A DNA stretch of 64,000 bases from Microgenomates group bacterium GW2011_GWF2_46_18 (GCA_001002415.1 LCMB01000005.1:13621-77620); one strand, 5' to 3'. Shown: positions 1 through 64,000, counted from the first letter of the stretch. The notes: a model not told the origin generated them from the sequence alone. Program-made: numbers and translations.

Positions 1-762
1 TTTATCGTGCCAAGAAGGGTCATTTTCCATAAATGACACTCCCTTTCCCCCTACCGTATTCGCCACAATCATTACCGGCCCCCCCATCACTTCTTTTGCC
101 TGCGTTATAGCTTCCATTATTTTATCCGTTCTATTCCCCTCAATTTCCAAAACATGTAGTCCAAAGGCTTCGAGCCTGCCCGCAACCTCGCCATAAGTAG
201 CCACTTGTGCCACATAATTTTCAATTTGGATCCGATTACGATCCAAAATAAATATTAAGTTGTCCAGTTGCCTACGCACGGCCGTGTTAAATGCTTCCCA
301 TACCTGTCCCTCCTGAATTTCCCCATCCGACAACACACAGTACACCCGCGGCGTAGTCTTCTGCGACCTTTGCCCATATTGTATTTTCAAAGCCAGTGCC
401 ATTCCGACAGCCACCGATACTCCCTGTCCCAATGGTCCCGCCGAAACCTCCACTTCTGGCAAACTTCCTCGTTCTGGATGACCCGGTAATCTACTCCCAG
501 CCTGCATAAAAGTCTTTAATTCCGACCTAGGAAAATTCCCATTCCGTGCAAGGGCCGCATACATAATTGGACAATAATGTCCGCAGGACAACACAATTTT
601 GTCTTGAGCCAAATCAACTACGCCCCCAAAATAGAGAACGGAATATATCTCTCCCGCCGACAGTGGTCCCGCCACATGCCCTGCTTGAGCCGTATGTACC
701 ATCCGCAAAACATCCCCCCGCAACTGATTCGCCACTCTCTGTAAATCTAAGGCAGGACCCAT
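1..762 (-). CDS. transketolase, N-terminal (TPP-binding) subunit; C-terminus runs off the window
   Basis: Own minus-strand translation from ATG 762, frame open to base 1: MGPALDLQRVANQLRGDVLRMVHTAQAGHVAGPLS...GSRLPGHPERGSLPEVEVSAGPLGQG...FMENDPSWHDK. These are split-transketolase N-terminal motifs. Absent from the ORF track because no stop lies inside the window. Confidence 0.85.
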   Translation of the reverse strand, partial: MGPALDLQRVANQLRGDVLRMVHTAQAGHVAGPLSAGEIYSVLYFGGVVDLAQDKIVLSCGHYCPIMYAALARNGNFPRSELKTFMQAGSRLPGHPERGSLPEVEVSAGPLGQGVSVAVGMALALKIQYGQRSQKTTPRVYCVLSDGEIQEGQVWEAFNTAVRRQLDNLIFILDRNRIQIENYVAQVATYGEVAGRLEAFGLHVLEIEGNRTDKIMEAITQAKEVMGGPVMIVANTVGGKGVSFMENDPSWHDK

Positions 763-776
763 ATTTCCAGTATAAC

Positions 777-1397
777 CTAACTCATAAATGCCCGTTCCGT
801 ACAATGTCGGCAATGAGTATGGTCAATTTTATTCAAAGCCTCTTCCAATTTTTTCATCGTCGGCAAGATATCATCAATCCCATCCACAATTCTAAACACA
901 TCCATCTCCTTCGCATCGATTAATAAGTTGTCATGAATAGCTCCAATGATTCCTCGCCAAAATGACCCCACCAAAATAAAGGGTTTATGGTGACCATAAT
1001 ATAGTTTGGCCAACACCCAGGCAGTCCCCAACTCCGAAACTGTCCCTGTACCTCCTTTGAAAAACAAAAAAATATCGCTCTCTTCCATTAACCGATACAT
1101 TCGCTCAATATAGTTGTCTGTCCTAATCTCTTTATCCGTCACATTTGAAAGATATCGTCCTTCAAACCCCGACGCATGCTCTGGGTAAAACGTCACCGAT
1201 TCCGTTTTCCCCCCCACACTCTCCGCTCCTCGTGTAGCCGCATCCATCACTCCCGGACCCCCTCCATTTACCACAACATACCCTCTCTGTGCCAGTTTTT
1301 TCGCCGCCTGATACGCAGTTTGGTAGATCTGATTACTCGGCAAAACTGCCGCGTCTCCAAAGATCGCTACCTTCTTAAACTTTATTTTCTTGTCCAT
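777..1397 (-). CDS. LOG family protein (TIGR00730-type, cytokinin riboside 5'-monophosphate phosphoribohydrolase-like)
   Basis: GGGPGVMDAATRGA...FKGGTGTVSELGTAW (PGGxGTxxE-type LOG signature). Track ORF starts at a GTG at 1409; I prefer ATG 1397 (MDKKIKF), which is preceded by GGAGGGGAGA. Confidence 0.8.
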   Translation of the reverse strand: MDKKIKFKKVAIFGDAAVLPSNQIYQTAYQAAKKLAQRGYVVVNGGGPGVMDAATRGAESVGGKTESVTFYPEHASGFEGRYLSNVTDKEIRTDNYIERMYRLMEESDIFLFFKGGTGTVSELGTAWVLAKLYYGHHKPFILVGSFWRGIIGAIHDNLLIDAKEMDVFRIVDGIDDILPTMKKLEEALNKIDHTHCRHCTERAFMS

Positions 1398-1987
1398 TCT
1401 CCCCTCCACCAGGCACTATTCGCTCCCGCTTCACTGGCTCCTGCCTCAACCGCCAGTTTGTATGTCTCTTTGTTTATTCCCCCGTCTACCAAAACCGCTC
1501 CAGCATATCTTCTTCGTAACTCCCTAATCTTCGGTAGTACTCGCTCGTCAAACTTATTCCCACTAGTCCCAACCGGTACTGCCATTAGCAATATCACCTT
1601 ACATTTATCCAAAACTTCCCTCTCCAATTCTGTAACTGGTGTCCCTATCCCCAAAGCGAGTCCTCCGGTAATTCCCCAATTCTCAATTTCTGCCAAAAAT
1701 CCCATTTGTTCTCCCATTCGCTCGATTTGTCCAATTATTCTCTTTGGCTTAACTGTCGCGCACTCCCGAATCCACTCCATTGGATCGTCCACCAGCAAAT
1801 GAAAATCTATCTGCATTTTCCCCAAATCAGCTCCCCCTAAATCAGCTGGTGTAATTGACAATAATTCACTAAACAACCCATCCCCAATATCAAAATGAAC
1901 TTGCTCGATCTGTTGCTCCCTCAGTAGCTCCAGCTTGGCTTTAACCTCCCCCAGTTCCGACTCCATGATAATCGGCGTAATCATCAC
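1382..1987 (-). CDS. rpe: ribulose-phosphate 3-epimerase-like TIM-barrel protein
   Basis: HFDIGDG...HLLV...DGGI pattern and ~200 aa length. Lies beside rpiB and transketolase (pentose-phosphate context). Confidence 0.7.
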   Translation of the reverse strand: MMITPIIMESELGEVKAKLELLREQQIEQVHFDIGDGLFSELLSITPADLGGADLGKMQIDFHLLVDDPMEWIRECATVKPKRIIGQIERMGEQMGFLAEIENWGITGGLALGIGTPVTELEREVLDKCKVILLMAVPVGTSGNKFDERVLPKIRELRRRYAGAVLVDGGINKETYKLAVEAGASEAGANSAWWRGEWTRK

Positions 1988-2433
1988 TGTCTTATTGCAA
2001 GATTTGCCAGTCTTGCTCTCCTTCGCACGTGTCTACTAGCCTCACTCTTTTCAGTCTGTAAGAACAACTCAACTCTGGTAATTGTCTCGTCTTTACTCAC
2101 CCAGTCCGCTGGTAAAACTAGCACATTTGCGTCTTCATCCTCTCTACCTTGAATTGTCACCTGATCATTAAACCCGACAATCGCCCGCACGTGGGAGAAA
2201 CGGTTTGCCACCATGTCAACTCCGTGACCACTCCCACAAAGGATAATTCCACGACTAGTTGTCCCATTCCCCTGAATCGACTCGGCAACTTTTAAAGCAA
2301 AGTCCACATAATCATCTTCCGGATCAAGCACATAGTTCCCCACATCCTCCACTTCATGCTCATTCTCTTGAAGCCAATTCTTTATCTCTTCCTTTAGCTC
2401 AAATCCCCGATGATCCGCCCCTATATATATCAT
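1984..2433 (-). CDS. rpiB: ribose-5-phosphate isomerase B
   Basis: MIYIGADHRGFELKEEI...ILCGSGHGVDMVANR, the RpiB/LacAB family signature. ATGA-type overlap with rpe. Confidence 0.9.
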   Translation of the reverse strand: MIYIGADHRGFELKEEIKNWLQENEHEVEDVGNYVLDPEDDYVDFALKVAESIQGNGTTSRGIILCGSGHGVDMVANRFSHVRAIVGFNDQVTIQGREDEDANVLVLPADWVSKDETITRVELFLQTEKSEASRHVRRRARLANLAIRQ

Positions 2434-2436
2434 GCT

Positions 2437-2952
2437 TTAATCATACCATTCCGGACTCACAAATCGGATTAATGCTGACAACACTATCTGCACATAAGCT
2501 TGCTTTCGATCCAATTGCCCTTTACTTAGCTTCCCAATTGCTCCCATTTTTTGTTTCACGTTACTCTCTCCCGTTAATTCATCCATAATCGGCCCCAACT
2601 CTCCTCCCTCTCTAATCTTCTCGGCCACTTTTCCCGGCAGTTCAAAATACAACCCTCCCCCAAATCCCTCTTCGCCCCGCTTATCTACCACACATGCCCA
2701 CGCACACTCAAACATTTTCCCGTCAATTTCAGTTACCCCTCCCTCGAGTCCCACCCCATATTCTCCCTGACCCAAAGCTGCCAAGGCCCGATTTCTTGCT
2801 CCCCTCTTCGTTTCTTCTTCACTTCTTGGCTGTTCCGCTACCCCACTGACTACCTCTTTCCCTTCAACTTCACATTCCGGCCAATATTTTTGGAAGGCCT
2901 CCATAACGGCCCCCACCTTAACTGGATTTGTACTTCCCACGGTTATTTTCAT
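2437..2952 (-). CDS. non-canonical purine NTP phosphatase (YjjX/DUF84-like)
   Basis: 171 aa starting MKITVGSTNPVKVGAV. Overall resemblance to the inosine/xanthosine triphosphatase family; family-level call from memory. Confidence 0.6.
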   Translation of the reverse strand: MKITVGSTNPVKVGAVMEAFQKYWPECEVEGKEVVSGVAEQPRSEEETKRGARNRALAALGQGEYGVGLEGGVTEIDGKMFECAWACVVDKRGEEGFGGGLYFELPGKVAEKIREGGELGPIMDELTGESNVKQKMGAIGKLSKGQLDRKQAYVQIVLSALIRFVSPEWYD

Positions 2953-2956
2953 CTTG

Positions 2957-3253
2957 TTATCGCATCCCCAATTTTAGTTTTCCTTCTTCACTCATTCTAT
3001 CAACTGTCCAAACTGGTTCCCACACTAACTCAACCTCTATTTTCTTCGCTCCCAGCTTTGCCAAGGCTTTCTTAATTGTATCTTCAATCACTGGTGCTAG
3101 TGGGCATCCCGGCGTCGTCAGTGTCATTATCACCTTTATCTCGTTTTGAACTACCTTAACCTCATAGATTAACCCCAAGTCCACAATACTAATTCCTAAC
3201 TCTGGATCCATCACTTTTGTTAGTTGAATTAGTACTGTCTCTTTTCTAATCAT
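2957..3253 (-). CDS. DUF59/MIP18 (SufT-like) Fe-S cluster assembly protein
   Basis: VMDPELGISIVDLGLIY...TLTTPGCPLA, the hallmark of the DUF59 domain. Confidence 0.8.
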   Translation of the reverse strand: MIRKETVLIQLTKVMDPELGISIVDLGLIYEVKVVQNEIKVIMTLTTPGCPLAPVIEDTIKKALAKLGAKKIEVELVWEPVWTVDRMSEEGKLKLGMR

Positions 3254-3277
3254 GCGTTGTGATTATACAATCTATCT

Positions 3278-4399
3278 ATGTCTCTCCCCAACCAAGCTCA
3301 AAAAATTACTCTTAACTCACTGAGGAAATGTTATCGCGACTACGGGATCATTGCTGGCCCTCACCACTTCACCGATTATTGGGCTCGTGATGGTTTTTTT
3401 GCGGCTTTCGGCGCCCTCTCGGTCGGTGATGACCAAATTGTTCGACAAATGCTTAAGCTTTTCTTCACTCACCAACGTCGAGACGGGTTGATTCCCTATC
3501 GTCTCATGCGTGGACCAGTCACACTTGGCAAATATCTCGGCTTTCCCAAATATTATTCTCAACCTCGTCCCACCTATCGATTGCGCGGACTAGGACCCGA
3601 GGTCCTCGATGGCACTACCCTCACTCTTCTTTTTACCGCACTGCTTCAGGAAAAATCTTTTCTCCCTCAAATTAAACTTGCTCTCCAATATCTCATAACC
3701 CGTGAAAAACACGGACTCCTTTGGGACGGACCTATGGCGGAATGGAACGATATTATTTGGAAATGGGGTAATCTTCTCTATTCCAATATAATTTACTGGT
3801 ACATGTACGATCGTTTGGCCAGCTGGACCAATAGTTTTGATCCCACCTGGAGTCGAACTCTTATTCGTAAGCGTGATTCCCTTGCTCACTCGCTCCGTTC
3901 TCGTCTCTGGAACGGCCATTACTTTGCCGATTGGCACGATCACTGCCGACAGGATTATTTTTATCCTTTCGGCAACTGCCTAGCCATCGCTTGGGGACTA
4001 ACTGCCCCCGCCGAATCAGATTCCATTCTTGCCCATTGTCAAAAATCCTCTACTCAATTTACTCTTCCCACCAATACTCCCAACTACCCATGGTGGAGAG
4101 TTGATTTTCTTCAAAGACTAACCATGATGGGTGACTATCAAAACAACCATGTTCTCTGGTGGCAACCAATAGCTACCTATCTAGCCGCCCTCAAACATCA
4201 AAACAAAACTCGCCAAGTAAAATCCGTTACCACCCAAATTACCACAAAAATCCTTTATGATCAGACTATTTACGAATGTTTTGAACCCAATGGAAAACCA
4301 CTTAAACGTTTTTTCTATCAAGCCGAACAACCCTTCGCCTGGGCTTCCGGTCTTATTCTTTGGTCGTTAGCATATAATACTCAGCATGATAAGATCTAA
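3278..4399 (+). CDS. six-hairpin glycosidase-like protein (amylo-alpha-1,6-glucosidase / GH63-like)
   Basis: 373 aa, aromatic-rich (DYWARDGFF, GLLWDGPMAEWND, QPFAWASG) as in (alpha/alpha)6 glycoside hydrolases. TACAAT at 3266-3271 lies 6 nt before the ATG. Confidence 0.55.
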   Translation: MSLPNQAQKITLNSLRKCYRDYGIIAGPHHFTDYWARDGFFAAFGALSVGDDQIVRQMLKLFFTHQRRDGLIPYRLMRGPVTLGKYLGFPKYYSQPRPTYRLRGLGPEVLDGTTLTLLFTALLQEKSFLPQIKLALQYLITREKHGLLWDGPMAEWNDIIWKWGNLLYSNIIYWYMYDRLASWTNSFDPTWSRTLIRKRDSLAHSLRSRLWNGHYFADWHDHCRQDYFYPFGNCLAIAWGLTAPAESDSILAHCQKSSTQFTLPTNTPNYPWWRVDFLQRLTMMGDYQNNHVLWWQPIATYLAALKHQNKTRQVKSVTTQITTKILYDQTIYECFEPNGKPLKRFFYQAEQPFAWASGLILWSLAYNTQHDKI

Positions 4400-5204
4400 A
4401 CCCTTTTTCTCCATCATTATTCCAGCTCTGAACGAGGTCAAATATCTCCCCCACCTATTGGAAGACCTCACCTCTCAAACTTTTCGCGACTTCGAAGTCC
4501 TTGTCGTTGATGGACACTCTCGGGATCAAACAGTTGCCAAAGCCAAGCTCTTTGCTCGACGCCTCCCCCACTTAACTATTCTTCAAAGTCCCCAACCCCA
4601 CGTCTGTGTTCAACGTAACCTTGGTGCCAAAAAAGCTCACTCCGAGATCCTAGTCTTTCTGGATGCCGACAATTCTCTTCCCTCCTATTTTCTCCAAGGC
4701 CTCAAATACCGCTGGGAAAGTAGTCACGTCGACATCCTCGCCTGTTGGTTCAAGCCTGATATTATGAAGCCCAGTAATGAAACTATCGCGACAGCCGTCA
4801 ATCTCTTCCTCGAGCTCCAACACACTCTCAAACCCACCTATTTACTTGAGTCCATGTTTGCGATCACCAAATCTTGTTTTCAAACTATCGGCGGTTTTGA
4901 TGAAAGTGTTAACTACGCCGAAGGTAAATCTCTTATTCAATCAGCCATCTCTCACGGTTATACCTCCAAAGTAGTCCGTGATCCCGTCTACACCTACTCC
5001 TTCCGTCGCCTGCGCAAGTTTGGCGTTCTTAGCATGGCCAACCGGATTGCCAAAATGGAACTCTCAGCTCTTCTTAACCAAGACCTCTCCAAAACCAAAT
5101 TCACCGACCTCTACCCCATGCAAGGAGGTTCTTTCTTTCACCAATCCGCCCGTGCCCGCTCGCGCTTCCTCACCAACATCACCAAGCTTCTCAAAAATCT
5201 CTAA
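4386..5204 (+). CDS. family 2 glycosyltransferase
   Basis: FSIIIPALNE...VVDGHSRDQT...FLDADN (GT-A fold, DxD motif). Overlaps the upstream glycosidase gene by 14 nt. Confidence 0.85.
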   Translation: MIRSKPFFSIIIPALNEVKYLPHLLEDLTSQTFRDFEVLVVDGHSRDQTVAKAKLFARRLPHLTILQSPQPHVCVQRNLGAKKAHSEILVFLDADNSLPSYFLQGLKYRWESSHVDILACWFKPDIMKPSNETIATAVNLFLELQHTLKPTYLLESMFAITKSCFQTIGGFDESVNYAEGKSLIQSAISHGYTSKVVRDPVYTYSFRRLRKFGVLSMANRIAKMELSALLNQDLSKTKFTDLYPMQGGSFFHQSARARSRFLTNITKLLKNL

Positions 5205-5269
5205 TTCTCCCAAAAAACCAGCCCCTTCCCTACCATTAGTAGAGTCAGATGCTGGTCTTTCGTGCTTGG

Positions 5270-5467
5270 TTAAGCTTTTTTCAAAACCGGCATGCCGGTA
5301 CGTTTCGTCTCAATTACCATGTAACCACCAGGAACATCATTCAATGCTTCTGGACGTACATCACGAGCGAAATAATAGATCTGTTGGGTGCGGCCATTTT
5401 TCAGAGTCACTTTCTTGCCGTGGAGGTAGTAGGTATCACCCTTGCTGTTTGTGTATGAATATGCCAT
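5270..5467 (-). CDS. small basic hypothetical protein (65 aa)
   Basis: Stand-alone ORF with a sigma70-like promoter and a purine-rich stretch upstream. No family recognised. Confidence 0.5.
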   Translation of the reverse strand: MAYSYTNSKGDTYYLHGKKVTLKNGRTQQIYYFARDVRPEALNDVPGGYMVIETKRTGMPVLKKA

Positions 5468-5511
5468 TGTTGCTTCACCCCCTTCCTCAAGTAACCAGAT
5501 ATCTACCTCTG

Positions 5512-5550
5512 GTTATACCCTGGTCACCTAAGCTTGTCAATAGACCTCTA
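5512..5550 (-). promoter_or_regulatory. sigma70-type promoter (TTGACA - 17 nt - TATAAC) for the 65-aa gene
   Basis: Minus strand reads TTGACAagcttaggtgaccagggTATAAC. + strand coordinates are tgtcaa 5545-5550 and gttata 5512-5517. Confidence 0.5.
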
Positions 5551-5585
5551 ATCTGGAAAACTGCCGCTCACTGCTACAAACAATG

Positions 5586-6215
5586 TCACTCTTTAGTTAG
5601 TTCCGCTATTCTAGCCTCCAACTGGGTAAACTCCGTCTTTATCCCATTCACAAAGAAAGTAGGCGTTCCGGTCAACCGATATCGTGTTGCCGCCAACAAG
5701 TCGTTCGCTACCACCTGTTTGGTCTGATCACTCTCCAAGTCGCTCACAAATTTTTCCTTCTCCATCCCGATCTTTCCTGCATATTCGCTTAGTTTCTCTC
5801 TTGGATCAGTCAGTTCCGCCCATTCAGTTTGTTTCTCAAACAATAAGTCATGCATTTCCCAAAATTTACCCTGTTGGTAAGCTGCTTCCGTTGCTCGCGC
5901 AGCAATTTGGGCATTTTTGTGAATGTTGCTTAGGGGGAAATGGCGGTAAACCATGGTAATTTTATCTTGATATTTTAGTAGTATTGCCGTCAATGGTTCC
6001 TGCACTGCCCGACAAGCCGGGCACTGGAAATCACTAAACTCAACCAGGATTATATTTCCGCTTCCTTCCTTGTACCTCATTTCTCCGGCAATCTCCGCAA
6101 TCGGCTTTTCTTCCTGCTGTCCAAAGTTCCATAGTAGTCCCCCCACTCCCAACATTACCCCAACAGTTATCACTAAGAACGTAATTATGGTTCTAGTATT
6201 CATAGTGGTGGCCAA
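5586..6215 (-). CDS. DsbA-family thiol:disulfide oxidoreductase, membrane-anchored
   Basis: N-terminal TM helix, then the thioredoxin-fold CPAC active site (FSDFQCPACR). Confidence 0.85.
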   Translation of the reverse strand: MATTMNTRTIITFLVITVGVMLGVGGLLWNFGQQEEKPIAEIAGEMRYKEGSGNIILVEFSDFQCPACRAVQEPLTAILLKYQDKITMVYRHFPLSNIHKNAQIAARATEAAYQQGKFWEMHDLLFEKQTEWAELTDPREKLSEYAGKIGMEKEKFVSDLESDQTKQVVANDLLAATRYRLTGTPTFFVNGIKTEFTQLEARIAELTKE

Positions 6216-6478
6216 AGTCTTTTATCCCCTTCCCAGATCTCTATTGCTCCCGTTGGACAGCTTTGAGCCGCCAACATGATATTGTCTGGTTCATCCTTCC
6301 CTTTTTCGATTATCTCGACCAAATTCTCTTCATTTAGTTTAAATATATTGGGGGCAATCGCCACACACGATGCTGCCGCAATACACTTGGATTGGATTGC
6401 CTTCACGCTATATTTTCCTATTTGTCTCACAATTTTTACGTCATCGCTCATACTTGTTCCTTGCATGGTCCCGCTCAC
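6200..6478 (-). CDS. small ferredoxin
   Basis: CIAAASCVAIAP...AQSCPTGAI, the Cys pattern of single-cluster ferredoxins. The true start may be an internal Met. Confidence 0.7.
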   Translation of the reverse strand: MSGTMQGTSMSDDVKIVRQIGKYSVKAIQSKCIAAASCVAIAPNIFKLNEENLVEIIEKGKDEPDNIMLAAQSCPTGAIEIWEGDKRLWPPL

Positions 6479-6638
6479 GAGCTTCTATAATACCACGACA
6501 AATCGGGCAATACCGCGGGCTCGGTAACCCTCTACTTTTGTACAATTTTTGCTCTTCTTTGGACCACACAAACCCCTGGGTACAATTCTGACATTTTATA
6601 ATCTCTTCCATTCCTTCCTTTCTAACTAAACTTTTCAT
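6441..6638 (-). CDS. zinc-ribbon domain protein
   Basis: CQNC...(EEQKLYKSRGLPSPRY)CPIC, a two-CxxC zinc-ribbon pattern in 65 aa. Confidence 0.6.
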   Translation of the reverse strand: MKSLVRKEGMEEIIKCQNCTQGFVWSKEEQKLYKSRGLPSPRYCPICRGIIEARERDHARNKYER

Positions 6639-7353
6639 GGTAAATATCTTCCCTCTTCATTCCGAGCTCTTCCAGTTTAGCCGCAATCTCTATAACTACC
6701 GCTTGTCTCCCGCACACATACGCTTCCCATTGGGTTAGTCCCTGAGGAAAATCACGCATTAAACAATCCTGAACATGCCCACTACACAATTCCCATTTTT
6801 CGCTTGGCTTCGACAAGACTATGTCAAACACAAAATTTGGGTACGTTTCTGCCAATCTTTCCAAGTTATCGACCCAAAACAAATCTTCTTCGCTGCGCAT
6901 CCCCCAATGCAACCTCATTTGTCTTCTTTCGTGCTTGTTAATTAATAGATCGTTGATCATACTCCACAAAGGCACAATTCCCGACCCCGTTGCTACAAAC
7001 AACAGGTTGTTGTTTCGCAACTCCGTCTTCTGAATTACAAATTGTCCCAACGGAGCCAAAATTTCCACTTCTTCACCCAACTTTATCTTCTGTAAATATG
7101 TACTTCCCACTCCCCCTGGTACCATCTCCGCCACCAAGTTAATTCCGTGTTCATTGTCTGGAGTCGATGCAATGGAGTAACTCCGCCTCATCCCTCGCTC
7201 ATCTACTCTCAAAGACGCATACTGCCCCGCGGTAAAGCTGATTCTATCCGGCTTAGTTAATTCCAATTTAATCAGCCAAAAATGCTGATTCTCGGTCAAA
7301 TATATTTTTTCACTCACCCGCGCGATATATTTCATGTTGCTATTGTACCTCAA
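6622..7353 (-). CDS. ferredoxin-NADP(+) reductase-like FAD/NAD(P)-binding oxidoreductase
   Basis: RSYSIAS (RxYS FAD-binding motif), GVGSTYL and LLFVATGSGIVP (NAD(P)-binding Gly-rich motif). Confidence 0.8.
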   Translation of the reverse strand: MRYNSNMKYIARVSEKIYLTENQHFWLIKLELTKPDRISFTAGQYASLRVDERGMRRSYSIASTPDNEHGINLVAEMVPGGVGSTYLQKIKLGEEVEILAPLGQFVIQKTELRNNNLLFVATGSGIVPLWSMINDLLINKHERRQMRLHWGMRSEEDLFWVDNLERLAETYPNFVFDIVLSKPSEKWELCSGHVQDCLMRDFPQGLTQWEAYVCGRQAVVIEIAAKLEELGMKREDIYHEKFS

Positions 7354-7382
7354 ACCTTCTTCCCCCCTGATACAATACGCTC

Positions 7383-8468
7383 ATGCAAATTCTCTCGCAA
7401 AATGACCCGCTCGCAATTTCCTTAGCTTGTCAGGCCCTCTCCCGTGGGGAGCTTATCATCTATCCGACCGAAACCTGTTATGGTCTTGGTGCCGATCCTA
7501 CTAACCCCCAAGCTATCACCCAACTCCTTGCCTACAAAGGTGATCGCCATCGCCAAGTCGCCATCGCCGTCGCGAGTCGCGCCATGGCCGAACAATTTGT
7601 TGAGCTTAACCCAATTGCCGATAATCTCTACACTCACTTCCTTCCCGGCCCGATCACCGTCATTTCCCAATCCCGTCACCGCTTAGACAAGCGGCTAGAA
7701 TCAGCCACCGGAACTCTCGGCGTTCGCCTCCCCAACTTCCCCCTCACCTTGGCTTTGCTTCAACAATTTGGTCGCCCCCTTACCGCTACCAGCGCCAATA
7801 CCAGCGGCAAAAAAGAACCTTACTCCCGTTCTGATTGGCAGAAATACACTACTTCGTCCAAACAGTCACACGTTTCCCTCTTCCTCGACGCTGGCTCCCT
7901 TGCTAATCGTCCGACCAGTACCGTGGTCGACACCACTCTCAACGAACCCCAAATTCTTCGTCAGGGTCAGCTCATCATTCCCGCTCTTTCTCCCTCCCTT
8001 ATTTCCCACTCAGCCAAACAAACTCAGCAATTTGCCCAAACTATTCTATCAACTCACCTTGCTCTAACTCGCCGTCTCCCGCTCATTCTCGCACTCCAGG
8101 GAGAACTCGGTGTTGGTAAAACTCAGTTTTGTAAAGGACTCGCCCACGAACTAGGTATTCACTCCGTCCTCTCTTCCCCAACCTATACTCTCCTCAAAGA
8201 ATATCCCTACCACACTTCTAAATATCAAGGTGTTCTCTATCACATCGATACTTGGCGGCTCCCCGACGTTACCGAACTAGAATCCTCTCTCCATCTTTCT
8301 CAACTCTTAAAACCCGGCAGTATTCTCGCCATCGAATGGGCCGGCAAAGCCAAAAAAATCCTTCATTCATACGAAAAAGAAATTCCAATTCTAGTGATCA
8401 ATATTAAAGAATTAGACGAGAATACCCGCCAAATTACTTACGCCTTTTCCTCTCCTGAATGGAACTAG
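7383..8468 (+). CDS. fused L-threonylcarbamoyladenylate synthase (TsaC/Sua5-YrdC domain) + t6A ATPase TsaE
   Basis: N-terminal half: IYPTETCYGLGADP...LGVRLP...TATSANTSG...VVDTT (YrdC/Sua5). C-terminal half: LQGELGVGKTQFCKGL...SPTYTLLKEY...LYHIDTWRL (TsaE/YjeE). TGaTACAAT at 7368-7376 ends 6 nt before the ATG. Confidence 0.8.
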   Translation: MQILSQNDPLAISLACQALSRGELIIYPTETCYGLGADPTNPQAITQLLAYKGDRHRQVAIAVASRAMAEQFVELNPIADNLYTHFLPGPITVISQSRHRLDKRLESATGTLGVRLPNFPLTLALLQQFGRPLTATSANTSGKKEPYSRSDWQKYTTSSKQSHVSLFLDAGSLANRPTSTVVDTTLNEPQILRQGQLIIPALSPSLISHSAKQTQQFAQTILSTHLALTRRLPLILALQGELGVGKTQFCKGLAHELGIHSVLSSPTYTLLKEYPYHTSKYQGVLYHIDTWRLPDVTELESSLHLSQLLKPGSILAIEWAGKAKKILHSYEKEIPILVINIKELDENTRQITYAFSSPEWN

Positions 8469-8830
8469 AGCTTATACTTTTCTAGAGTTTGTTGGAGTTT
8501 TTGCGGATCCCCTTTTGTTGGATTTGGATTGCTAATTTTCCCTACCTTTAAGTGAATATGGGCGTGGGGAACTTGCCAGCCATCAATATTTGATCGGACA
8601 ATATCCCTTGATACCTCACGGAAATGTCGTGCAATTTTCCCGACCACCTCAAAATACTCTCCCAATTCCTCCACCTCCCACACCCACTCTACATGCTTCT
8701 TCGGGATTACCAATGTGTGCCCTTCTGCGGATGGGTATATATCCAAAAAAGCCAAGTATTTTTCGTCCTCATAAATTTTATAACTTGGGATCTCCCCCGC
8801 CACAATTTTACAAAACACACATTCGGTCAT
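8465..8830 (-). CDS. HIT family hydrolase
   Basis: CVFCKIVAGEIPSYKIYEDE...HAHIHL histidine triad. Track ORF extends to 8908; I prefer Met27 (MTECVFC), as is typical of HIT N-termini. Confidence 0.85.
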   Translation of the reverse strand: MTECVFCKIVAGEIPSYKIYEDEKYLAFLDIYPSAEGHTLVIPKKHVEWVWEVEELGEYFEVVGKIARHFREVSRDIVRSNIDGWQVPHAHIHLKVGKISNPNPTKGDPQKLQQTLEKYKL

Positions 8831-8944
8831 ACGTATAGTATAGCGACAAGCAGAACAATTTTCAGCGCGGAACCATCCATCTGGGTAGCCAGATGACGAT
8901 GTGAGCACTGCAAAATGTGATGTTTGGCGCTAAAATACCTCAAC

Positions 8945-9949
8945 ATGACTAAAGAACCTACCATCCTCTCTATCGAAACCAGTCTCGACGACACTTGTGC
9001 CGCCGTCACCTGTGGCCGGCGCGTCCTTAGTAATGTCGTTTCCTCTCAAAGTAGTTATCACGCCGATTGGGGCGGGACCGTCCCCGATTTGGCCAAACGT
9101 CTCCACCAAAAGTGGCTCCCCCAAGTCGTTAATCTCGCTCTCAAACAAGCTGGAACCCCTCAGCTGGATGCTCTTGCCGTCACCATCGGTCCCGGCCTCG
9201 CCCCTGCCCTTGAACAAGGAATTGCTTACTGTCAACACTTAGCCCTAAACCATAAGCTACCCATTATCGCCGTCAATCATCTGGAGGGACACCTTTTGTC
9301 CAGTTTTGCCGAAACCCGATCCGGTTCCCGTGGGTTAACCAAACCCATCTACCCCACTTTGGGTTTCCTGATCTCGGGCGGCCACACCGAACTAGTCCTA
9401 ATGCACCAAATCGGCCGCTACGAACTCTTGGGTGAAACCTTAGACGATGCTGCCGGCGAGGCCTACGACAAAGTGGCTCGTTTACTCATGCTAGGCTATC
9501 CTGGTGGTCCCCTCCTCAGTAGCCTCGCTCAATCGGGCACTCCTCGCTACCCTCTCCCCGAACCCATGACCGCTCGGAAAGATCTCAATTTTAGTTTTTC
9601 TGGTCTCAAAGCCGCCGCTCGCCGATACCTAGAACACGAACAACCCGCTCTAACCCTCCAATTTACTCAGGATTTTGCCGCCAGTTTCCAACAGGCTGTT
9701 TTTAAACATCTCTTAACCCGCTTCCGCCGTGCCATCGACTTATATTCTCCCCGAATGATTCTCTTGGGAGGTGGGGTCGTCAGTAACGTGGCTCTTCGCG
9801 CGCTCACTCGCTCGGTAGCCAACGAATCCGGCCTCCCCGTCTACTTTCCCTCCAACAAGAAATTGATCACTGATAATGCGGCCATGATCGGCATCGTGGC
9901 CTCCTATAAATTTGCTCGCCAAGAATTTACCGATCCAAAACTTTCCTAA
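8945..9949 (+). CDS. tsaD: tRNA N6-adenosine threonylcarbamoyltransferase
   Basis: ILSIETSLDDTCAAV...GGTVPDLAKRLH...AVTIGPGLAPAL...VNHLEGHL, Kae1/TsaD motifs. Start chosen at MTKEPT; TAAAAT at 8931-8936 lies 8 nt upstream. Confidence 0.9.
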   Translation: MTKEPTILSIETSLDDTCAAVTCGRRVLSNVVSSQSSYHADWGGTVPDLAKRLHQKWLPQVVNLALKQAGTPQLDALAVTIGPGLAPALEQGIAYCQHLALNHKLPIIAVNHLEGHLLSSFAETRSGSRGLTKPIYPTLGFLISGGHTELVLMHQIGRYELLGETLDDAAGEAYDKVARLLMLGYPGGPLLSSLAQSGTPRYPLPEPMTARKDLNFSFSGLKAAARRYLEHEQPALTLQFTQDFAASFQQAVFKHLLTRFRRAIDLYSPRMILLGGGVVSNVALRALTRSVANESGLPVYFPSNKKLITDNAAMIGIVASYKFARQEFTDPKLS

Positions 9950-10292
9950 CAACCGCTACCGGCAGCATCAAACACTTCATCCTCCCTGGGTTAACCGTAA
10001 ATCCAATCCCTTTCGAAAGTAAATCTTCCTCACTCATTTTCCGTATCTCCTGCAAGGTCCGACCTCGTAGATACTCGCTCAGCTTGCTAGCCGCCGCGGT
10101 CGTAATCGCACACCCTATCCCCTTCCATTTCACCTCCTCGATTCTCCCTTTCTTAATTTTCAAATAGAATTGGACCATATCTCCACAACTGGCATTACTA
10201 TCTCGCGCACTCTCTACTCCCTCTCCCGTCAGCTCTCCCTGATTTCTTGGGTGTTCGTAATGATCTAACACGTCCTCTCGATATAAATCCAT
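9927..10292 (-). CDS. sufU: SUF system Fe-S scaffold, SufU/NifU-like
   Basis: LYREDVLDHYEHPRNQGEL...CGD...GCAIT motifs. Immediately downstream of sufS. Confidence 0.85.
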   Translation of the reverse strand: MDLYREDVLDHYEHPRNQGELTGEGVESARDSNASCGDMVQFYLKIKKGRIEEVKWKGIGCAITTAAASKLSEYLRGRTLQEIRKMSEEDLLSKGIGFTVNPGRMKCLMLPVAVVRKVLDR

Positions 10293-10294
10293 AC

Positions 10295-11524
10295 CTATTT
10301 CCCAAAAACTGTTTTTACTTTTTGTAAAGCCTCTACCAACTTCTTGATGTCTTCCTTCGTCGTATACACATTAAAACTTGCCCGAACCGATGCGGTAATC
10401 CCCATCGATTTATGTAGTGGCATAGTACAGTGATGTCCGCTCCGTACCGCCACTCCCTCCGAATCCAAAATCGTCGCCACATCATGCGCATGTACCCCCT
10501 GGTATTCAAAACTCACACTGCCAGATCTGTAGTTAGCATCTTTCGGCCCCAAAATTACAAGGTTCCGTACCTTGTAAAATTCCTGCAGTGCATATTCAAC
10601 AATTTGCTTATCGTGTCCTCTCACTTCTTCCATCCCCAATCGTTCTAGGTAATCAATCGCACTTGCTAGTCCCACCGCTCCGGCTACATTGGGTGTTCCC
10701 GCCTCAAATTTATCTGGTAAATCGGCCCAAGTTGAGTTCTCCCTAGTTACCTCATTAATCATCCCTCCGCCCGTCAAAAATGGTGACATTGGGTCTAATA
10801 TTTCCCTTCGTCCTACCAAAACTCCTATTCCCATTGGTCCCAACATTTTGTGACCACTAAAAGCATAAAAATCACACCCAATTTGATTCACCTTTACTCC
10901 CATGTGTGGGACCGCTTGCGCTCCGTCAACTACTACCACCGCCCCTGCCTTATGTGCCATTTTGGTCATTTTTTTGACCGGATTAATGGTTCCCAAAGCG
11001 TTAGATACATGTCCAAATGCCACCAGTTTGGGTGCCAGAGTTAATTTTTGCTGGTATTCCGCGAGGTCAAGTAATCCTTCGCTCGTTACCCCCACCACTT
11101 CCACTTTTGCTCCAGTTCTTCTGGCCACTTCTTGCCAGGGCACCAAATTAGAGTGGTGTTCCATTACTGTCGTCACCATCGTGTCACCCTGTTTCAAATT
11201 ATCGAGTCCCCACGTATACGCCACCAAATTGAGTGCTTCCGTAGTATTTCTAACAAAAATTACTTCCCCTTCTCTTACTCCCACAAACCTTGCCACTGTC
11301 TGCCTAGCTTTCGCTAATAATTGTGTTGCCTCATCTCCCAGCGTATGGGCTCCCCGGTGAACATTGGCGTTATGTTGTTCGTAATACTCCTTTTCTGCCA
11401 GCAACACTTCCCTGGGTTTCTGGCTGGTCGCCGCACTATCCAAATAAACCAGGGGCTTACCCTTAACTTCCCGCGTTAGTATTGGAAAATCTCTCCGTAG
11501 TACCTTTGGGTCAAACATAGGCAA
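10295..11524 (-). CDS. sufS: cysteine desulfurase, SufS type
   Basis: 409 aa class-V aminotransferase: YLDSAATSQKP...FSGHKMLGPMGIG...RSGHHC. Confidence 0.9.
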   Translation of the reverse strand: MPMFDPKVLRRDFPILTREVKGKPLVYLDSAATSQKPREVLLAEKEYYEQHNANVHRGAHTLGDEATQLLAKARQTVARFVGVREGEVIFVRNTTEALNLVAYTWGLDNLKQGDTMVTTVMEHHSNLVPWQEVARRTGAKVEVVGVTSEGLLDLAEYQQKLTLAPKLVAFGHVSNALGTINPVKKMTKMAHKAGAVVVVDGAQAVPHMGVKVNQIGCDFYAFSGHKMLGPMGIGVLVGRREILDPMSPFLTGGGMINEVTRENSTWADLPDKFEAGTPNVAGAVGLASAIDYLERLGMEEVRGHDKQIVEYALQEFYKVRNLVILGPKDANYRSGSVSFEYQGVHAHDVATILDSEGVAVRSGHHCTMPLHKSMGITASVRASFNVYTTKEDIKKLVEALQKVKTVFGK

Positions 11525-11525
11525 A

Positions 11526-11993
11526 TTATACTCCCAACCATCCCAAAACTATCTTGTCGATTGCTTCCGCCTCGCTTAATCCCCGGCTTCGCAAATACCC
11601 AATTTGTTCTGAATCCACTGGTCCTACACTGGCCGCGTGGCTAGCCTTGACATTATTTGCTTCGATCTCCAACTCTGGCTCTGCCATCACTTGGGACGTT
11701 GAAGAAAGCATTAACCCTCGCATCTCCAGAAAATTCTCTGTCTCTTGCGCCTTCTTTGCGATTTTAATTACCCCTCTGATTTTTACTCTCGCATTTCTTC
11801 CCACCACCGTTTTTACCGTCACCCTTCCTCTTGTCTCTCCCACTCGGTGGTCAGCCACCACCAAAAGCTCATACTCCCCCTCTCCTCTGGCATCAATAAT
11901 CCCCTCCCACTCCTTCTCCTCCCCCCTTTTCTCAAACAGAATCACTACCTTCCACTTCCCTGGTTTACTATATTTTTTAACTATTTTTCGCAT
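11526..11993 (-). CDS. sufD: truncated SufD-like Fe-S assembly protein (C-terminal domain only)
   Basis: VKASHAASVGPVDSEQIGYLRSRGLSEAEA matches the SufB/SufD C-terminal region. Only 155 aa. Confidence 0.7.
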   Translation of the reverse strand: MRKIVKKYSKPGKWKVVILFEKRGEEKEWEGIIDARGEGEYELLVVADHRVGETRGRVTVKTVVGRNARVKIRGVIKIAKKAQETENFLEMRGLMLSSTSQVMAEPELEIEANNVKASHAASVGPVDSEQIGYLRSRGLSEAEAIDKIVLGWLGV

Positions 11994-12013
11994 ACAAAGT
12001 CCTCAAAAATGCA

Positions 12014-12128
12014 GGGTGCAGACGTGTTTCACAACTGAAAAAGTTTACGCAGCGCGACTGGCGCGAGTTCGAGGCGGCTCCGCACCAGCGGAGAACGCCG
12101 TCTTTTTCAAGTGAAATACGTCGAACCC
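12014..12128. repeat. structured intergenic repeat, copy 1 (long imperfect hairpin with two internal hairpins)
   Basis: GGGTGCAGACGTGTTTCACAACTGAAAAAG...CTTTTTCAAGTGAAATACGTCGAACCC. Second copy at 27622-27741. Lies between sufB and the sufD-like gene. Confidence 0.8.
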
Positions 12129-12143
12129 CAGCAGGTATGTTCT

Positions 12144-13520
12144 TCATCCTACACTTCCAATCATTTCCAATTTAACTAATCTGTTTAGCTCCACCGCATA
12201 CTCCAAAGGCAACTCCGCCACAATCGGCTCCAAAAATCCCCTAATTATCAAAGTCTGCGCTTCTTCCTCGGTCAACCCACGGCTCATTAAATATTTTATC
12301 TGTTCCTCCCCCACTCGAGAGACATAAGCCTCATGCTCAATTTGAGAGCTCCCTGTCAAAATCTGATTATTGGGATACGTATCACTCCGACTTAAGGGGT
12401 CCATAATCAAAGCGTCACACGTAACCTTACTCCGAGATCCTAGAGCGGCCGGACCCATCTTTACTTGTCCCCGATAACTAGCTCTTCCCCCCTTTTGACT
12501 AATCGATTTACTAATTATTCGCGAAGTTGTTCGGGGAGCCAGGTGTATCATCTTCGCTCCCGTGTCTTGGTCTTGACCATTGCCTGCGACCGCCATCGAC
12601 AACATCTCTCCATGTGCTCCTTCTCCCTGCAAAATACAACTCGGATATTTCATTGTTACCCTCGATCCCAAATTACAGTCCACCCACTCCATCGTGGCGT
12701 CTTTTGCGACCGTTGCCCGCTTAGTCACCAAGTTGTAAACCGTCTTATACCAATTTTGCACCGTCGTATACCGAACTTTTGCTCGCTCCTTCACAATCAC
12801 TTCCACTACCGCCGCATGTAAACTAGCACTGCTATACGCTGGTGCACTACATCCTTCCACATAATGGACCCTCGCCCCCTCCTCAACCACAATCAATGTT
12901 CTCTCAAACTGTCCGGCTTTCTCCGCATTAATCCGAAAATACGCTTGGAGCGGCAAATCGACTTGGATTCCTGCTGGTACATATACAAAACTCCCGCCGC
13001 TCCACACCGCTGTATTTAACGCCGCCAGCTTATTGTCTCCGTATGGCACAATTTTGCCAAAATATTTCTTGACTATTTCTGGGTATTGCGTAAGTCCTTC
13101 GTCCATCGACAAAAACACTACTCCTTGTTTCGCCAAACTTGCTTTAAGACTTCCATAAATTTTTTCGCTATCAAACTGAGCGGTTACTCCTGCTAAAAAG
13201 GCCTTTTCTGCTTCTGGTACTCCGATTGCCGTAAACACTCGGCGCACCGAATCTGGTACTTCCTTCCAACTTTTGTATGGCAAGTCCACTGGCCGCAAAT
13301 AATAATAGATTTCCCCCCACTTAATTTGTGACAAATCCGCTCCCCAGGATGGTATCGGCATGGCCTCAAACTGTTCTAGTGCCACAAGCCTCATTTTAAG
13401 CATCCATGCCGGCTCTCCCTTTTTCCGTGAAATCTCTCTCACCAGGTTCTCACTTAATCCTCTTTGGCTCTTATAGCGATAGCTCCCCGTACCACTGTTC
13501 TCATTCAATATCTGTTTCAT
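12144..13520 (-). CDS. sufB: Fe-S cluster assembly protein SufB
   Basis: 458 aa; conserved SufB blocks (GGSFVYVP, HYVEGCSAP, SRGLTEEEA). Confidence 0.9.
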   Translation of the reverse strand: MKQILNENSGTGSYRYKSQRGLSENLVREISRKKGEPAWMLKMRLVALEQFEAMPIPSWGADLSQIKWGEIYYYLRPVDLPYKSWKEVPDSVRRVFTAIGVPEAEKAFLAGVTAQFDSEKIYGSLKASLAKQGVVFLSMDEGLTQYPEIVKKYFGKIVPYGDNKLAALNTAVWSGGSFVYVPAGIQVDLPLQAYFRINAEKAGQFERTLIVVEEGARVHYVEGCSAPAYSSASLHAAVVEVIVKERAKVRYTTVQNWYKTVYNLVTKRATVAKDATMEWVDCNLGSRVTMKYPSCILQGEGAHGEMLSMAVAGNGQDQDTGAKMIHLAPRTTSRIISKSISQKGGRASYRGQVKMGPAALGSRSKVTCDALIMDPLSRSDTYPNNQILTGSSQIEHEAYVSRVGEEQIKYLMSRGLTEEEAQTLIIRGFLEPIVAELPLEYAVELNRLVKLEMIGSVG

Positions 13521-13525
13521 ACTCT

Positions 13526-14188
13526 CTATTTCATCTCCACAATTTCATCCACTTCAATTTCTTCCAACATTTTCTTGTTATGCGTAATTAGTAAAAAGCT
13601 GGTACCAGTCTTTTTCATCTCATTTATCACCTCCGCCACCATCTCCACTCCTTTAGCATCGATTCCCGAATCTACTTCGTCCAATATCGCGAGGCTCGGC
13701 TGTAACAGTAATAATTGCAATAATTCCAATCTCTTCTTCTCTCCCCCACTAAACCCCTCATTCATATTTCTCCCCACATGTTTCTTCGTTAAACCGACCC
13801 GAATTGCCAAACTTTCTAATTCTTTTTTAAATTCCGTTAGTTTTTCGATCTTGCCTCTTCCTATTTCGTAACTGGTTTTACACACACTAAACACACTCAC
13901 TCCGGGTATCGTCACTGGATTTTGCCACGCTACCAACATTCCCAGCCTTGCTCTTTCTGTAATGTCTAATTTTAGTAAGTCTTTTCCTCTATATAACACC
14001 TTGCTATGTTCCGAAATTTGATACCTCCTATCTCCCATTAACACTTGTGCTAAGGTAGTTTTCCCACTCCCATTTTTTCCCATCAACGCCACAACTTCGT
14101 TTTTCCCCACCCTCAAATTAAAATCTGCTATTACCCTCTTCCCCTCCACCTCTACACTCAAGTTAACTATCTGTAGCAATTCTTCCAT
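13526..14188 (-). CDS. sufC: Fe-S cluster assembly ATPase SufC
   Basis: Walker A GKNGSGKTT, ABC signature FSGGEKKR, Walker B LAILDEVDSGID. Confidence 0.9.
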   Translation of the reverse strand: MEELLQIVNLSVEVEGKRVIADFNLRVGKNEVVALMGKNGSGKTTLAQVLMGDRRYQISEHSKVLYRGKDLLKLDITERARLGMLVAWQNPVTIPGVSVFSVCKTSYEIGRGKIEKLTEFKKELESLAIRVGLTKKHVGRNMNEGFSGGEKKRLELLQLLLLQPSLAILDEVDSGIDAKGVEMVAEVINEMKKTGTSFLLITHNKKMLEEIEVDEIVEMK

Positions 14189-14190
14189 TA

Positions 14191-14601
14191 TTACTTCCTA
14201 CCCATTTCATCCAAACTATACTCATCCAAAATCTTCTCTATTTTCTCCGTTATTGCACCCATCATTCTTCGGTGAGGACATGTTTTAGCCAGAGGGCACG
14301 GCCTAGCTCCGTGTACCAAACACCCAGTTGTTGCCAATTTTCCCTCAATCGCCTCGACCACTTTTCGCAAACTAATTTTTTGCGGGTTCCCCAAGAGTCG
14401 ATATCCTCCGCCTCTTCCCTCTTTCGCCGCAATCAACCCTGCTTTGATCAAATCTCGTGCAATCTTAACCAAAAAAGATCTGGGCAACCCCGACTTCTGC
14501 ATCTTGGCTACCGATACGGTTGTCCCTCTCCCTGCCGCAACCAGCATGGTCATCATCATCAATCCATACTCTGTTTTTTTGCGAAACCGAAATGAACTCA
14601 T
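14191..14601 (-). CDS. Rrf2 family transcriptional regulator (IscR/SufR-like)
   Basis: N-terminal winged HTH (YGLMMMTMLV...) and a C-terminal Cys cluster (C...CPLAKTCP). First gene of the suf operon. Confidence 0.8.
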   Translation of the reverse strand: MSSFRFRKKTEYGLMMMTMLVAAGRGTTVSVAKMQKSGLPRSFLVKIARDLIKAGLIAAKEGRGGGYRLLGNPQKISLRKVVEAIEGKLATTGCLVHGARPCPLAKTCPHRRMMGAITEKIEKILDEYSLDEMGRK

Positions 14602-14640
14602 AAACTATCCCCATCATAATCCAAGTTTGCCAAAAATCAA

Positions 14641-15225
14641 CTAAAACAATGTCGTTTGCACTTGTACTTTCGTTTTTCTTTGTTTTTCAAAATCCACTGG
14701 CACTTCGATCAAATTGTTCCACTTATTCTTAAACCGCAAAATTTTATTTTTGACTCCGTAATCATATAATTCCTTTGTCACTTTTACGTCCTGCAAACAA
14801 TATTTTTCTAGTTTTTCCCACTCTCCCTCGTGGTAATAGGTAATTGCATCTAGTCCATGCCCGCTTTTTTGCATCCCCAAAGTCTCCTTGGCTACCGCAT
14901 CAAGGCCTACCCTGTGCCCCAAGTGTTTTTCTAATTCCACCATAATATCCAAACTGGGAAACTGGGAAAAATCTCCCCCATAGTAAGGCTTTAAGGTTGG
15001 ATAATCAAAGGCAATTGTGTTAAACCCAACTACCAAATCAGCTTGTTCCAGTCTTCGCCAAAACGGAGAAAAATTGTCTTCTCGATATCCTACATACTCT
15101 TCTTTATTTCCCTCTTCATCCCGAAAGTAGCTCCCGATGATCGACACTCCCAATTTTTCTGGGAAATATCCTCCCACCTCGTCAAACGCCTTCTTGGTCT
15201 CTACATCAAATACCAACAATTTCAT
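14641..15225 (-). CDS. RNase H-fold 3'-5' exonuclease-like protein
   Basis: MKLLVFDVET...GFNTIAFDYP...YCLQDV, DEDD-type exonuclease motifs. Confidence 0.6.
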   Translation of the reverse strand: MKLLVFDVETKKAFDEVGGYFPEKLGVSIIGSYFRDEEGNKEEYVGYREDNFSPFWRRLEQADLVVGFNTIAFDYPTLKPYYGGDFSQFPSLDIMVELEKHLGHRVGLDAVAKETLGMQKSGHGLDAITYYHEGEWEKLEKYCLQDVKVTKELYDYGVKNKILRFKNKWNNLIEVPVDFEKQRKTKVQVQTTLF

Positions 15226-15228
15226 CAG

Positions 15229-16248
15229 TTATGATTTTAGCACCTCAACCCCAGGTAAGCTTCCCTTTTCTAGCAGTGCCAGCATGGCTCCCCCCCCTGT
15301 TGAGACATGATCTATTCTGGCCAAGTGTTCCTCTTTGCCGATCATCGCCAGAGTGTCCCCCCCACCCACCAATGTATAAGCTCCTACATTTGCCGCAATC
15401 GCCTCAAAAATAGCTTCTGTTCCCTCTCGGTATATCGGTTCTTCCACCATCCCCATTGGCCCATTCCACACAACCGTTTTTGCTTTCACAATCTCCTCTG
15501 TATAAATTTTTTGGGTGGCCCTCCCTATATCCAACAAGTTGGATCCTTCAACTGGCACTAGTACTTTTGCCTTCCCCGTGACAGTTTTCTTCCCCAAAAC
15601 CCACTCATTGGCCAGTTTTCCTCCCAACAATATAATATCTGCCTGGTGAGAGAGTACTTCGATTAACTTTATTTTGTCCTCCACTTTCGCTCCCCCCATT
15701 ACTACCACATATGGTCGCTCCGGCTTCTCTCGAACCCCGATAATTGTGGCAACTTCATCTGCTAACCATAATCCCGCATAACTCGGCAAATATTTTGGAA
15801 TCCCGACGATACTGGCTACCATTCGGTGACTTTCTCCAAACGCCTCATTCACATAAATATCCCCCATTGTGGCTAGTTCCTTGGCAAAATCATCGCTATT
15901 GGCTATTTCTCCCTGAAACCACCTTACATTCTCGAGCATCACGACCCTCTCCTCAGGTACCCTGGTCAAATGATCAAACAAAACTATCTCGCTCCCCACT
16001 AACCCGCTCGCATACTCTCCTATTTGTTTTAAAGACCGCTTCTCTTCCGCCTTACCCAAATGACTAACCAATATAACTTGTGCCGCTTTCTGAGCTAACA
16101 ACCATTTAATGGTCGGTAAAGTCCGCGCGATCCGAGTATCATCCACAATCTGGAGTGCCTTACCTATCGTCACATTCCAATCCACCCGGACAATTACCCG
16201 CTTACCCGCAACCCTCGCTTGTTTAACCGTTCGTAATTGGCTTGCCAT
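15229..16248 (-). CDS. pgk: phosphoglycerate kinase (short form, 339 aa)
   Basis: GKRVIVRVDWNV...NEAFGESHR...VSTGGGAMLALLE, PGK motifs. Confidence 0.85.
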   Translation of the reverse strand: MASQLRTVKQARVAGKRVIVRVDWNVTIGKALQIVDDTRIARTLPTIKWLLAQKAAQVILVSHLGKAEEKRSLKQIGEYASGLVGSEIVLFDHLTRVPEERVVMLENVRWFQGEIANSDDFAKELATMGDIYVNEAFGESHRMVASIVGIPKYLPSYAGLWLADEVATIIGVREKPERPYVVVMGGAKVEDKIKLIEVLSHQADIILLGGKLANEWVLGKKTVTGKAKVLVPVEGSNLLDIGRATQKIYTEEIVKAKTVVWNGPMGMVEEPIYREGTEAIFEAIAANVGAYTLVGGGDTLAMIGKEEHLARIDHVSTGGGAMLALLEKGSLPGVEVLKS

Positions 16249-17068
16249 ATTTTTCGACTATTCCTACTAACTCATCCATCCTGGGTCCCGCCACTTCGCG
16301 GAAAAACTTCTCGCGATCCTTTCCTTCGTACCGGCCAAATTCCTGCCACACCGCTCTCCCCACTGCCATTCCCGCCGCTCCACTTTCACAGGCAATTATT
16401 AACTGCTCTTGATACTGTTCATAATTTACTCCTGCCGAAAGTAACACCCAGGGAACTTCTAATTTCTGGCTGATTCGAACACACTTATCCTGATTTCCCG
16501 GGTATTCCAGTTTAAAAATATCCACCGGTAAATCTATTAGCTCATCTACAATCCGTTCCACCACATATGGATCCTGACTTTTTTTGTAGGTCAAAGGCTC
16601 TAGTAGAAATATCATCCCTTCTCGCTCACACTCCTCCCCCACTTGCTTCGCGATGTCTTTTTGCTTTTTCGCTAGTTCCTTATTTTCCGGGTCATAATAT
16701 AGTAATAATTTAACCCCACTCGCTCCCAACTTCTTAGCGTCGGTAACACTCCAGCCTGGCAAAATCTCGGTTTCCCTCGCTTCTTGTTTACCTCGATACC
16801 CCGTTTTCTCCATCGAGAGGACCCATCCACATTGCGCCCTTGGATCAACCAATTCCCTCCCATAACTCGGATCAATTAATAATCCCGACACCTTATCCCG
16901 ATATAGCTCGACCATTTGCTTCTTCCACTCTCGGATTTCTTGCTCTGTCGTCACCTCCGGATCTTCCGGATGTAACATTGTTTTTAATAATCCTCGATGG
17001 TCCACCGCCGCAATCGTTATTTTGTTCTCATCTGTTAATAACTTCTGTAATCGATCTGTCTTGCTCAT
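16223..17068 (-). CDS. class I aldolase, tagatose/fructose-1,6-bisphosphate aldolase (LacD-like)
   Basis: ITIAAVDHRGLLKTML...VKLLLYYDP...FKLEYPG resembles the LacD family. Start moved to Met55 (MSKTDRL) because the upstream part overlaps the neighbouring membrane ORF. Confidence 0.6.
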   Translation of the reverse strand: MSKTDRLQKLLTDENKITIAAVDHRGLLKTMLHPEDPEVTTEQEIREWKKQMVELYRDKVSGLLIDPSYGRELVDPRAQCGWVLSMEKTGYRGKQEARETEILPGWSVTDAKKLGASGVKLLLYYDPENKELAKKQKDIAKQVGEECEREGMIFLLEPLTYKKSQDPYVVERIVDELIDLPVDIFKLEYPGNQDKCVRISQKLEVPWVLLSAGVNYEQYQEQLIIACESGAAGMAVGRAVWQEFGRYEGKDREKFFREVAGPRMDELVGIVEKYGKPITNG

Positions 17069-17088
17069 ACCTCCACTATAACATCCAA

Positions 17089-17382
17089 TTATCTCTCTTC
17101 CTTTACCAATTTCTTCTGCAATATTTTTGGTATTACCCACATCGAAAATCCACTCACCATCATAATTGCCAATACCACCGTAAACTCGATACTTATTTTG
17201 CCATGTAACCAGGCCACGTTCCTTCCCCAACCCAAGCTACTTGCCCATTTCCCCAAGGCTCGATTCTCCATTATTACTCCTGTAAATGACAGTGGTATCC
17301 CCAATCCAATCACCAACCACATTGCAAACCGATGGATCTTTTTACTCCACCCGTAAATCACTCTACCATCTATCTTTTCCAT
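17089..17382 (-). CDS. small membrane protein (2-3 TM), hypothetical
   Basis: Hydrophobic segments WLVIGLGIPLSFTGVI and FTVVLAIMMVSGFSMWVI. Fits the gap between hpf and the aldolase. Confidence 0.45.
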   Translation of the reverse strand: MEKIDGRVIYGWSKKIHRFAMWLVIGLGIPLSFTGVIMENRALGKWASSLGWGRNVAWLHGKISIEFTVVLAIMMVSGFSMWVIPKILQKKLVKEER

Positions 17383-17681
17383 TTTGTTTTCTCCTTTCCC
17401 ATTTTCTTTTTTAATCCTTGCTGCAATTTATTTATTACCTGATCCACCGCCGTCAACAAGTTTTCATCTCTACCCTCCGCTACCACATCCTTCCCAGGAA
17501 TTTTTAAATCCACCTTTACTTTATATCCCCACCGCTCTCCCTTCGAAAGTTTGACCCATCCCTCCCTCAAATCACTCGATACATGTTTTAGATACTTATC
17601 TAGTCCCGCCAATTTTTTCGCAATCTTCCTTTTAATATCTCCCTCCGTACTCACTCGATCAAACCAAAATGCTAACTTCAT
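17370..17681 (-). CDS. hpf: ribosome hibernation promoting factor / RaiA family (short)
   Basis: KIAKKLAGLDKYL...KVKVDLKIPGKDVVAEGRDENLLTAVDQVINKL. Start at MKLAFW, preceded by AAGGAGG. Confidence 0.7.
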   Translation of the reverse strand: MKLAFWFDRVSTEGDIKRKIAKKLAGLDKYLKHVSSDLREGWVKLSKGERWGYKVKVDLKIPGKDVVAEGRDENLLTAVDQVINKLQQGLKKKMGKEKTKWKR

Positions 17682-17703
17682 AGCTACTACCTCCTTAATA
17701 CTT

Positions 17704-18372
17704 TTATACTCTCCGCGCCACAATTAGTGATAGTCCCTTGCCCCACCGACTGCTATCCTCCTTTCTTTCAATCTCAAACCCAGCTTTTTGTAACTTTTTC
17801 TCAATCTTCGCTACTTGTTTCCCCTTGCGCGGATGCACCTCAACCATGATCGTTTTTACTTCGTTTAGCTCCGCCCGCTCTAATACTTCATACTCCATCC
17901 CCTCGATATCCATCTTGATTAAATCAACTCCAGGTAATATCTGATTTATCCCCACCGCCAACACCAAAAATCCTCTGGTATGCAAAACCCCTCTCCACCC
18001 CCCACAGACAATCCCCACTCCACTCCGCCATTCGTTCGTAAATATCGGCTCCTGCAAAGTGATCTCGCCGCTTTTGGGGGCAATCGCCGCATTAATACAG
18101 CTCACCTGTGTTAGTTGATTTTCCTGGATATTCTTGGTTAATAATGCAAAGTTTTGTCTATCCGGCTCGTAGGCCAAGATTCTGGCCTTGGGATAAATCT
18201 GCGCAAAGTACAAGCTCACCAACCCAATATGTGCTCCCGCATCTACAATTAACTTGGGTTCAATCCCATCTGTATAATAAGCATGTTTGGTCCAGACTTC
18301 TTTCCTGATCTCGTTAAATTCTTCCGCATTTTCATAACTTACCAGGTACTTCCCGATTCTCGCGCTCTGCAT
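17704..18372 (-). CDS. FkbM-family SAM-dependent methyltransferase
   Basis: IVDAGAHIGLVSLYFA...AYEP...IKMDIEGMEYEVL, typical FkbM motifs. Confidence 0.8.
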   Translation of the reverse strand: MQSARIGKYLVSYENAEEFNEIRKEVWTKHAYYTDGIEPKLIVDAGAHIGLVSLYFAQIYPKARILAYEPDRQNFALLTKNIQENQLTQVSCINAAIAPKSGEITLQEPIFTNEWRSGVGIVCGGWRGVLHTRGFLVLAVGINQILPGVDLIKMDIEGMEYEVLERAELNEVKTIMVEVHPRKGKQVAKIEKKLQKAGFEIERKEDSSRWGKGLSLIVARRV

Positions 18373-18408
18373 AACCCTATTATCTCACGTGTTAAAATAT
18401 CCCCGCGA

Positions 18409-18493
18409 GGAGGGGTCACATAGTGGTCTAGTGTAGCGGTTTACTAAACCGCCGTAGCGCAAGTTACCGAGGGTTCGAATCCCTCCCCCTCCG
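18409..18493 (+). tRNA. tRNA-Ser-like (type II, long variable arm); anticodon reads ACT in my manual fold
   Basis: Acceptor GGAGGGG/CCCCTCC, D stem ACAT/GTGT, anticodon stem GCGGT/ACCGC with loop TTACTAA. 16-nt variable arm, T arm GAGGG-TTCGAAT-CCCTC, discriminator G. No encoded CCA. Confidence 0.8.
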
Positions 18494-18518
18494 CTTCCCT
18501 GATATAATCTTCTCCACA

Positions 18519-18601
18519 GGAGGTGTCGCCTAGTGGTATGGCACGAGTTCGCTAAACTCGCACCCGCAAGGGTGTCGTGGGTTCGATTCCCACCGCCTCC
18601 G
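18519..18601 (+). tRNA. tRNA-Ser (anticodon GCT)
   Basis: Acceptor GGAGGTG/CGCCTCC, anticodon stem CGAGT/ACTCG with loop TCGCTAA. Long variable arm, T arm GTGGG-TTCGATT-CCCAC, discriminator G. Confidence 0.9.
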
Positions 18602-18685
18602 CAGTTTATAAAAAAATTATAAAATCCACCAGACGAAATTATAATGATTCTATAAAATAAGACTGTGAGAAAAAGAACCTAATAT

Positions 18686-18694
18686 TGTTATAAT
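18686..18694 (+). promoter_or_regulatory. extended -10 element (TGtTATAAT) ahead of the orphan gene at 18721
   Basis: TGTTATAAT lies inside a 120-nt AT-rich spacer directly after the tRNA pair. Confidence 0.4.
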
Positions 18695-18720
18695 ATTTTT
18701 ATATTTGAATAACCACTGAT

Positions 18721-19350
18721 ATGACAGGTAACTTTGATATTCAGCCCTACAGTCTAGATGGATTAAAAAATGTGCTGGGAGTAAGGGGCGAAGCTACCCA
18801 CAATGAAGTATTTTCGACATTTGAGCAAGCTGTGTATAAAACAGAAAATGATTTGCCTCAAGGTTTTACGGTCTGGGTCAATGAAAATGACCTAGGATCA
18901 ACCGCTGTCTATAATGCGGGTCACAAAAACTCCTGGTTTTTAGCAAAAAGAATGATAATAAATGGACAAAAGGTACGAGAAGAGGTCGCCGGGAATTACC
19001 CTCAAGGTAAAACCAATGTGTCAATCTCAGTAGATAGAGAAACAGGTTCTCCATTTGTATCATGTCGAGTTTTTGTTGATGGCTCACTAGTCGCTAGTCG
19101 TACTAGCCCAGCCGACTGGGCAGGTCAACAAGCAGACGCATTCACGAGACAAGTGGCAGAAGCTCAGGGTGACGACCCATCGAGGTTGGATAAAACGCTC
19201 GGTGACGACAGATCTCCATATCCATTTGCTATGAAAATGTTAAACGATTTTGCAAACTCGAAACCGGATCAAAGAAGAATTGAGCAAATGTTTAACAAGA
19301 TGAAGCAAAGCCATACAACAGTAAAGAATTCTGATTATCTAATGGGTTAG
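18721..19350 (+). CDS. hypothetical protein (209 aa), compositionally atypical
   Basis: Long ORF with no recognised motif. The coding strand is purine-rich, unlike every other + strand gene in the window. Confidence 0.55.
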   Translation: MTGNFDIQPYSLDGLKNVLGVRGEATHNEVFSTFEQAVYKTENDLPQGFTVWVNENDLGSTAVYNAGHKNSWFLAKRMIINGQKVREEVAGNYPQGKTNVSISVDRETGSPFVSCRVFVDGSLVASRTSPADWAGQQADAFTRQVAEAQGDDPSRLDKTLGDDRSPYPFAMKMLNDFANSKPDQRRIEQMFNKMKQSHTTVKNSDYLMG

Positions 19351-19421
19351 TCGAATTCTTGAGGTAGGTTATAACATCGGATATAGTTCCCCGCCATCCC
19401 TACTTGTGTATAATCCGCGCT

Positions 19422-19832
19422 ATGATCATCACTATCTGCGGTAGCATGCAGTTTCACCGGGAAATGCAAACCACCAAGCAAGAGCTTGAATCTCGTGGTT
19501 TTACCGTCTTCGCCCCCGACGAACTCGACAACGTAAAAAGCAACGAGTCCTACATGAAGAACGACGAAGACAAAATCAATGCCAAAATCGAATACGACTT
19601 CATCCGTGAACACTTCAAAAAAGTCGAGGCCGCCGATGCTATTTTGATCCTCAACTACCCCAAACATGGTATCGATGGCTATATTGGCGGTAACACCTTC
19701 CTCGAAATGGGGTACGCCTTTGGTCAAGGTAAAAAAATCTATCTTCTCCATCCCATTCCCAAAATGGACTACTACACCGAAATGGTTGCCATCCAGCCCG
19801 TTATTCTCAATGGAGATCTCGGTCGTATATAA
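19422..19832 (+). CDS. nucleoside 2-deoxyribosyltransferase-like protein
   Basis: MIITICGSMQF...ADAILILN...GYIGGNTFLEMGYAFGQGKKIYLL resembles the deoxyribosyltransferase / DNPH1-like fold. TATAAT at 19409-19414 lies 7 nt before the ATG. Confidence 0.55.
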   Translation: MIITICGSMQFHREMQTTKQELESRGFTVFAPDELDNVKSNESYMKNDEDKINAKIEYDFIREHFKKVEAADAILILNYPKHGIDGYIGGNTFLEMGYAFGQGKKIYLLHPIPKMDYYTEMVAIQPVILNGDLGRI

Positions 19833-19839
19833 TAGGAAT

Positions 19840-20229
19840 ATGTTCATTAAGCTTCTCCTCGAATCCTTGTTTGCTTTTCTTGTCATTGATCTGGTTTGGA
19901 TTTCTCAAGTTGCCTCCCCCTGGATGAAAAAAGCTGTTCCTCATTTGCTGTCCGCTTCCCCCAATCTTTTGGCTGCCCTCGCTTTCTACCTCCTTTATCT
20001 TTCTATCTTCCTCATTCTTATCCTCATCCCTGCCCTTACTCATAAATCCGGCTACTCCACTCTTGCCTTTCAATCCTTTATCTTTGGTCTAGCCGCCTAC
20101 GCTACTTACGATTTGACCAATCTTGCTGTTATGAAAGGCTATCCTCTTAGTATGGCTCTCGCCGATATGCTTTGGGGTGGTCTTGTTACCATGCTCACCG
20201 CTTTGATTATTTACAAACTAAACATCTAA
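19840..20229 (+). CDS. polytopic membrane protein (DUF2177-like)
   Basis: Start at MFIKLLLESLFAFLVIDLVWI. Four hydrophobic helices. The track ORF 19666.. is an upstream extension that overlaps the previous gene. Confidence 0.55.
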   Translation: MFIKLLLESLFAFLVIDLVWISQVASPWMKKAVPHLLSASPNLLAALAFYLLYLSIFLILILIPALTHKSGYSTLAFQSFIFGLAAYATYDLTNLAVMKGYPLSMALADMLWGGLVTMLTALIIYKLNI

Positions 20230-20241
20230 GAAAGGTCACTC

Positions 20242-20847
20242 ATGAAAAAATTTCTTCCCCTGATTCTACTTATCATTCTCTTGGGCGGCATCGGCTACTA
20301 CCTCAAAACCAAATCCCCTTCTGTTTCTCCTAATACTCAAACTGTTAGCCAAAGCATGAGTGAAGCCGAAGAATTCGCCAAGGCCATCGAATCCGGTCGG
20401 CCCACTTTGTGTACTATGGCTAGGAATACCGACAAAATGGAATACTTTCTCAAAGGCAAAAAAATGTATGTCAACATGACCAATATTATCGAAAACAAAA
20501 CTGTCATCTCCCATATGATCAATGATGAAAAATACCTCTATCTTTGGACTGACGGCCAAAAGCAGGGAAGTAAAATGAATCTTCTCACTTCTCCTCTCCC
20601 CAACGCCTCTCCCACCTCCACTCCCTCTTCCCCCAAATTCGAAAGCCAATCCGATTACGAGGGTTTGAAAGCCGAAGGCTACACCATCAACTGCCAGGCT
20701 AGTAATATCGATGATACCGCCTTTGTTCCACCCCAAGATGTGAATTTTATCGATCCTTCTAGTCTCCTCCAACAATTTGATCTCAGCAAACTTCAGGAGC
20801 TTCAATCTCAATATGGCGAAGAGGAGATGGAAACCGACAACCCCTAA
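20242..20847 (+). CDS. secreted/anchored hypothetical protein
   Basis: N-terminal signal/anchor MKKFLPLILLIILLGGIGYYL. S/P/T-rich linker. Confidence 0.55.
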   Translation: MKKFLPLILLIILLGGIGYYLKTKSPSVSPNTQTVSQSMSEAEEFAKAIESGRPTLCTMARNTDKMEYFLKGKKMYVNMTNIIENKTVISHMINDEKYLYLWTDGQKQGSKMNLLTSPLPNASPTSTPSSPKFESQSDYEGLKAEGYTINCQASNIDDTAFVPPQDVNFIDPSSLLQQFDLSKLQELQSQYGEEEMETDNP

Positions 20848-20850
20848 TAA

Positions 20851-21516
20851 CTAGCGCGCTATCGCAAGTCCCCACACTTCTTTAGCCCCTTGATCTTTCA
20901 AGATTTTGGCACACTCTCGCATTGTCGCTCCCGTCGTCCACACATCATCCACCAAAATTACTCTCTTATTTACTCTCTCAACTTTCCTCCGAAAGGCTTC
21001 TGCCACGTTTTTTTCCCTCTCCTCTCTCTTTAATCCATACATTGGCTTAGTCACCCTCACTCTCTCCAACATTCTCACATATTCAAGGTTGTACTGTTTG
21101 GCCACCAGCTTAGCCAATACTTCTGCTTGATTAAATCCTCTTTCTTTTTCTTTTTCCTTCCACATTGGTACGCTGGTTACCACCAAATCCTTGCTTCCCT
21201 CTCTCAACATTTGCTCATCAAATTTCTCTTTCCCAAGCCTAAATAAAAATTCAATTCGATCCCATTGGCTTTTGTACTTTACCTTCTTCAAACCTTGCTG
21301 CACTATTCCTCGGTATGGTAATCCCACTCCAAGTCGGTCCATTCCTCGTTTTTTTCTGCATCTAGGGTGTGTCCATCCCCCCAAACTAGGGCGGCAGCAC
21401 ATGGGGCAAATACCCTCTGGGTAGACTAATTTTTTCTGGCATTTTGAGCAAATATACTCCCCTCGCTCGCCGCATCCCTCGCAAGCTTTAGGAAAAATTA
21501 GTTCAATCCATTCCAT
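20851..21516 (-). CDS. comFC: ComF family phosphoribosyltransferase-like competence protein
   Basis: N-terminal CxxC...CxxC zinc finger (CEGCGERGEYICSKCQ...CPMC) and C-terminal PRTase motif VILVDDVWTTGAT. Confidence 0.85.
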   Translation of the reverse strand: MEWIELIFPKACEGCGERGEYICSKCQKKLVYPEGICPMCCRPSLGGWTHPRCRKKRGMDRLGVGLPYRGIVQQGLKKVKYKSQWDRIEFLFRLGKEKFDEQMLREGSKDLVVTSVPMWKEKEKERGFNQAEVLAKLVAKQYNLEYVRMLERVRVTKPMYGLKREEREKNVAEAFRRKVERVNKRVILVDDVWTTGATMRECAKILKDQGAKEVWGLAIAR

Positions 21517-21579
21517 CCATCTAAATTGTAGCTCAGAAAGTTGAAATTTGCGCGATACTATGATATATTATGAGCCATT

Positions 21580-21985
21580 GGGGACGTCTTGCTTTGACGT
21601 ATACCAGCTCTTTAACATCTGCATACCGACTTTGACTAAGGAAGTCGTAAAACAGAGTCAAAAAACAACTGTCAACACTTTGAAGACAGCAGCTAAGAAC
21701 GTTGTCGCCTTTCTCTTCGGAGATGGCGTCGGCACTTACGCTCCTAGTTTCGCTTTAGCTTAACTGGCATTCACGTCCTACTCGCTTATGGGGAAGATGT
21801 GGGTGGAAACACACATAAGCCGTAAGTTGGATCCGGTCAATCCAACCCATATCAACGACCACCCTCGTGTTACTCTTGGTCTGATAATTACCTAAGTAGC
21901 TAGAGGTAAAAACCAAAATTTATCTATGTATGTAGATGGTGTTACAGGCGGCATGCGGACGAGGGCTCACTGCCCTCCGTCTCCA
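21580..21985 (+). ncRNA. ssrA: tmRNA (SsrA)
   Basis: 5' GGGGACGTCTTGCTTTGACG pairs with the 3' CGTCTCC-A, giving a G3:U70 pair. T-arm-like GAGGG-CTCACTG-CCCTC. Internal tag frame ends ...GTYAPSFALA-TAA (stop at 21761-21763). smpB lies adjacent. Confidence 0.85.
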
Positions 21986-21988
21986 CTC

Positions 21989-22420
21989 TTAATTCTTCAT
22001 GGCCTTGGCCATTTCTCGATCAACATCTCTTTTCTTGATATCTTCTCGTTTCTCCCATTCTTTCTTCCCCTTCCCAATCCCTATCTCACACTTCACCCAC
22101 CTCCCCTGGAAAAACAAGCGGAGTGGAACCAGGGTCAGTGGTTTGCCTTCAATCTGTTGCTGAATTTTCAAAATCTCTTTAGCTTTCATTAGGAGTTTGC
22201 GCGATCGTTTGGCATCATATTCTTTGCCCGAATAATGACTATATTGGGGTAAATCCGCCCCCACCAAATATAATTCCCCATTGATTAGTTTCACGTATCC
22301 ATCCCGCAAACTTCCTCTCCCCCCCCGCAAACTCTTGACTTCCGCCCCCGTCAACACCACCCCCGCCACGTACGTGTCAGTGATCGCATACTCCCTCTTA
22401 GCCAGTTTATTAATAATCAT
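21989..22420 (-). CDS. smpB: SsrA-binding protein SmpB
   Basis: AKREYAITDTYVAGVVLTGAEVKSLR...GELYLVGADLPQY...RSRKLLMKAKE, SmpB motifs. Confidence 0.9.
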   Translation of the reverse strand: MIINKLAKREYAITDTYVAGVVLTGAEVKSLRGGRGSLRDGYVKLINGELYLVGADLPQYSHYSGKEYDAKRSRKLLMKAKEILKIQQQIEGKPLTLVPLRLFFQGRWVKCEIGIGKGKKEWEKREDIKKRDVDREMAKAMKN

Positions 22421-22464
22421 ACTGATATTCTACCCCAGGTCGACAAAATATTACCTTCCAGCTT

Positions 22465-24186
22465 CTACAATCCAAATTCCTTCACCTCATTCTCGATCAA
22501 CACGTACGCCTTATTCTTGTACACCACCAAATCGGTCGCTTTCGTCAATTCTTCATTCAAGTACTGTGCCTGGTACTTCCCATCCAGTCCCAACACGATC
22601 ATTCTCGCCTTCCCCTTTTCTACGATGTATACCGCCGTCTCCCCCACCCACAATGCGGTTGGATCATCCAATATTTCTCCTCCCGGCACTCCCTCCAACG
22701 TAAACTTCACCGGCACTCCCCGCGAATATCGCTCCAACTTCCCGCTTTTGGTTATAATCCACACATCTCCAGTCACCCTCATCTGCACCACCTTGGATAA
22801 ATCGAGGGCAATCCCCGGCCCCAACCATCTTTTTCGGGTTCCGAACCCATCTGTAATTACGGGATACTTCCAAATCTCACTCGTTCCCAAATCCAGTAAA
22901 TACAAATTTCCCGCATAACTTTCAACCTGCACTACATTCCCCCAAAGTTCGTCCGGCTCAATCACAATCTTATTTTTTGTTTCATCTTGATTAAGTTCCG
23001 CCACTCCCGAATCCACCAATCCATATATTTTCTTGTCAAACACTGCCAAACTTTTTACTTTTCCAATCTCTCCAGTTTCTATTACAATTCTCGACTTGTC
23101 ATCAATATTCATTGCTACCACTCGATTATTGTTTGTATCAGGGAACATTGCTGTCCCTACCGAATCAACCATCATCGTTTTACTACTTAACCCGCTCGCC
23201 AGGACCGACAACTCAATTGTTTTGGTTAAAGCGGTCTTATTTACTTTAAAAATACTTTCCTTGGCCTCGTTCACCGTTCTAACCAACTCTGCTCCCTTTG
23301 TCTTTTCCTGTTCACGTCGCTGGCTTTCTGTGTATCCCTGGGCGGCCTCCCCAGCTTGGTTCAATAAATCTTCCGCCCTTCCTGGATTGAGATCAGCCAC
23401 ACTCCTCGCCTCCCCAATCTGCTGTTCCACCTGCTCCTTGACTGCTGAATATGCCTCTTGTCTCACCTTTACTTGCCGCTTCCATAATCCCAAACCCACC
23501 ATAATTATCAAAAATATCAAAGCAAAAACAGCCAATCCCACATTCAATTTTTGTGGTCCCTCACTCCATCCTCTTACCCTAATTGGACGCTCTGTAAGCC
23601 GCGCCATTATCACTCCAATCCCACTCTTTTCCTCTCGTTCGTAACTAATCATTAATCCCGCTGCTCGGCTTGAATCTTCTTTCCCGTGTAGTTGTGGCGC
23701 AATTGCTTCCGCCGCCTCCTCTCCCCCTCGGCACAACTCTTGTAGTTTCTCCTCTCCCACCAACTCTTTAACCCCCATTGTCATTACTATCAAAGTATCT
23801 CCCTCTATTAATTTGCCCACTATTCCCCGCTCTAGTTCAGTCGCTTCTCCCAATTTCGCCAACTTCCCTCCTCGGACCAAATATGTTTCTATTTCACCAT
23901 TCCCCGTTATTTTTACTCTTTCATCCTCAATTTTTATCATTGCCAATGAAGCTTTAATCCCTTCTCCCATCCCCGAAATCACTCCCTCTTCCGTCACCAT
24001 CTCTTCTTTCGCTCCCTCTACAATCGAAGATCCTATCGAGACTAAGTCTATTAGTTCCCCCCCCTCTTTCCTTTCCACTTGTACCACTATTCCCACTCCC
24101 CCTCTTTCACTCGAAAAAAACTGTGCTTGTGACCAGCAATCCAAAGTCGGTGTCCCAACTACTGTGCTTGTCTTTATTTTGTTCAT
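22465..24186 (-). CDS. large single-pass membrane protein, hypothetical
   Basis: 573 aa: a ~205-aa cytoplasmic region, the TM LNVGLAVFALIFLIIMVGLGLW, a coiled segment, then a beta-rich extracytoplasmic C-terminus. No confident family. Confidence 0.55.
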   Translation of the reverse strand: MNKIKTSTVVGTPTLDCWSQAQFFSSERGGVGIVVQVERKEGGELIDLVSIGSSIVEGAKEEMVTEEGVISGMGEGIKASLAMIKIEDERVKITGNGEIETYLVRGGKLAKLGEATELERGIVGKLIEGDTLIVMTMGVKELVGEEKLQELCRGGEEAAEAIAPQLHGKEDSSRAAGLMISYEREEKSGIGVIMARLTERPIRVRGWSEGPQKLNVGLAVFALIFLIIMVGLGLWKRQVKVRQEAYSAVKEQVEQQIGEARSVADLNPGRAEDLLNQAGEAAQGYTESQRREQEKTKGAELVRTVNEAKESIFKVNKTALTKTIELSVLASGLSSKTMMVDSVGTAMFPDTNNNRVVAMNIDDKSRIVIETGEIGKVKSLAVFDKKIYGLVDSGVAELNQDETKNKIVIEPDELWGNVVQVESYAGNLYLLDLGTSEIWKYPVITDGFGTRKRWLGPGIALDLSKVVQMRVTGDVWIITKSGKLERYSRGVPVKFTLEGVPGGEILDDPTALWVGETAVYIVEKGKARMIVLGLDGKYQAQYLNEELTKATDLVVYKNKAYVLIENEVKEFGL

Positions 24187-24196
24187 CTCTTCGTCT

Positions 24197-24424
24197 TTAC
24201 AAAAATATTACCGCCATCACCAATACCACAATCGCAAATCCAAAATGGAAAACTCCCATCATCCGAATTACCAAATCATCTTTCATCGCCACTGCCCTAG
24301 TCATGGCCGCAATTTGACGCATCATTAACAAAGCGAAAATGGCATACACTAGTAGCAATATCCCCATCATTACCTTTACTACTCCTAGCAAGGTAATTGA
24401 TTGTAATATTCCAATCGGATCCAT
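24197..24424 (-). CDS. small two-TM membrane protein
   Basis: 75 aa, two hydrophobic helices. Immediately downstream of the PH-domain membrane gene (one base between them). Confidence 0.45.
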   Translation of the reverse strand: MDPIGILQSITLLGVVKVMMGILLLVYAIFALLMMRQIAAMTRAVAMKDDLVIRMMGVFHFGFAIVVLVMAVIFL

Positions 24425-25039
24425 TTATTTTACCCTTCCCTCTAATTTTTCCTGTTCTTCCATATCAATCATTTGATTAATAATCTTGCCTACCTTGTCT
24501 GGCTTAGGAATCGCCAAAAACTCGAACTCTGGCACTTCCGCTGCTGTCTGAATAAATACACTTCCATATCCAAAAAATGTTTCCAAGGCTCCCGATGACT
24601 GGATACTTAAATCTTGAATCTCCTCGATCTTGGCTGTCGAAATTCGACGGAAAAAAATGTTTTTAAAATCCACATCCACTATCCGCTCATCCGTCACCAT
24701 ATAAATATTAAAAAACCATCCCATAAATTTGGCGAGAGCAAAGCCGCTCACAAACAAATACCATCCCAAAGAAACCACAAACTGATAACCCATGGGTAGT
24801 AATGCATACGGCGGGAAAAATCCAAACACCGACGGCAACGTCAGCATAACTATTGCTAGTAACACCCAACCCACATTCACAATCGGGTGTTGTCGGATAA
24901 ACAGTACTACCGTCTCCCCATCATCCTGAGTTTCAAAACCAACCTGCGCTGGGAATGAACTAAGACTAGTAAACAAAGAATCCGATCCCAACCTCCCGAC
25001 TGCCTCTCTAATCTTCTTGACCGATAGCCGTTCCCCCAT
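24425..25039 (-). CDS. bacterial PH-domain (YdbT/bPH_2-like) membrane protein
   Basis: Two TM helices followed by DERIVDVDFKNIFFRRISTAKIEEIQDLSIQ...GYGSVFIQTAAE, as in bPH_2 domains. Confidence 0.6.
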   Translation of the reverse strand: MGERLSVKKIREAVGRLGSDSLFTSLSSFPAQVGFETQDDGETVVLFIRQHPIVNVGWVLLAIVMLTLPSVFGFFPPYALLPMGYQFVVSLGWYLFVSGFALAKFMGWFFNIYMVTDERIVDVDFKNIFFRRISTAKIEEIQDLSIQSSGALETFFGYGSVFIQTAAEVPEFEFLAIPKPDKVGKIINQMIDMEEQEKLEGRVK

Positions 25040-25066
25040 AACTATATGGTACCATAAGCCTCAATC

Positions 25067-26773
25067 TTATTTCTTCTCAATATTGAATAATCCAGATTTT
25101 AAGGAAATTCTTCCTGGCGACCGTAAGTTAAAGGCTTTCTTAAAATCCGCCCCACTGATGGGTACTTCACCCTTATTAGTCTGGAAGGTTACCGTGGCTG
25201 TCACCCCATTACCCGCATAAGTTACGCTCACCCCGCTGACGCTGACAAACCCACCAATCCCCCGTAACTCTTCTTTACTGTAAGGGTTCCCTCCCCAACA
25301 ACTTGATTCTGGTGTGACTCTCCCGCTATCACCTCCCCCGTTAAACAACACTTTCCACGCATTCAAAATGTCTGCCATCTCCTCACTGTTTAACCATGGG
25401 TGGCTTCTTCCACACGCATCCCCCGACCTAGTTCGGTACCATGCCTTATAAAACCACGGACTTCCCGCTGTTTTTTCGTACGCTTGGGCGGTCCATCCTC
25501 CTTGCCCGCTCGGAGTATCCCAAAATCCAGGGGTACTATATCCGTTGGCACTATATGACTCTTGATATCCTCCCGAAGTCGACGCATACCAGGATGAAAA
25601 CGGATTTCCATTGGCATAGATTACCTTACCTCGGGTCGCATTCACTGCTTCCTCCCACTTACCTCCCTTAGGACTCGGTTTAAACACTTGACATGCCTCG
25701 GTAGCGCAAATTTCTCCCCCGCGGGCGAGCGCATAACTTCTCGCCGCCACAGCCTGTGCTTTCAAAGCCTCCATTCCTCCCTCATCTCCCCATGAACCCG
25801 GCATTTCGTAAATCCGTTTGGCGTATTCTTCCAAGGAATAGGTCCCGTAGCCTGTGACTGTAATTTGAGCATCAGGATTATGATCTCTAATTTCAATTCC
25901 ACCCCCATAGTAGGCCTTTAAGATTTGTTCATATCCCTGTCCCTGCTTGGCTCTCCCCAAAGCTCCATACTGACTCATTCCCTTAAAGTGAGGTGCACCA
26001 AAACTAAAGGCTGCAAAAGCCGGCGAAAAGCCAGGATTATAGTCTGGTCGACTGGCCGGATCATCTGCCAAAGGGACCTCTCCCACCGTTGTTTGAAATG
26101 TTCCTGATTTTTCTGTCAAAATAGCCTGCTGTTTGGCCGTTAATGTGGCAATTTTCCCTGACAATTCAGCTTGCCATTTTTTTGCTCCCGCAATTTCCTT
26201 TTCAAAAAAAGCTTTCTGTGTATCCAGTTTCGCCTGCAAACCGGCGAGTTTAGCTTTGTCCGCCTCAATCTGTTTTTTGTCCTCTTCAAGTTGCATGATC
26301 TCAGTCGTAATTCTCACAATCAAGTTCTTATCCTCATCCGCACTCGCTTGCTTATAAGTGAGCCCCCTTGTTAGTTCCCCCGCCGATCGAGACGACACCA
26401 TCCATAGCAAGGGGGAGTAAAATCTTGATTTTTTATAATAGTCCCGCACTTTTGCCGCCAGCACTGCGTATTGATTCTTGATCGTCTTTTCTCTCTCGGT
26501 GATACTCCCCGCCAACTCTTGCATCCGTATCTCTGACTGTTTGATCTGCGACCCAATTCCATCCAATTGCTTCTTTAATTTCGCCACTTCCGATTCTAGT
26601 GGAGTAGTTGCCGCTACCGATAATTGCATCTGGTGCTGCAACTCGGTAATTTGGGCTTCAATTTCTTCCAGTGATTCAGCTCTTACTCCCATTCGCTGTG
26701 CTAAAATAATTCCCAGCACCAATCCTAAACTGACTATGAATAAACTTTTCCACCATTTCCTCATTTTCTCCAT
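25067..26773 (-). CDS. SpoIID/LytB-domain protein with N-terminal anchor and coiled coil
   Basis: EALKAQAVAARSYAL...ICATEACQVF...ASTSGGYQESY (SpoIID). A long coiled coil follows the TM WWKSLFIVSLGLVLGIILA. The start is uncertain (26830, 26773 or 26764). Confidence 0.8.
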   Translation of the reverse strand: MEKMRKWWKSLFIVSLGLVLGIILAQRMGVRAESLEEIEAQITELQHQMQLSVAATTPLESEVAKLKKQLDGIGSQIKQSEIRMQELAGSITEREKTIKNQYAVLAAKVRDYYKKSRFYSPLLWMVSSRSAGELTRGLTYKQASADEDKNLIVRITTEIMQLEEDKKQIEADKAKLAGLQAKLDTQKAFFEKEIAGAKKWQAELSGKIATLTAKQQAILTEKSGTFQTTVGEVPLADDPASRPDYNPGFSPAFAAFSFGAPHFKGMSQYGALGRAKQGQGYEQILKAYYGGGIEIRDHNPDAQITVTGYGTYSLEEYAKRIYEMPGSWGDEGGMEALKAQAVAARSYALARGGEICATEACQVFKPSPKGGKWEEAVNATRGKVIYANGNPFSSWYASTSGGYQESYSANGYSTPGFWDTPSGQGGWTAQAYEKTAGSPWFYKAWYRTRSGDACGRSHPWLNSEEMADILNAWKVLFNGGGDSGRVTPESSCWGGNPYSKEELRGIGGFVSVSGVSVTYAGNGVTATVTFQTNKGEVPISGADFKKAFNLRSPGRISLKSGLFNIEKK

Positions 26774-27290
26774 CGTTTCTATCTTAACATGGGTCGCGTT
26801 ACCCACTCCTTCAGCCAAGGCTGTTGGCAACTCTTGTTATTCTCTTGGCTGGGCAACCATATGTAGACCCGACTATCCCACTCAATGTAATTTTAACAAA
26901 AGTGACGGGACAGCGGTAAAATCTTGCTGTGGAACCGCAGATCTTTGTGCTGCTTACAAAGCTAGCTTAGCTGAATCTGGAGAAACATTTTCCGCCACCG
27001 GTACTTGTGGTTTAGGCGCCATCGACACCGCCCTTGGCTGTATTCCCTACACCTTTGAAGCCTTTACCCCCGCCCTTTTTGGCTTTTTGGCTGGCTTGGC
27101 CGGCGGGATTGCCCTCATTATCATGCTGATTGCCACCGTTCAAATCATGGTTAGTGGCGACAACGCCGAAGCCGTTAAAAAGGGCAAAGAGCTTTTTACC
27201 GGCGCCGTCACTGGCCTCCTTTTCATTATTTTCTCGGTCACTCTCTTACGTCTCGTTGCCGGTGATATCATCAAACTACCCGGGTTTTAG
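26736..27290 (+). CDS. T4SS-type (TrbC/VirB2-like) pilin paralog with Cys-rich N-terminal domain
   Basis: Start at MNKLFHHFLIFSIVSILTWVALPTPSAKA (signal). An 8-Cys region is followed by the TM-loop-TM pilin core (IALIIMLIATVQIMVSGDNAEAVKKGKELFTGAVTGLLFIIFS). Confidence 0.65.
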   Translation: MNKLFHHFLIFSIVSILTWVALPTPSAKAVGNSCYSLGWATICRPDYPTQCNFNKSDGTAVKSCCGTADLCAAYKASLAESGETFSATGTCGLGAIDTALGCIPYTFEAFTPALFGFLAGLAGGIALIIMLIATVQIMVSGDNAEAVKKGKELFTGAVTGLLFIIFSVTLLRLVAGDIIKLPGF

Positions 27291-27298
27291 GATCTACT

Positions 27299-27604
27299 AT
27301 GAACAATCAAGCTGTCGATTACCCCAAATTAAATCAGGCTCTCGGTAACAATCTGGGTGACAAAAACTTGGGCGGAATTATTAGCGCCGTTCTCCCCACC
27401 CTCCTTTCTCTCGCCGGCCTCATCCTTTTTGGGATGTTAATCTTTGGTGGTTTTACCATGCTCGCCGGTGCCGCCAACAAAGAATCTCAGGAAAAAGGTA
27501 AAAAAATGGTTACCTCAGCTCTCATCGGCTTCTTTGTCATCTTCCTCGCCTACTGGCTCGCCCAAATTCTCCAGGTCATTTTTAAAATTAATATTGTTGG
27601 GTGA
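27299..27604 (+). CDS. T4SS-type pilin paralog
   Basis: 101 aa: LSLAGLILFGMLIFGGFTMLAGAANKESQEKGKKMVTSALIGFFVIFLAYWLAQIL. Same TM-loop-TM plan as the 34-36.5 kb array. Confidence 0.7.
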   Translation: MNNQAVDYPKLNQALGNNLGDKNLGGIISAVLPTLLSLAGLILFGMLIFGGFTMLAGAANKESQEKGKKMVTSALIGFFVIFLAYWLAQILQVIFKINIVG

Positions 27605-27621
27605 AAAATCTAACCCGAATC

Positions 27622-27741
27622 GGGTGCAGACGTATTTCACAACTGAAAAAGTTTACACAGCGCCGCCCCGTCGGCGCGAGTTAGAGGCGGCTCACCAGCA
27701 GGTGAGAACGCCGTCTTTTTCAAGTGAAATACGTCGAACCC
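27622..27741. repeat. structured intergenic repeat, copy 2
   Basis: Same outer arms as 12014-12128. The inner hairpins differ by compensatory changes (CTCACC/GGTGAG versus CTCCGC/GCGGAG). Lies between the convergent pilin and uppS genes. Confidence 0.8.
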
Positions 27742-27755
27742 AAAAGAAGTATCCC

Positions 27756-28463
27756 TTACTTCCCAAACCGTCTTTGTCTAGTTTGGTATTCCTCAATCGC
27801 CTTCTCTAACTCATTAGGTGTAAACTCCGGAAACAACTTCTCCGTAAAATACAGTTCACTATATGCCGCGCTCCACATCAAAAACCCCGATAGTCTCATT
27901 TCCCCCCCTGTCCGAATAATCAAATCTGGATCCGGCATCCCCGCCGTATCTAAATATTTCTCAAATGTGTCCTTCCTAATTCCTAATTCCTGATTCCTGT
28001 TTTCCTCGCACCATTTATCCACCGCCCTTTTAATCTCGTCGCGCCCCCCATAATTTAGTGCAAATGTTACCGTAATCTTGTCATTCTTCTCCGATTTTTT
28101 CATTGCCTCCTTCATTCCCGCCTGAATATCCGGAGCAAACCGACTCATGTCTCCGATCATTTTGAGTTTTGCTCCCTTTGCGATAAATCTCTCGACTTTG
28201 GTCATCAAGGCCTTGCGGAACAAATTCATTAATCCCACAACCTCTTCTTCCGCCCTGCCCCAATTCTCAGTGCTAAATGCCCACAAAGTCAGGTATTCGA
28301 CTCCCAGCTCACCCGCTCGCTCAATCAGCTGTTCGACAATTTTGTCGACTGCATAGGCGTGCCCGGCAATTATTGACAGCCCTTTCCCCTTCGCCCATCT
28401 CCGATTCCCATCCATCATAATGGCGACGTGACGAGGAATATTTGTTTTATCAATCATATTCAA
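27756..28463 (-). CDS. uppS: isoprenyl transferase (undecaprenyl-diphosphate synthase)
   Basis: HVAIMMDGNRRWA...LTLWAFSTENWGR...RTGGEMRLSGFLMW, the cis-prenyltransferase signature. Confidence 0.9.
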   Translation of the reverse strand: MNMIDKTNIPRHVAIMMDGNRRWAKGKGLSIIAGHAYAVDKIVEQLIERAGELGVEYLTLWAFSTENWGRAEEEVVGLMNLFRKALMTKVERFIAKGAKLKMIGDMSRFAPDIQAGMKEAMKKSEKNDKITVTFALNYGGRDEIKRAVDKWCEENRNQELGIRKDTFEKYLDTAGMPDPDLIIRTGGEMRLSGFLMWSAAYSELYFTEKLFPEFTPNELEKAIEEYQTRQRRFGK

Positions 28464-29440
28464 AATAAATGAGTCTTTAATTCGCTGGGTTTTTCTCCCA
28501 CCTTTGCCGAAATCGTCTTAACCACCAAGCTTAATTTATCCAATCTTTCTTTTACGATACTTTCAAATTCCGGGGTGGTTAGTACATGCACATTAAATCC
28601 GGTATTAATCGTAAAATACGCTTTAATTCCCTCTCTTCTCATTTCCCAAACTGCCAGCATTACCTCAATAGTACCCGGGTACCAAGCTATCATCGGTGGC
28701 TCACTGGTTAGTAAAATACTATGAAATTCCAACGCCTCCCCTTCTACCAACTTCCCCAACTTATCAAAGTCTTTAATCTTGATCGCTTGCCTTACTTGTT
28801 CTAGTTTTGTTTTGATATTCGCCAATCTCTCTTTGTAAAACAGACTTGTCTTGGCCAACGCGTGACCCGAAGTTGAAGAAACCAGTTTTTTCCCTTCATC
28901 TACTACCGCCACGACATCTCTCACTTCCCAATAACCAGCCGGGAATATTGACTCTGAATATGATGTTTCCGATGTCTCTCCGTCCTTCCATTCGACTATC
29001 CCTCCACACACACAGCGGCAAGCCGTCCCCGACCCCTGCCTTGCCAAAATTGATAACTCTCGCTCTGAAAGAGCTAAGCCGATCGCCTTTGTTGCGGCAA
29101 TCGTCAAAGCCGCAAATCCCGATCCCGAACTGGATAATCCTGTCCCCTTGGGAAAAGTATTTTGTGAAACCACTTTGGCAAATACCTGTTTGCCCGCTAA
29201 ATCTCTAATCCGCTGCAGATGTTTAATCACCCGCTCTGTTTCTCCTTCTTCGCTTTCCCCCTGGATAATTACCTCATCTTTGGTCAACTTTAGATCAAAC
29301 TCAACTGTCGTAACCGTATCTAGTCCTGACAGAATCAGTGAAATACTCCCATTCTCCGGTAGTCGGAGAATCTCGTCTTTTTTCCCCCAATATTTAACCA
29401 AAGCAACGTCCGACGATGCTCTAATTGTTGTCTTGTTCAT
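28460..29440 (-). CDS. mvaD: diphosphomevalonate (or phosphomevalonate) decarboxylase
   Basis: SDVALVKYWGKKD...GLSSSGSGFAAL, the GHMP-fold MVD signature. Start chosen at the ATGA overlap with the upstream kinase (29440). Confidence 0.8.
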   Translation of the reverse strand: MNKTTIRASSDVALVKYWGKKDEILRLPENGSISLILSGLDTVTTVEFDLKLTKDEVIIQGESEEGETERVIKHLQRIRDLAGKQVFAKVVSQNTFPKGTGLSSSGSGFAALTIAATKAIGLALSERELSILARQGSGTACRCVCGGIVEWKDGETSETSYSESIFPAGYWEVRDVVAVVDEGKKLVSSTSGHALAKTSLFYKERLANIKTKLEQVRQAIKIKDFDKLGKLVEGEALEFHSILLTSEPPMIAWYPGTIEVMLAVWEMRREGIKAYFTINTGFNVHVLTTPEFESIVKERLDKLSLVVKTISAKVGEKPSELKTHLF

Positions 29441-30405
29441 TTCTCCCATCTTACTCCCTCTGCTCCGGTTTTTACCTGCATCCACACTCCTCCTGCCTGG
29501 TTAATCGCCTCACCCACTTGGGCTCGCCCCTCATCCTTGACCAACGCAATCATACAATCTCCTCCCCCCGCTCCCGACAGCTTTGCTCCCTCTGCTCCGG
29601 ACTTTCTCGCCACTTTAATTAGCAGGTCCAATTCCTTTGAACTCACATTTAAAGTTGATAGTAGTTCTTGATTCCGATCCATCAATTTCCCGAGTTGTAC
29701 AAAATCTTTTGTCGAAAAATATTTTTTTGCTTCATTCACCAAGGAAGCGATATCCCCAAAAACCGATTCTACCCACTTCTCGTTTCGCTTTAGTTCTGCC
29801 ACCTGTCTCACTAACGTTGGGGTATCCGCTTTCACTCCTGTATAGCCTATCACCATCGGCAAATCTCCGGTATAAATTCGCTCAATCACTTTTCCTGGGG
29901 TCACATAATATATTGTCCCCCCATACACCGACGCCGCCACATCAAATCCGCTTCCGACTCCCTGTACATCCAGTACCGCTTGGTATGCCAACTCAAACAT
30001 TTCTTTCTTGGACATTGTTATCTCCCAATATCCACTCAGTGCTTTGCTAAGTGCACTAACTACGGCCGCACTCGACCCAAACCCAAACTGGGTAGAAAAA
30101 TCTGACTCTGTTGAAATCCTGATTCCCTCTTTGATCTGGTATTTTTCGTAAAAACGCTTGACCAACATTTCTACAAACGCCATTGATTTGGGTAGATCAT
30201 CTTTCCCCAAACTTCCAATTTTCTTGTGATACTCGTCTAACCCGACGTTTGGCGAACAAACATGGATTTCCCCTTCTCCATTCGGTTCTACCGACACTCT
30301 CACTCTTTGATCAACCGCTGTCACAATACAGGGAGATCCGTACACTACTGCGTGTTCCCCAAATAACATCAATTTTCCTGGAGCTGATGCAACTATTTTT
30401 CTCAT
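29437..30405 (-). CDS. GHMP kinase, phosphomevalonate-kinase candidate (mevalonate-kinase-like)
   Basis: APGKLMLFGEHAVVYG...GFGSSAAVVSAL...KLSGAGGGDC. Start at MRKIV, abutting the upstream stop. Substrate assignment is inference from operon position. Confidence 0.7.
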   Translation of the reverse strand: MRKIVASAPGKLMLFGEHAVVYGSPCIVTAVDQRVRVSVEPNGEGEIHVCSPNVGLDEYHKKIGSLGKDDLPKSMAFVEMLVKRFYEKYQIKEGIRISTESDFSTQFGFGSSAAVVSALSKALSGYWEITMSKKEMFELAYQAVLDVQGVGSGFDVAASVYGGTIYYVTPGKVIERIYTGDLPMVIGYTGVKADTPTLVRQVAELKRNEKWVESVFGDIASLVNEAKKYFSTKDFVQLGKLMDRNQELLSTLNVSSKELDLLIKVARKSGAEGAKLSGAGGGDCMIALVKDEGRAQVGEAINQAGGVWMQVKTGAEGVRWEK

Positions 30406-31229
30406 GTTGCCCCTATTGTGATTGGCCAATAATCAATCTTCTCATCGCGTAATACAGATCCAATTTTTTCTAAGTTGGGATGGATGACCATCATCATTCC
30501 CGATCCAGTTTTCACTCCCCCTGCTCCCGTTATTTTAACTGCCGCCCCCATCTCTCTCAGTTTATTTGCCAAGGTGATTGCCTTTTTTCCTACAACTCCC
30601 AATTTTTCTAAAAGATAGCCATTTTTATTAATCAATTGTCCAATCTCTTCCCCTTTTGCTAGTTTGTCTCGAATCTCCCTCGCAATCTTCCCAATTTCTC
30701 GAATATTTTTTTCCTTCCCTCTCTGTTGTGCCACCAACTCAACCATCTCCCTGGTGGTTTCACCAGGTTTCCCTGAATTTACGAGCAACAACTTTAATTT
30801 ATTTTTAATTTTGAGTTTTTCTATTGGCTTCCCCTTCACAAAAGTAATTAATCCTCCGTACACCACACTAGCCGAATCGATTCCCGATGGGTTCCCATGT
30901 GCTATTCGCTCACATTCCATTGTGTATTCGAATAGCTCGTCTTCCCCAATTGGCTTCCTAAAATAATTGCGAACTTGTTTGATAATGGCAGCCGCTACCG
31001 CTGCAGATGATCCCAATCCAGATCCAATCGGAATTTCACTTGTTATTTTAACTCCTACCTTATCTTTTCCTCCCGCTAGTTCAACTGCTTTCCGAATAAG
31101 TAAATCCGTTTCCTTTTTCCCCACCACTACTTCTACCTTTACCCCCAAGGAAATCTGTGCAACTAAGGCCATCTCTCCATAAACCACCGCGTGCTCACCA
31201 GCCAAAATCACCTTGCCAAAAGTTTTCAT
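30402..31229 (-). CDS. mvk: mevalonate kinase (short, 275 aa)
   Basis: GKVILAGEHAVVYG...PIGSGLGSSAAVAAA...KITGAGGVKTG, GHMP kinase motifs. Confidence 0.75.
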   Translation of the reverse strand: MKTFGKVILAGEHAVVYGEMALVAQISLGVKVEVVVGKKETDLLIRKAVELAGGKDKVGVKITSEIPIGSGLGSSAAVAAAIIKQVRNYFRKPIGEDELFEYTMECERIAHGNPSGIDSASVVYGGLITFVKGKPIEKLKIKNKLKLLLVNSGKPGETTREMVELVAQQRGKEKNIREIGKIAREIRDKLAKGEEIGQLINKNGYLLEKLGVVGKKAITLANKLREMGAAVKITGAGGVKTGSGMMMVIHPNLEKIGSVLRDEKIDYWPITIGAT

Positions 31230-31351
31230 ACTTCATCTGCGCCCAACTCGCCAGTGGTGTCGTTATCGTTATCTTTACCTTCTTCTGTACTAGGGTAAGG
31301 CCAATTAGGGCCTGGTTCTCCCTCTATTGTCGGACTGCAATTCACTACCAT
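31226..31351 (-). CDS. candidate 41-aa acidic micro-ORF inside the mevalonate operon
   Basis: Own translation: MVVNCSPTIEGEPGPNWPYPSTEEGKDNDNDTTGELGADEV. The ATG lies 1 nt after the idi stop, and the stop overlaps the mvk ATG (ATGA). Below the ORF-track cutoff. Confidence 0.35.
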   Translation of the reverse strand: MVVNCSPTIEGEPGPNWPYPSTEEGKDNDNDTTGELGADEV

Positions 31352-31352
31352 A

Positions 31353-31907
31353 CTATTTCTCCTTCTTGGAATTAATTATTAATCGATTATCTTTGACGAT
31401 CATCCTTAACCATGGTGCATATTCTTCTGGTTTATTTTTCACATCTCTCTGTAGTTCCCCCCACTCCATCCACTTCGCTTCTTCCACCTCTTCTGGATTT
31501 AGCTTCATCCCCCCCAACCACTGCCCCACCACCACCGTATCTAGCTCATTCTCCCCCCAACCTGGATTAGTCCAATCATTTGCCTCATAGCTAAATCGGT
31601 ATAGTGTCCGTAAATCTTCCACTCTCATCTTGATTCCCATCTCTTCTTCTAGCCTCGTTACCGCTCGCATCATGTATTCGTCCCCCGGACGCATATTGGT
31701 ACACATCGTGTTTGCCCATAACCCCTTAAACACCGGTTTTGTTTCCGCTCGCTTCTGTAACAAGAGCTCAGTTTTCCCCTGCTTCTTCCGATAGAGTACT
31801 ACCGATAATGCTCGATGTTTTTGCCCTTTACCTAGGTGGGCCTGATCAATATCCGTCGTCCCCACCTCCCTATCATTTTCATCTACCAACACTACCTGTC
31901 TTTGCAT
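31353..31907 (-). CDS. idi: isopentenyl-diphosphate delta-isomerase, type 1 (Nudix fold)
   Basis: HRALSVVLY...LLLQKRAETKPVFKGLWANTMCTN...NELDTV...APWL, IDI-1 motifs. Confidence 0.85.
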   Translation of the reverse strand: MQRQVVLVDENDREVGTTDIDQAHLGKGQKHRALSVVLYRKKQGKTELLLQKRAETKPVFKGLWANTMCTNMRPGDEYMMRAVTRLEEEMGIKMRVEDLRTLYRFSYEANDWTNPGWGENELDTVVVGQWLGGMKLNPEEVEEAKWMEWGELQRDVKNKPEEYAPWLRMIVKDNRLIINSKKEK

Positions 31908-31936
31908 AACTAATTATGTCGTAATCCCAGCCAAAA

Positions 31937-32517
31937 TCATTCTCTCCCCCACTTGATCCATTTCGCAATTTCTCCTCGGATTTCTGCAACTTGCTGCTCG
32001 GTCGCCGGCACTATTGGCGGTCTAAACGTATATTGATAATTAATTATTCCGCGCTCATCTCTCCCTCCACCTTTTCTTATTACCATTTCAACCTGGTCAC
32101 CAATTTGGGGTAACTCAAGCTCTCCTGTTTGTTGATCTATCTCTAAATCGGTCAGTCTACCGAGTATCCGCAAACCCTCAGGTAGTTCCACAATTGCTAA
32201 TCCGTACGGTGCCAAATCAACAAACCCGCTCGGGGCCTGTTCCCTCCCCACCTGAGTAACCGAGTAAACTTCCCCATCCCCGCCGATATAAAGAATCCGT
32301 AATTTTCTCTCAACAAATCTGGTCTCGCCTCTCTCATCGCCATTTCCCCATTCTCCATCTTCTTCCATTCAATAAAAGGCGGTAATTCCATTCTCTCGCC
32401 GCACCCCCGACAAACTGGCCTCGCCGGGAAATGTGGACGACGACAGTTCGGACACTGTCCCCCCTCCATTCTCAATCTTCGTGGTTTATTTCTCCAAATC
32501 TCTGCACCAACCGTCAT
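31937..32517 (-). pseudogene. DUF35-type Zn-ribbon + OB-fold protein split over two frames (frameshifted or split gene)
   Basis: ORF 32197-32517 carries the zinc ribbon (CPNCRRPHFPARPVCRGCG). ORF 31937-32368, in the -1 frame, carries the OB fold (GDGEVYSVTQV...FVDLAPYGLAIVELPEGLRILGRL). They overlap by 172 nt. Confidence 0.6.
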
Positions 32518-32546
32518 ACTCTCATCAGTCGCAAAAAATCATTTTT

Positions 32547-32870
32547 TCATTCTCCTCGTTTGGCGCGATACACCGTACTTGTTCTACATCCGGCCAGTCG
32601 AGCTATTTGCTCTACCTTTGCCTCCGGATGCTTTTGGTATATTACTCTCGCTCGCTCTCGCTTCAACCCCCCATTCCCCACTCCTCGCTTTTGGGCTGCT
32701 GTAATTACTCCTCTGTTAACCGCCTCATTTATAATTCTCTGTATCGAAGCAAACGAGGCTGGTACTTCCGACTGGGCAATTCTTTCGTAACTTTGGCCAG
32801 CCGCATACTTAATTAAAACCTTAGAAACCAATTCTTTTGGAAAAGTTTTGTAATCGAATCCTTCTATCAC
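32547..32870 (-). CDS. helix-turn-helix DNA-binding protein
   Basis: Two HTH-like segments: AAGQSYERIAQSEVPASFASIQRIINEA and VEQIARLAGCRTSTVYRAKR. Confidence 0.55.
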   Translation of the reverse strand: MIEGFDYKTFPKELVSKVLIKYAAGQSYERIAQSEVPASFASIQRIINEAVNRGVITAAQKRGVGNGGLKRERARVIYQKHPEAKVEQIARLAGCRTSTVYRAKRGE

Positions 32871-32893
32871 ACCTCTCTAGTCGCCAAATCCAG

Positions 32894-33205
32894 CTAAATC
32901 ATCCGCAACCGTCGGAATCGATACACCAAAGCCAAAAGTAACCCCTGCCATAACAGTAATCCGATCAGGGTACTCCCCAAGACCAAGGCTACTAGTTCCC
33001 TCCCCACTGGTCCTAGTGTAAAAAAATATGATCCCACTCTCCCCACGAAAAAAAGTCCCAACAATCCCAAGATAGGCGACGCCGCCACCGGTAATAGAAC
33101 TGGCTTATTTAATACCATCCTTCTTACCGATTGATAGGGGTGAATCGCTAGCCCAGCCAAAGTTGTCACCCACACATAACTCATCCACACGACTAGTGCC
33201 TTCAT
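32894..33205 (-). CDS. three-TM membrane protein, last gene of the sigma operon
   Basis: 103 aa, hydrophobic. 4-nt overlap with the upstream gene. Confidence 0.5.
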   Translation of the reverse strand: MKALVVWMSYVWVTTLAGLAIHPYQSVRRMVLNKPVLLPVAASPILGLLGLFFVGRVGSYFFTLGPVGRELVALVLGSTLIGLLLWQGLLLALVYRFRRLRMI

Positions 33206-33441
33206 GGGAACCCCCCAAACAATCCCAATATGAGTTCTCTTCCCGTAACTCCATCAATCCCCCGCCACAAACCGTAAATTATTACGCTGAGTGGTACTAA
33301 CACCCGCCAGGGGTTTACTACCAGCCAATCCCCCAACCCCTTTGCCCATTGGGGCATCATTTCCGTCTGCAGCAACCGCTTTCCTTCTTGAGCCCTCCCC
33401 TCAAGTTCCCGTAAAAATTCTCTTTCAGTTTTCTTTGGCAT
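33202..33441 (-). CDS. single-pass membrane protein, putative anti-sigma factor
   Basis: 79 aa: a charged N-terminus then the TM WRVLVPLSVIIYGLW. Overlaps the sigma gene by 17 nt. The role is positional inference only. Confidence 0.4.
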   Translation of the reverse strand: MPKKTEREFLRELEGRAQEGKRLLQTEMMPQWAKGLGDWLVVNPWRVLVPLSVIIYGLWRGIDGVTGRELILGLFGGFP

Positions 33442-33961
33442 AGGCTACCGCAAACGCTTTCCGTGCTCGATATAACAACGACTCTGTCGCCTTAAACGGC
33501 AATTTCATTCTCTCAGCAATTTCCCGAACACTCATCCCCATCTCAAATCGCCAAGACAAAATCTCCTGATACTGACTTGATATCGCTCGATATGCTCGCA
33601 AAAATCTTCGCCGCATCTTCTTCTTTTGCCACACCAATTCCGGGGTCTCACTTTTTTCTAACAAATCCTCCCACAGTGGACTTGTCTTCTCAACTGCCGC
33701 TCTAACGTAACGTTTGCGGTAGTAATCCGCCACCTCATGCCTAGCTATCGCCATTAGCCACGTCGATACCTTAGCCTCACCTCGATATAGCGGCAAATTA
33801 TCAAACGCTGACAAAAATACGTCTTGCAATATCTCTTCCGCTGCCTCTTCACTCGGTAGTTTGATCGCCAAATAATTTCGTAGTTTGTCTGCGTACAGTC
33901 GGTAAAATCGGCTCGCCGCCCCCTTCTTCCCCGCCAACACTTCTTCGACCACTTTGTCCAT
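33425..33961 (-). CDS. ECF-type RNA polymerase sigma factor (sigma-70 family group 4)
   Basis: Region 2: LQDVFLSAFDNLPLYRGEAKVSTWLMAIARHEVADYYRK. Region 4: MSVREIAERMKLPFKATESLLYRARKAF. Confidence 0.85.
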   Translation of the reverse strand: MDKVVEEVLAGKKGAASRFYRLYADKLRNYLAIKLPSEEAAEEILQDVFLSAFDNLPLYRGEAKVSTWLMAIARHEVADYYRKRYVRAAVEKTSPLWEDLLEKSETPELVWQKKKMRRRFLRAYRAISSQYQEILSWRFEMGMSVREIAERMKLPFKATESLLYRARKAFAVAYAKEN

Positions 33962-33998
33962 ACTTTATACATTATACAAGGTGCGCTATACTCGTCCC

Positions 33999-34322
33999 AT
34001 GGCATGTACTACTGTTAATGGCCAATTAGATCTTGGTTCTTGTCTCATTTTCCAAGACTCTACCGCCGCTCAAGAATACACTGGCGCCGGCTCCCTCATT
34101 AATACTCTCCTTCCCAATATTTATCTTGCCGCCGGCCTCATTATCTTTTTTATGATCATCATGGGTGGTTTTATGATCATTAGTAGCGCTAGTGATCCTC
34201 ACAAAACCGAAGACGGCAAAAAAATTATCACCTCTGCTATAATGGGTCTTGCGATAGTCATCTGTTCCTACTGGATCATCCAATTGATTCAGGTTGTTAC
34301 CGGACTATCCATTCTAAATTAA
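33999..34322 (+). CDS. T4SS-type pilin paralog P1
   Basis: Start at MACTTVNG. Core: AAGLIIFFMIIMGGFMIISSASDPHKTEDGKKIITSAIMGLAIVICSYWIIQLI. TATACT at 33987-33992 lies 6 nt before the ATG. Confidence 0.7.
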   Translation: MACTTVNGQLDLGSCLIFQDSTAAQEYTGAGSLINTLLPNIYLAAGLIIFFMIIMGGFMIISSASDPHKTEDGKKIITSAIMGLAIVICSYWIIQLIQVVTGLSILN

Positions 34323-34326
34323 CCCT

Positions 34327-34668
34327 ATGAACAACTCGCTTCTTGGCGAACCCATCAACAACCCCCTCACCAACTATGGTAATGTTGACGTTGGTCTCCC
34401 CAAATTTATTAGTAATATTTTGACCATTGTCTTTGTCGGAGCCGGGCTTTATGCCTTTTTTAACCTCATGTTTGCCGGGTTTACCTATATCACCGCCGCC
34501 GGTGATCAGAAGAAAATTGAAGCTGCCGTCTATTCCATCAACATGTCCCTTATTGGTCTCATTGTTATGGTCGCTGCTGCTGCCGTAACCGGCATTGTTT
34601 CATACATTCTTTTTGGGAGTGCCACTGCCATCCTTTCTCCCAAAATTATTGGACCAGGGAGCTTATAA
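34327..34668 (+). CDS. T4SS-type pilin paralog P2
   Basis: FVGAGLYAFFNLMFAGFTYITAAGDQKKIEAAVYSINMSLIGLIVMVAAAAV. Confidence 0.7.
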   Translation: MNNSLLGEPINNPLTNYGNVDVGLPKFISNILTIVFVGAGLYAFFNLMFAGFTYITAAGDQKKIEAAVYSINMSLIGLIVMVAAAAVTGIVSYILFGSATAILSPKIIGPGSL

Positions 34669-34669
34669 T

Positions 34670-35020
34670 ATGACCGATCTTAACTTTGGCCCCATAGTTG
34701 CTCCCGGCGGCTACCAACCCGGGTCTGACCTGGCTAGCTCTACCGGCGCAGTCGAAAGACTCATCAGTAATACTCTGATTGTTCTAACCGCCGTATCAGG
34801 CATTGCTTTTATTCTCTACTTTGTCCTGGGTGGTTTGAGCTGGATCACCGCTGGTGGTGACAAAGGCAAGGTCGATAAAGCCAAAAGCATGATGACCAAT
34901 GGTGCTATTGGCCTCATTATCATTGTTGTTTCCTATGCCATTGTCTGGATTGTCGGCACTGCTCTTGGCGTCGATATCCTCGAACCAGGCAAGCTTATTC
35001 AAGAAACTATTACTTTTTAA
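34670..35020 (+). CDS. T4SS-type pilin paralog P3
   Basis: Start at MTDLNFGP, 1 nt after the P2 stop. Core: FILYFVLGGLSWITAGGDKGKVDKAKSMMTNGAIGLIIIVVSYAIVWIV. Confidence 0.75.
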   Translation: MTDLNFGPIVAPGGYQPGSDLASSTGAVERLISNTLIVLTAVSGIAFILYFVLGGLSWITAGGDKGKVDKAKSMMTNGAIGLIIIVVSYAIVWIVGTALGVDILEPGKLIQETITF

Positions 35021-35026
35021 CCAACT

Positions 35027-35407
35027 ATGTCTAAACTAACTCCTCTCCTCATTCCTATTTCCTATTTCCTATTTCCTCTTGCCGCCAAGGCTGCAATCAC
35101 CAATCCCGCTGTTCCCGGTGGTGACAGCCCCACTAGCGCCCCCACCCAATTTGCCACTACTATGGGCGTTCTCTGGCAAACCCTGATTATTGTTGGTGGG
35201 CTCGCCTTCCTGCTTTACTTCCTCATGGGCGGACTCAAGTGGATCATGGCTGGAGGTGACAAAGGCAAGCTCGAAGAAGCCAAGGGTGCTATTACCAATG
35301 GCCTAATCGGCCTCGCTGTCTTGGCCGCCAGCTACGTCATTATCAAATTCCTTCAAGCCGCTCTCGGCCTTGATTTACTCAATATTCTCTGGCCCACCGC
35401 CGGATAA
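35027..35407 (+). CDS. T4SS-type pilin paralog P4
   Basis: Signal MSKLTPLLIPISYFLFPLAAKA. Core: FLLYFLMGGLKWIMAGGDKGKLEEAKGAITNGLIGLAVLAASYVIIKFL. Confidence 0.8.
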   Translation: MSKLTPLLIPISYFLFPLAAKAAITNPAVPGGDSPTSAPTQFATTMGVLWQTLIIVGGLAFLLYFLMGGLKWIMAGGDKGKLEEAKGAITNGLIGLAVLAASYVIIKFLQAALGLDLLNILWPTAG

Positions 35408-35412
35408 ATCCT

Positions 35413-35745
35413 ATGTCATTAACCCTTATCCAAACTGTTCAAGCCGCCGAAAGTTTCCGCATCAACATCGATGACCAAGTCAAGTCCCGCGTCGCCATTA
35501 ACGACACTTTGGGAGTCTTTGTCCAAAAATCTTTCTCCGCCGTTATTCTGGTCGCTGGCTTGGCCACCTTTATGTATCTCGTTTTGGGTGGGGTGCAATG
35601 GATCATGGCTGGCGGTGACAAAGGCAAACTCGAAGAAGCCAGAAATCGTATCACCAATGGTTTAATTGGTCTTGCCATCGTGGCCTCGGCTTGGGCCATT
35701 TACCAGCTCGTTGATTACTTCTTCGGTATTGGCATAACAAATTAA
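35413..35745 (+). CDS. T4SS-type pilin paralog P5
   Basis: Core: FMYLVLGGVQWIMAGGDKGKLEEARNRITNGLIGLAIVASAWAIYQLV. Confidence 0.8.
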   Translation: MSLTLIQTVQAAESFRINIDDQVKSRVAINDTLGVFVQKSFSAVILVAGLATFMYLVLGGVQWIMAGGDKGKLEEARNRITNGLIGLAIVASAWAIYQLVDYFFGIGITN

Positions 35746-35754
35746 TTAAATAAT

Positions 35755-35790
35755 TGATATACTTAAACCAAGTACTATCAACTAAGTACT
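35755..35790 (+). promoter_or_regulatory. internal promoter (TGaTATACT) plus paired AAGTACT repeats ahead of pilin P6
   Basis: TGATATACT at 35755-35763. AAGTACT at 35770-35776 and 35784-35790 (14-nt period). AGGAGG lies 7 nt before ATG 35809. This is the only sizeable gap in the array. Confidence 0.45.
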
Positions 35791-35808
35791 GTAACAGGAG
35801 GAAAACCT

Positions 35809-36162
35809 ATGTTCGATCTCATTACCAAAGTTAGCGCCGCCGCTCCCGGAGCCCCCGAGCTCTCCATTGGCAAACCCGAAGGTGTCGCTATTACCAATAT
35901 CGGAACTCTCATTAAAGGTGCTACCCAAGGTGCCCTCCTCATCTCCGCCCTCCTCGTTTTTGCTTTCCTCATTATGGGTGGCATTCAGTGGATTGCTAGT
36001 GGTGGAGACAAAGGCAAAACTCAAGAAGCTCGTGACCGCATTACCGCCGCTTTGGTCGGTCTAGCTGTCGTTGCTTCCGCTTGGGCGATCATGTTGATCA
36101 TCCAGTACTTCTTTGGAATCAGCATCTTGAACGAAAACATCACTCCTCCCAAAGCCTACTAA
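35809..36162 (+). CDS. T4SS-type pilin paralog P6
   Basis: Core: LVFAFLIMGGIQWIASGGDKGKTQEARDRITAALVGLAVVASAWAIMLII. The only pilin with a strong SD sequence. Confidence 0.8.
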   Translation: MFDLITKVSAAAPGAPELSIGKPEGVAITNIGTLIKGATQGALLISALLVFAFLIMGGIQWIASGGDKGKTQEARDRITAALVGLAVVASAWAIMLIIQYFFGISILNENITPPKAY

Positions 36163-36207
36163 GCCGGTTCGATCCATAGGGTTCGTTTTGAATGCTATAA
36201 TTTCCCT

Positions 36208-36489
36208 ATGAACGAAACTGCCGCCGAGCTCTCCTCTCTCCCCGACTACTTTGGCAATATCCTAACCGCCATTATTCCCTTGATTGGTCTCGTGGCTTTC
36301 ATTATGATCTTGTCCGGCGGTTTCAAAATCCTCACCAGTGCCGGTGATCCCAAGGGGATCCAATCCGGCAGTAAAACCATTACCATGGCCGTGGCCGGTA
36401 TCGCGCTTGCTATCCTTTCTTGGTTAATCTTGGTCCTCATCAAAAACTTAACCGGGGTCAACGTCACCGAATTCAAATTTGGCTTCTAA
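36208..36489 (+). CDS. T4SS-type pilin paralog P7
   Basis: Core: LVAFIMILSGGFKILTSAGDPKGIQSGSKTITMAVAGIALAILSWLILVLI. TGcTATAAT at 36193-36201 ends 6 nt before the ATG. Confidence 0.75.
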   Translation: MNETAAELSSLPDYFGNILTAIIPLIGLVAFIMILSGGFKILTSAGDPKGIQSGSKTITMAVAGIALAILSWLILVLIKNLTGVNVTEFKFGF

Positions 36490-36491
36490 CT

Positions 36492-38828
36492 ATGAAGCTC
36501 TTGCGTGCTCTTTTCCTTCTATTGCCCCTCTTTGCTCTTGTCCTATCTACTCCCCCAACCCTCCTCGCTCTCGAACCCACCCTCCCCTTTTCGATAGAAG
36601 GTAATCCCAGCGACGACTATCAACTTCAATCATTTTTCCCCCTCCTCCGTTTTATCAAACCCTCCAAACTGATTGTTTTCGAAAATCAAGATGCCGATCG
36701 CTCCTACAAAAGTAAGTGCGGCGAAACCCGCCAACCTACTTGTACTCAAACCAATCCTACCTGTACCCTTACCACCAATTTCTGCGAAGGCGGGTCCTCT
36801 ACTACCCAGGGGGAGTGTCTTGGACTCGATCCCCAAGATCCCGCTTCCGTTGGCACCTGCTCCTATCCCCAAAAAAATCCCGTCATCTCTGTCGACCCTA
36901 AAGGTACCGACTTCTCCCGCGACTCTTCTGTCCTTACCGACACTCCCACAGCTGACACCCTCCTCACCTACCCCAAATATCAAAACGAGGCCTTGCGCTA
37001 TCAAAATCCGGGTACTAATAACCTTTTAACTCACGGTTCTCACAATCTCACTCTTACTCGCTGTGACCGCGCCGCCCGCCAACTGATGGTAGCCTACCAA
37101 GCCGCCGAAACCAAAGCTACGGTTCAAAAAGGTGACTGGCCGTTGGGTTGGGTCGATTGGGGCTACACTACTCGCGTCAAAGGTAAAACCCTCCTTGAAG
37201 TCTGGAATACTGTTAACGGAGCTGGTATGGGTGGCATCGCCCAAGGCCTCGTGGCCGCTCAAGACGCCTTTTTCTTTTCTCTTGGCACCGACCAAACTGT
37301 TACATTACCAGATACCGGAGCCCTCAAAGCCCAACTCTGCAGCCGGCTTAACGTCGAATCAAACTCCGACTGGGCCACCGAGCTTGAAGCCCTTCCTCTT
37401 TATCCCCCCTCTTTCCGCCAGGGATATGCCCGCACCTCCATCTGTGTTTATTCTATCTGCCTCCCCAGTGAAAACAGTAATGATGGTCAGGGTCTCTACG
37501 CCGATACTAGTATTCATGCCGCTTACGCCGCCGCCATCTATGATCTTTTGCAAAACTTCCCGCTCAATAGTGCTCTCGACCACCTCAATACTCTTGCCAA
37601 AGATAACCCGCTCATACGTTTTAGTTTAAATAGCAAAGTTGCCGCCACCCCTCCCCAAATTGCCAAAGTTTTGACCCCCCAATCCAAACTCAAAAACTTC
37701 TCTCTTAGTACCCTGGGTCATGTTTACGATTATCAAGACCTCATGGCTGAATATGGCTATACTCTCCAGCCCGAGCTGAGTCAGGAAGAGGGCGGAGCCA
37801 TGAATGCCAGTTTAACCTCTCAAATTATTAACTTTGCTTATGGGATTGTTGACGCCGCCGCCCCGGTCACCAATCACATATTAACTATTCCCGAACCTCT
37901 TGGCCAAGCCATCTTTCAATTGCAGCAGCCGGTTTATCAATCCCGTGACCCCGCTTATGCTATCGCAGATAACTACGAAGAAACTCTCTCCAATGTGGTG
38001 GATGGGGGAAGCACTCTCCTCTACGCTAGCAAGGGTTTAGGAGCGGGTGATGCCCGCCGCCGCCTCGCCCACTTCACCTGCCAAGAACCCGAGTATTCTT
38101 CTCCCCAAGAAATCGAGAGTATCAAAGCCTACGCCCTCGGCACCCGTGCCGGCTGTTTCGCCGACGAAACCCCTATTAATGGTCAATGTGATCCCACTCT
38201 GTTTGCCCAGATTCTTCAAGCTGGTGGTTATTCTGTCCCTTCCGCTCCGCTTGCCAAAGCTGAATCTGTCTACGCCATGTATGAATCCAAGCTTACCCCC
38301 GAACTTATGGAAGTTTACGGCGTCGCTTCCGCCGAAACCGGCGTTCCTTGTGAAGTTTTGGCTGGTATTCACTACGTTGAAGCTCTCCTCGATCCCCAGA
38401 AATCCCTTGTATCCGGTCGACCCCTTGGTACTGCCGAACCTGACGCTGGCGGCCAGGTTTTTAAAACCCTCGAAGAAACCGCTATTTGGGCCGGCAACCA
38501 TCTTACCGGCAAGGTTGGCGGCAAAATTGGGAACGTTGAACAATTAATTACCGCCCTCTCTCGCTACAATGGCGGTGGGAACAGCAACTGCCAACCCGGC
38601 TATCCCTATCCAATCCCCTATTCCGGTGGTTGTCCTCCCCTCTTTGAGGGCGAAGATGATATTTACCCCATGAGTTGGCTCGACGACAAACACAGTAGTA
38701 TGTACTTGCTCTATTGTGATGATCATTTAGCTTGCGCTCCCACTCCCTACGATAGTCCCGGGGCCTTTACTTTTGCTCTCTCTGTTTATAATCATCTTAC
38801 CAATTCTCAATCTGGAGCCACCCCATGA
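36492..38828 (+). CDS. secreted 778-aa protein of the T4SS locus; C-terminal region possibly lysozyme/transglycosylase-like
   Basis: Start at MKLLRALFLLLPLFALVLS (signal). Cys-rich N-terminal part. C-terminal segment VLAGIHYVEALLDP...ALSRYNGGGN is faintly SLT-like; this is a weak call. The track ORF 36420.. is an upstream extension. Confidence 0.6.
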   Translation: MKLLRALFLLLPLFALVLSTPPTLLALEPTLPFSIEGNPSDDYQLQSFFPLLRFIKPSKLIVFENQDADRSYKSKCGETRQPTCTQTNPTCTLTTNFCEGGSSTTQGECLGLDPQDPASVGTCSYPQKNPVISVDPKGTDFSRDSSVLTDTPTADTLLTYPKYQNEALRYQNPGTNNLLTHGSHNLTLTRCDRAARQLMVAYQAAETKATVQKGDWPLGWVDWGYTTRVKGKTLLEVWNTVNGAGMGGIAQGLVAAQDAFFFSLGTDQTVTLPDTGALKAQLCSRLNVESNSDWATELEALPLYPPSFRQGYARTSICVYSICLPSENSNDGQGLYADTSIHAAYAAAIYDLLQNFPLNSALDHLNTLAKDNPLIRFSLNSKVAATPPQIAKVLTPQSKLKNFSLSTLGHVYDYQDLMAEYGYTLQPELSQEEGGAMNASLTSQIINFAYGIVDAAAPVTNHILTIPEPLGQAIFQLQQPVYQSRDPAYAIADNYEETLSNVVDGGSTLLYASKGLGAGDARRRLAHFTCQEPEYSSPQEIESIKAYALGTRAGCFADETPINGQCDPTLFAQILQAGGYSVPSAPLAKAESVYAMYESKLTPELMEVYGVASAETGVPCEVLAGIHYVEALLDPQKSLVSGRPLGTAEPDAGGQVFKTLEETAIWAGNHLTGKVGGKIGNVEQLITALSRYNGGGNSNCQPGYPYPIPYSGGCPPLFEGEDDIYPMSWLDDKHSSMYLLYCDDHLACAPTPYDSPGAFTFALSVYNHLTNSQSGATP

Positions 38829-39346
38829 ATCTCTCACTTCTACAAAACAAACACATTCGATTAGCCCTTGGTATCAGTGTTGGTTTTCTTATTCTTATTC
38901 TTTTACTCTCTCCCCACGCCTCCAATCCTCAAATTGTTCCCCCCCCTCTGCCATCTCCCTTCCGTCCCGAACTTCAATCCCTTTCCTCCACCCAGCGTTC
39001 AACTGTCGCCGCCTACCGCGCCACCATTACCGATAAATTACCAATTTATCAGGACAATATCTCAACCAGTGTCAAACTCAAAACTACGCTTAATCTCTAT
39101 ATTCTCCCCTCAGACCCAGCCGAAACTGTTCGCTTTGAGATATATGGAGTTTCCTACCTCAATCGTGACAGTACCGAGTTTACCAATCCCAATCTTACTG
39201 CCTTCAAAGAAACTTTTCAGAAAGGTCTCGCCCTCCTTCGTGAGCAGGGTATTGATCCTACCCAACTGATCTTTATCTACGGTGACAAAGCTTACGTGCG
39301 AGAAACTGCCGAATTTTGGATCAAAAACTATCAACTCCTTCCCTAA
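38825..39346 (+). CDS. TM-anchored hypothetical protein of the T4SS locus
   Basis: 173 aa. TM is LALGISVGFLILILLL. 4-nt overlap with the upstream gene. Confidence 0.55.
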   Translation: MNLSLLQNKHIRLALGISVGFLILILLLSPHASNPQIVPPPLPSPFRPELQSLSSTQRSTVAAYRATITDKLPIYQDNISTSVKLKTTLNLYILPSDPAETVRFEIYGVSYLNRDSTEFTNPNLTAFKETFQKGLALLREQGIDPTQLIFIYGDKAYVRETAEFWIKNYQLLP

Positions 39347-39370
39347 CTATATGCTAAAATTCCTTTGCTT

Positions 39371-40897
39371 ATGAAAAAGTTGTTTGCTCTGATCTTACTG
39401 GCATCTAGCATCTGGTATCTAGCATCTTACCCTCCCGTCGTTCATGCCCAAGAAACCCCCGCTTCCGGTCAAGCTGGTTTTATCGAATACTTAAGTGGCG
39501 CCATCGCCATTCAAATTACCGGTGCCAAAACTGATGCTGGGACCAGTAATCAATTCCAGGAAATCTCCTCTTCCTCCCCCATGAGTTTGGCTCCCTACCT
39601 AGCCGGCCGTCTCGGCGCTGACGGCCAAAAAACTGGTTTTCTCCCCCTGGGTGGGAAAGTAATCGCCAATCTCTTCGAACTCCCCTCCAGCCGCGAATAT
39701 ATGGCCGACATTCTCGACAATATGGGTCTCCCGACCGTCAACCGTGCCTACGCCCAAGGTACTGGCTACACCGCCATGTCTCCCTTCCTCCCCTTCTGGA
39801 AAGTTTTTCGTAATCTAGCTTATTCGCTTTACATCATCATGTTTGTCGTAGTCGGCATCATGATCATGCTCAGAACCAAAGTTAATGCCCAAACCATCAT
39901 CACTATCCAATCCGCGCTCCCCAATCTCCTAATTACTCTCATCCTGATTACCTTTAGCTACGCCATTGTTGGTTTTATGATCGACCTCATGTATTTCATC
40001 ATCTATTTCTTGGTCTACTTGATGGGCACCGTCGGGATCATCGGCACGCCCCTAAAGGCCATTGACCGCCTTATGTCCTACTCTGCCTGGGGAGTTATTT
40101 TCGAAGGGAGAAATAGTATTATTTCCGCTGTTTCCCTGGCTATTGGCGATGTTTTATCAGGCCTCGGTACTGGCGGATTCGAAGTTCTCGGAACTCTCAT
40201 TTCTTGGATTACCCCCATGTACTTGGTGGTTGCCCTCACCTTTGCCATAGCCATGGTTAAACTTCTGGTTGTCCTCCTCAAATCCTATGTCATGATCATC
40301 GTCCAGCTCGTCACTTCCCCTCTCCAACTGTTACTAAACGCTCTCCCCGGAAGCAAAGCCTTCTCCGGCTGGCTCAAGAAAACCGCCAGTTACTTGATCC
40401 CCTTCCCGGTTGCCGCCGCCATGTTTATCTTTTCCGCCATTTTAGTTGGCGATCCCACCCAAGCCACTATTTTCAAAGACGTCTTCAACAATGGTAGTGC
40501 CAACCCCTTTGGTATCAACCAATCTCACGAGTTTTACTCAACCAGTGGTGAAAAACTTTGGATGCCGCCTTTTACTTTAACCGGCAGTGTTGATATGAAC
40601 ACTCAGGACATCATGGTCCTATTGGGCTTCATCGTCTTCCTCATGACCCCTGCTGCCGTCAAGATGGCCCAAGACTGGCTCCAGGTCAAAGAGTCTCCCT
40701 ACACCTCCGAAGCATTTGGTACCCTAGGAGTTGGTGTTCAAGTTGGTAGTTGGCCTCTCAAAACCGCCATCGGCTCATACGAACGCCAAGCTCAATATCG
40801 TCAACAAGCCAAGATTTTTGGTAATGCTCAATATAATCAACCCGGGACAACACCATCTGCACAACCTATAGGGAGTAAAGAACCAAAAACAAACTAA
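39371..40897 (+). CDS. polytopic inner-membrane protein, VirB6/TrbL-like candidate
   Basis: Signal MKKLFALILLASSIWYLASYPPVVHA, then at least 6 long hydrophobic helices and a hydrophilic Q-rich tail. Size, topology and position match VirB6/TrbL/PrgH-type channel subunits. Confidence 0.6.
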   Translation: MKKLFALILLASSIWYLASYPPVVHAQETPASGQAGFIEYLSGAIAIQITGAKTDAGTSNQFQEISSSSPMSLAPYLAGRLGADGQKTGFLPLGGKVIANLFELPSSREYMADILDNMGLPTVNRAYAQGTGYTAMSPFLPFWKVFRNLAYSLYIIMFVVVGIMIMLRTKVNAQTIITIQSALPNLLITLILITFSYAIVGFMIDLMYFIIYFLVYLMGTVGIIGTPLKAIDRLMSYSAWGVIFEGRNSIISAVSLAIGDVLSGLGTGGFEVLGTLISWITPMYLVVALTFAIAMVKLLVVLLKSYVMIIVQLVTSPLQLLLNALPGSKAFSGWLKKTASYLIPFPVAAAMFIFSAILVGDPTQATIFKDVFNNGSANPFGINQSHEFYSTSGEKLWMPPFTLTGSVDMNTQDIMVLLGFIVFLMTPAAVKMAQDWLQVKESPYTSEAFGTLGVGVQVGSWPLKTAIGSYERQAQYRQQAKIFGNAQYNQPGTTPSAQPIGSKEPKTN

Positions 40898-43800
40898 GAA
40901 AATATTTGTTTAAATATCGCACTAATCACCTTTTTTCCTTCTTCCCATCCTACCTCTAGTAATATCCACGGGTCATCCAAATATACCCATCTCTTCAACC
41001 ACCTATAAGCCAATGCTGCATTCCTATTCTTCTTAAAAATACCCCCGTATTTACTATTTAAAAATTCTTCTGCTGAGTCTCGATCTAAAGTTCCTGTTCC
41101 AACCATGGAATATACCGCATATTCTATGTCCCTTTCTCTTCTAGATCTCCTCATTCTGGACTTCCCCAATAAACTATCCCCACGCAACTTAATGGTATCT
41201 TTCTTCCCAACCCAATATCCATTTTCATCCGTCATTATTTCCTTGTTGGGCAACATCTCTCCATCCATATTCCCATCCACCATTTTCCCATTAGGTCCCA
41301 TCTTTTCTTTCATTTTTGGCACTTCTACCGACCATTTCCTATCGTCCCAGCTATACATCACTTCCATTTCCTTAATCATGAATCGCCTAAGTCCGCTTGT
41401 ATCGTAGGGCAAATATCCCTCCATTGTCCCAAAAATCTTTGCGATAGCTTCTGTGGCTCCTCCACCAAAACCAGATTTAAAGATATCTACCACTTGACCA
41501 CTCTTCAAAAAGTACCCGCCGTAATCCATTAAATCAGTTCCTCTAAGTTTTTCCGTCGCCGACAATCTTCCAAAAGAAAAGTGCTCAATAAAAGCTTCAA
41601 ACGTATCTCCTATACTTTCAACCCCCAGCTCTTTCGCATACTCCGCATTTACACTTTTCCAATCTACTTGGTCAATCATTGCTCGCTCGCTCGCAGTAAA
41701 TAAATTACTTGACCATTTCCTATGTAGTATCTTAATCTGTTCTTTGTACTGTGGATTATTAATATCCACTTCATTCCCCAACAGTTTCTGTCTTCGAACA
41801 TATTCCGCTTCAGCCTCGCCAAGCGATAAACTGGTTTTCGATAGCAATCGCACGTCCTCAATTGGCAAGTAATTTGTCCTAAACTCTTCTCCTCTCAAAG
41901 TTCTCCGCCTTTTAATATGATCATTAATCAGCTGTGCAACTGCCTCCCCGTCTCCCCCCTTATTCTCAAACAATGTCTTCATCCCAGACCCAACCATATC
42001 TTTATAGTTCTCAATCTCATAAATCATGTTATCCATGCTTAACGCCTCAAACATCCAAGTCGGTATAAACCCATACTCTTCTGCATATCTCCTAATTTTC
42101 CAGGTTGTTAGCAAGGCTTTATTCAAACCTACTGCGCCAGAAATTGAAACATCATCTAACACATTTGCACATCTACCATCCAACCTCCAGATATCATGGG
42201 CAATCCCCGCCATATACCTTCCATTCATAACTAAACTTTCCAAGCTCATTTCATCTCCATCAACAATTAATCTGTCGTCCAAGCCAGCTACTCTTTTCCC
42301 AGTTACTATATTAATTACATCCTTCCCTCTAATCTGGCAGGTCTCACTTTCACTCCCATACAGTAAGGTCACCAACATATCGTCATAAACTTTTTCTTCA
42401 TCAAAATGATTAGTGCTTCCCTTCTTATCTCCATAAATTAATCGATGTGACCAAACAGATGATTGAAGTAGATCATCATACTTAATTACCCCCAATTCAT
42501 TTAGTTGAGTACCATCCTCCCTGGCTACTCTGACATTCAGCTTGTTTGCCCATTTATTTTTAAATACTTGTAATGGCTCAACTCCCCAGGAATTAAGGAT
42601 TTTTGCATATCCCTCTCTGTCTAATTGATAATAGGCTTCATGAAATATTGCGGTTTTTTCAAAAGCTTTATAAATATCCAGTAAATCACTTCTTCCCACA
42701 TCAGCCAACTGAGTTCTCGCCTCACGCATTAAAATTTGTAACTGGAAATCTTGTTGTCCTTCTCTTAACCCCACTTTATATAAATATGACATTAGATATT
42801 TTAAATATCCCTCATAATCACCGCGCCCTAGTTTTTCTTCCAAAATCGTATAGTGTTCATTCCCAAACATTTCTACAGCGCCAGCGTACAAATACCTATA
42901 ATCGTTCTCTGTTAGATCAGGATAGATGTGCTTCAATTCATTTATAAATTCTTCGCCAAATTGTTCCCGATGTGCCTCGCCAACTATTTTACGCTTACTA
43001 AAATCTCGTTTTTTCTCACTGAATATCCTACTTACCCTTCCCATATCCACGTCCTTCTTCTCTAATTCTTCTATTGGGTTGGGTCCTCTCGAAGCGAGCT
43101 TTCGTCGGCGACGATGTCCTGTCAATGTTCCCTCTGGACTCAAAAAATCGTCTTCCACAAATTCATAGCCATCCCCATCTTGTTCAACTCTCACTTCTCT
43201 CGACCTTTCTTCTCTTACTCCGCGAATACTATTTAGCCCCATTTGTACTTCATTCTCAATCAGTCCCACTACTTCATCCGGAGTCAAATCTTTCCTCTTA
43301 CTAGTCCACACCCTAATAACCCCTAACGTTGCTTGTCCACGCAATTGTAATTCGAGCAAGTCTTTTTGTGTTCCTTCGGCAACTTGTTTTATGGCTCTTT
43401 GAACAATTTTTTCAGTTAGTTCATCTGCATAAATAAGTCCCGCCCTAATAGTAAACTCATCGGCAGCCTCTATTCCGCTTATCCCATGCCCAAACCGCAA
43501 TCTTTGCCGATTCATATTTTTTGCTTCTAACAATCCTTTTGCTAAATGAACCTCATTTGATTGTTCCAATTGATCACCGGTAAAATCTCGTTTCAACTCC
43601 TCAATAAATTTATCAGCAGAGTCTTGGTGTTCTTCTGTTCCCCTTGTTACTTTCAATACCCTTTTATCATCTTCTCTCTTTTGCTTAAAATCTTCCTTTT
43701 CTAATAATGTTGCTTTTGCCTTTTCTTTTTCCTTTCTACTCTTGGTCTTGGCAATCCCCTCAATTTCCTCTCGTTGCTTGCTAATTTGAATTCTATCTCT

Positions 43801-44421
43801 TAATTCATGTAGTCTCCCCACTTCTTGACCAACCGTTCGGTCAATTTTGTCTCTCTCAACTCCTAGCTCAACACCAACTTCTTGAGCAATTGTCCTCAAA
43901 TCAACCAAGCACTCGTCAATCTCTTCTTCCTTAATTGATTTAGACCCTCTCTCCCGTAAACCACCAATGCGACCATCTATTTGCTTGCCTCTATCAAGAA
44001 TTCTACTGCTATTTATCCCTGCTTTATGTAATGTTTCTTCCAATGTAACTTCTTTGTGAAAGGTTGCTTGGTCAACCTCAATAATATCTCTGTATAATTT
44101 ATTAATCTCAGTTTCTGCCTTTATCTTTTCTTCTCCCTTACCAGACAACCTAGCCTCTAACTCACTCAGGTTTTTTTGATCAACCTGATCCACTCCCAGC
44201 TTCGATTTAAGCAGTCGTAATTTAAATAAAGTAGCAAACTGTTCTAAAAATCCTAACGGTGAGTCTTTTGATTCCTTTGCCTGTCTATCAACTTCCTTTG
44301 TTCCTCCTTTTTCAGGTCTCGCAGAAGAATGAGCTTCTTTTTTTGTCATACCCTCAATTTTACCACACCAGGGTCGATTCAACTGGTAGAATAACCTCAT
44401 GGCCATCGCTCCCGCAGTCAC
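40894..44421 (-). CDS. 1175-aa orphan protein encoded antisense within the T4SS locus
   Basis: Uninterrupted 3.5-kb ORF. K/E/R-rich coiled N-terminal third. No TM, signal peptide or recognisable catalytic motif. An alternative start is MTKKEAH at 44349. Confidence 0.7.
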   Translation of the reverse strand: MTAGAMAMRLFYQLNRPWCGKIEGMTKKEAHSSARPEKGGTKEVDRQAKESKDSPLGFLEQFATLFKLRLLKSKLGVDQVDQKNLSELEARLSGKGEEKIKAETEINKLYRDIIEVDQATFHKEVTLEETLHKAGINSSRILDRGKQIDGRIGGLRERGSKSIKEEEIDECLVDLRTIAQEVGVELGVERDKIDRTVGQEVGRLHELRDRIQISKQREEIEGIAKTKSRKEKEKAKATLLEKEDFKQKREDDKRVLKVTRGTEEHQDSADKFIEELKRDFTGDQLEQSNEVHLAKGLLEAKNMNRQRLRFGHGISGIEAADEFTIRAGLIYADELTEKIVQRAIKQVAEGTQKDLLELQLRGQATLGVIRVWTSKRKDLTPDEVVGLIENEVQMGLNSIRGVREERSREVRVEQDGDGYEFVEDDFLSPEGTLTGHRRRRKLASRGPNPIEELEKKDVDMGRVSRIFSEKKRDFSKRKIVGEAHREQFGEEFINELKHIYPDLTENDYRYLYAGAVEMFGNEHYTILEEKLGRGDYEGYLKYLMSYLYKVGLREGQQDFQLQILMREARTQLADVGRSDLLDIYKAFEKTAIFHEAYYQLDREGYAKILNSWGVEPLQVFKNKWANKLNVRVAREDGTQLNELGVIKYDDLLQSSVWSHRLIYGDKKGSTNHFDEEKVYDDMLVTLLYGSESETCQIRGKDVINIVTGKRVAGLDDRLIVDGDEMSLESLVMNGRYMAGIAHDIWRLDGRCANVLDDVSISGAVGLNKALLTTWKIRRYAEEYGFIPTWMFEALSMDNMIYEIENYKDMVGSGMKTLFENKGGDGEAVAQLINDHIKRRRTLRGEEFRTNYLPIEDVRLLSKTSLSLGEAEAEYVRRQKLLGNEVDINNPQYKEQIKILHRKWSSNLFTASERAMIDQVDWKSVNAEYAKELGVESIGDTFEAFIEHFSFGRLSATEKLRGTDLMDYGGYFLKSGQVVDIFKSGFGGGATEAIAKIFGTMEGYLPYDTSGLRRFMIKEMEVMYSWDDRKWSVEVPKMKEKMGPNGKMVDGNMDGEMLPNKEIMTDENGYWVGKKDTIKLRGDSLLGKSRMRRSRRERDIEYAVYSMVGTGTLDRDSAEEFLNSKYGGIFKKNRNAALAYRWLKRWVYLDDPWILLEVGWEEGKKVISAIFKQIFS

Positions 44422-47218
44422 CCAGCAAATCCTCTCCCACCTCGAACAGGACCGCGCCAGTAACTACTATCGCCTCCAGTATTACCTCAAATCCATTTTG
44501 AACCGTCGCGCTGTTGATATTGTTCTCGATAATCAAACCACCATCTCTCTTTCCCCCCAGGAAGCCTGGGACATTATCGCTCCTTGGGCAGCTTCCGCCG
44601 AAGTCGGTCTCCCTGTTGAAAAACGAGGAAGTCTCAAAACCATGGCAGGCAGGCTCCTTAGCTATATCGAAATCAATATTGTCGAAGCCAGTGCCGCAGC
44701 CGCCGCCTCCTACTACTCCCATCTCGAGCAAGCTCAAAACCCTCTCCCAATTATCAGTCCCACCACCCCCGAACTAGATAGCTACACCAAAGCCGCCGCT
44801 CTTCGTCAACAATTGTTCTCGGCTGTAAACACCAAATTCCTGGGTGGACTAACTACCAAGCTCGAGCAAACCCGTTATCTCCAGCGGATCCCCGATGTCC
44901 GCACCCGCTCTCTAGTTGCGGCCTTCCTAGCCGGTAACTCCGCCTCCCTCCGCTCTTATACCCTCGACAAAACAGACACTTCTGACCTGCCTACCCGTCT
45001 TAATCAGCTCTTGCTTGCCCGGGCTGGCGACCAGCACGTCAACGAGGCCATCCATCTCGCCTACTCCGCCGAAGTTGAGCCCGAACTAAAAGAAATTTCC
45101 GAAACCATAAACACTCACATTACCCAAGTCTATGGTACCGACAACACTACCTTCCTTGCCGACCAAGCCTCTCTCCGTACACTCTCCGCTCTCTCTCCCA
45201 CTCTCGACGATATTGGGGTTCTCGTTCAACATCTCTCTCCTCATGCCACTCCCGCCGAGCAATCTGCCCTAACCCAAGCTCTTCGCTCCCAAATCGTCTC
45301 TTCCGCACGCGCTCAGCACCAGTCAGGCCAAACCCTGCTGACCCGAGCCTTCCGCCAGGCCGGTCTCGCTGGCGACCCCACCGCTCTTTCTTCTCTCTCT
45401 CCCATCCTCGAAGAATTGGTTGTTTCCACTCGTCAGGGACTCTTGGACACTCAGGTATTTGACCGCGATCCCCGCCTCCTTGCTACCTATTCGCTTGCCG
45501 CCCAAACTGGCGTCAGCCCCACCATCCCCTGGCTTAAACCCAAAGATTTGCAGGCGGTTCAAACCAAGCTTCTTTCTGGCACCAACTTTACCGATCCCCA
45601 AGCCGCTCTGACTGCCGAACTAGGGAGTGCTACACCCAATTTAACTCGGGTTAGCGAACTCAAGAATTTTCTCAGCCTCAAAAATCAACACCGTGATTAT
45701 CAAGCTCGTCTTTCCGATAGTCCGCTTCTTGCCACCCAGGATTTGCTGGCCCGAACTTCTGGCAACTGGACTGCCTTCCGTCAACCCGCCGACCGAATCA
45801 TGCGCAAAGTCTGGCGCGGTATCGACAAGGTTGATGATGTGCTCAACTGGCCTACCCGCAAACTCTCCGAGGAAATTGACAAGCTGGTCGACAAAACAAC
45901 TATTACCGTCAAACTTAGAAATGGCAAAAAACTCGCTATCCCCCTTCTTAGCCCCGTCAATTTTGTTTACAACCAATGGACCAATCTTCAAAAAGGTCTG
46001 GCTCTCCGGGTCTTCCGCTGGTCTCACAAACTTGCTTTGAGTGGCAAGTGGTACTCGGCCCCCCTTCGCCAAGTAGCCGACTTTTCCCGGGCTTTCTTCA
46101 AGGCTGATGCCAACTGGGGCCATGCCAGCTTCCTTTTCGTCGAGCGCAAATGGGGCAATCTTTTAAACTGGACAGCTAAAAAGGTCTTCAAACAAGAAGC
46201 TTTTACCGCCCTCAAAGCCAGTATCGGTGCTTCGATCAAAACTTTTGCCATGAAAATTGCTCCAGCCTTAACCTCCAAGGTCCTAGCCATCGTCGCAGAC
46301 CTGGGTCTTTCGGCAACTGGGGTTGGTCTCATTCTGGTAGGCGCGCAAATCCTCTGGGAAGCGGGCAAATTCCTCTTCCACAAACTTCGCGATTTTATTA
46401 CCAATGCCGGCGGCTTCCGCGACAAGGTTCTCAACTGGCTGCCTATCGCCGTTGGTGCCGCCGCTTCTTGGCTAATCGCCCTTCCCGCCATTGTTTTAGG
46501 CGCCGCCGCCGCCTTCTTAAGCGGAGCTTTAGCTGCCCTCGCCGCTCTTTTTACTTCCCTCGCCCCCCTTTTTATCCTGGCTCTTGCCCTTGCCGGCGGA
46601 CTCCTGGCTGGCACTGCCCTCCTCTACCAAATTTCCATCAAAACTATCCCAGATTTGGATTCCAAAGCTGCTCAAATCTTTTCTTCTCTCGTGTGTGATC
46701 AAAGTGGACAGTCTGGTTCTTCCCCCATAGCCAATTGTGCTTCTTGTCTTGTAGAGTACCTTACAGATTGTTATAGTCAAGAAGTCACTGATTCCGATTT
46801 TGCTACCACTGGCATTGGTTGTCTCATCGCCAAAAGTATTGCTCCCGATGTTGCTTCCATCATTGAACAGTCAGCTACCAAATATACCTATCTTCAATGT
46901 GTTGGTTTTGCCCAAGCTTCCGTCGCCTGTGGCGGTGGTTCGTTAGCCGGGAACAATGCTTGCGGATACATCAATAATGCCCCCTCTGGTTGGACCTATG
47001 TCAAAGGTACCGCCGGGGCCAAATCTGGGAATCTGTGTATGATCGCCAGTAGTGGCACTTGTAGTGACGGAGCTCCTGGCCACATTTTTGTAGTTGGCCA
47101 AGAAGATTGTGGAGCTCTCATTTGTGCTATCGATGCTAATAAGGTTTGTGCCGGCTGTGTTAGTGCCGAAACTAGAATCCCTGCCGGAGAAGTTGCGGGT
47201 TGTCTTACACCCAACTAA
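44399..47218 (+). CDS. 939-aa membrane protein with C-terminal CHAP-like peptidoglycan hydrolase domain (PrgK/TraG-hydrolase analogue)
   Basis: ~560-aa soluble N-terminus, then an Ala/Leu-rich TM cluster at about residues 590-740. The Cys-rich C-terminus has YLQCVGFAQ (catalytic Cys context) and GHIFVVGQ (His), as in CHAP domains. Confidence 0.65.
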   Translation: MAIAPAVTQQILSHLEQDRASNYYRLQYYLKSILNRRAVDIVLDNQTTISLSPQEAWDIIAPWAASAEVGLPVEKRGSLKTMAGRLLSYIEINIVEASAAAAASYYSHLEQAQNPLPIISPTTPELDSYTKAAALRQQLFSAVNTKFLGGLTTKLEQTRYLQRIPDVRTRSLVAAFLAGNSASLRSYTLDKTDTSDLPTRLNQLLLARAGDQHVNEAIHLAYSAEVEPELKEISETINTHITQVYGTDNTTFLADQASLRTLSALSPTLDDIGVLVQHLSPHATPAEQSALTQALRSQIVSSARAQHQSGQTLLTRAFRQAGLAGDPTALSSLSPILEELVVSTRQGLLDTQVFDRDPRLLATYSLAAQTGVSPTIPWLKPKDLQAVQTKLLSGTNFTDPQAALTAELGSATPNLTRVSELKNFLSLKNQHRDYQARLSDSPLLATQDLLARTSGNWTAFRQPADRIMRKVWRGIDKVDDVLNWPTRKLSEEIDKLVDKTTITVKLRNGKKLAIPLLSPVNFVYNQWTNLQKGLALRVFRWSHKLALSGKWYSAPLRQVADFSRAFFKADANWGHASFLFVERKWGNLLNWTAKKVFKQEAFTALKASIGASIKTFAMKIAPALTSKVLAIVADLGLSATGVGLILVGAQILWEAGKFLFHKLRDFITNAGGFRDKVLNWLPIAVGAAASWLIALPAIVLGAAAAFLSGALAALAALFTSLAPLFILALALAGGLLAGTALLYQISIKTIPDLDSKAAQIFSSLVCDQSGQSGSSPIANCASCLVEYLTDCYSQEVTDSDFATTGIGCLIAKSIAPDVASIIEQSATKYTYLQCVGFAQASVACGGGSLAGNNACGYINNAPSGWTYVKGTAGAKSGNLCMIASSGTCSDGAPGHIFVVGQEDCGALICAIDANKVCAGCVSAETRIPAGEVAGCLTPN

Positions 47219-47227
47219 AATGAATCT

Positions 47228-47833
47228 ATGTTAAAACAATTCTCTCCCCGACAAAAAGTCCTCCTCCTGATTTTGGGAGGCTTATTTGCTCTTCTCCTTA
47301 TATTTTTCTCTCAATTAACTCCTCCCTCTCCCATCATTACTAAAACCAAGCCTCTCGACAAAGCAGTTGATGTTCCGCTTCTTCCCACCATCGAACTTCA
47401 CTTTGATCGTGATATTACCCTCTCAGATATCACCCTTTCCGTCGCCCCCTTCATTGATCTCCGTTCTACTTTAACCTCCCCTACTACTATCGCTTTTGTC
47501 CCCACTTCCCCGCTAACTCCCACAACCACTTATGTTTTCTCTGTCTCAATTCTTGACTCATCCCCGCACCAATTCAGTTTTACTACTCAGTCTACTCAAA
47601 CCGATCAAGTTCTTCTTGACCGCCTCAATTCCGAGCTTGATCGCGATTATCCGCTAGCTGCTAAAACTCCTTATGAAACCTCCCAATTCCGCGTCGTCTA
47701 TAGTGCTCCGCTTACTCTCAAAATTACCCTCAAGTCATCTGCCCTCACTCCAGATTCCGCCACCAATCAAGTCCAAGACTGGGTTAAAGCTCGAGGTATT
47801 AACCCCACCACTCATCAATACGTCGTCGAGTAG
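47228..47833 (+). CDS. TM-anchored Ig-like (SbsA/Big_5-like) domain protein
   Basis: TM is VLLLILGGLFALLLIFF, then PLDKAVDVPLLPTIELHFDRDITLSDITLSVAP. TAAAAT at 47216-47221 lies 6 nt before the ATG. Confidence 0.55.
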   Translation: MLKQFSPRQKVLLLILGGLFALLLIFFSQLTPPSPIITKTKPLDKAVDVPLLPTIELHFDRDITLSDITLSVAPFIDLRSTLTSPTTIAFVPTSPLTPTTTYVFSVSILDSSPHQFSFTTQSTQTDQVLLDRLNSELDRDYPLAAKTPYETSQFRVVYSAPLTLKITLKSSALTPDSATNQVQDWVKARGINPTTHQYVVE

Positions 47834-47885
47834 TTTTTCCTCATGCGCTATACTTAGTATTAATATCTATTACTGATCACTAGTC

Positions 47886-48878
47886 ATGCAGCAACACCCC
47901 GTCCCCCAAAATGTCACCCAATACCAATTCCGCCTCGTTGGTGACATGACTCTCAAGCAATTTCTCGAACTTGCAGGGGGGATGCTTCTGGCATATCTTA
48001 TCTACGCTAGCAATCTTTTTATCGTTTTCAAGCTCCCCCTCGCCCTGCTTGGTCTTTTTTTAGGGATTGCTCTCGCCTTCTTCCCCATCGAAGATCGACC
48101 CCTGGACGTTTGGTTCATCAATTTTGTTAAAAGTATTTATGCTCCCACTCGTTTCATCTGGAAGAAAACCGAGAGAATCCCCTCTCTTTTTCTTTTTTCT
48201 CCCCACCCGATTACCAATACCGTCACCGCCGTCAAAACTATCAAAGCTCCTCCTATTGCCCTTCCGGCTGCTCCCGCTTCTGATCTCTCCGATCTAGAAA
48301 CTTCACACCTCACCACTCTTAACTCGCTCTTTTCCGCGCTCCCCGCCCCGGCTCCCACATCTCATACCACCCCCATCTTTGAAAAACCTTCCGTTACTGT
48401 CCGCAAACTCACTCTCCCCTCGCCCGCCGTAGCCACTGACGTAGATGTGGCCTCGCCCGTCCCTGTCGTTGCCCCCATTGTGTCTCCCCCCATTATCACT
48501 CCTCCCCCCGTCGTTACCCCTCCTCCAACCACCATATTTGTTCGCCCCACCCCCACTCCCGCCGCCAACCTGGTCACTACTCCTCCCAAACCCATCTCTC
48601 TTCCTTTAAGCCCCCAGAGGCCCAATCTCGTTGTTGGCGTTACTACCGATCCAGCCGGCAAACTCGTCGAAGGAGCTATCGTTCAGATTGTTGATGCTAC
48701 CGGCCTCCCCGCGCGTGCCATGAAAACCAACGCGCTCGGCCAATTCGCAACCGCCACCCCCCTTTCTCCCGGCACTTATACCGTCGAAGTCGATTCTGGT
48801 AGTCATACTTTCTCCCCCCAACAACTTGTTATTTCTGACCAAATTATTCCCCCCTTCGAACTTCGTGCCACGGCTTAA
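47886..48878 (+). CDS. PrgI-family (VirB3-like) T4SS membrane protein with Pro-rich linker and CarboxypepD_reg-like C-terminus
   Basis: MQQHPVPQNVTQYQFRLVGDMTLKQFLELAGGMLLAYLIY plus a second TM (PrgI-type N-terminus). Then a P/T/V-rich linker and VVGVTTDPAGKLVEGAIVQIVDATG...GTYTVEV. Confidence 0.65.
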   Translation: MQQHPVPQNVTQYQFRLVGDMTLKQFLELAGGMLLAYLIYASNLFIVFKLPLALLGLFLGIALAFFPIEDRPLDVWFINFVKSIYAPTRFIWKKTERIPSLFLFSPHPITNTVTAVKTIKAPPIALPAAPASDLSDLETSHLTTLNSLFSALPAPAPTSHTTPIFEKPSVTVRKLTLPSPAVATDVDVASPVPVVAPIVSPPIITPPPVVTPPPTTIFVRPTPTPAANLVTTPPKPISLPLSPQRPNLVVGVTTDPAGKLVEGAIVQIVDATGLPARAMKTNALGQFATATPLSPGTYTVEVDSGSHTFSPQQLVISDQIIPPFELRATA

Positions 48879-48900
48879 TGCGTTATACTAACAACTAACT

Positions 48901-49539
48901 ATGTCCGATTCTGTCATTGTCGCCACTACCCAAGATCACCTTGACATCGAGACCATCCAAAATGATCTTGTCATCCTCAAAACAGGTATTTGCAGCATGC
49001 TCATCGAAACCTCCGCCATCAACTTTGGCCTCCTCTCCGAAGAAGAACAAGACGCTATTATTTACGCCTATGCTGGCCTTCTTAACTCCCTTAGTTTCCC
49101 CATTCAAATTGTCATTAAATCCGAGAAAAAGGATATTTCCGGCTATCTCGAACTTTTGTCCGCCCAAGAAAAGCAGCTTAAAACCGAACTCCTCAAAACT
49201 CGCATGCAACAATATCGTGAATTTATCGAAACCACGATCACCGAACAAAACGTCCTCGACAAAAAATTCTATTTAGTTGTCAGTTACCAATTAGTGACTT
49301 TATCTGGTAAGGTTGAAATCACTGAAGAGCTTCTCCAAAAAGCCAAAATTGATCTCGAACCCAAACGGGACCACATTATCAAACAACTTTCTCGTATTGG
49401 TTTGACCGCTCACCAACTCAACTCCCAAAGTCTTATGAAGCTTTTCCATAGTTTTTACAACTCCACTATCAAAGGTCAAAAGTTTACCACCACCCCCGAC
49501 TACGAAACCCCGGTTGTCGCTCCCAACATCGCCAAATAA
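48901..49539 (+). CDS. soluble 212-aa T4SS-associated protein (function unknown)
   Basis: DLVILKTGICSMLIETSAINFGLLSEEEQDAIIYAYAGLLNSLSFPIQIVIKS. Lies directly upstream of VirB4. Confidence 0.55.
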   Translation: MSDSVIVATTQDHLDIETIQNDLVILKTGICSMLIETSAINFGLLSEEEQDAIIYAYAGLLNSLSFPIQIVIKSEKKDISGYLELLSAQEKQLKTELLKTRMQQYREFIETTITEQNVLDKKFYLVVSYQLVTLSGKVEITEELLQKAKIDLEPKRDHIIKQLSRIGLTAHQLNSQSLMKLFHSFYNSTIKGQKFTTTPDYETPVVAPNIAK

Positions 49540-49558
49540 TACGCTATACTAACCTCAT

Positions 49559-51397
49559 ATGAACTTGCCCTTCCCTTTTGTTGGCAAAAAACACAGTCAC
49601 GCCAAGGACGCCGACCCTACCGGGACCAGCTCTCCCGTCTCTGCTCCTGTCCGCATCCTCTCCCAGGCTACTAGCCATGTCAAAGACATTATTGCCCCCG
49701 AAGCCATTGAAGTGGACTGGAGTGATATCAAAATTAACGATACCTACTACCGCACCCTCTTTGTCGCTGGTTATCCTCGCTTTGTCAATGCCAACTGGCT
49801 CTCCCCCCTTATCAATTTTAATCACAGCTTGACCGTTTCCATGTTCATTTATCCCGTCGATGGCAAAGGTGTGATCGAAGACCTCCGTCGCAAAATCGCT
49901 GAAATGGAAGCCGAGCTCCAAGGCGATATCCAGCGCGGTCGCATCGTCAATATCGATACTCAAGTCAAATTAGAAGACGCCCGCAGTCTCCAGGAACAGC
50001 TCGCCAAAGGGGCCGAACGTTTTTTCCAGTTTGGTCTGTATATTACCATTCGCGACGATAAAAAAGAGGTACTTAATCAAGTCACCAATCATGTTAAATC
50101 AACTTTAGGGGCTCTCTTAATTGTCGCCAAAACTGCCACCCTCCAAATCGAAGATGGTTTCAAAACTACTCTCCCGACAGGTCTCGACAAACTCAAAATT
50201 AACCGCAACATGGATACCACCAGCTTAGCTACCACCTTCCCCTTCACTTCCTCCGAATTAACCGCCAACGAAGGTTTGATGTATGGGATCAACGAACACA
50301 ATGATAGTCTCGTTGTCTTCGATCGCTTCTCCCTCGAAAACGCCAACATGGTTGTCTTTGCCAAATCCGGCTCCGGCAAAAGTTACATGGTCAAGCTCGA
50401 GATCCTTCGCTCACTTCTTTTCGAAACCGAAGTGATTGTCATCGACCCCGAAGACGAATACCGGAAACTTACCACCGCTCTTGAGGGCACCTACATCGAC
50501 TTTAGTTTTAACTCTCCCGCCCGTCTCAACCCCTTTGATCTCCCCCAAACCAAAGAACCCGACGAAAACGAGCTCGCCATGAAAATTATTTCTCTTCACT
50601 CCCTTTTCAAAATTATGTTGGGAGACGTTAGTGCCAGCGAAGAAGCCCTCCTTGACCGCGCTCTTGTTATGACTTACCAGATGAAAGGAATCACCCGCGA
50701 TCCCGCCACCCACAGCCAGGAACCCCCTCTTATGGAAGATCTCTACAAAGCCCTGATTGGGATGGAAGAAGCCGTGGCCCGTGGCCTGGCCGACCGCCTC
50801 GAAAAATATGTTAAAGGAAGTTTCCAGGGTATCTTCTCTCAAAAAAGTAACGTCAACCTTGGTAGTCAACTAACCGTTTTTGGGATCAAAAATCTCCAAG
50901 ACGAGATGCGCCCCACCGCCATTTTTATCATTCTTGATTATATCTGGACCAAAATTAAGCGCGATCTCAAAAAGCGTCTCCTGGTAGTAGATGAGGCCTG
51001 GTACCTTATGAAATCCGAAGACTCCGCCACCTTCCTTTATGGAATTGCCAAACGCGCCCGTAAATATTTCTTAGGGTTAACCACTATTACTCAGGATGTC
51101 GAAGATTTCCTGGGGAGCGATCACGGCAAAGCTATTGTCAACAATGCTAGTCTCCAGGTTTTAATGAAACAAAGTACCAGCGCTATCGACAAACTGGCCC
51201 AAGTCTTTTTCCTTTCTCAAGGAGAGCGCCATTTTCTCTTAACCGCCGAAATTGGGGAAGCCCTCTTTTTTGCCGGTCAAAACCACGTGGCTATGCGCGT
51301 TGTTGCCTCTCCCGAGGAACACCAGTTGATTACCACCGACCCCCAAGAACTAACCAAAGTTCAGGCGGCAACTCCCCCGCCCCCCGTTAAACATTGA
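49559..51397 (+). CDS. virB4: VirB4/TraE/PrgJ-type T4SS ATPase
   Basis: Walker A VFAKSGSGKSYMVK, Walker B RLLVVDEAWYLM. N-terminal YYRTLFVAGYPRFVNANWLSPLI is typical of Gram-positive VirB4 homologues. Confidence 0.85.
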   Translation: MNLPFPFVGKKHSHAKDADPTGTSSPVSAPVRILSQATSHVKDIIAPEAIEVDWSDIKINDTYYRTLFVAGYPRFVNANWLSPLINFNHSLTVSMFIYPVDGKGVIEDLRRKIAEMEAELQGDIQRGRIVNIDTQVKLEDARSLQEQLAKGAERFFQFGLYITIRDDKKEVLNQVTNHVKSTLGALLIVAKTATLQIEDGFKTTLPTGLDKLKINRNMDTTSLATTFPFTSSELTANEGLMYGINEHNDSLVVFDRFSLENANMVVFAKSGSGKSYMVKLEILRSLLFETEVIVIDPEDEYRKLTTALEGTYIDFSFNSPARLNPFDLPQTKEPDENELAMKIISLHSLFKIMLGDVSASEEALLDRALVMTYQMKGITRDPATHSQEPPLMEDLYKALIGMEEAVARGLADRLEKYVKGSFQGIFSQKSNVNLGSQLTVFGIKNLQDEMRPTAIFIILDYIWTKIKRDLKKRLLVVDEAWYLMKSEDSATFLYGIAKRARKYFLGLTTITQDVEDFLGSDHGKAIVNNASLQVLMKQSTSAIDKLAQVFFLSQGERHFLLTAEIGEALFFAGQNHVAMRVVASPEEHQLITTDPQELTKVQAATPPPPVKH

Positions 51398-52475
51398 TTG
51401 GCATCACCACATACAATCCGTTTTTGTCCCCCTCTTCCCGAAACATTCCTGGGGAGAGTTTGTCTCCCAATCCAATCCAGATATTCTCTCCCGCTATTCC
51501 TGCCAGGTAATCCATCACGTACTTGGCATTAAACACTACTCCCACTTCCCCTCCTTCAATTTTGGCCGGAACCTCTACTCGGCACTCCCCCTTCTCCGGT
51601 GAACTCGAAGTTATCACAATTTTTGCCGCCCCCACTTCCCAACGCATCATGTTGGAATTCTCTCTGGCAAAAATATGAGTCATCCGTACCGCTGATAACA
51701 ATTCTTCTTTCCCTACTTTGACTTCGGTTGTAAACTCCTTGGGCAAAATCTTTTGGTAATCCGGGAAATTCCCTTCCAGTAATTGTGAGATTAACAAAGT
51801 ACTCCCCCCTCGAAACATTATTTGGTGAGTTTCGGGTAGTAGCCCAATCTCGATTTCTTCCTCCTTCATCATTCGGGGTAACTCCGCCAGAACTCTTGAA
51901 GGAACTAGTGCGATTTCACTCTCTCCTCCTTCCCCCATCTCTATATTTTCCACTGCCAAACGGAATCCGTCTGTTGCGACTAATTTAAGTTTCTTTCCCA
52001 GTTCCATTAGTACTCCCGTCAAAACCGGCCTGAGTGAATCCTTGGCACTCGCAAATACCACTCCGTTAATTGCCTCTTCTATTGCTTGATTGTTAATTTT
52101 TCCCTTCCTCCCCCCAAACTCTGGGAGTTTAGGGAACTCGGTTGGATCCATAGTCTGGAAGCTTGCTTCATACCCACCGGCCGTAATTATTAAACTTTTT
52201 TCTTTTAGCTCAACCGTTACTTTACCAGGGGGTAGCGTTCCCAAAAACTCCGCTAGCATCTTTCCTGGGACCGCTGTGGTAAACCCCTCTTCCACCTTCC
52301 CCATTACTTTTACCCTAATCCCAATCTCCAGATCTGTCCCCGACAAGCCGATCCCGCTCTTATCGGCTTCCATCAAGACATATGACAACACCGGCAACTG
52401 GACTCTCGCCGAAACCGCCCTAAGAACCGTCGTCAATCCTCCCAATAACTCTTCTTGCAAAATCTCGAGCTTCAT
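51387..52475 (-). CDS. dnaN: DNA polymerase III beta sliding clamp
   Basis: 362 aa with the three-domain clamp pattern (MKLEILQEELLGGLTTVLRAVS...). Lies directly downstream of dnaA. Confidence 0.9.
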   Translation of the reverse strand: MKLEILQEELLGGLTTVLRAVSARVQLPVLSYVLMEADKSGIGLSGTDLEIGIRVKVMGKVEEGFTTAVPGKMLAEFLGTLPPGKVTVELKEKSLIITAGGYEASFQTMDPTEFPKLPEFGGRKGKINNQAIEEAINGVVFASAKDSLRPVLTGVLMELGKKLKLVATDGFRLAVENIEMGEGGESEIALVPSRVLAELPRMMKEEEIEIGLLPETHQIMFRGGSTLLISQLLEGNFPDYQKILPKEFTTEVKVGKEELLSAVRMTHIFARENSNMMRWEVGAAKIVITSSSPEKGECRVEVPAKIEGGEVGVVFNAKYVMDYLAGIAGENIWIGLGDKLSPGMFREEGDKNGLYVVMPINV

Positions 52476-52722
52476 AATTTCCCTTTCTTCTTTACTTTCT
52501 ATTATGTACTATCGCTAACACTTAATAAATATAAGTAGTGTTATTAGTAGGGGCGGTGGATTTCTGGAAAACTCTCTGGTCACCCCCGTTGATAACTTTG
52601 TGTATAACCCTGGGGAAAACTTTTGTTTTCGGTGGATAACTTCTTTTTCTCCACTTTTCCCCCTATCTCTTCGCTTTTTTCCCTCCCTTTTCCCCTGAGT
52701 TTTCCACTTTTCTCGTGGATAA
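52476..52722. promoter_or_regulatory. oriC candidate: DnaA-box cluster plus AT-rich stretch in the dnaA-dnaN spacer
   Basis: One-mismatch matches to TGTGGATAA: TGTGTATAA 52599-52607, GGTGGATAA 52631-52639, CGTGGATAA 52714-52722. Weaker boxes at 52587, 52647 and 52700. AT-rich segment ~52521-52550 (cttaataaatataagtagtgttattagta). Confidence 0.65.
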
Positions 52723-54066
52723 CTAAAGGATGTGTTTAATATCCGCGATCGTCTTGGCCATCGCGGGGTCAGTTTTTAATTGATTGGCGATTTTTTCTAC
52801 CGCGTGCATCACCGTTGTGTGATCTCTCCCCCCAAATAGTCTCCCCACCTGCTCATATGGGACCCCCAAATCCACGTATAGTAGATACATCGCCGCATGT
52901 CTGGCGGCTGCCAGGGGGGCTTTTCTACTCTCCCCCGTTAGCTCTCCCACCCTAAAATCAAAGTACTGGGCTGTCTTAGCGATGACCCCGTTGGGCTTAA
53001 TCCGTTGGTTTCGTCGCTCATTCTCCGCCCCGAAAAACTCTCTTACCAAATCTCCCGAAATCTCCTCTCCCTGTTGGCTCGCCCTTGCCAAAATCCCCTG
53101 TAATGCCCCCTCCAGCTCTCGGATGTTACTGGCCGCCTTCTCTGCCATCAAGGCAATTGTTTCCGGCGGCACACTGATCCCCAATAACTCACATTTTTTT
53201 GTCAAAATTGCCACTCTCGTTTCAAAATCCGGCGCCTGTACATCGACCATTAATCCTCCCATAAAGCGTGAAGACAATCGCTCTTCCAATTTGGCAATTT
53301 CCTGAGGCGGCCGGTCAGACGTCAAAATGACTTGTCGTTGAGACATATACAGCTCGTTAAAGGTATGGAAAAACTCTTCCTGAATATATTCCTTCCCCGC
53401 AATAAACTGAATATCATCTACCAAAAGCACGTTTGGAGCTCGGTATTTTTTCTTAAACTGGGCCGTCTTTTTGTTTTGCAAACTGGCAATCAAATCACTC
53501 CCAAACGTTTCTGCCGAGAGATACATAATGTCCCAATCGGGGTGGTCTAAATAGATTGCATGCCCAACCGCGTGCATCAAATGAGTTTTCCCCAGCCCTA
53601 CCCCTCCGTAGATAAACAGTGGGTTATACCGTAGCCCTGGCGATTTTGCTGCTCCTTGGGCCGCCGCATATGCAAAATTATTCGACGTCCCAACCACATA
53701 AGTTTCGAATGTTAACCTGGGGTTTAAATTATGTTTTCCGCTCCCCTTTGGCATTTCTCTTTCTGTTCTAAATAACGGGAGAACTTGCTCCGGCTCAGCT
53801 TTAGCATCTTTCCCAATCACATAGGCCAACTCCGTTTCTCCCCCGGTCACCCTCTTTATCGCTCTACCAATCATTCCTCCGTAACGCTGGACCATCATCT
53901 GCTCATGGTATGTCGAGGGACAAAGGATACTTGCCCGCTGTTTATTCTCCCCAGTTTTCTCGATTGATAATAAAATCAACGGCTTGATTAATGTTGAAAA
54001 ATACGTTCCCGATACCGACAGCTGTAGCTCGGCCAAGACTGCTTTCCAAATCGTGTTTATTTCCAT
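52723..54066 (-). CDS. dnaA: chromosomal replication initiator DnaA
   Basis: Walker A GGVGLGKTHL, VDDIQF, and the C-terminal DNA-binding domain (HTTVMHA). Start set at MEINTIWK (54066) because consensus DnaA boxes occupy the upstream extension of the track ORF. Confidence 0.9.
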   Translation of the reverse strand: MEINTIWKAVLAELQLSVSGTYFSTLIKPLILLSIEKTGENKQRASILCPSTYHEQMMVQRYGGMIGRAIKRVTGGETELAYVIGKDAKAEPEQVLPLFRTEREMPKGSGKHNLNPRLTFETYVVGTSNNFAYAAAQGAAKSPGLRYNPLFIYGGVGLGKTHLMHAVGHAIYLDHPDWDIMYLSAETFGSDLIASLQNKKTAQFKKKYRAPNVLLVDDIQFIAGKEYIQEEFFHTFNELYMSQRQVILTSDRPPQEIAKLEERLSSRFMGGLMVDVQAPDFETRVAILTKKCELLGISVPPETIALMAEKAASNIRELEGALQGILARASQQGEEISGDLVREFFGAENERRNQRIKPNGVIAKTAQYFDFRVGELTGESRKAPLAAARHAAMYLLYVDLGVPYEQVGRLFGGRDHTTVMHAVEKIANQLKTDPAMAKTIADIKHIL

Positions 54067-54078
54067 ATCTAATACGAT

Positions 54079-54097
54079 TATCCCCATTTTATCCACA
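54079..54097 (+). promoter_or_regulatory. tandem DnaA boxes upstream of dnaA
   Basis: TTATCCCCA at 54079-54087 is followed by a perfect TTATCCACA at 54089-54097. Confidence 0.7.
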
Positions 54098-54165
54098 TTC
54101 AACAATATATCGTTTCTATCTCCCACCGTGACAAATCCCCTCTCCTCGTGCTAAAATCTCCTTCT

Positions 54166-54300
54166 ATGAAGCGCACCTATCAACCCAAAAAGAAAAAACG
54201 CGTCCGCGTTCATGGTTTTCGCTCACGGATGAGCACCCACAAGGGGCGCCTCGTTCTCAAACGCCGCCGCGAAAGTGGCCGCGCCAAACTTACCGTCTAA
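54166..54300 (+). CDS. rpmH: 50S ribosomal protein L34
   Basis: Own translation: [44 protein letters not shown] (44 aa, below the track cutoff). TGcTAAAAT at 54149-54157. Confidence 0.95.
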
Positions 54301-54630
54301 ATGATTCCTCAATTCTCTAAATTTCCCCTCCGCACCGACTTTGTTCGTTTTCGTACAGTTGCCAAGAAAATTCTCACTCCCCACACTATCGTCTATTATC
54401 TAAAATCTGGGATCTCCACGCGCTTGAGCGTGGTTGTCCCCAAAAAACTTAGTCCCAAGGCGGTAACTCGTAACTGGCTCAAGCGCTTGACCTATGACAC
54501 TCTCTGGCCCCTGATCCAAGATAAAAATTTTGACTGTGTCATTGTCTATAAACCCCTGCCGCTGTCAAAAACTCCCGCCACGCAAAAGGAATTAATCAAT
54601 GAACTCACCCAAGCTATTAGCAATCTCTAA
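54301..54630 (+). CDS. rnpA: ribonuclease P protein component
   Basis: 109-aa basic protein starting immediately after the rpmH stop. Canonical rpmH-rnpA-yidD-yidC order. Confidence 0.8.
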
Positions 54631-54808
54631 AATTATCGCTCTTAATTTGGGGCTTTCCGCTGGCCGCTGTCGCTACACCCCCACTTGTTCTCGCTACGCT
54701 CGCGAAGCCTTAAGTCGTTATGGTTTACTCAAGGGAGCTTGGTTATCTGGGAAAAGACTGCTAAAATGTCACCCATGGAGCCAGGGTGGTTACGACCCAC
54801 TACAATAA
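54599..54808 (+). CDS. yidD: membrane protein insertion efficiency factor YidD
   Basis: [15 protein letters not shown]...[16 protein letters not shown], the YidD signature. Confidence 0.9.
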
Positions 54809-54846
54809 ATTGATTATTGCTTATTGATTATTGGTTATTATTTTGT

Positions 54847-55581
54847 ATGTATCAACAATTTATCTACCAACCCATTCTCCAAACCCTCTTGTGGTTCTAC
54901 CAAGTGACCGGTCACAACCTGGGGATTGCCATCATTTTGTTGACCCTTTTAGTCCGCGGCGTGCTTATCCCCTTTACTCTCCCCCAGCTCAAATCCGCCA
55001 AAAAAATGGCTTCTTTAAAACCCGAACTTGACGCCCTTAAGAAAAAACATGGATCAGACCCCAAGCTTTTTCAACAAAAACAACTCGAATTTTATAAAGC
55101 TCATGGCGTCAACCCCGCTGCCGGCTGTCTCCCTTTTATTGCTCAATTTGTGGTTTTGATTGCTCTTTATCAAGTTTTTATGCATACCCTGGGCGGTAAC
55201 GGGATGGGAGATATCAACTCTACCTTCCTCCTTTGGGATCTCAAAAACAAAGACACGACCTACATTCTTCCGATTTTGGCCGGCCTCCTCCAGTTGGTTA
55301 CTTCCATGGCCCTCCTTCCCGCCATTGAAAACCAACCCGAAAAAAGGCCCGGCACCAAAGAACAGAAACAAGATGTTGCCGAGATGGCAACCTCCATGCA
55401 ACAACAAATGGTTTTTATGATGCCCATCATGACCGTCATCTTCTCCCTTCAATTCCCCTCCGGATTGGCTCTTTATTGGGTTATCACCACTGCTTTTTCA
55501 CTCACCCAGCAACTCGTTGTCTCCGGGCCTGGTGGCTTACTCGTCTATCTTAAAAAGATTCGTAAATTAATTAATAAATAA
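54847..55581 (+). CDS. yidC: membrane insertase YidC (short Gram-positive type)
   Basis: GIAIILLTLLVRGVLIPFTLPQLKS...NPAAGCLPFIAQFVVLIALY...PSGLALYWVITT. Start taken at the ATG (MYQQF) rather than the TTG at 54817. Confidence 0.9.
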   Translation: MYQQFIYQPILQTLLWFYQVTGHNLGIAIILLTLLVRGVLIPFTLPQLKSAKKMASLKPELDALKKKHGSDPKLFQQKQLEFYKAHGVNPAAGCLPFIAQFVVLIALYQVFMHTLGGNGMGDINSTFLLWDLKNKDTTYILPILAGLLQLVTSMALLPAIENQPEKRPGTKEQKQDVAEMATSMQQQMVFMMPIMTVIFSLQFPSGLALYWVITTAFSLTQQLVVSGPGGLLVYLKKIRKLINK

Positions 55582-55589
55582 GGACTCTC

Positions 55590-56039
55590 ATGGACAGTCA
55601 TCAAGATCTTATTCACCAATTCTTTTATCATTTTGGCCTCACCCCCGATCAAATTCAGATCGACGCGGAGTCCGACTCTCTGACCATCACTCTTCTGGTC
55701 GACCAAACCGAGACCGGTCGCTATATTGGCCGCTTTGCCACCACCCTCGACTCTCTCCAACTTCTAATTTCCCTGATGATTAATCACGATCAACCGACCC
55801 ATCTTAACGTGACCGTCGATGTCGGCGGTTATCGTCAGGAAAGACTTGCCGTTCTTCAAGATATGGCTTCCCGTATCGAAGCCGAAGTTACCGCGAGCAC
55901 TTCTCCCCGCGCCTTCCCTCCCCTCTCCGCCTCTGATCGTCGCGCCATCCACTTGCTTTATCAAGATCATGCCACGCTCACCACATACTCAGAAGGAGAA
56001 GGTCAATCTCGCCGCCTCATCTTGGCTCCCAAGTCTTAG
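55590..56039 (+). CDS. jag: Jag/SpoIIIJ-associated RNA-binding protein (KH + R3H)
   Basis: C-terminal R3H-like LSASDRRAIHLLYQDHATLTTYSEGEGQSRRLIL. Conserved position after yidC. Confidence 0.8.
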   Translation: MDSHQDLIHQFFYHFGLTPDQIQIDAESDSLTITLLVDQTETGRYIGRFATTLDSLQLLISLMINHDQPTHLNVTVDVGGYRQERLAVLQDMASRIEAEVTASTSPRAFPPLSASDRRAIHLLYQDHATLTTYSEGEGQSRRLILAPKS

Positions 56040-57177
56040 TCGTTGGCTTCTCTACCTGATTTTTTTCTTTGCTCCCACCCAGCTGGGTTTGCATTTTTGG
56101 CCGGACTCAGCCTTGATCTATGGCATCCGTGTTGATTATCTCTCCCCCACCCTCTACTTCCTCGACCTCCTCATTGTTTTTTATCTGTTAGTTCAAAAAA
56201 TTTCTCATCTCCCTCTCAAATCTAGTGGCTGGTATCTAAAGTCTCTCCTCCCCTTCCTTCTCGTCAATCTGCTTTTTTCCACCAATCCTCTTTCCACCCT
56301 CTCCTGGTCTCTCCACTTTTCCCTCTATTTTCTTTTTCTCTTTTCTCTTTCCTTCCCCCTGATTCGCCGTCTCGCCCCTATTCTTCTTCTCTCTCTCATT
56401 ACCCAACTGGCTCTCGCGCTCATCCAAGTCGCCCTCGGTCACTCGCTCCAAGGACTGCTGTACTACCTTGGCGAACGAATGGTCTCTGTAGGTTCTCCTA
56501 ACATCGCTCAAGCCGTGTTTATGGATCGTGTCGTCCTTCGCGCCTACGGCACCTTTTCTCACCCAAATATCCTCGCTGGCTGGCTCGTCATCTCTTTACT
56601 GATTCTTCGCCGGTTAAACCCTCGTCGTTTTGTCCTCGCTATCTCCGGCGCCCTCACAATTCTGGGAGTGTTCTTAACCCAAAGTCGCTCTTCCGCTCTC
56701 GCCCTCTTTGGCATCATCATCCCTTTTTATTTTCTTCGTTCTCTTCGCTCCCGCCTCTTGTATTTTGCTTTTTTCCTAGTTCTTAGTTCCTATTTCCTAT
56801 TTCCTATTTTCATTTCTCGTTCCGATCTCTCCCTTACAGAGCGCCTAGATCTCCAGGATGTCTCCCTCCAGGTCATCCGGCAATTCCCGCTCTTTGGAAC
56901 CGGCGCCCAGGCTAGTATCTCGACTTACCCCGTTGTCTCTCCCTCCCTTCGTCTTCTTCAGCCCGACCACAACAGCTTTACTCTCTTCCTGAGTTGGTTC
57001 GGCCTAGTTGGTGTTTTTTCTCTTTTATCGTTTCTAACGTCTAACATCTATCATCTATTTCCTATTTTACCTCTTCTTCTTCTTGACCACTATCTTCTTA
57101 CTTCTCCCCAGGGCCTCTTTATTCTTTTATTCTATCTTGCGCTACACTACTTCTATGTTCAGAACCATCGCCAGTAA
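55969..57177 (+). CDS. O-antigen ligase/polymerase-like (Wzy_C) polytopic membrane protein
   Basis: Ten or more TM helices. GTFSHPNILAGWLV and LTQSRSSALALFG resemble Wzy_C/O-antigen ligase loops. The start is uncertain; ATG 55969 overlaps jag. Confidence 0.65.
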   Translation: MPRSPHTQKEKVNLAASSWLPSLSRWLLYLIFFFAPTQLGLHFWPDSALIYGIRVDYLSPTLYFLDLLIVFYLLVQKISHLPLKSSGWYLKSLLPFLLVNLLFSTNPLSTLSWSLHFSLYFLFLFSLSFPLIRRLAPILLLSLITQLALALIQVALGHSLQGLLYYLGERMVSVGSPNIAQAVFMDRVVLRAYGTFSHPNILAGWLVISLLILRRLNPRRFVLAISGALTILGVFLTQSRSSALALFGIIIPFYFLRSLRSRLLYFAFFLVLSSYFLFPIFISRSDLSLTERLDLQDVSLQVIRQFPLFGTGAQASISTYPVVSPSLRLLQPDHNSFTLFLSWFGLVGVFSLLSFLTSNIYHLFPILPLLLLDHYLLTSPQGLFILLFYLALHYFYVQNHRQ

Positions 57178-58348
57178 TACTACTGCCCAACTTCTCACCA
57201 AATTTTTTGGTGCCGGTCTCACTCTGCTCACCACCTATTTTACGATTCGCCTAGCCGGGCTCGAACTCTACGGCGACCTCACCAAAATTCTCGTTCTCGT
57301 TGCCGTTGGTTTTACCATTATCGATTTTGGCCTCAACGCCGAAGCCGTTCGCTCCTCTTTGACCCCAACCGAGCTTCTCTCTCATCTCCAGACCGTCTTT
57401 CTTTCCCGCCTTTTCCTTTCTTTCTTGGCAATTATCTCCCTCAATCTCGTTATTGCCTTTCTCCCCGGCGGTTACTCTCCGGCCGTAAAATCGGTTTTTT
57501 GGCTAGGGAGCCTTGCCATTATTTTTCAAGGCGTCTATACCTCCGGCAATGCCTATTTTCAAGCCAGGCTTTTGCTCTGGCGCTCAGCTCTTTCGGTGAT
57601 TGTGGGTTCTCTTTTTGGTGCCCTTCTCACTTTTTATTACTTAAAATACTCTCCCACTCTCCCTCATTTGGTTCTCGCCAATACTCTTGGTTATCTTGTC
57701 ATGGCAATCTGTTCTATTCTCCTTCTCCCCTCACTAACATCTAAAGGCTGGCGTCTAACTTCTATATTTCCTTTCCTTCGCCGCTCTCTCACTCTCGGCT
57801 TGATTCTAATTGCCAGTGTCCTCGCCAGCAAAATTGACACAATTATCCTCGGAGTTTTTCGCTCTTCTTATGAGGTCGGCGAATACGGACTGTCTTATCG
57901 AATCTTTGATGTTTTCCTGGTCCTTCCCGTCTTCGTAATGAATGCTGTCTATCCTTTCTTAGTCAAAGCCAAAACCAAGGGATCATCCTCGGCTTTGATT
58001 AGCCAAACTACCAAAAGCATGGTTGTTCTGGGTGTCGGCGCTGCTATTTTTCTCTATCTTGCCGCCCCCTTTGTCGGCTATCTAAAGCCTGGGCTTATTC
58101 TTGCCCCTCACGTTTTACGCCTCTTATCCCTTTCTCTCCCACTTTTCTATGTGACTGCTCCCTTGATGTGGGGGCTCATCGCTCTTCGTCGCGACAAACA
58201 GGTCCTCCAAATCTACCTTGCCGCTGCCATTCTCAATGGTTTTCTAAATCTTATCTTTATTCCCCTCTTTGGCCCTTTGGCCGCCGCCATAATTACCGGC
58301 CTCACAGAGTTATTTATTCTCCTGTCTCTGTTATACTTCTCTCGATGA
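57155..58348 (+). CDS. polysaccharide biosynthesis protein / MOP-family flippase (Wzx-like)
   Basis: Start at MFRTIASNTTAQLLTKFFGAG. About 12 TM helices. Confidence 0.7.
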   Translation: MFRTIASNTTAQLLTKFFGAGLTLLTTYFTIRLAGLELYGDLTKILVLVAVGFTIIDFGLNAEAVRSSLTPTELLSHLQTVFLSRLFLSFLAIISLNLVIAFLPGGYSPAVKSVFWLGSLAIIFQGVYTSGNAYFQARLLLWRSALSVIVGSLFGALLTFYYLKYSPTLPHLVLANTLGYLVMAICSILLLPSLTSKGWRLTSIFPFLRRSLTLGLILIASVLASKIDTIILGVFRSSYEVGEYGLSYRIFDVFLVLPVFVMNAVYPFLVKAKTKGSSSALISQTTKSMVVLGVGAAIFLYLAAPFVGYLKPGLILAPHVLRLLSLSLPLFYVTAPLMWGLIALRRDKQVLQIYLAAAILNGFLNLIFIPLFGPLAAAIITGLTELFILLSLLYFSR

Positions 58349-58752
58349 CTCAACTACTTCTCCAGACAGATGGTGGTTCCCGTGGCAACCCAGGGCCCGC
58401 CGCCTATGGTTTTGTCGTCAAAGACTCTGCGGGGAATCTTCTGGAAAAATGCGGTAATTATCTTGGGTTAGCAACTAACAACCAGGCTGAATATGCTGGC
58501 CTGCTCGCTGGTCTCCACTGGGTGATCGATCATTATCCCACCTCCGCTCTCACCATCCAAATGGATTCTCTTTTAATTGTTAACCAACTTAAGGGCCTTT
58601 TCAAAGTCAAACATCCCGATCTTATCCCCAAATATCAAGAGGCGAGGGGACTTCTTAGCCAATTATCCTCTTGGTCTATTCACCACATCCCTCGTAGCCA
58701 AAATGCCCTCGCCGATTCTCTGCTTAACACCGTGCTCGATTCTCAGTCGTAA
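58345..58752 (+). CDS. rnhA: ribonuclease HI-family protein
   Basis: Start at MTQLLLQTDGGSRGNPGPAAYGFVV...NNQAEYAGLLAGL...IPRSQNALADSL. ATGA overlap with the flippase stop. Confidence 0.85.
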   Translation: MTQLLLQTDGGSRGNPGPAAYGFVVKDSAGNLLEKCGNYLGLATNNQAEYAGLLAGLHWVIDHYPTSALTIQMDSLLIVNQLKGLFKVKHPDLIPKYQEARGLLSQLSSWSIHHIPRSQNALADSLLNTVLDSQS

Positions 58753-58964
58753 CAATTTTCCTTCAAAGTTATAGGTCCAAAATATTCTTGATATTGATGA
58801 TGCGTGAAATTGATAGTGCCAGAACCAAAAAACGTGGAAAAAACGTATACACATAAAATAGGGGAGAATTAACCACCAAAACCCAAGAACAAAAGCGACT
58901 AAAAAAGAGTAAATACGCAAACTATTATTCTCACTGGTTTAGTATAGGATAGAAAAGTCAGTGG

Positions 58965-61691
58965 GTGTACCGTGCTCTTCGTACCATGTACAATTACCGT
59001 ATGCCCAATCCTGTTTACTCTGTCGAAACTCGTTCCTCTGGTTGTCTGCTGGTTGCCCATCCTTCCCCCCTCGTTGACGCCGTCGCCAAAATTCTTACCC
59101 AGCACTCTCTTTCTCCTCTAGTTATCTCCCCTCATCCTGGTCATAATTCTGCCGAACTCAAAACCTATCTTTCCACCTACGATTTAGATTATTTGTTAAT
59201 TTTTTCCCCTCCTTCTGCCTCCTTCTTTGCCCAGCTACCAGGGGAGGGGAGTTATACAACACTTTCGCTAAATCACGCTGTTTCCTCAGCTCCCCGTCAA
59301 TTAGTCTTGGGTGAATATCTCTCACCTGGTAATTGCCCAACCCTCGATGATTTTCTTCAAGAAGCACTTGAGCAGGGGAGTATTACCCTTCCCGAAGGAG
59401 GACTGCTTGATTATGGTTTGTTGACGATAACCTCACTCGCCCAAGCTATTTGTCAATCTTTGCTCGCTCCTCGCTTTCCCTCCTCCGAATTAATCTTGAC
59501 CAACCCTTCTCCCACCTCTCTTCTCTCACTTGCCCAATCACTCTTACCTCTTCTCCCTCGTCCCGCCAAGATAATTTTTGCCGAAAAAAATCTCTCTCTT
59601 CCGACCCATGATTATCCTAGCCTTATCAAAACCTATTCCACTTTAAACTTAGCTCTGGAGCCAGATATTTCTTCTGCTCTATCCTCTTACGTCAAACAAT
59701 TTACTCACGCTAAACCCGCTTCCTCTCCCTCCATTCCCCCTCAACCATCCGCCTCGCTCCCCCCTTCGCCGGTTCTCCCCAAACCAATAACCCCTCGTCC
59801 CACTCTCTCCAATCTGGAATTTGTTCCAGTTGCCGCTTCTCTGATTCCTCGCGCCCGCCGCCTTTCCCTCCCTTCTCATCGCAAAATTATTCTCCGCGGT
59901 ATTATTATCGCTTTAGCTCTATATCTTGGTACGTTTGCTTTTACCCTGACTATGGTAGGCCTTCATCTCCGCACCATCTCCTCGTCTTTTGCTTCCGGCT
60001 CTTTGCCTTCCTTGACTGTTTCCCCCCTGGTTTCTGCTTCTGCGACTTATCTCGAAGCCAACTTAGTAACCCTCGGCCTTTTGCCTCCTTTTAGCCAGAT
60101 CTCCTCCTACCAAGATCTCCTTACCCTAACTTCTGCCTACACCCATTCCTTAACGGTTCTCAAATCTGCCTCAACTCTAACCGACTCCGCCACCTCTCTC
60201 GCCAATTATATTTTAGGTTCAGACAATGGTGACCCAGTTGCTCTTATTAGTTCCACTCGTCTCCAATCCGAAACCCTCTATCAACAACTCGCTCTTCTTG
60301 ATGGAATGTTGCCTCCAGATCCACCCCCCCTCTTAACTTCTCGTCAAGAGTCCTACCAATCTCTCAAATCCGGCCTTTTTACGGCCAAAAAAGCCCTTCT
60401 AACTACCAAGGCAGCTCTAGCCTCCCTCCCCGAACTGATTGCCCTCGGCAAACGCGCCAAGTACCTGGTTTTATTCCAAAACAACATGGAACTTCGTGCG
60501 ACCGGTGGTTTCATCGGCAGTTTTGCCATCCTCTCTTTCGAAAACGGACGCCTCTACGATTTTCCCATCTACGATGTTTACCAGGCCGATGGTCAACTTA
60601 AAGGTCACGTTGAACCTCCTCTTCCCATCAAAAATATTCTCGGCGAAGCCAACTGGTATTTACGTGACAGCAACTTTGATCCCGACTTCCCAACTAGTGC
60701 CAGGCGCGCTGAGTGGTTTTTGAATAAAACCCTCAACCAAGAAGTTGCCGGGACTATTGGCTTAACTCTTGATGCCATGCGCTCTCTCCTTCAATTAACC
60801 GGGCCACTCAAACTTGCTGATTATCAAGAAACAATCGGGGAGGGGAATGTCTACGAACGCGCCCAATATCATGCCGAAGTCAATTTTTTCCCCGGTAGCA
60901 CCGCCAAAAAAGAATTTTTAAGCAGTGTCGGGGATGCCATTTTTACCGCTCTTCGTGAACCCGCTCGCGTTAACTCTCTGCAACTTCTAAGTACTCTCTC
61001 TATCCTCCTCGAATCCAAAAATCTTCAGCTTTCCCTCTCTTTGCCCGAGCTCGACCGAGTCTGGCAAACTCTCAATTGGAATGGCGCTATCCAACCTGCT
61101 TCCTGCCCATCAGATGTTTCCTGTGTCAGTGATTACGCTTTTTTGGTAGATAGTAACTTTGGAGTCAACAAAAGCAATTATTACCTCTCACGGCAGCTCT
61201 TCCTCGATATTGAAATCACCAAGGAGCAAACGATCAACCACACTTTCCGTGCCGTTTATCAAAATACCGCCACTTCCACCGCTTGGCCGGCCGGCATCTA
61301 CAAAAACTATCTTCGGCTCTATTTGCCGAAAGGTGCCCAGATTTATACTGTCACCCTGGGTGACAAAACCTACACCAGCAAAGATTATACTGTTACCCAA
61401 GAACACGGCAAGCTCGTCCTAGGTCTTTTGGCCGCAATTCCCGTTAATTCTAGTCTCACCTTCACTGCTACCTATACTACTCCCGGCCACCCCGAGTCAA
61501 ACTCTCTTTATACGTGGTACTGGCAAAAGCAGGCGGGTACTCCCGTTACCGAACCCCTTGCTGTTACCCTCAACTATCCTCTCTATCTCAAGCCAACAAC
61601 CCTCTCTCCCGCTCCCGCCAGTAACGAGGCCCAACAACTTCAATTTAATCTTTTCAATGACTCCGATCATCGGCTCAGCATCAAATTTTAA
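58965..61691 (+). CDS. DUF4012-domain envelope protein (908 aa)
   Basis: Central TM RGIIIALALYLGTFAFTLTMVGL, then LFQNNMELRATGGFIGSFAILSFENGRL...YQADGQLKGHVEPP, which I recall as typical of DUF4012. The start is ambiguous (GTG 58965 or ATG 58986). Confidence 0.65.
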   Translation: MYRALRTMYNYRMPNPVYSVETRSSGCLLVAHPSPLVDAVAKILTQHSLSPLVISPHPGHNSAELKTYLSTYDLDYLLIFSPPSASFFAQLPGEGSYTTLSLNHAVSSAPRQLVLGEYLSPGNCPTLDDFLQEALEQGSITLPEGGLLDYGLLTITSLAQAICQSLLAPRFPSSELILTNPSPTSLLSLAQSLLPLLPRPAKIIFAEKNLSLPTHDYPSLIKTYSTLNLALEPDISSALSSYVKQFTHAKPASSPSIPPQPSASLPPSPVLPKPITPRPTLSNLEFVPVAASLIPRARRLSLPSHRKIILRGIIIALALYLGTFAFTLTMVGLHLRTISSSFASGSLPSLTVSPLVSASATYLEANLVTLGLLPPFSQISSYQDLLTLTSAYTHSLTVLKSASTLTDSATSLANYILGSDNGDPVALISSTRLQSETLYQQLALLDGMLPPDPPPLLTSRQESYQSLKSGLFTAKKALLTTKAALASLPELIALGKRAKYLVLFQNNMELRATGGFIGSFAILSFENGRLYDFPIYDVYQADGQLKGHVEPPLPIKNILGEANWYLRDSNFDPDFPTSARRAEWFLNKTLNQEVAGTIGLTLDAMRSLLQLTGPLKLADYQETIGEGNVYERAQYHAEVNFFPGSTAKKEFLSSVGDAIFTALREPARVNSLQLLSTLSILLESKNLQLSLSLPELDRVWQTLNWNGAIQPASCPSDVSCVSDYAFLVDSNFGVNKSNYYLSRQLFLDIEITKEQTINHTFRAVYQNTATSTAWPAGIYKNYLRLYLPKGAQIYTVTLGDKTYTSKDYTVTQEHGKLVLGLLAAIPVNSSLTFTATYTTPGHPESNSLYTWYWQKQAGTPVTEPLAVTLNYPLYLKPTTLSPAPASNEAQQLQFNLFNDSDHRLSIKF

Positions 61692-61744
61692 CCAGATCTG
61701 TTATAATTCACTCGTTATAGTCATATAGTTACTTAGGGAGATTT

Positions 61745-62446
61745 ATGTCCAACTACGCTCTTACCGCTCAAAAACGTACTGCCACTGGTCGCAAAGTCAA
61801 AGCCCTTCGCCGTGATGGGATTATTCCCGCCAATATTTTCGGCAAGAAAATCACCTCTCAGAGCATTCAAGTCGCCGCCAAACCCCTAGTTGAAACTCTC
61901 AAAAAAGCCGGTGAAACCGCACTAATCAATCTTACCGTCGAAGGCGACAAAGCCGCTCACCCCGTGCTTATTTCTGGCTACTCTCAAAATCCCGTGACCA
62001 ACGCGCTTTTACACGTGGATTTCCACGAAGTTGACTTGACTGTCAAGACTACCGCCATGGTTCCCCTTAAGGCCATCGGCGAAGCTCCCGCCATCGCCGC
62101 TGGTAACATTCTGGTTATGCTCAAAAATGAGGTTGAAGTCGAAGCACTCCCGGCCGATCTCCCCGATATCATTGAAGTGGACGTTACCTCTCTAGCCGAG
62201 GTCGGTGCCCACATCCTAGCCAAAGATCTCAAATTTGATCGAACCAAAGTTAAATTAGACCTTGAGGATGAGGAACAAATCGTTGTCATTCAAGAACCCG
62301 CCAAAGAACCAGAACCCGTGGTAGTCGCCGAAGAAGCTCCCGCCGAAGGTGAAGCTGCTCCCGCCGAAGGTGAGGGAACCAAACCCGCCGAAGGTGAAGC
62401 CGCTAAGCCAGAAGATAAAAAAGAAGAACCTAAGGCTGAAAAATAA
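61745..62446 (+). CDS. rplY: 50S ribosomal protein L25/general stress protein Ctc with acidic A/E/P-rich tail
   Basis: LTAQKRTATGRKVKALRRDGIIPANIFG...LHVDFHEV. The tail has APAEGE repeats (62336-62400). AGGGAG SD upstream. Confidence 0.9.
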   Translation: MSNYALTAQKRTATGRKVKALRRDGIIPANIFGKKITSQSIQVAAKPLVETLKKAGETALINLTVEGDKAAHPVLISGYSQNPVTNALLHVDFHEVDLTVKTTAMVPLKAIGEAPAIAAGNILVMLKNEVEVEALPADLPDIIEVDVTSLAEVGAHILAKDLKFDRTKVKLDLEDEEQIVVIQEPAKEPEPVVVAEEAPAEGEAAPAEGEGTKPAEGEAAKPEDKKEEPKAEK

Positions 62447-62918
62447 GGTTATTGGGGTCTAGTATTCTTGCCTGCTCCCAGTATTCTTGCGCCGCCTCCT
62501 CGTTGCCAATTGCTCGATACAACCTAGCTATTTCCAGCAATATATCTGGATATTCTGGGTAATCTTGCAGTTTTTCCTTTAGTTCCTGAATTCTTTTTTC
62601 CACTTTTCTCTCTGGGTATGCTTGATCCTCTAACTCTGTCTCCACCCCCAACACTTCTTGAGTTTGATTATTGATTATTGGTGTTTGGTTATTCCACAAT
62701 TCTCTGGCCGTGGCATAATCACCAACACTTGCTGCTTTTTCAATCATTTCCCAGTTGTTTTTTGCCCCTGCCGTACTGTCTTTCCCGCCAACTCTCGACA
62801 AAACCAAAACCAGGGCAACCAAGCCCAATCCTAAATATGGCCAGGGTAGGGGATTTTTCCCCGCTACCCTCCCCCCGTATTTTTCCAAACTCCGCCAAAA
62901 ACCCATCTGTTTCTTCAC
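62430..62918 (-). CDS. TM-anchored TPR-repeat protein
   Basis: TM is LPWPYLGLGLVALVLVL. TPR-like YATARELWNN and LLEIARLYRAIGNEEAAQEYWEQARILDPNN. Confidence 0.6.
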   Translation of the reverse strand: MKKQMGFWRSLEKYGGRVAGKNPLPWPYLGLGLVALVLVLSRVGGKDSTAGAKNNWEMIEKAASVGDYATARELWNNQTPIINNQTQEVLGVETELEDQAYPERKVEKRIQELKEKLQDYPEYPDILLEIARLYRAIGNEEAAQEYWEQARILDPNNLIFQP

Positions 62919-62937
62919 CTCTTGAGTATATCAGCTA

Positions 62938-63852
62938 ATGTCGGTGTATCATTCAACTATGCTTTCTAAGCGCTTGTTAGCCATTCTTACTCTTTTATTC
63001 CTTGGTTTGGGATTTGCCAGTATGGGGGTAGCATCACGATGGATGAATGAGGGTTTTGGAAATTTTACTCAAGTTTTTCTTCGAGTTTTGGGCGCCTTCA
63101 TTCTCATTACCATCATTTTTTGGCGCGACATCTCGTGGCGTAAAATCTTTCGCCTGGGTCTTCGCGACTGGCTAATTCTCCTGGCGATCGGTACCCTGGG
63201 ATACGCCGTGATGGTTTATACGATTACCAAAGCCGCTCTCCTTACTAATCTAGTTAGCGTTTCTGTTCTTTATTCAACGGTTCCTTTTTGGGTTTATTTC
63301 TATGGACTTGCTCTTTCTCGTCAAAAATTTTCGTGGTTTATCGCTGGTCTGCTCATTATTTCCTCTTGGGCCATCGGGATGATTGCATCTGGTAATTTAG
63401 TTCCTCACTTCGGTCAATTTGGCCTTGGAGAAATTTTAGCTCTCGCCGCCGCTGCGTTCGATGCCGTCTGGTATATGGGGATTAAACTCATGGAAGGAAA
63501 ACTTAATTCGCGAGAAATTACCGTGGTTGCCCTAGCTATAGCCTCCATTTCTACTTTTTTTATGCGCCAAATCCTAGGAGAACCTTTTAGTTTTTCCGCC
63601 TTTACCAACTGGCATGTAGTCGCCGCCCTCATTTTTGGCATCCTGCAAAATGGTTGGGTGACACCCCTTATGGCGTTTTCTCTAAAACACATCGATGAAG
63701 TTGTCGCCACTCAAATTCTGTTAGTTGAAAATATCTATGCTCTTTGCTGGGGATACTTCCTCTATGGCGAAACTATTGGTGTCATCCAAGCGCTTGGGGT
63801 AGCAATTATCATCACCAGTGTTTATCTCATGAACAAAATTCAAACATCTTAA
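62938..63852 (+). CDS. EamA/DMT-family transporter
   Basis: 304 aa, 10 TM helices in two EamA-like halves. Confidence 0.75.
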   Translation: MSVYHSTMLSKRLLAILTLLFLGLGFASMGVASRWMNEGFGNFTQVFLRVLGAFILITIIFWRDISWRKIFRLGLRDWLILLAIGTLGYAVMVYTITKAALLTNLVSVSVLYSTVPFWVYFYGLALSRQKFSWFIAGLLIISSWAIGMIASGNLVPHFGQFGLGEILALAAAAFDAVWYMGIKLMEGKLNSREITVVALAIASISTFFMRQILGEPFSFSAFTNWHVVAALIFGILQNGWVTPLMAFSLKHIDEVVATQILLVENIYALCWGYFLYGETIGVIQALGVAIIITSVYLMNKIQTS

Positions 63853-63853
63853 C

Positions 63854-63999
63854 TATTTTTTCTTGTCGGGTAATTTCGTAAATGAATATTCCTTAAATCC
63901 TACCAAGCTAGGACATCCCTGAGCATACCTCACTAATTTGTTCTTCGTATCAAATATAAAAGCCGAGTAAGTATAAACTTTATCTTCTTCGGGGGTTGT
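63854..63999 (-). CDS. 3' end of an unidentified gene entering from the right edge
   Basis: Own translation of the minus strand: ...TTPEEDKVYTYSAFIFDTKNKLVRYAQGCPSLVGFKEYSFTKLPDKKK-stop (TAG at 63854-63856). Open to the window edge. Confidence 0.35.
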
Positions 64000-64000
64000 A

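Follow-up and report, generated by a model that had tools for sequence, protein, structure and literature searches.

We analysed a window of 64,000 nucleotides (64 kb) from a Microgenomates (CPR) genome obtained from groundwater; proteins encoded in this window have identical counterparts on GCA_001776285.1 and in many aquifer assemblies. Bacteria of this kind are ultra-small, and the genomes of CPR/Patescibacteria are about 1 Mb in size, tightly packed and thought to be poor in repeats. The window contains an operon, sufC-sufB-sufD΄-sufS-nifU, in which sufB (12144..13520, minus strand; 458 aa) precedes, in the suf sense, a short SufD-like gene (sufD΄; 11526..11993, minus strand; 155 aa) that corresponds to the C-terminal half of the SufBD core. 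A short SufD of this kind (~155 aa, C-terminal half of the SufBD core) is found throughout this Microgenomates group (120 homologues), and most of the group have an ATGA overlap that couples it to sufB. Between sufB and sufD΄ in the window lies a conserved core of 115 nt (copy 1; 12014–12128, plus strand; covariance-model score, 134.5 bits), whose plus sense is antisense to both genes and to the operon around it. A second conserved core of 120 nt (copy 2; 27622–27741, plus strand; 138.6 bits) occupies the gap between two convergent genes, a T4SS-type pilin gene on the plus strand and uppS on the minus strand. The two copies have sharp borders in common (GGGTGCAGACG...CGTCGAACCC), and patterns representing their arms yielded exactly two matches in the window, compared with 0 in 100 shuffles; no third copy was detected in the window by either of two covariance models run with filters off. 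The original prediction, that an element of ~115 nt with pairing outer arms occurs twice here, is thus borne out, with both copies on the plus strand. When the surroundings of both copies were scanned for intrinsic terminators, the only hit was a small terminator-like hairpin followed by a T-run (ACCCGATTCGGGT TAGATTTTTC; 27613..27625, minus strand), which reuses the last 4 nt of copy 2 and may be the terminator of uppS.

Both copies share one Y-shaped fold, composed of P1a (4 bp), a 3 × 2 internal loop, P1b (12 bp), a bulge, P2 (8 bp) and a three-way junction bearing a short, variable GC hairpin (hairpin A) and a two-part hairpin with an A(C/G)CA loop (hairpin B). In copy 1 (plus strand), P1a pairs 12014–17 with 12125–28, P1b pairs 12021–32 with 12111–22 and P2 pairs 12036–43 with 12102–09, and hairpins A and B lie at 12052–64 and 12073–99, respectively. 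The corresponding helices of copy 2 (plus strand) pair 27622–25 with 27738–41, 27629–40 with 27724–35 and 27644–51 with 27715–22, with hairpin A at 27660–77 and hairpin B at 27686–27712. Differences between the two copies are almost confined to the internal hairpins, and the changes are compensatory. As had been proposed, hairpin B exhibits two compensatory pair swaps (CTCCGC-ACCA-GCGGAG at 12078–12093 versus CTCACC-AGCA-GGTGAG at 27691–27706), hairpin A is built from different sequences in the two copies (CGCG-ACTGG-CGCG in copy 1 and GCGCCG-CCCCGT-CGGCGC in copy 2), and the single difference within the arms, G12026 versus A27634, gives a G:U and an A:U pair, respectively, in the plus sense only. 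A sliding scan of 120-nt segments placed the two copies ahead of all other folds of the 64 kb in stability, the tRNAs and the tmRNA included, with energies of –56.7 and –54.9 kcal/mol compared with a mean of –18.5 kcal/mol; their fold z-scores were –6.1 and –8.4. Both strands of the element fold strongly.

At the gathering threshold, Rfam 15 reported only the tmRNA and two tRNAs in the window, and ARAGORN reported only tRNA-Ser at 18409 and 18519, with no cloverleaf at the element. Searches of Rfam at E ≤ 10 with copy 1, copy 2, a distant member of the family and a member of a second hairpin family (both described below) returned nothing or chance eukaryotic matches far below threshold; the initial impression that the element belongs to no known RNA family therefore stands. 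As separate observations, the two tRNA-Ser genes are adjacent (18409–18602, plus strand; ACT and GCT anticodons according to ARAGORN), and the tmRNA (21580–21988, plus strand) adjoins smpB (21992–22426, minus strand) on opposite strands.

Further copies, for which a search had been proposed, do exist: 15 further distinct sequences were recovered from other Microgenomates contigs using pattern scans and a covariance model. One pattern scan covered species-representative genomes and one covered JGI metagenomes, strain variants were added from protein look-ups, and the covariance model, built from the near-identical set, was run on loci fetched via SufD΄ homologues. The near-identical set comprises 11 distinct sequences, including the two window copies, at four sites: sufB/sufD΄ (the window, L011, L013 and L030), pilin/uppS (the window, L028 and L031), secE/nusG (L029) and downstream of rpoD (L032). 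More distant members occupy the suf site (L033, L035 and L038), the divergent tsaD/HIT spacer (L023 and L020) and the region upstream of smpB (L020). This family, hereafter family 1, is accordingly present at six unrelated sites (suf, uppS/pilin, secE/nusG, rpoD, tsaD/HIT and smpB), which are very short intergenic spacers where the element lies about 14–19 nt from stop codons. Five of the seven matches in the genome scan (Epilithonimonas, Flavobacterium, Chitinophaga and Bacillales) were rejected as chance AT-rich matches. The pattern scan of viral contigs yielded 0 matches, blastn found no match among phages and plasmids, and blastn with a word size of 11 found none in 5,426 E. coli genomes. 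Literature searches on repeats or structured intergenic RNAs of CPR/Patescibacteria yielded no description of such a repeat family. One contig, L013 (CAYGFS010000009.1), is titled 'uncultured Pseudomonadales bacterium'; because it carries a Microgenomates-type suf operon, a short SufD and the element, this label looks like a binning or taxonomy error.

The additional sequences allowed us to examine covariation, as had been suggested. Among the 11 close sequences, 97.3% of the cells in paired columns can pair and 11 pairs are doubly changed, with part of P2 invariant because the search patterns imposed it. Among 17 sequences including the distant members, 95.9% of the cells pair and double changes occur in 36 of the 40 pairs; this alignment was fitted to the covariance model, which somewhat favours structure. 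None of 500 shuffles reached the observed values for the 17 sequences, and controls in which the partner strand was slid paired at 36–49%. In the distant members, the sequences of P1 and P2 are wholly different and the pairing is kept. If only the P1/P2 arms covaried, co-evolution of terminal inverted repeats could account for it, but this explanation does not extend to the covariation inside hairpins A and B. Covariation is strong in every helix, the internal hairpins included, and so upholds the earlier proposal that selection acts on structure.

Several unpaired positions are also invariant in all members, namely C..A before hairpin A, GAG after hairpin A, A..GG before hairpin B, the CA(C/G)CAG loop region and the bulges. 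These junction and loop nucleotides, for which the junction strands read (U)UACGCAG, CGAGNNNNA and GN, persist across members that are only ~60% identical. We found no consistent partner for a kissing (loop–loop) interaction when hairpin A was compared with hairpin B. The plus sense, on which the model is built, folds better in 13 of 15 members, usually by 3–9 kcal/mol, and the structure cells contain 23 G:U compared with 6 A.C (an A.C cell being a G:U on the opposite strand), although these cells are not independent events. The sense preference originally deduced from one G:U pair thus holds across the family.

These features could indicate a functional plus-strand RNA (a small RNA, a cis-acting 3΄- or 5΄-UTR element or a ribozyme-like junction) whose copies spread secondarily. 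All helices covary, the junction and loop nucleotides are invariant, G:U pairs are favoured in the plus sense, the two window copies are the most stable folds of the window, and conservation is far above that of the saturated synonymous sites described below. In addition, a gene of matching direction directly precedes the plus sense at the pilin, secE and L032 sites, and at tsaD the plus sense occupies the 5΄ region. However, the element has no Rfam relative, and its distribution and orientation, described below, weigh against such an RNA.

At the suf site, the element is an insertion relative to an ancestral junction at which sufB and sufD overlapped as ATGA. The uninserted junction, where a single ATGA contains both the sufB stop and the sufD΄ start and leaves no spacer, is found in L020, L023, L026, L034 and L036, and the same junction holds the element in the window, L011, L013, L030, L033, L035 and L038. 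The element-bearing genomes have 150–232 nt added between the retained ATGA and a new Shine-Dalgarno sequence with its ATG. In the window, the whole insert of ~150 nt comprises the core of ~115 nt and loosely paired outer flanks. The left flank (11994..12013, plus strand) is missing in uninserted relatives, is poorly conserved and bears the new Shine-Dalgarno sequence (TCCTCA on the plus strand, GAGGA in the suf sense); the right flank (12129..12143, plus strand) lies between the core and the sufB stop codon. The two flanks pair weakly (CATAC/GTATG).

Empty sites are present among relatives at tsaD/HIT and smpB as well as at suf. The tsaD/HIT spacer measures 18 nt when empty (L035 and L027) and about 115–175 nt when filled. 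The 38-nt spacer upstream of smpB (22427..22464, minus strand) is empty in the window, and L020 has a divergent family 1 member there; the window spacer contains TTTTGTCGACC, which resembles the joined ends of the L020 member and is either a footprint or a palindromic target. Family 1 is absent from many close relatives, and most relatives do without it at the same junctions. In L032, GAGCGACA and GAGCGAAA border the copy as a possible 8-bp direct repeat (7/8 identical) with an estimated chance probability of ~0.02 when sites and offsets are allowed for. L032 is the sole possible case of a target-site duplication; none was convincing at the suf, uppS and secE sites, and the suf site, where ATG(A) is repeated, is uninformative in this respect because the repeat is functionally required. 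The left flanks had no common motif across the sites compared, and no conserved flank accompanies the element.

The inserts at the suf site have a common property in the opposite sense. In the window, an ORF of 56 codons (11977..12147, minus strand) starts from an ATG that overlaps the sufB stop (ATGA), spans the whole insert and ends 16 nt inside sufD΄. An ORF that begins at an ATG overlapping the sufB stop and spans the whole insert in the suf sense is present in 8/8 suf-site insertions (seven of family 1 and one of family 2, the second hairpin family), and its end falls –2 to +16 nt from the sufD΄ ATG, in four cases again as an ATGA overlap. The other two frames of these inserts carry 1–4 stops. 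According to shuffling, the chance of the frame staying open is 0.02–0.16 per sequence, and the joint chance is ~1e-6 if about five independent lineages are assumed. At the two other co-directional sites, secE/nusG and smpB, the bridging ORF is absent. At the base of the hairpin in the suf-sense RNA, AUGAAG (the sufB stop) pairs with CUUUGU just before the sufD΄ AUG.

We considered whether this ORF is a small protein-coding gene (56 aa; 11977–12147, minus strand) that was duplicated elsewhere. Its presence in all eight suf-site inserts and its annotation by gene callers in several assemblies would be consistent with such a gene. However, the bridging peptides are unrelated between distant members and between families, copy 2 has a TGA in the corresponding frame, hairpin A differs by 5 nt between the copies, the substitutions are base-pair swaps rather than codon-wise changes, and the other sites have no bridging ORF. 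A search of a set of 5.8 billion proteins with concatenated element translations as the query gave 82 word candidates, of which 0 scored. A coding origin is therefore extremely improbable and was rejected, being effectively refuted by the unrelated peptides, the base-pair-wise substitutions and the empty protein search. Because the peptides are unrelated between distant members, what is kept is the openness of the frame and not a protein, and the ORF in all eight insertions suggests that translational coupling is rescued. We infer that the insert passes on the coupling once provided by the ATGA overlap, and that this is the condition for surviving between overlapping essential genes.

Public gene calls include hypothetical proteins of 38–79 aa that are mere translations of the hairpin elements (L017:9891-10007, L033:5641-5811, L035:9765-10004, L038:1367-1537 and L020:148-270). 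Other peculiarities of this operon were observed in passing. In L035 (9749-9845), two occurrences of the last ~20 nt of sufB (…GGGAGTGTGGGATGA), separated by about 75 nt, precede the element, which suggests a further small insertion or duplication at the junction. SufB of L020, L021 and L022 reaches 851 aa (e.g. L020:7449-10004) owing to an intein that contains a LAGLIDADG domain (Pfam); this intein is a further selfish insertion in the suf operon.

Selection on the suf-sense RNA, as shown by the bridging ORF, also bears on a second possibility, that the element is a host-selected mRNA hairpin acting in either sense as a 3΄-end stabilizer or terminator, an RNase III site or a device that couples or decouples cistrons. 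The element always fills spacers beside stop codons, at the distance of about 14–19 nt noted above, both of its strands fold strongly, and there is a precedent in the Correia and ERIC elements, for which effects through RNase III and RNase E are described (PMC10969869). A generic hairpin, however, needs neither invariant unpaired bases, nor a fixed branched shape, nor a fixed orientation on the DNA strand; in addition, most copies are not followed by a U-tract after the stem, and the same junctions lack the element in most relatives. We consider this explanation unlikely, slightly more so than that of a functional plus-strand RNA.

We compared the similarity of the elements with that of their hosts. 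Four-fold degenerate sites of sufB are saturated among the compared genomes (identity, 0.22–0.39), and the SufB proteins are 74–85% identical, whereas the window, L011 and L013 carry elements that are 0.86–0.92 identical. L013 and L033 have the closest SufB proteins (83% at the amino acid level), yet their cores are merely 0.63 identical. A flank motif, TTCGC(A/G)AG, is common to L013, L033 and L030, and the variants of hairpin A are distributed incongruently with the flanks. Judged from these sequence comparisons, the resemblance among elements does not follow the relationships of their hosts.

At the sufB/sufD΄ junction, the genome most closely related to that of the window (L017/L018; SufD΄ 85% identical) carries a different hairpin, of 106 nt. 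This hairpin represents family 2, whose core also occurs at the sufB/sufD junction in L017/L018/L019; a member in the window lies in the divergent tsaD/HIT spacer (8838..8932, plus strand; core, ~8857-8917). The 62-nt core, AATTTTCAGCGCGGA(A/G)CCATCCATCTGGG(T/A)AGCCAGATGACGATGTGAGCACTGCAAAAT, is identical at the suf junction of L017 (L017:9895-10000), in the tsaD/HIT spacer of the window (8838-8932) and in the tsaD/HIT spacer of L017 (L017:13090-13190), and its outer stems vary from site to site. At least two hairpin families thus share a small set of sites, and it appears that cores have been replaced inside older flanks. Alignment of families 1 and 2 was only suggestive of homology, and we make no such claim. 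The tsaD/HIT spacer of L033 (L033:9161-9367; the stretch contains an N run) holds another palindrome (CTCACTCTTTT...AAAAGAGTGAG) that matches neither family, which hints at more hairpin families in these genomes.

The orientation of the element relative to genes is mixed. Its plus sense is antisense at suf and smpB and with respect to uppS and rpoD, and co-directional after the pilin gene, after secE and before tsaD. Relative to the DNA strand, its orientation is uniform. At 14/14 family 1 loci, representing six independent sites, the plus sense lies on the C-rich strand (GC skew, –0.16 to –0.35), despite which the element itself has G ≥ C; for 6/6 independent sites, the two-sided probability of this rule is ~0.03. 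The plus strand of the window has a GC skew of –0.21 to –0.37 across all 64 kb and a negative AT skew, and related contigs display the same skew (0.16–0.35). Because real (Pfam-supported) genes occupy both strands of the window, the skew is independent of gene direction and therefore probably linked to replication. Leading strands are usually G-rich, and the direction of replication was deduced here from skew.

A promoter scan found no sigma-70-like promoter adjoining either copy. The uniform strand orientation and the lack of a promoter speak against the element being a free-standing RNA gene and favour a strand-specific step acting on the DNA, which could be insertion or survival. For a functional plus-strand RNA, the missing promoter-like site and conserved flank are compounded by its antisense position within the operons at suf and smpB, with no co-oriented gene upstream, by an orientation that tracks strand skew and not transcription, by the replacement of the element by another family at the same site and by the many close relatives without it. 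We thus regard such an RNA as unlikely, although it is the least so of the accounts that compete with a mobile repeat.

The strand rule would also be consistent with a non-mobile site, acting as single-stranded DNA or as a cruciform, for a replication, recombination or nucleoid protein, analogous to the folded attC sites of integrons or to single-strand initiation sites. The skew-related orientation is strict at 6/6 independent sites in any gene direction, structure is conserved while stem sequences vary, and G.T is tolerated on one strand only. Against such a site stand the patchy presence and absence among close relatives, its replacement by an unrelated hairpin family, and the absence of an attC R/L box consensus and of an identified partner protein. 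In our analysis, a fixed site of this kind seems improbable.

On balance, we lean modestly towards the view that the element represents an undescribed family of small palindromic non-coding repeats in Microgenomates (CPR), similar to MITE, ERIC and RPE elements. Of the three alternatives offered by the original prediction (a small structured RNA, a REP/MITE-like element or a protein-binding cruciform), the REP/MITE-like one is favoured because the element is an insertion, occurs at six sites in either orientation relative to genes, has no promoter or conserved flank and does not track its hosts, and because a second family reuses its sites; a free-standing small RNA gene is not supported. The element is probably mobile, and we infer movement from these comparisons. 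Its arms of ~30 nt, GGGTGCAGACGTGTTTCACAACTGAAAAAG and CTTTTTCAAGTGAAATACGTCGAACCC, form imperfect terminal inverted repeats, and with copies at six unrelated sites and both filled and empty sites among relatives it has some of the characteristics of a MITE. It had been stated in advance that transposase-associated copies with target-site duplications would mark the element as merely a MITE. The gene tables of some 25 related loci, and related sequence amounting to ~500 kb, revealed no transposase, RAYT or other candidate mobilizing gene, and the duplication in L032 is the only possible one.

Several observations weigh against a mobile palindromic family. In addition to the missing transposase or RAYT and the single possible duplication, there are just 2 copies in 64 kb, and no movement was caught between closely related strains. 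The orthologous suf and uppS copies are intact in genomes whose synonymous sites are saturated, which implies selection or repeated overwriting and not the decay of junk. An ordinary DDE transposase that binds terminal inverted repeats needs neither conserved unpaired junction bases nor internal hairpins, strict orientation by GC skew is untypical of DDE-type MITEs, and the P1/P2 covariation has the alternative explanation given above.

Among known systems, ERIC elements (imperfect palindromes of ~127 bp) resemble the element in size, in their non-coding nature, in their short transcribed intergenic sites used in either orientation, in their low-to-moderate copy number and in the persistence of copies at orthologous sites. 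ERIC transcripts form stable stem-loops able to alter mRNA fate (PMC10969869). In contrast to ERIC, with which it has no sequence similarity, the element occurs in a CPR phylum and has a branched three-way-junction core, invariant junction bases and a strict GC-skew orientation. RPEs (~150 bp) are likewise palindromic inserts of a reduced genome that survive where translation is required, and they insert in-frame into genes (PMC10969869), whereas the element lies between overlapping genes with a separate bridging ORF and no fusion, its peptide is not conserved and its other copies are untranslated. Classical MITEs such as Correia, RUP and QMITE share with the element imperfect terminal inverted repeats of ~30 nt, a lack of transposase coding capacity, a strongly folding transcript and intergenic positions often just 3΄ of ORFs. 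Known MITEs use AT-rich intergenic sites, give stable stem-loop transcripts and have duplications that fade with time (PMC10969869). Unlike them, the element has neither an identified parent IS or transposase nor a consistent target-site duplication. The covariation of the internal hairpins and the conserved asymmetries of the arms suggest that a folded strand is recognized rather than duplex terminal repeats.

Recognition of a folded strand is familiar from other systems. REPIN/REP-RAYT and IS200/IS605 elements are handled as single-stranded DNA by HUH enzymes, and IS200/IS605 elements have an orientation bias relative to the replication strand. Like REPINs and IS200/IS605-derived PATEs, the element is a structure-defined hairpin with few fixed unpaired bases and covarying stems, and, as expected for the IS200/IS605 type, it keeps to the same strand. 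However, it has no GTAG 5΄ of the arms, arms that are not themselves palindromic and no REP doublet, and no RAYT or TnpA was seen near it. It is one global hairpin without separate left and right subterminal hairpins and without a fixed left-flank motif, and its folded strand is presumably the leading-strand template under the usual skew rule, opposite to the polarity of IS608. Integron attC sites are also folded single-strand sites (60–140 nt) with structure conserved over sequence and strand selectivity, and chromosomal integron arrays have an orientation bias relative to replication. In contrast, the element adjoins housekeeping genes (sufB, uppS, secE, rpoD, tsaD and smpB) and not cassettes, no integrase was seen, and the R''/R' boxes (RYYYAAC/GTTRRRY) are absent on either strand of copies 1 and 2. 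The core of the hammerhead or of small self-cleaving ribozymes (e.g. CUGANGA...GAAA) was not found at the junction, and Rfam gave no ribozyme match. By eye, the element could be matched neither to attC boxes nor to a hammerhead core, a Tn3-like end or a k-turn.

If the element is a mobile repeat, an enzyme acting in trans and recognizing the folded strand or its ends would copy it to further sites. The orientation rule would then reflect a replication-linked step at the DNA level, such as integration into DNA while it is single-stranded, or the loss of copies whose strong hairpin falls on the lagging-strand template. Newer variants would overwrite resident copies, and the host would tolerate only insertions that repair gene expression. 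At the suf junction, the hairpin base may draw the sufB stop and the sufD΄ start together while the ORF carries ribosomes across, so that ATGA coupling is kept. The family is peculiar in its branched core with conserved unpaired bases, its skew-tied orientation and its apparent overwriting of resident copies. More tentatively, and with considerable doubt, we suggest that the three-way-junction core is a new recognition or active structure, either of a strand-specific class mobilized as single-stranded DNA or of a new RNA or ribozyme on a mobile scaffold. A class mobilized as single-stranded DNA would home into and overwrite resident hairpins in a replication-oriented manner. If the conserved junction were indeed an RNA or single-stranded-DNA active site, it would constitute a new functional class.

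This conserved, structurally constrained and probably mobile family separates essential genes that would otherwise overlap. It offers a handle on how streamlined genomes tolerate selfish DNA, through a bridging ORF that would restore translational coupling. Its strict orientation within an unusually strong GC skew provides a testable link between hairpin DNA and replication. The elements are also an annotation hazard, as gene callers make hypothetical proteins of 38–79 aa from them, and they may be useful as strain-typing or lineage markers. Two further features of the window were noted: a tandem array of diverged small T4SS-pilin-like genes (34130-36017 and 27299-27604; direct repeat families D1, D2 and D5) and a VirB4/TraG-like ATPase at 49559-51397.
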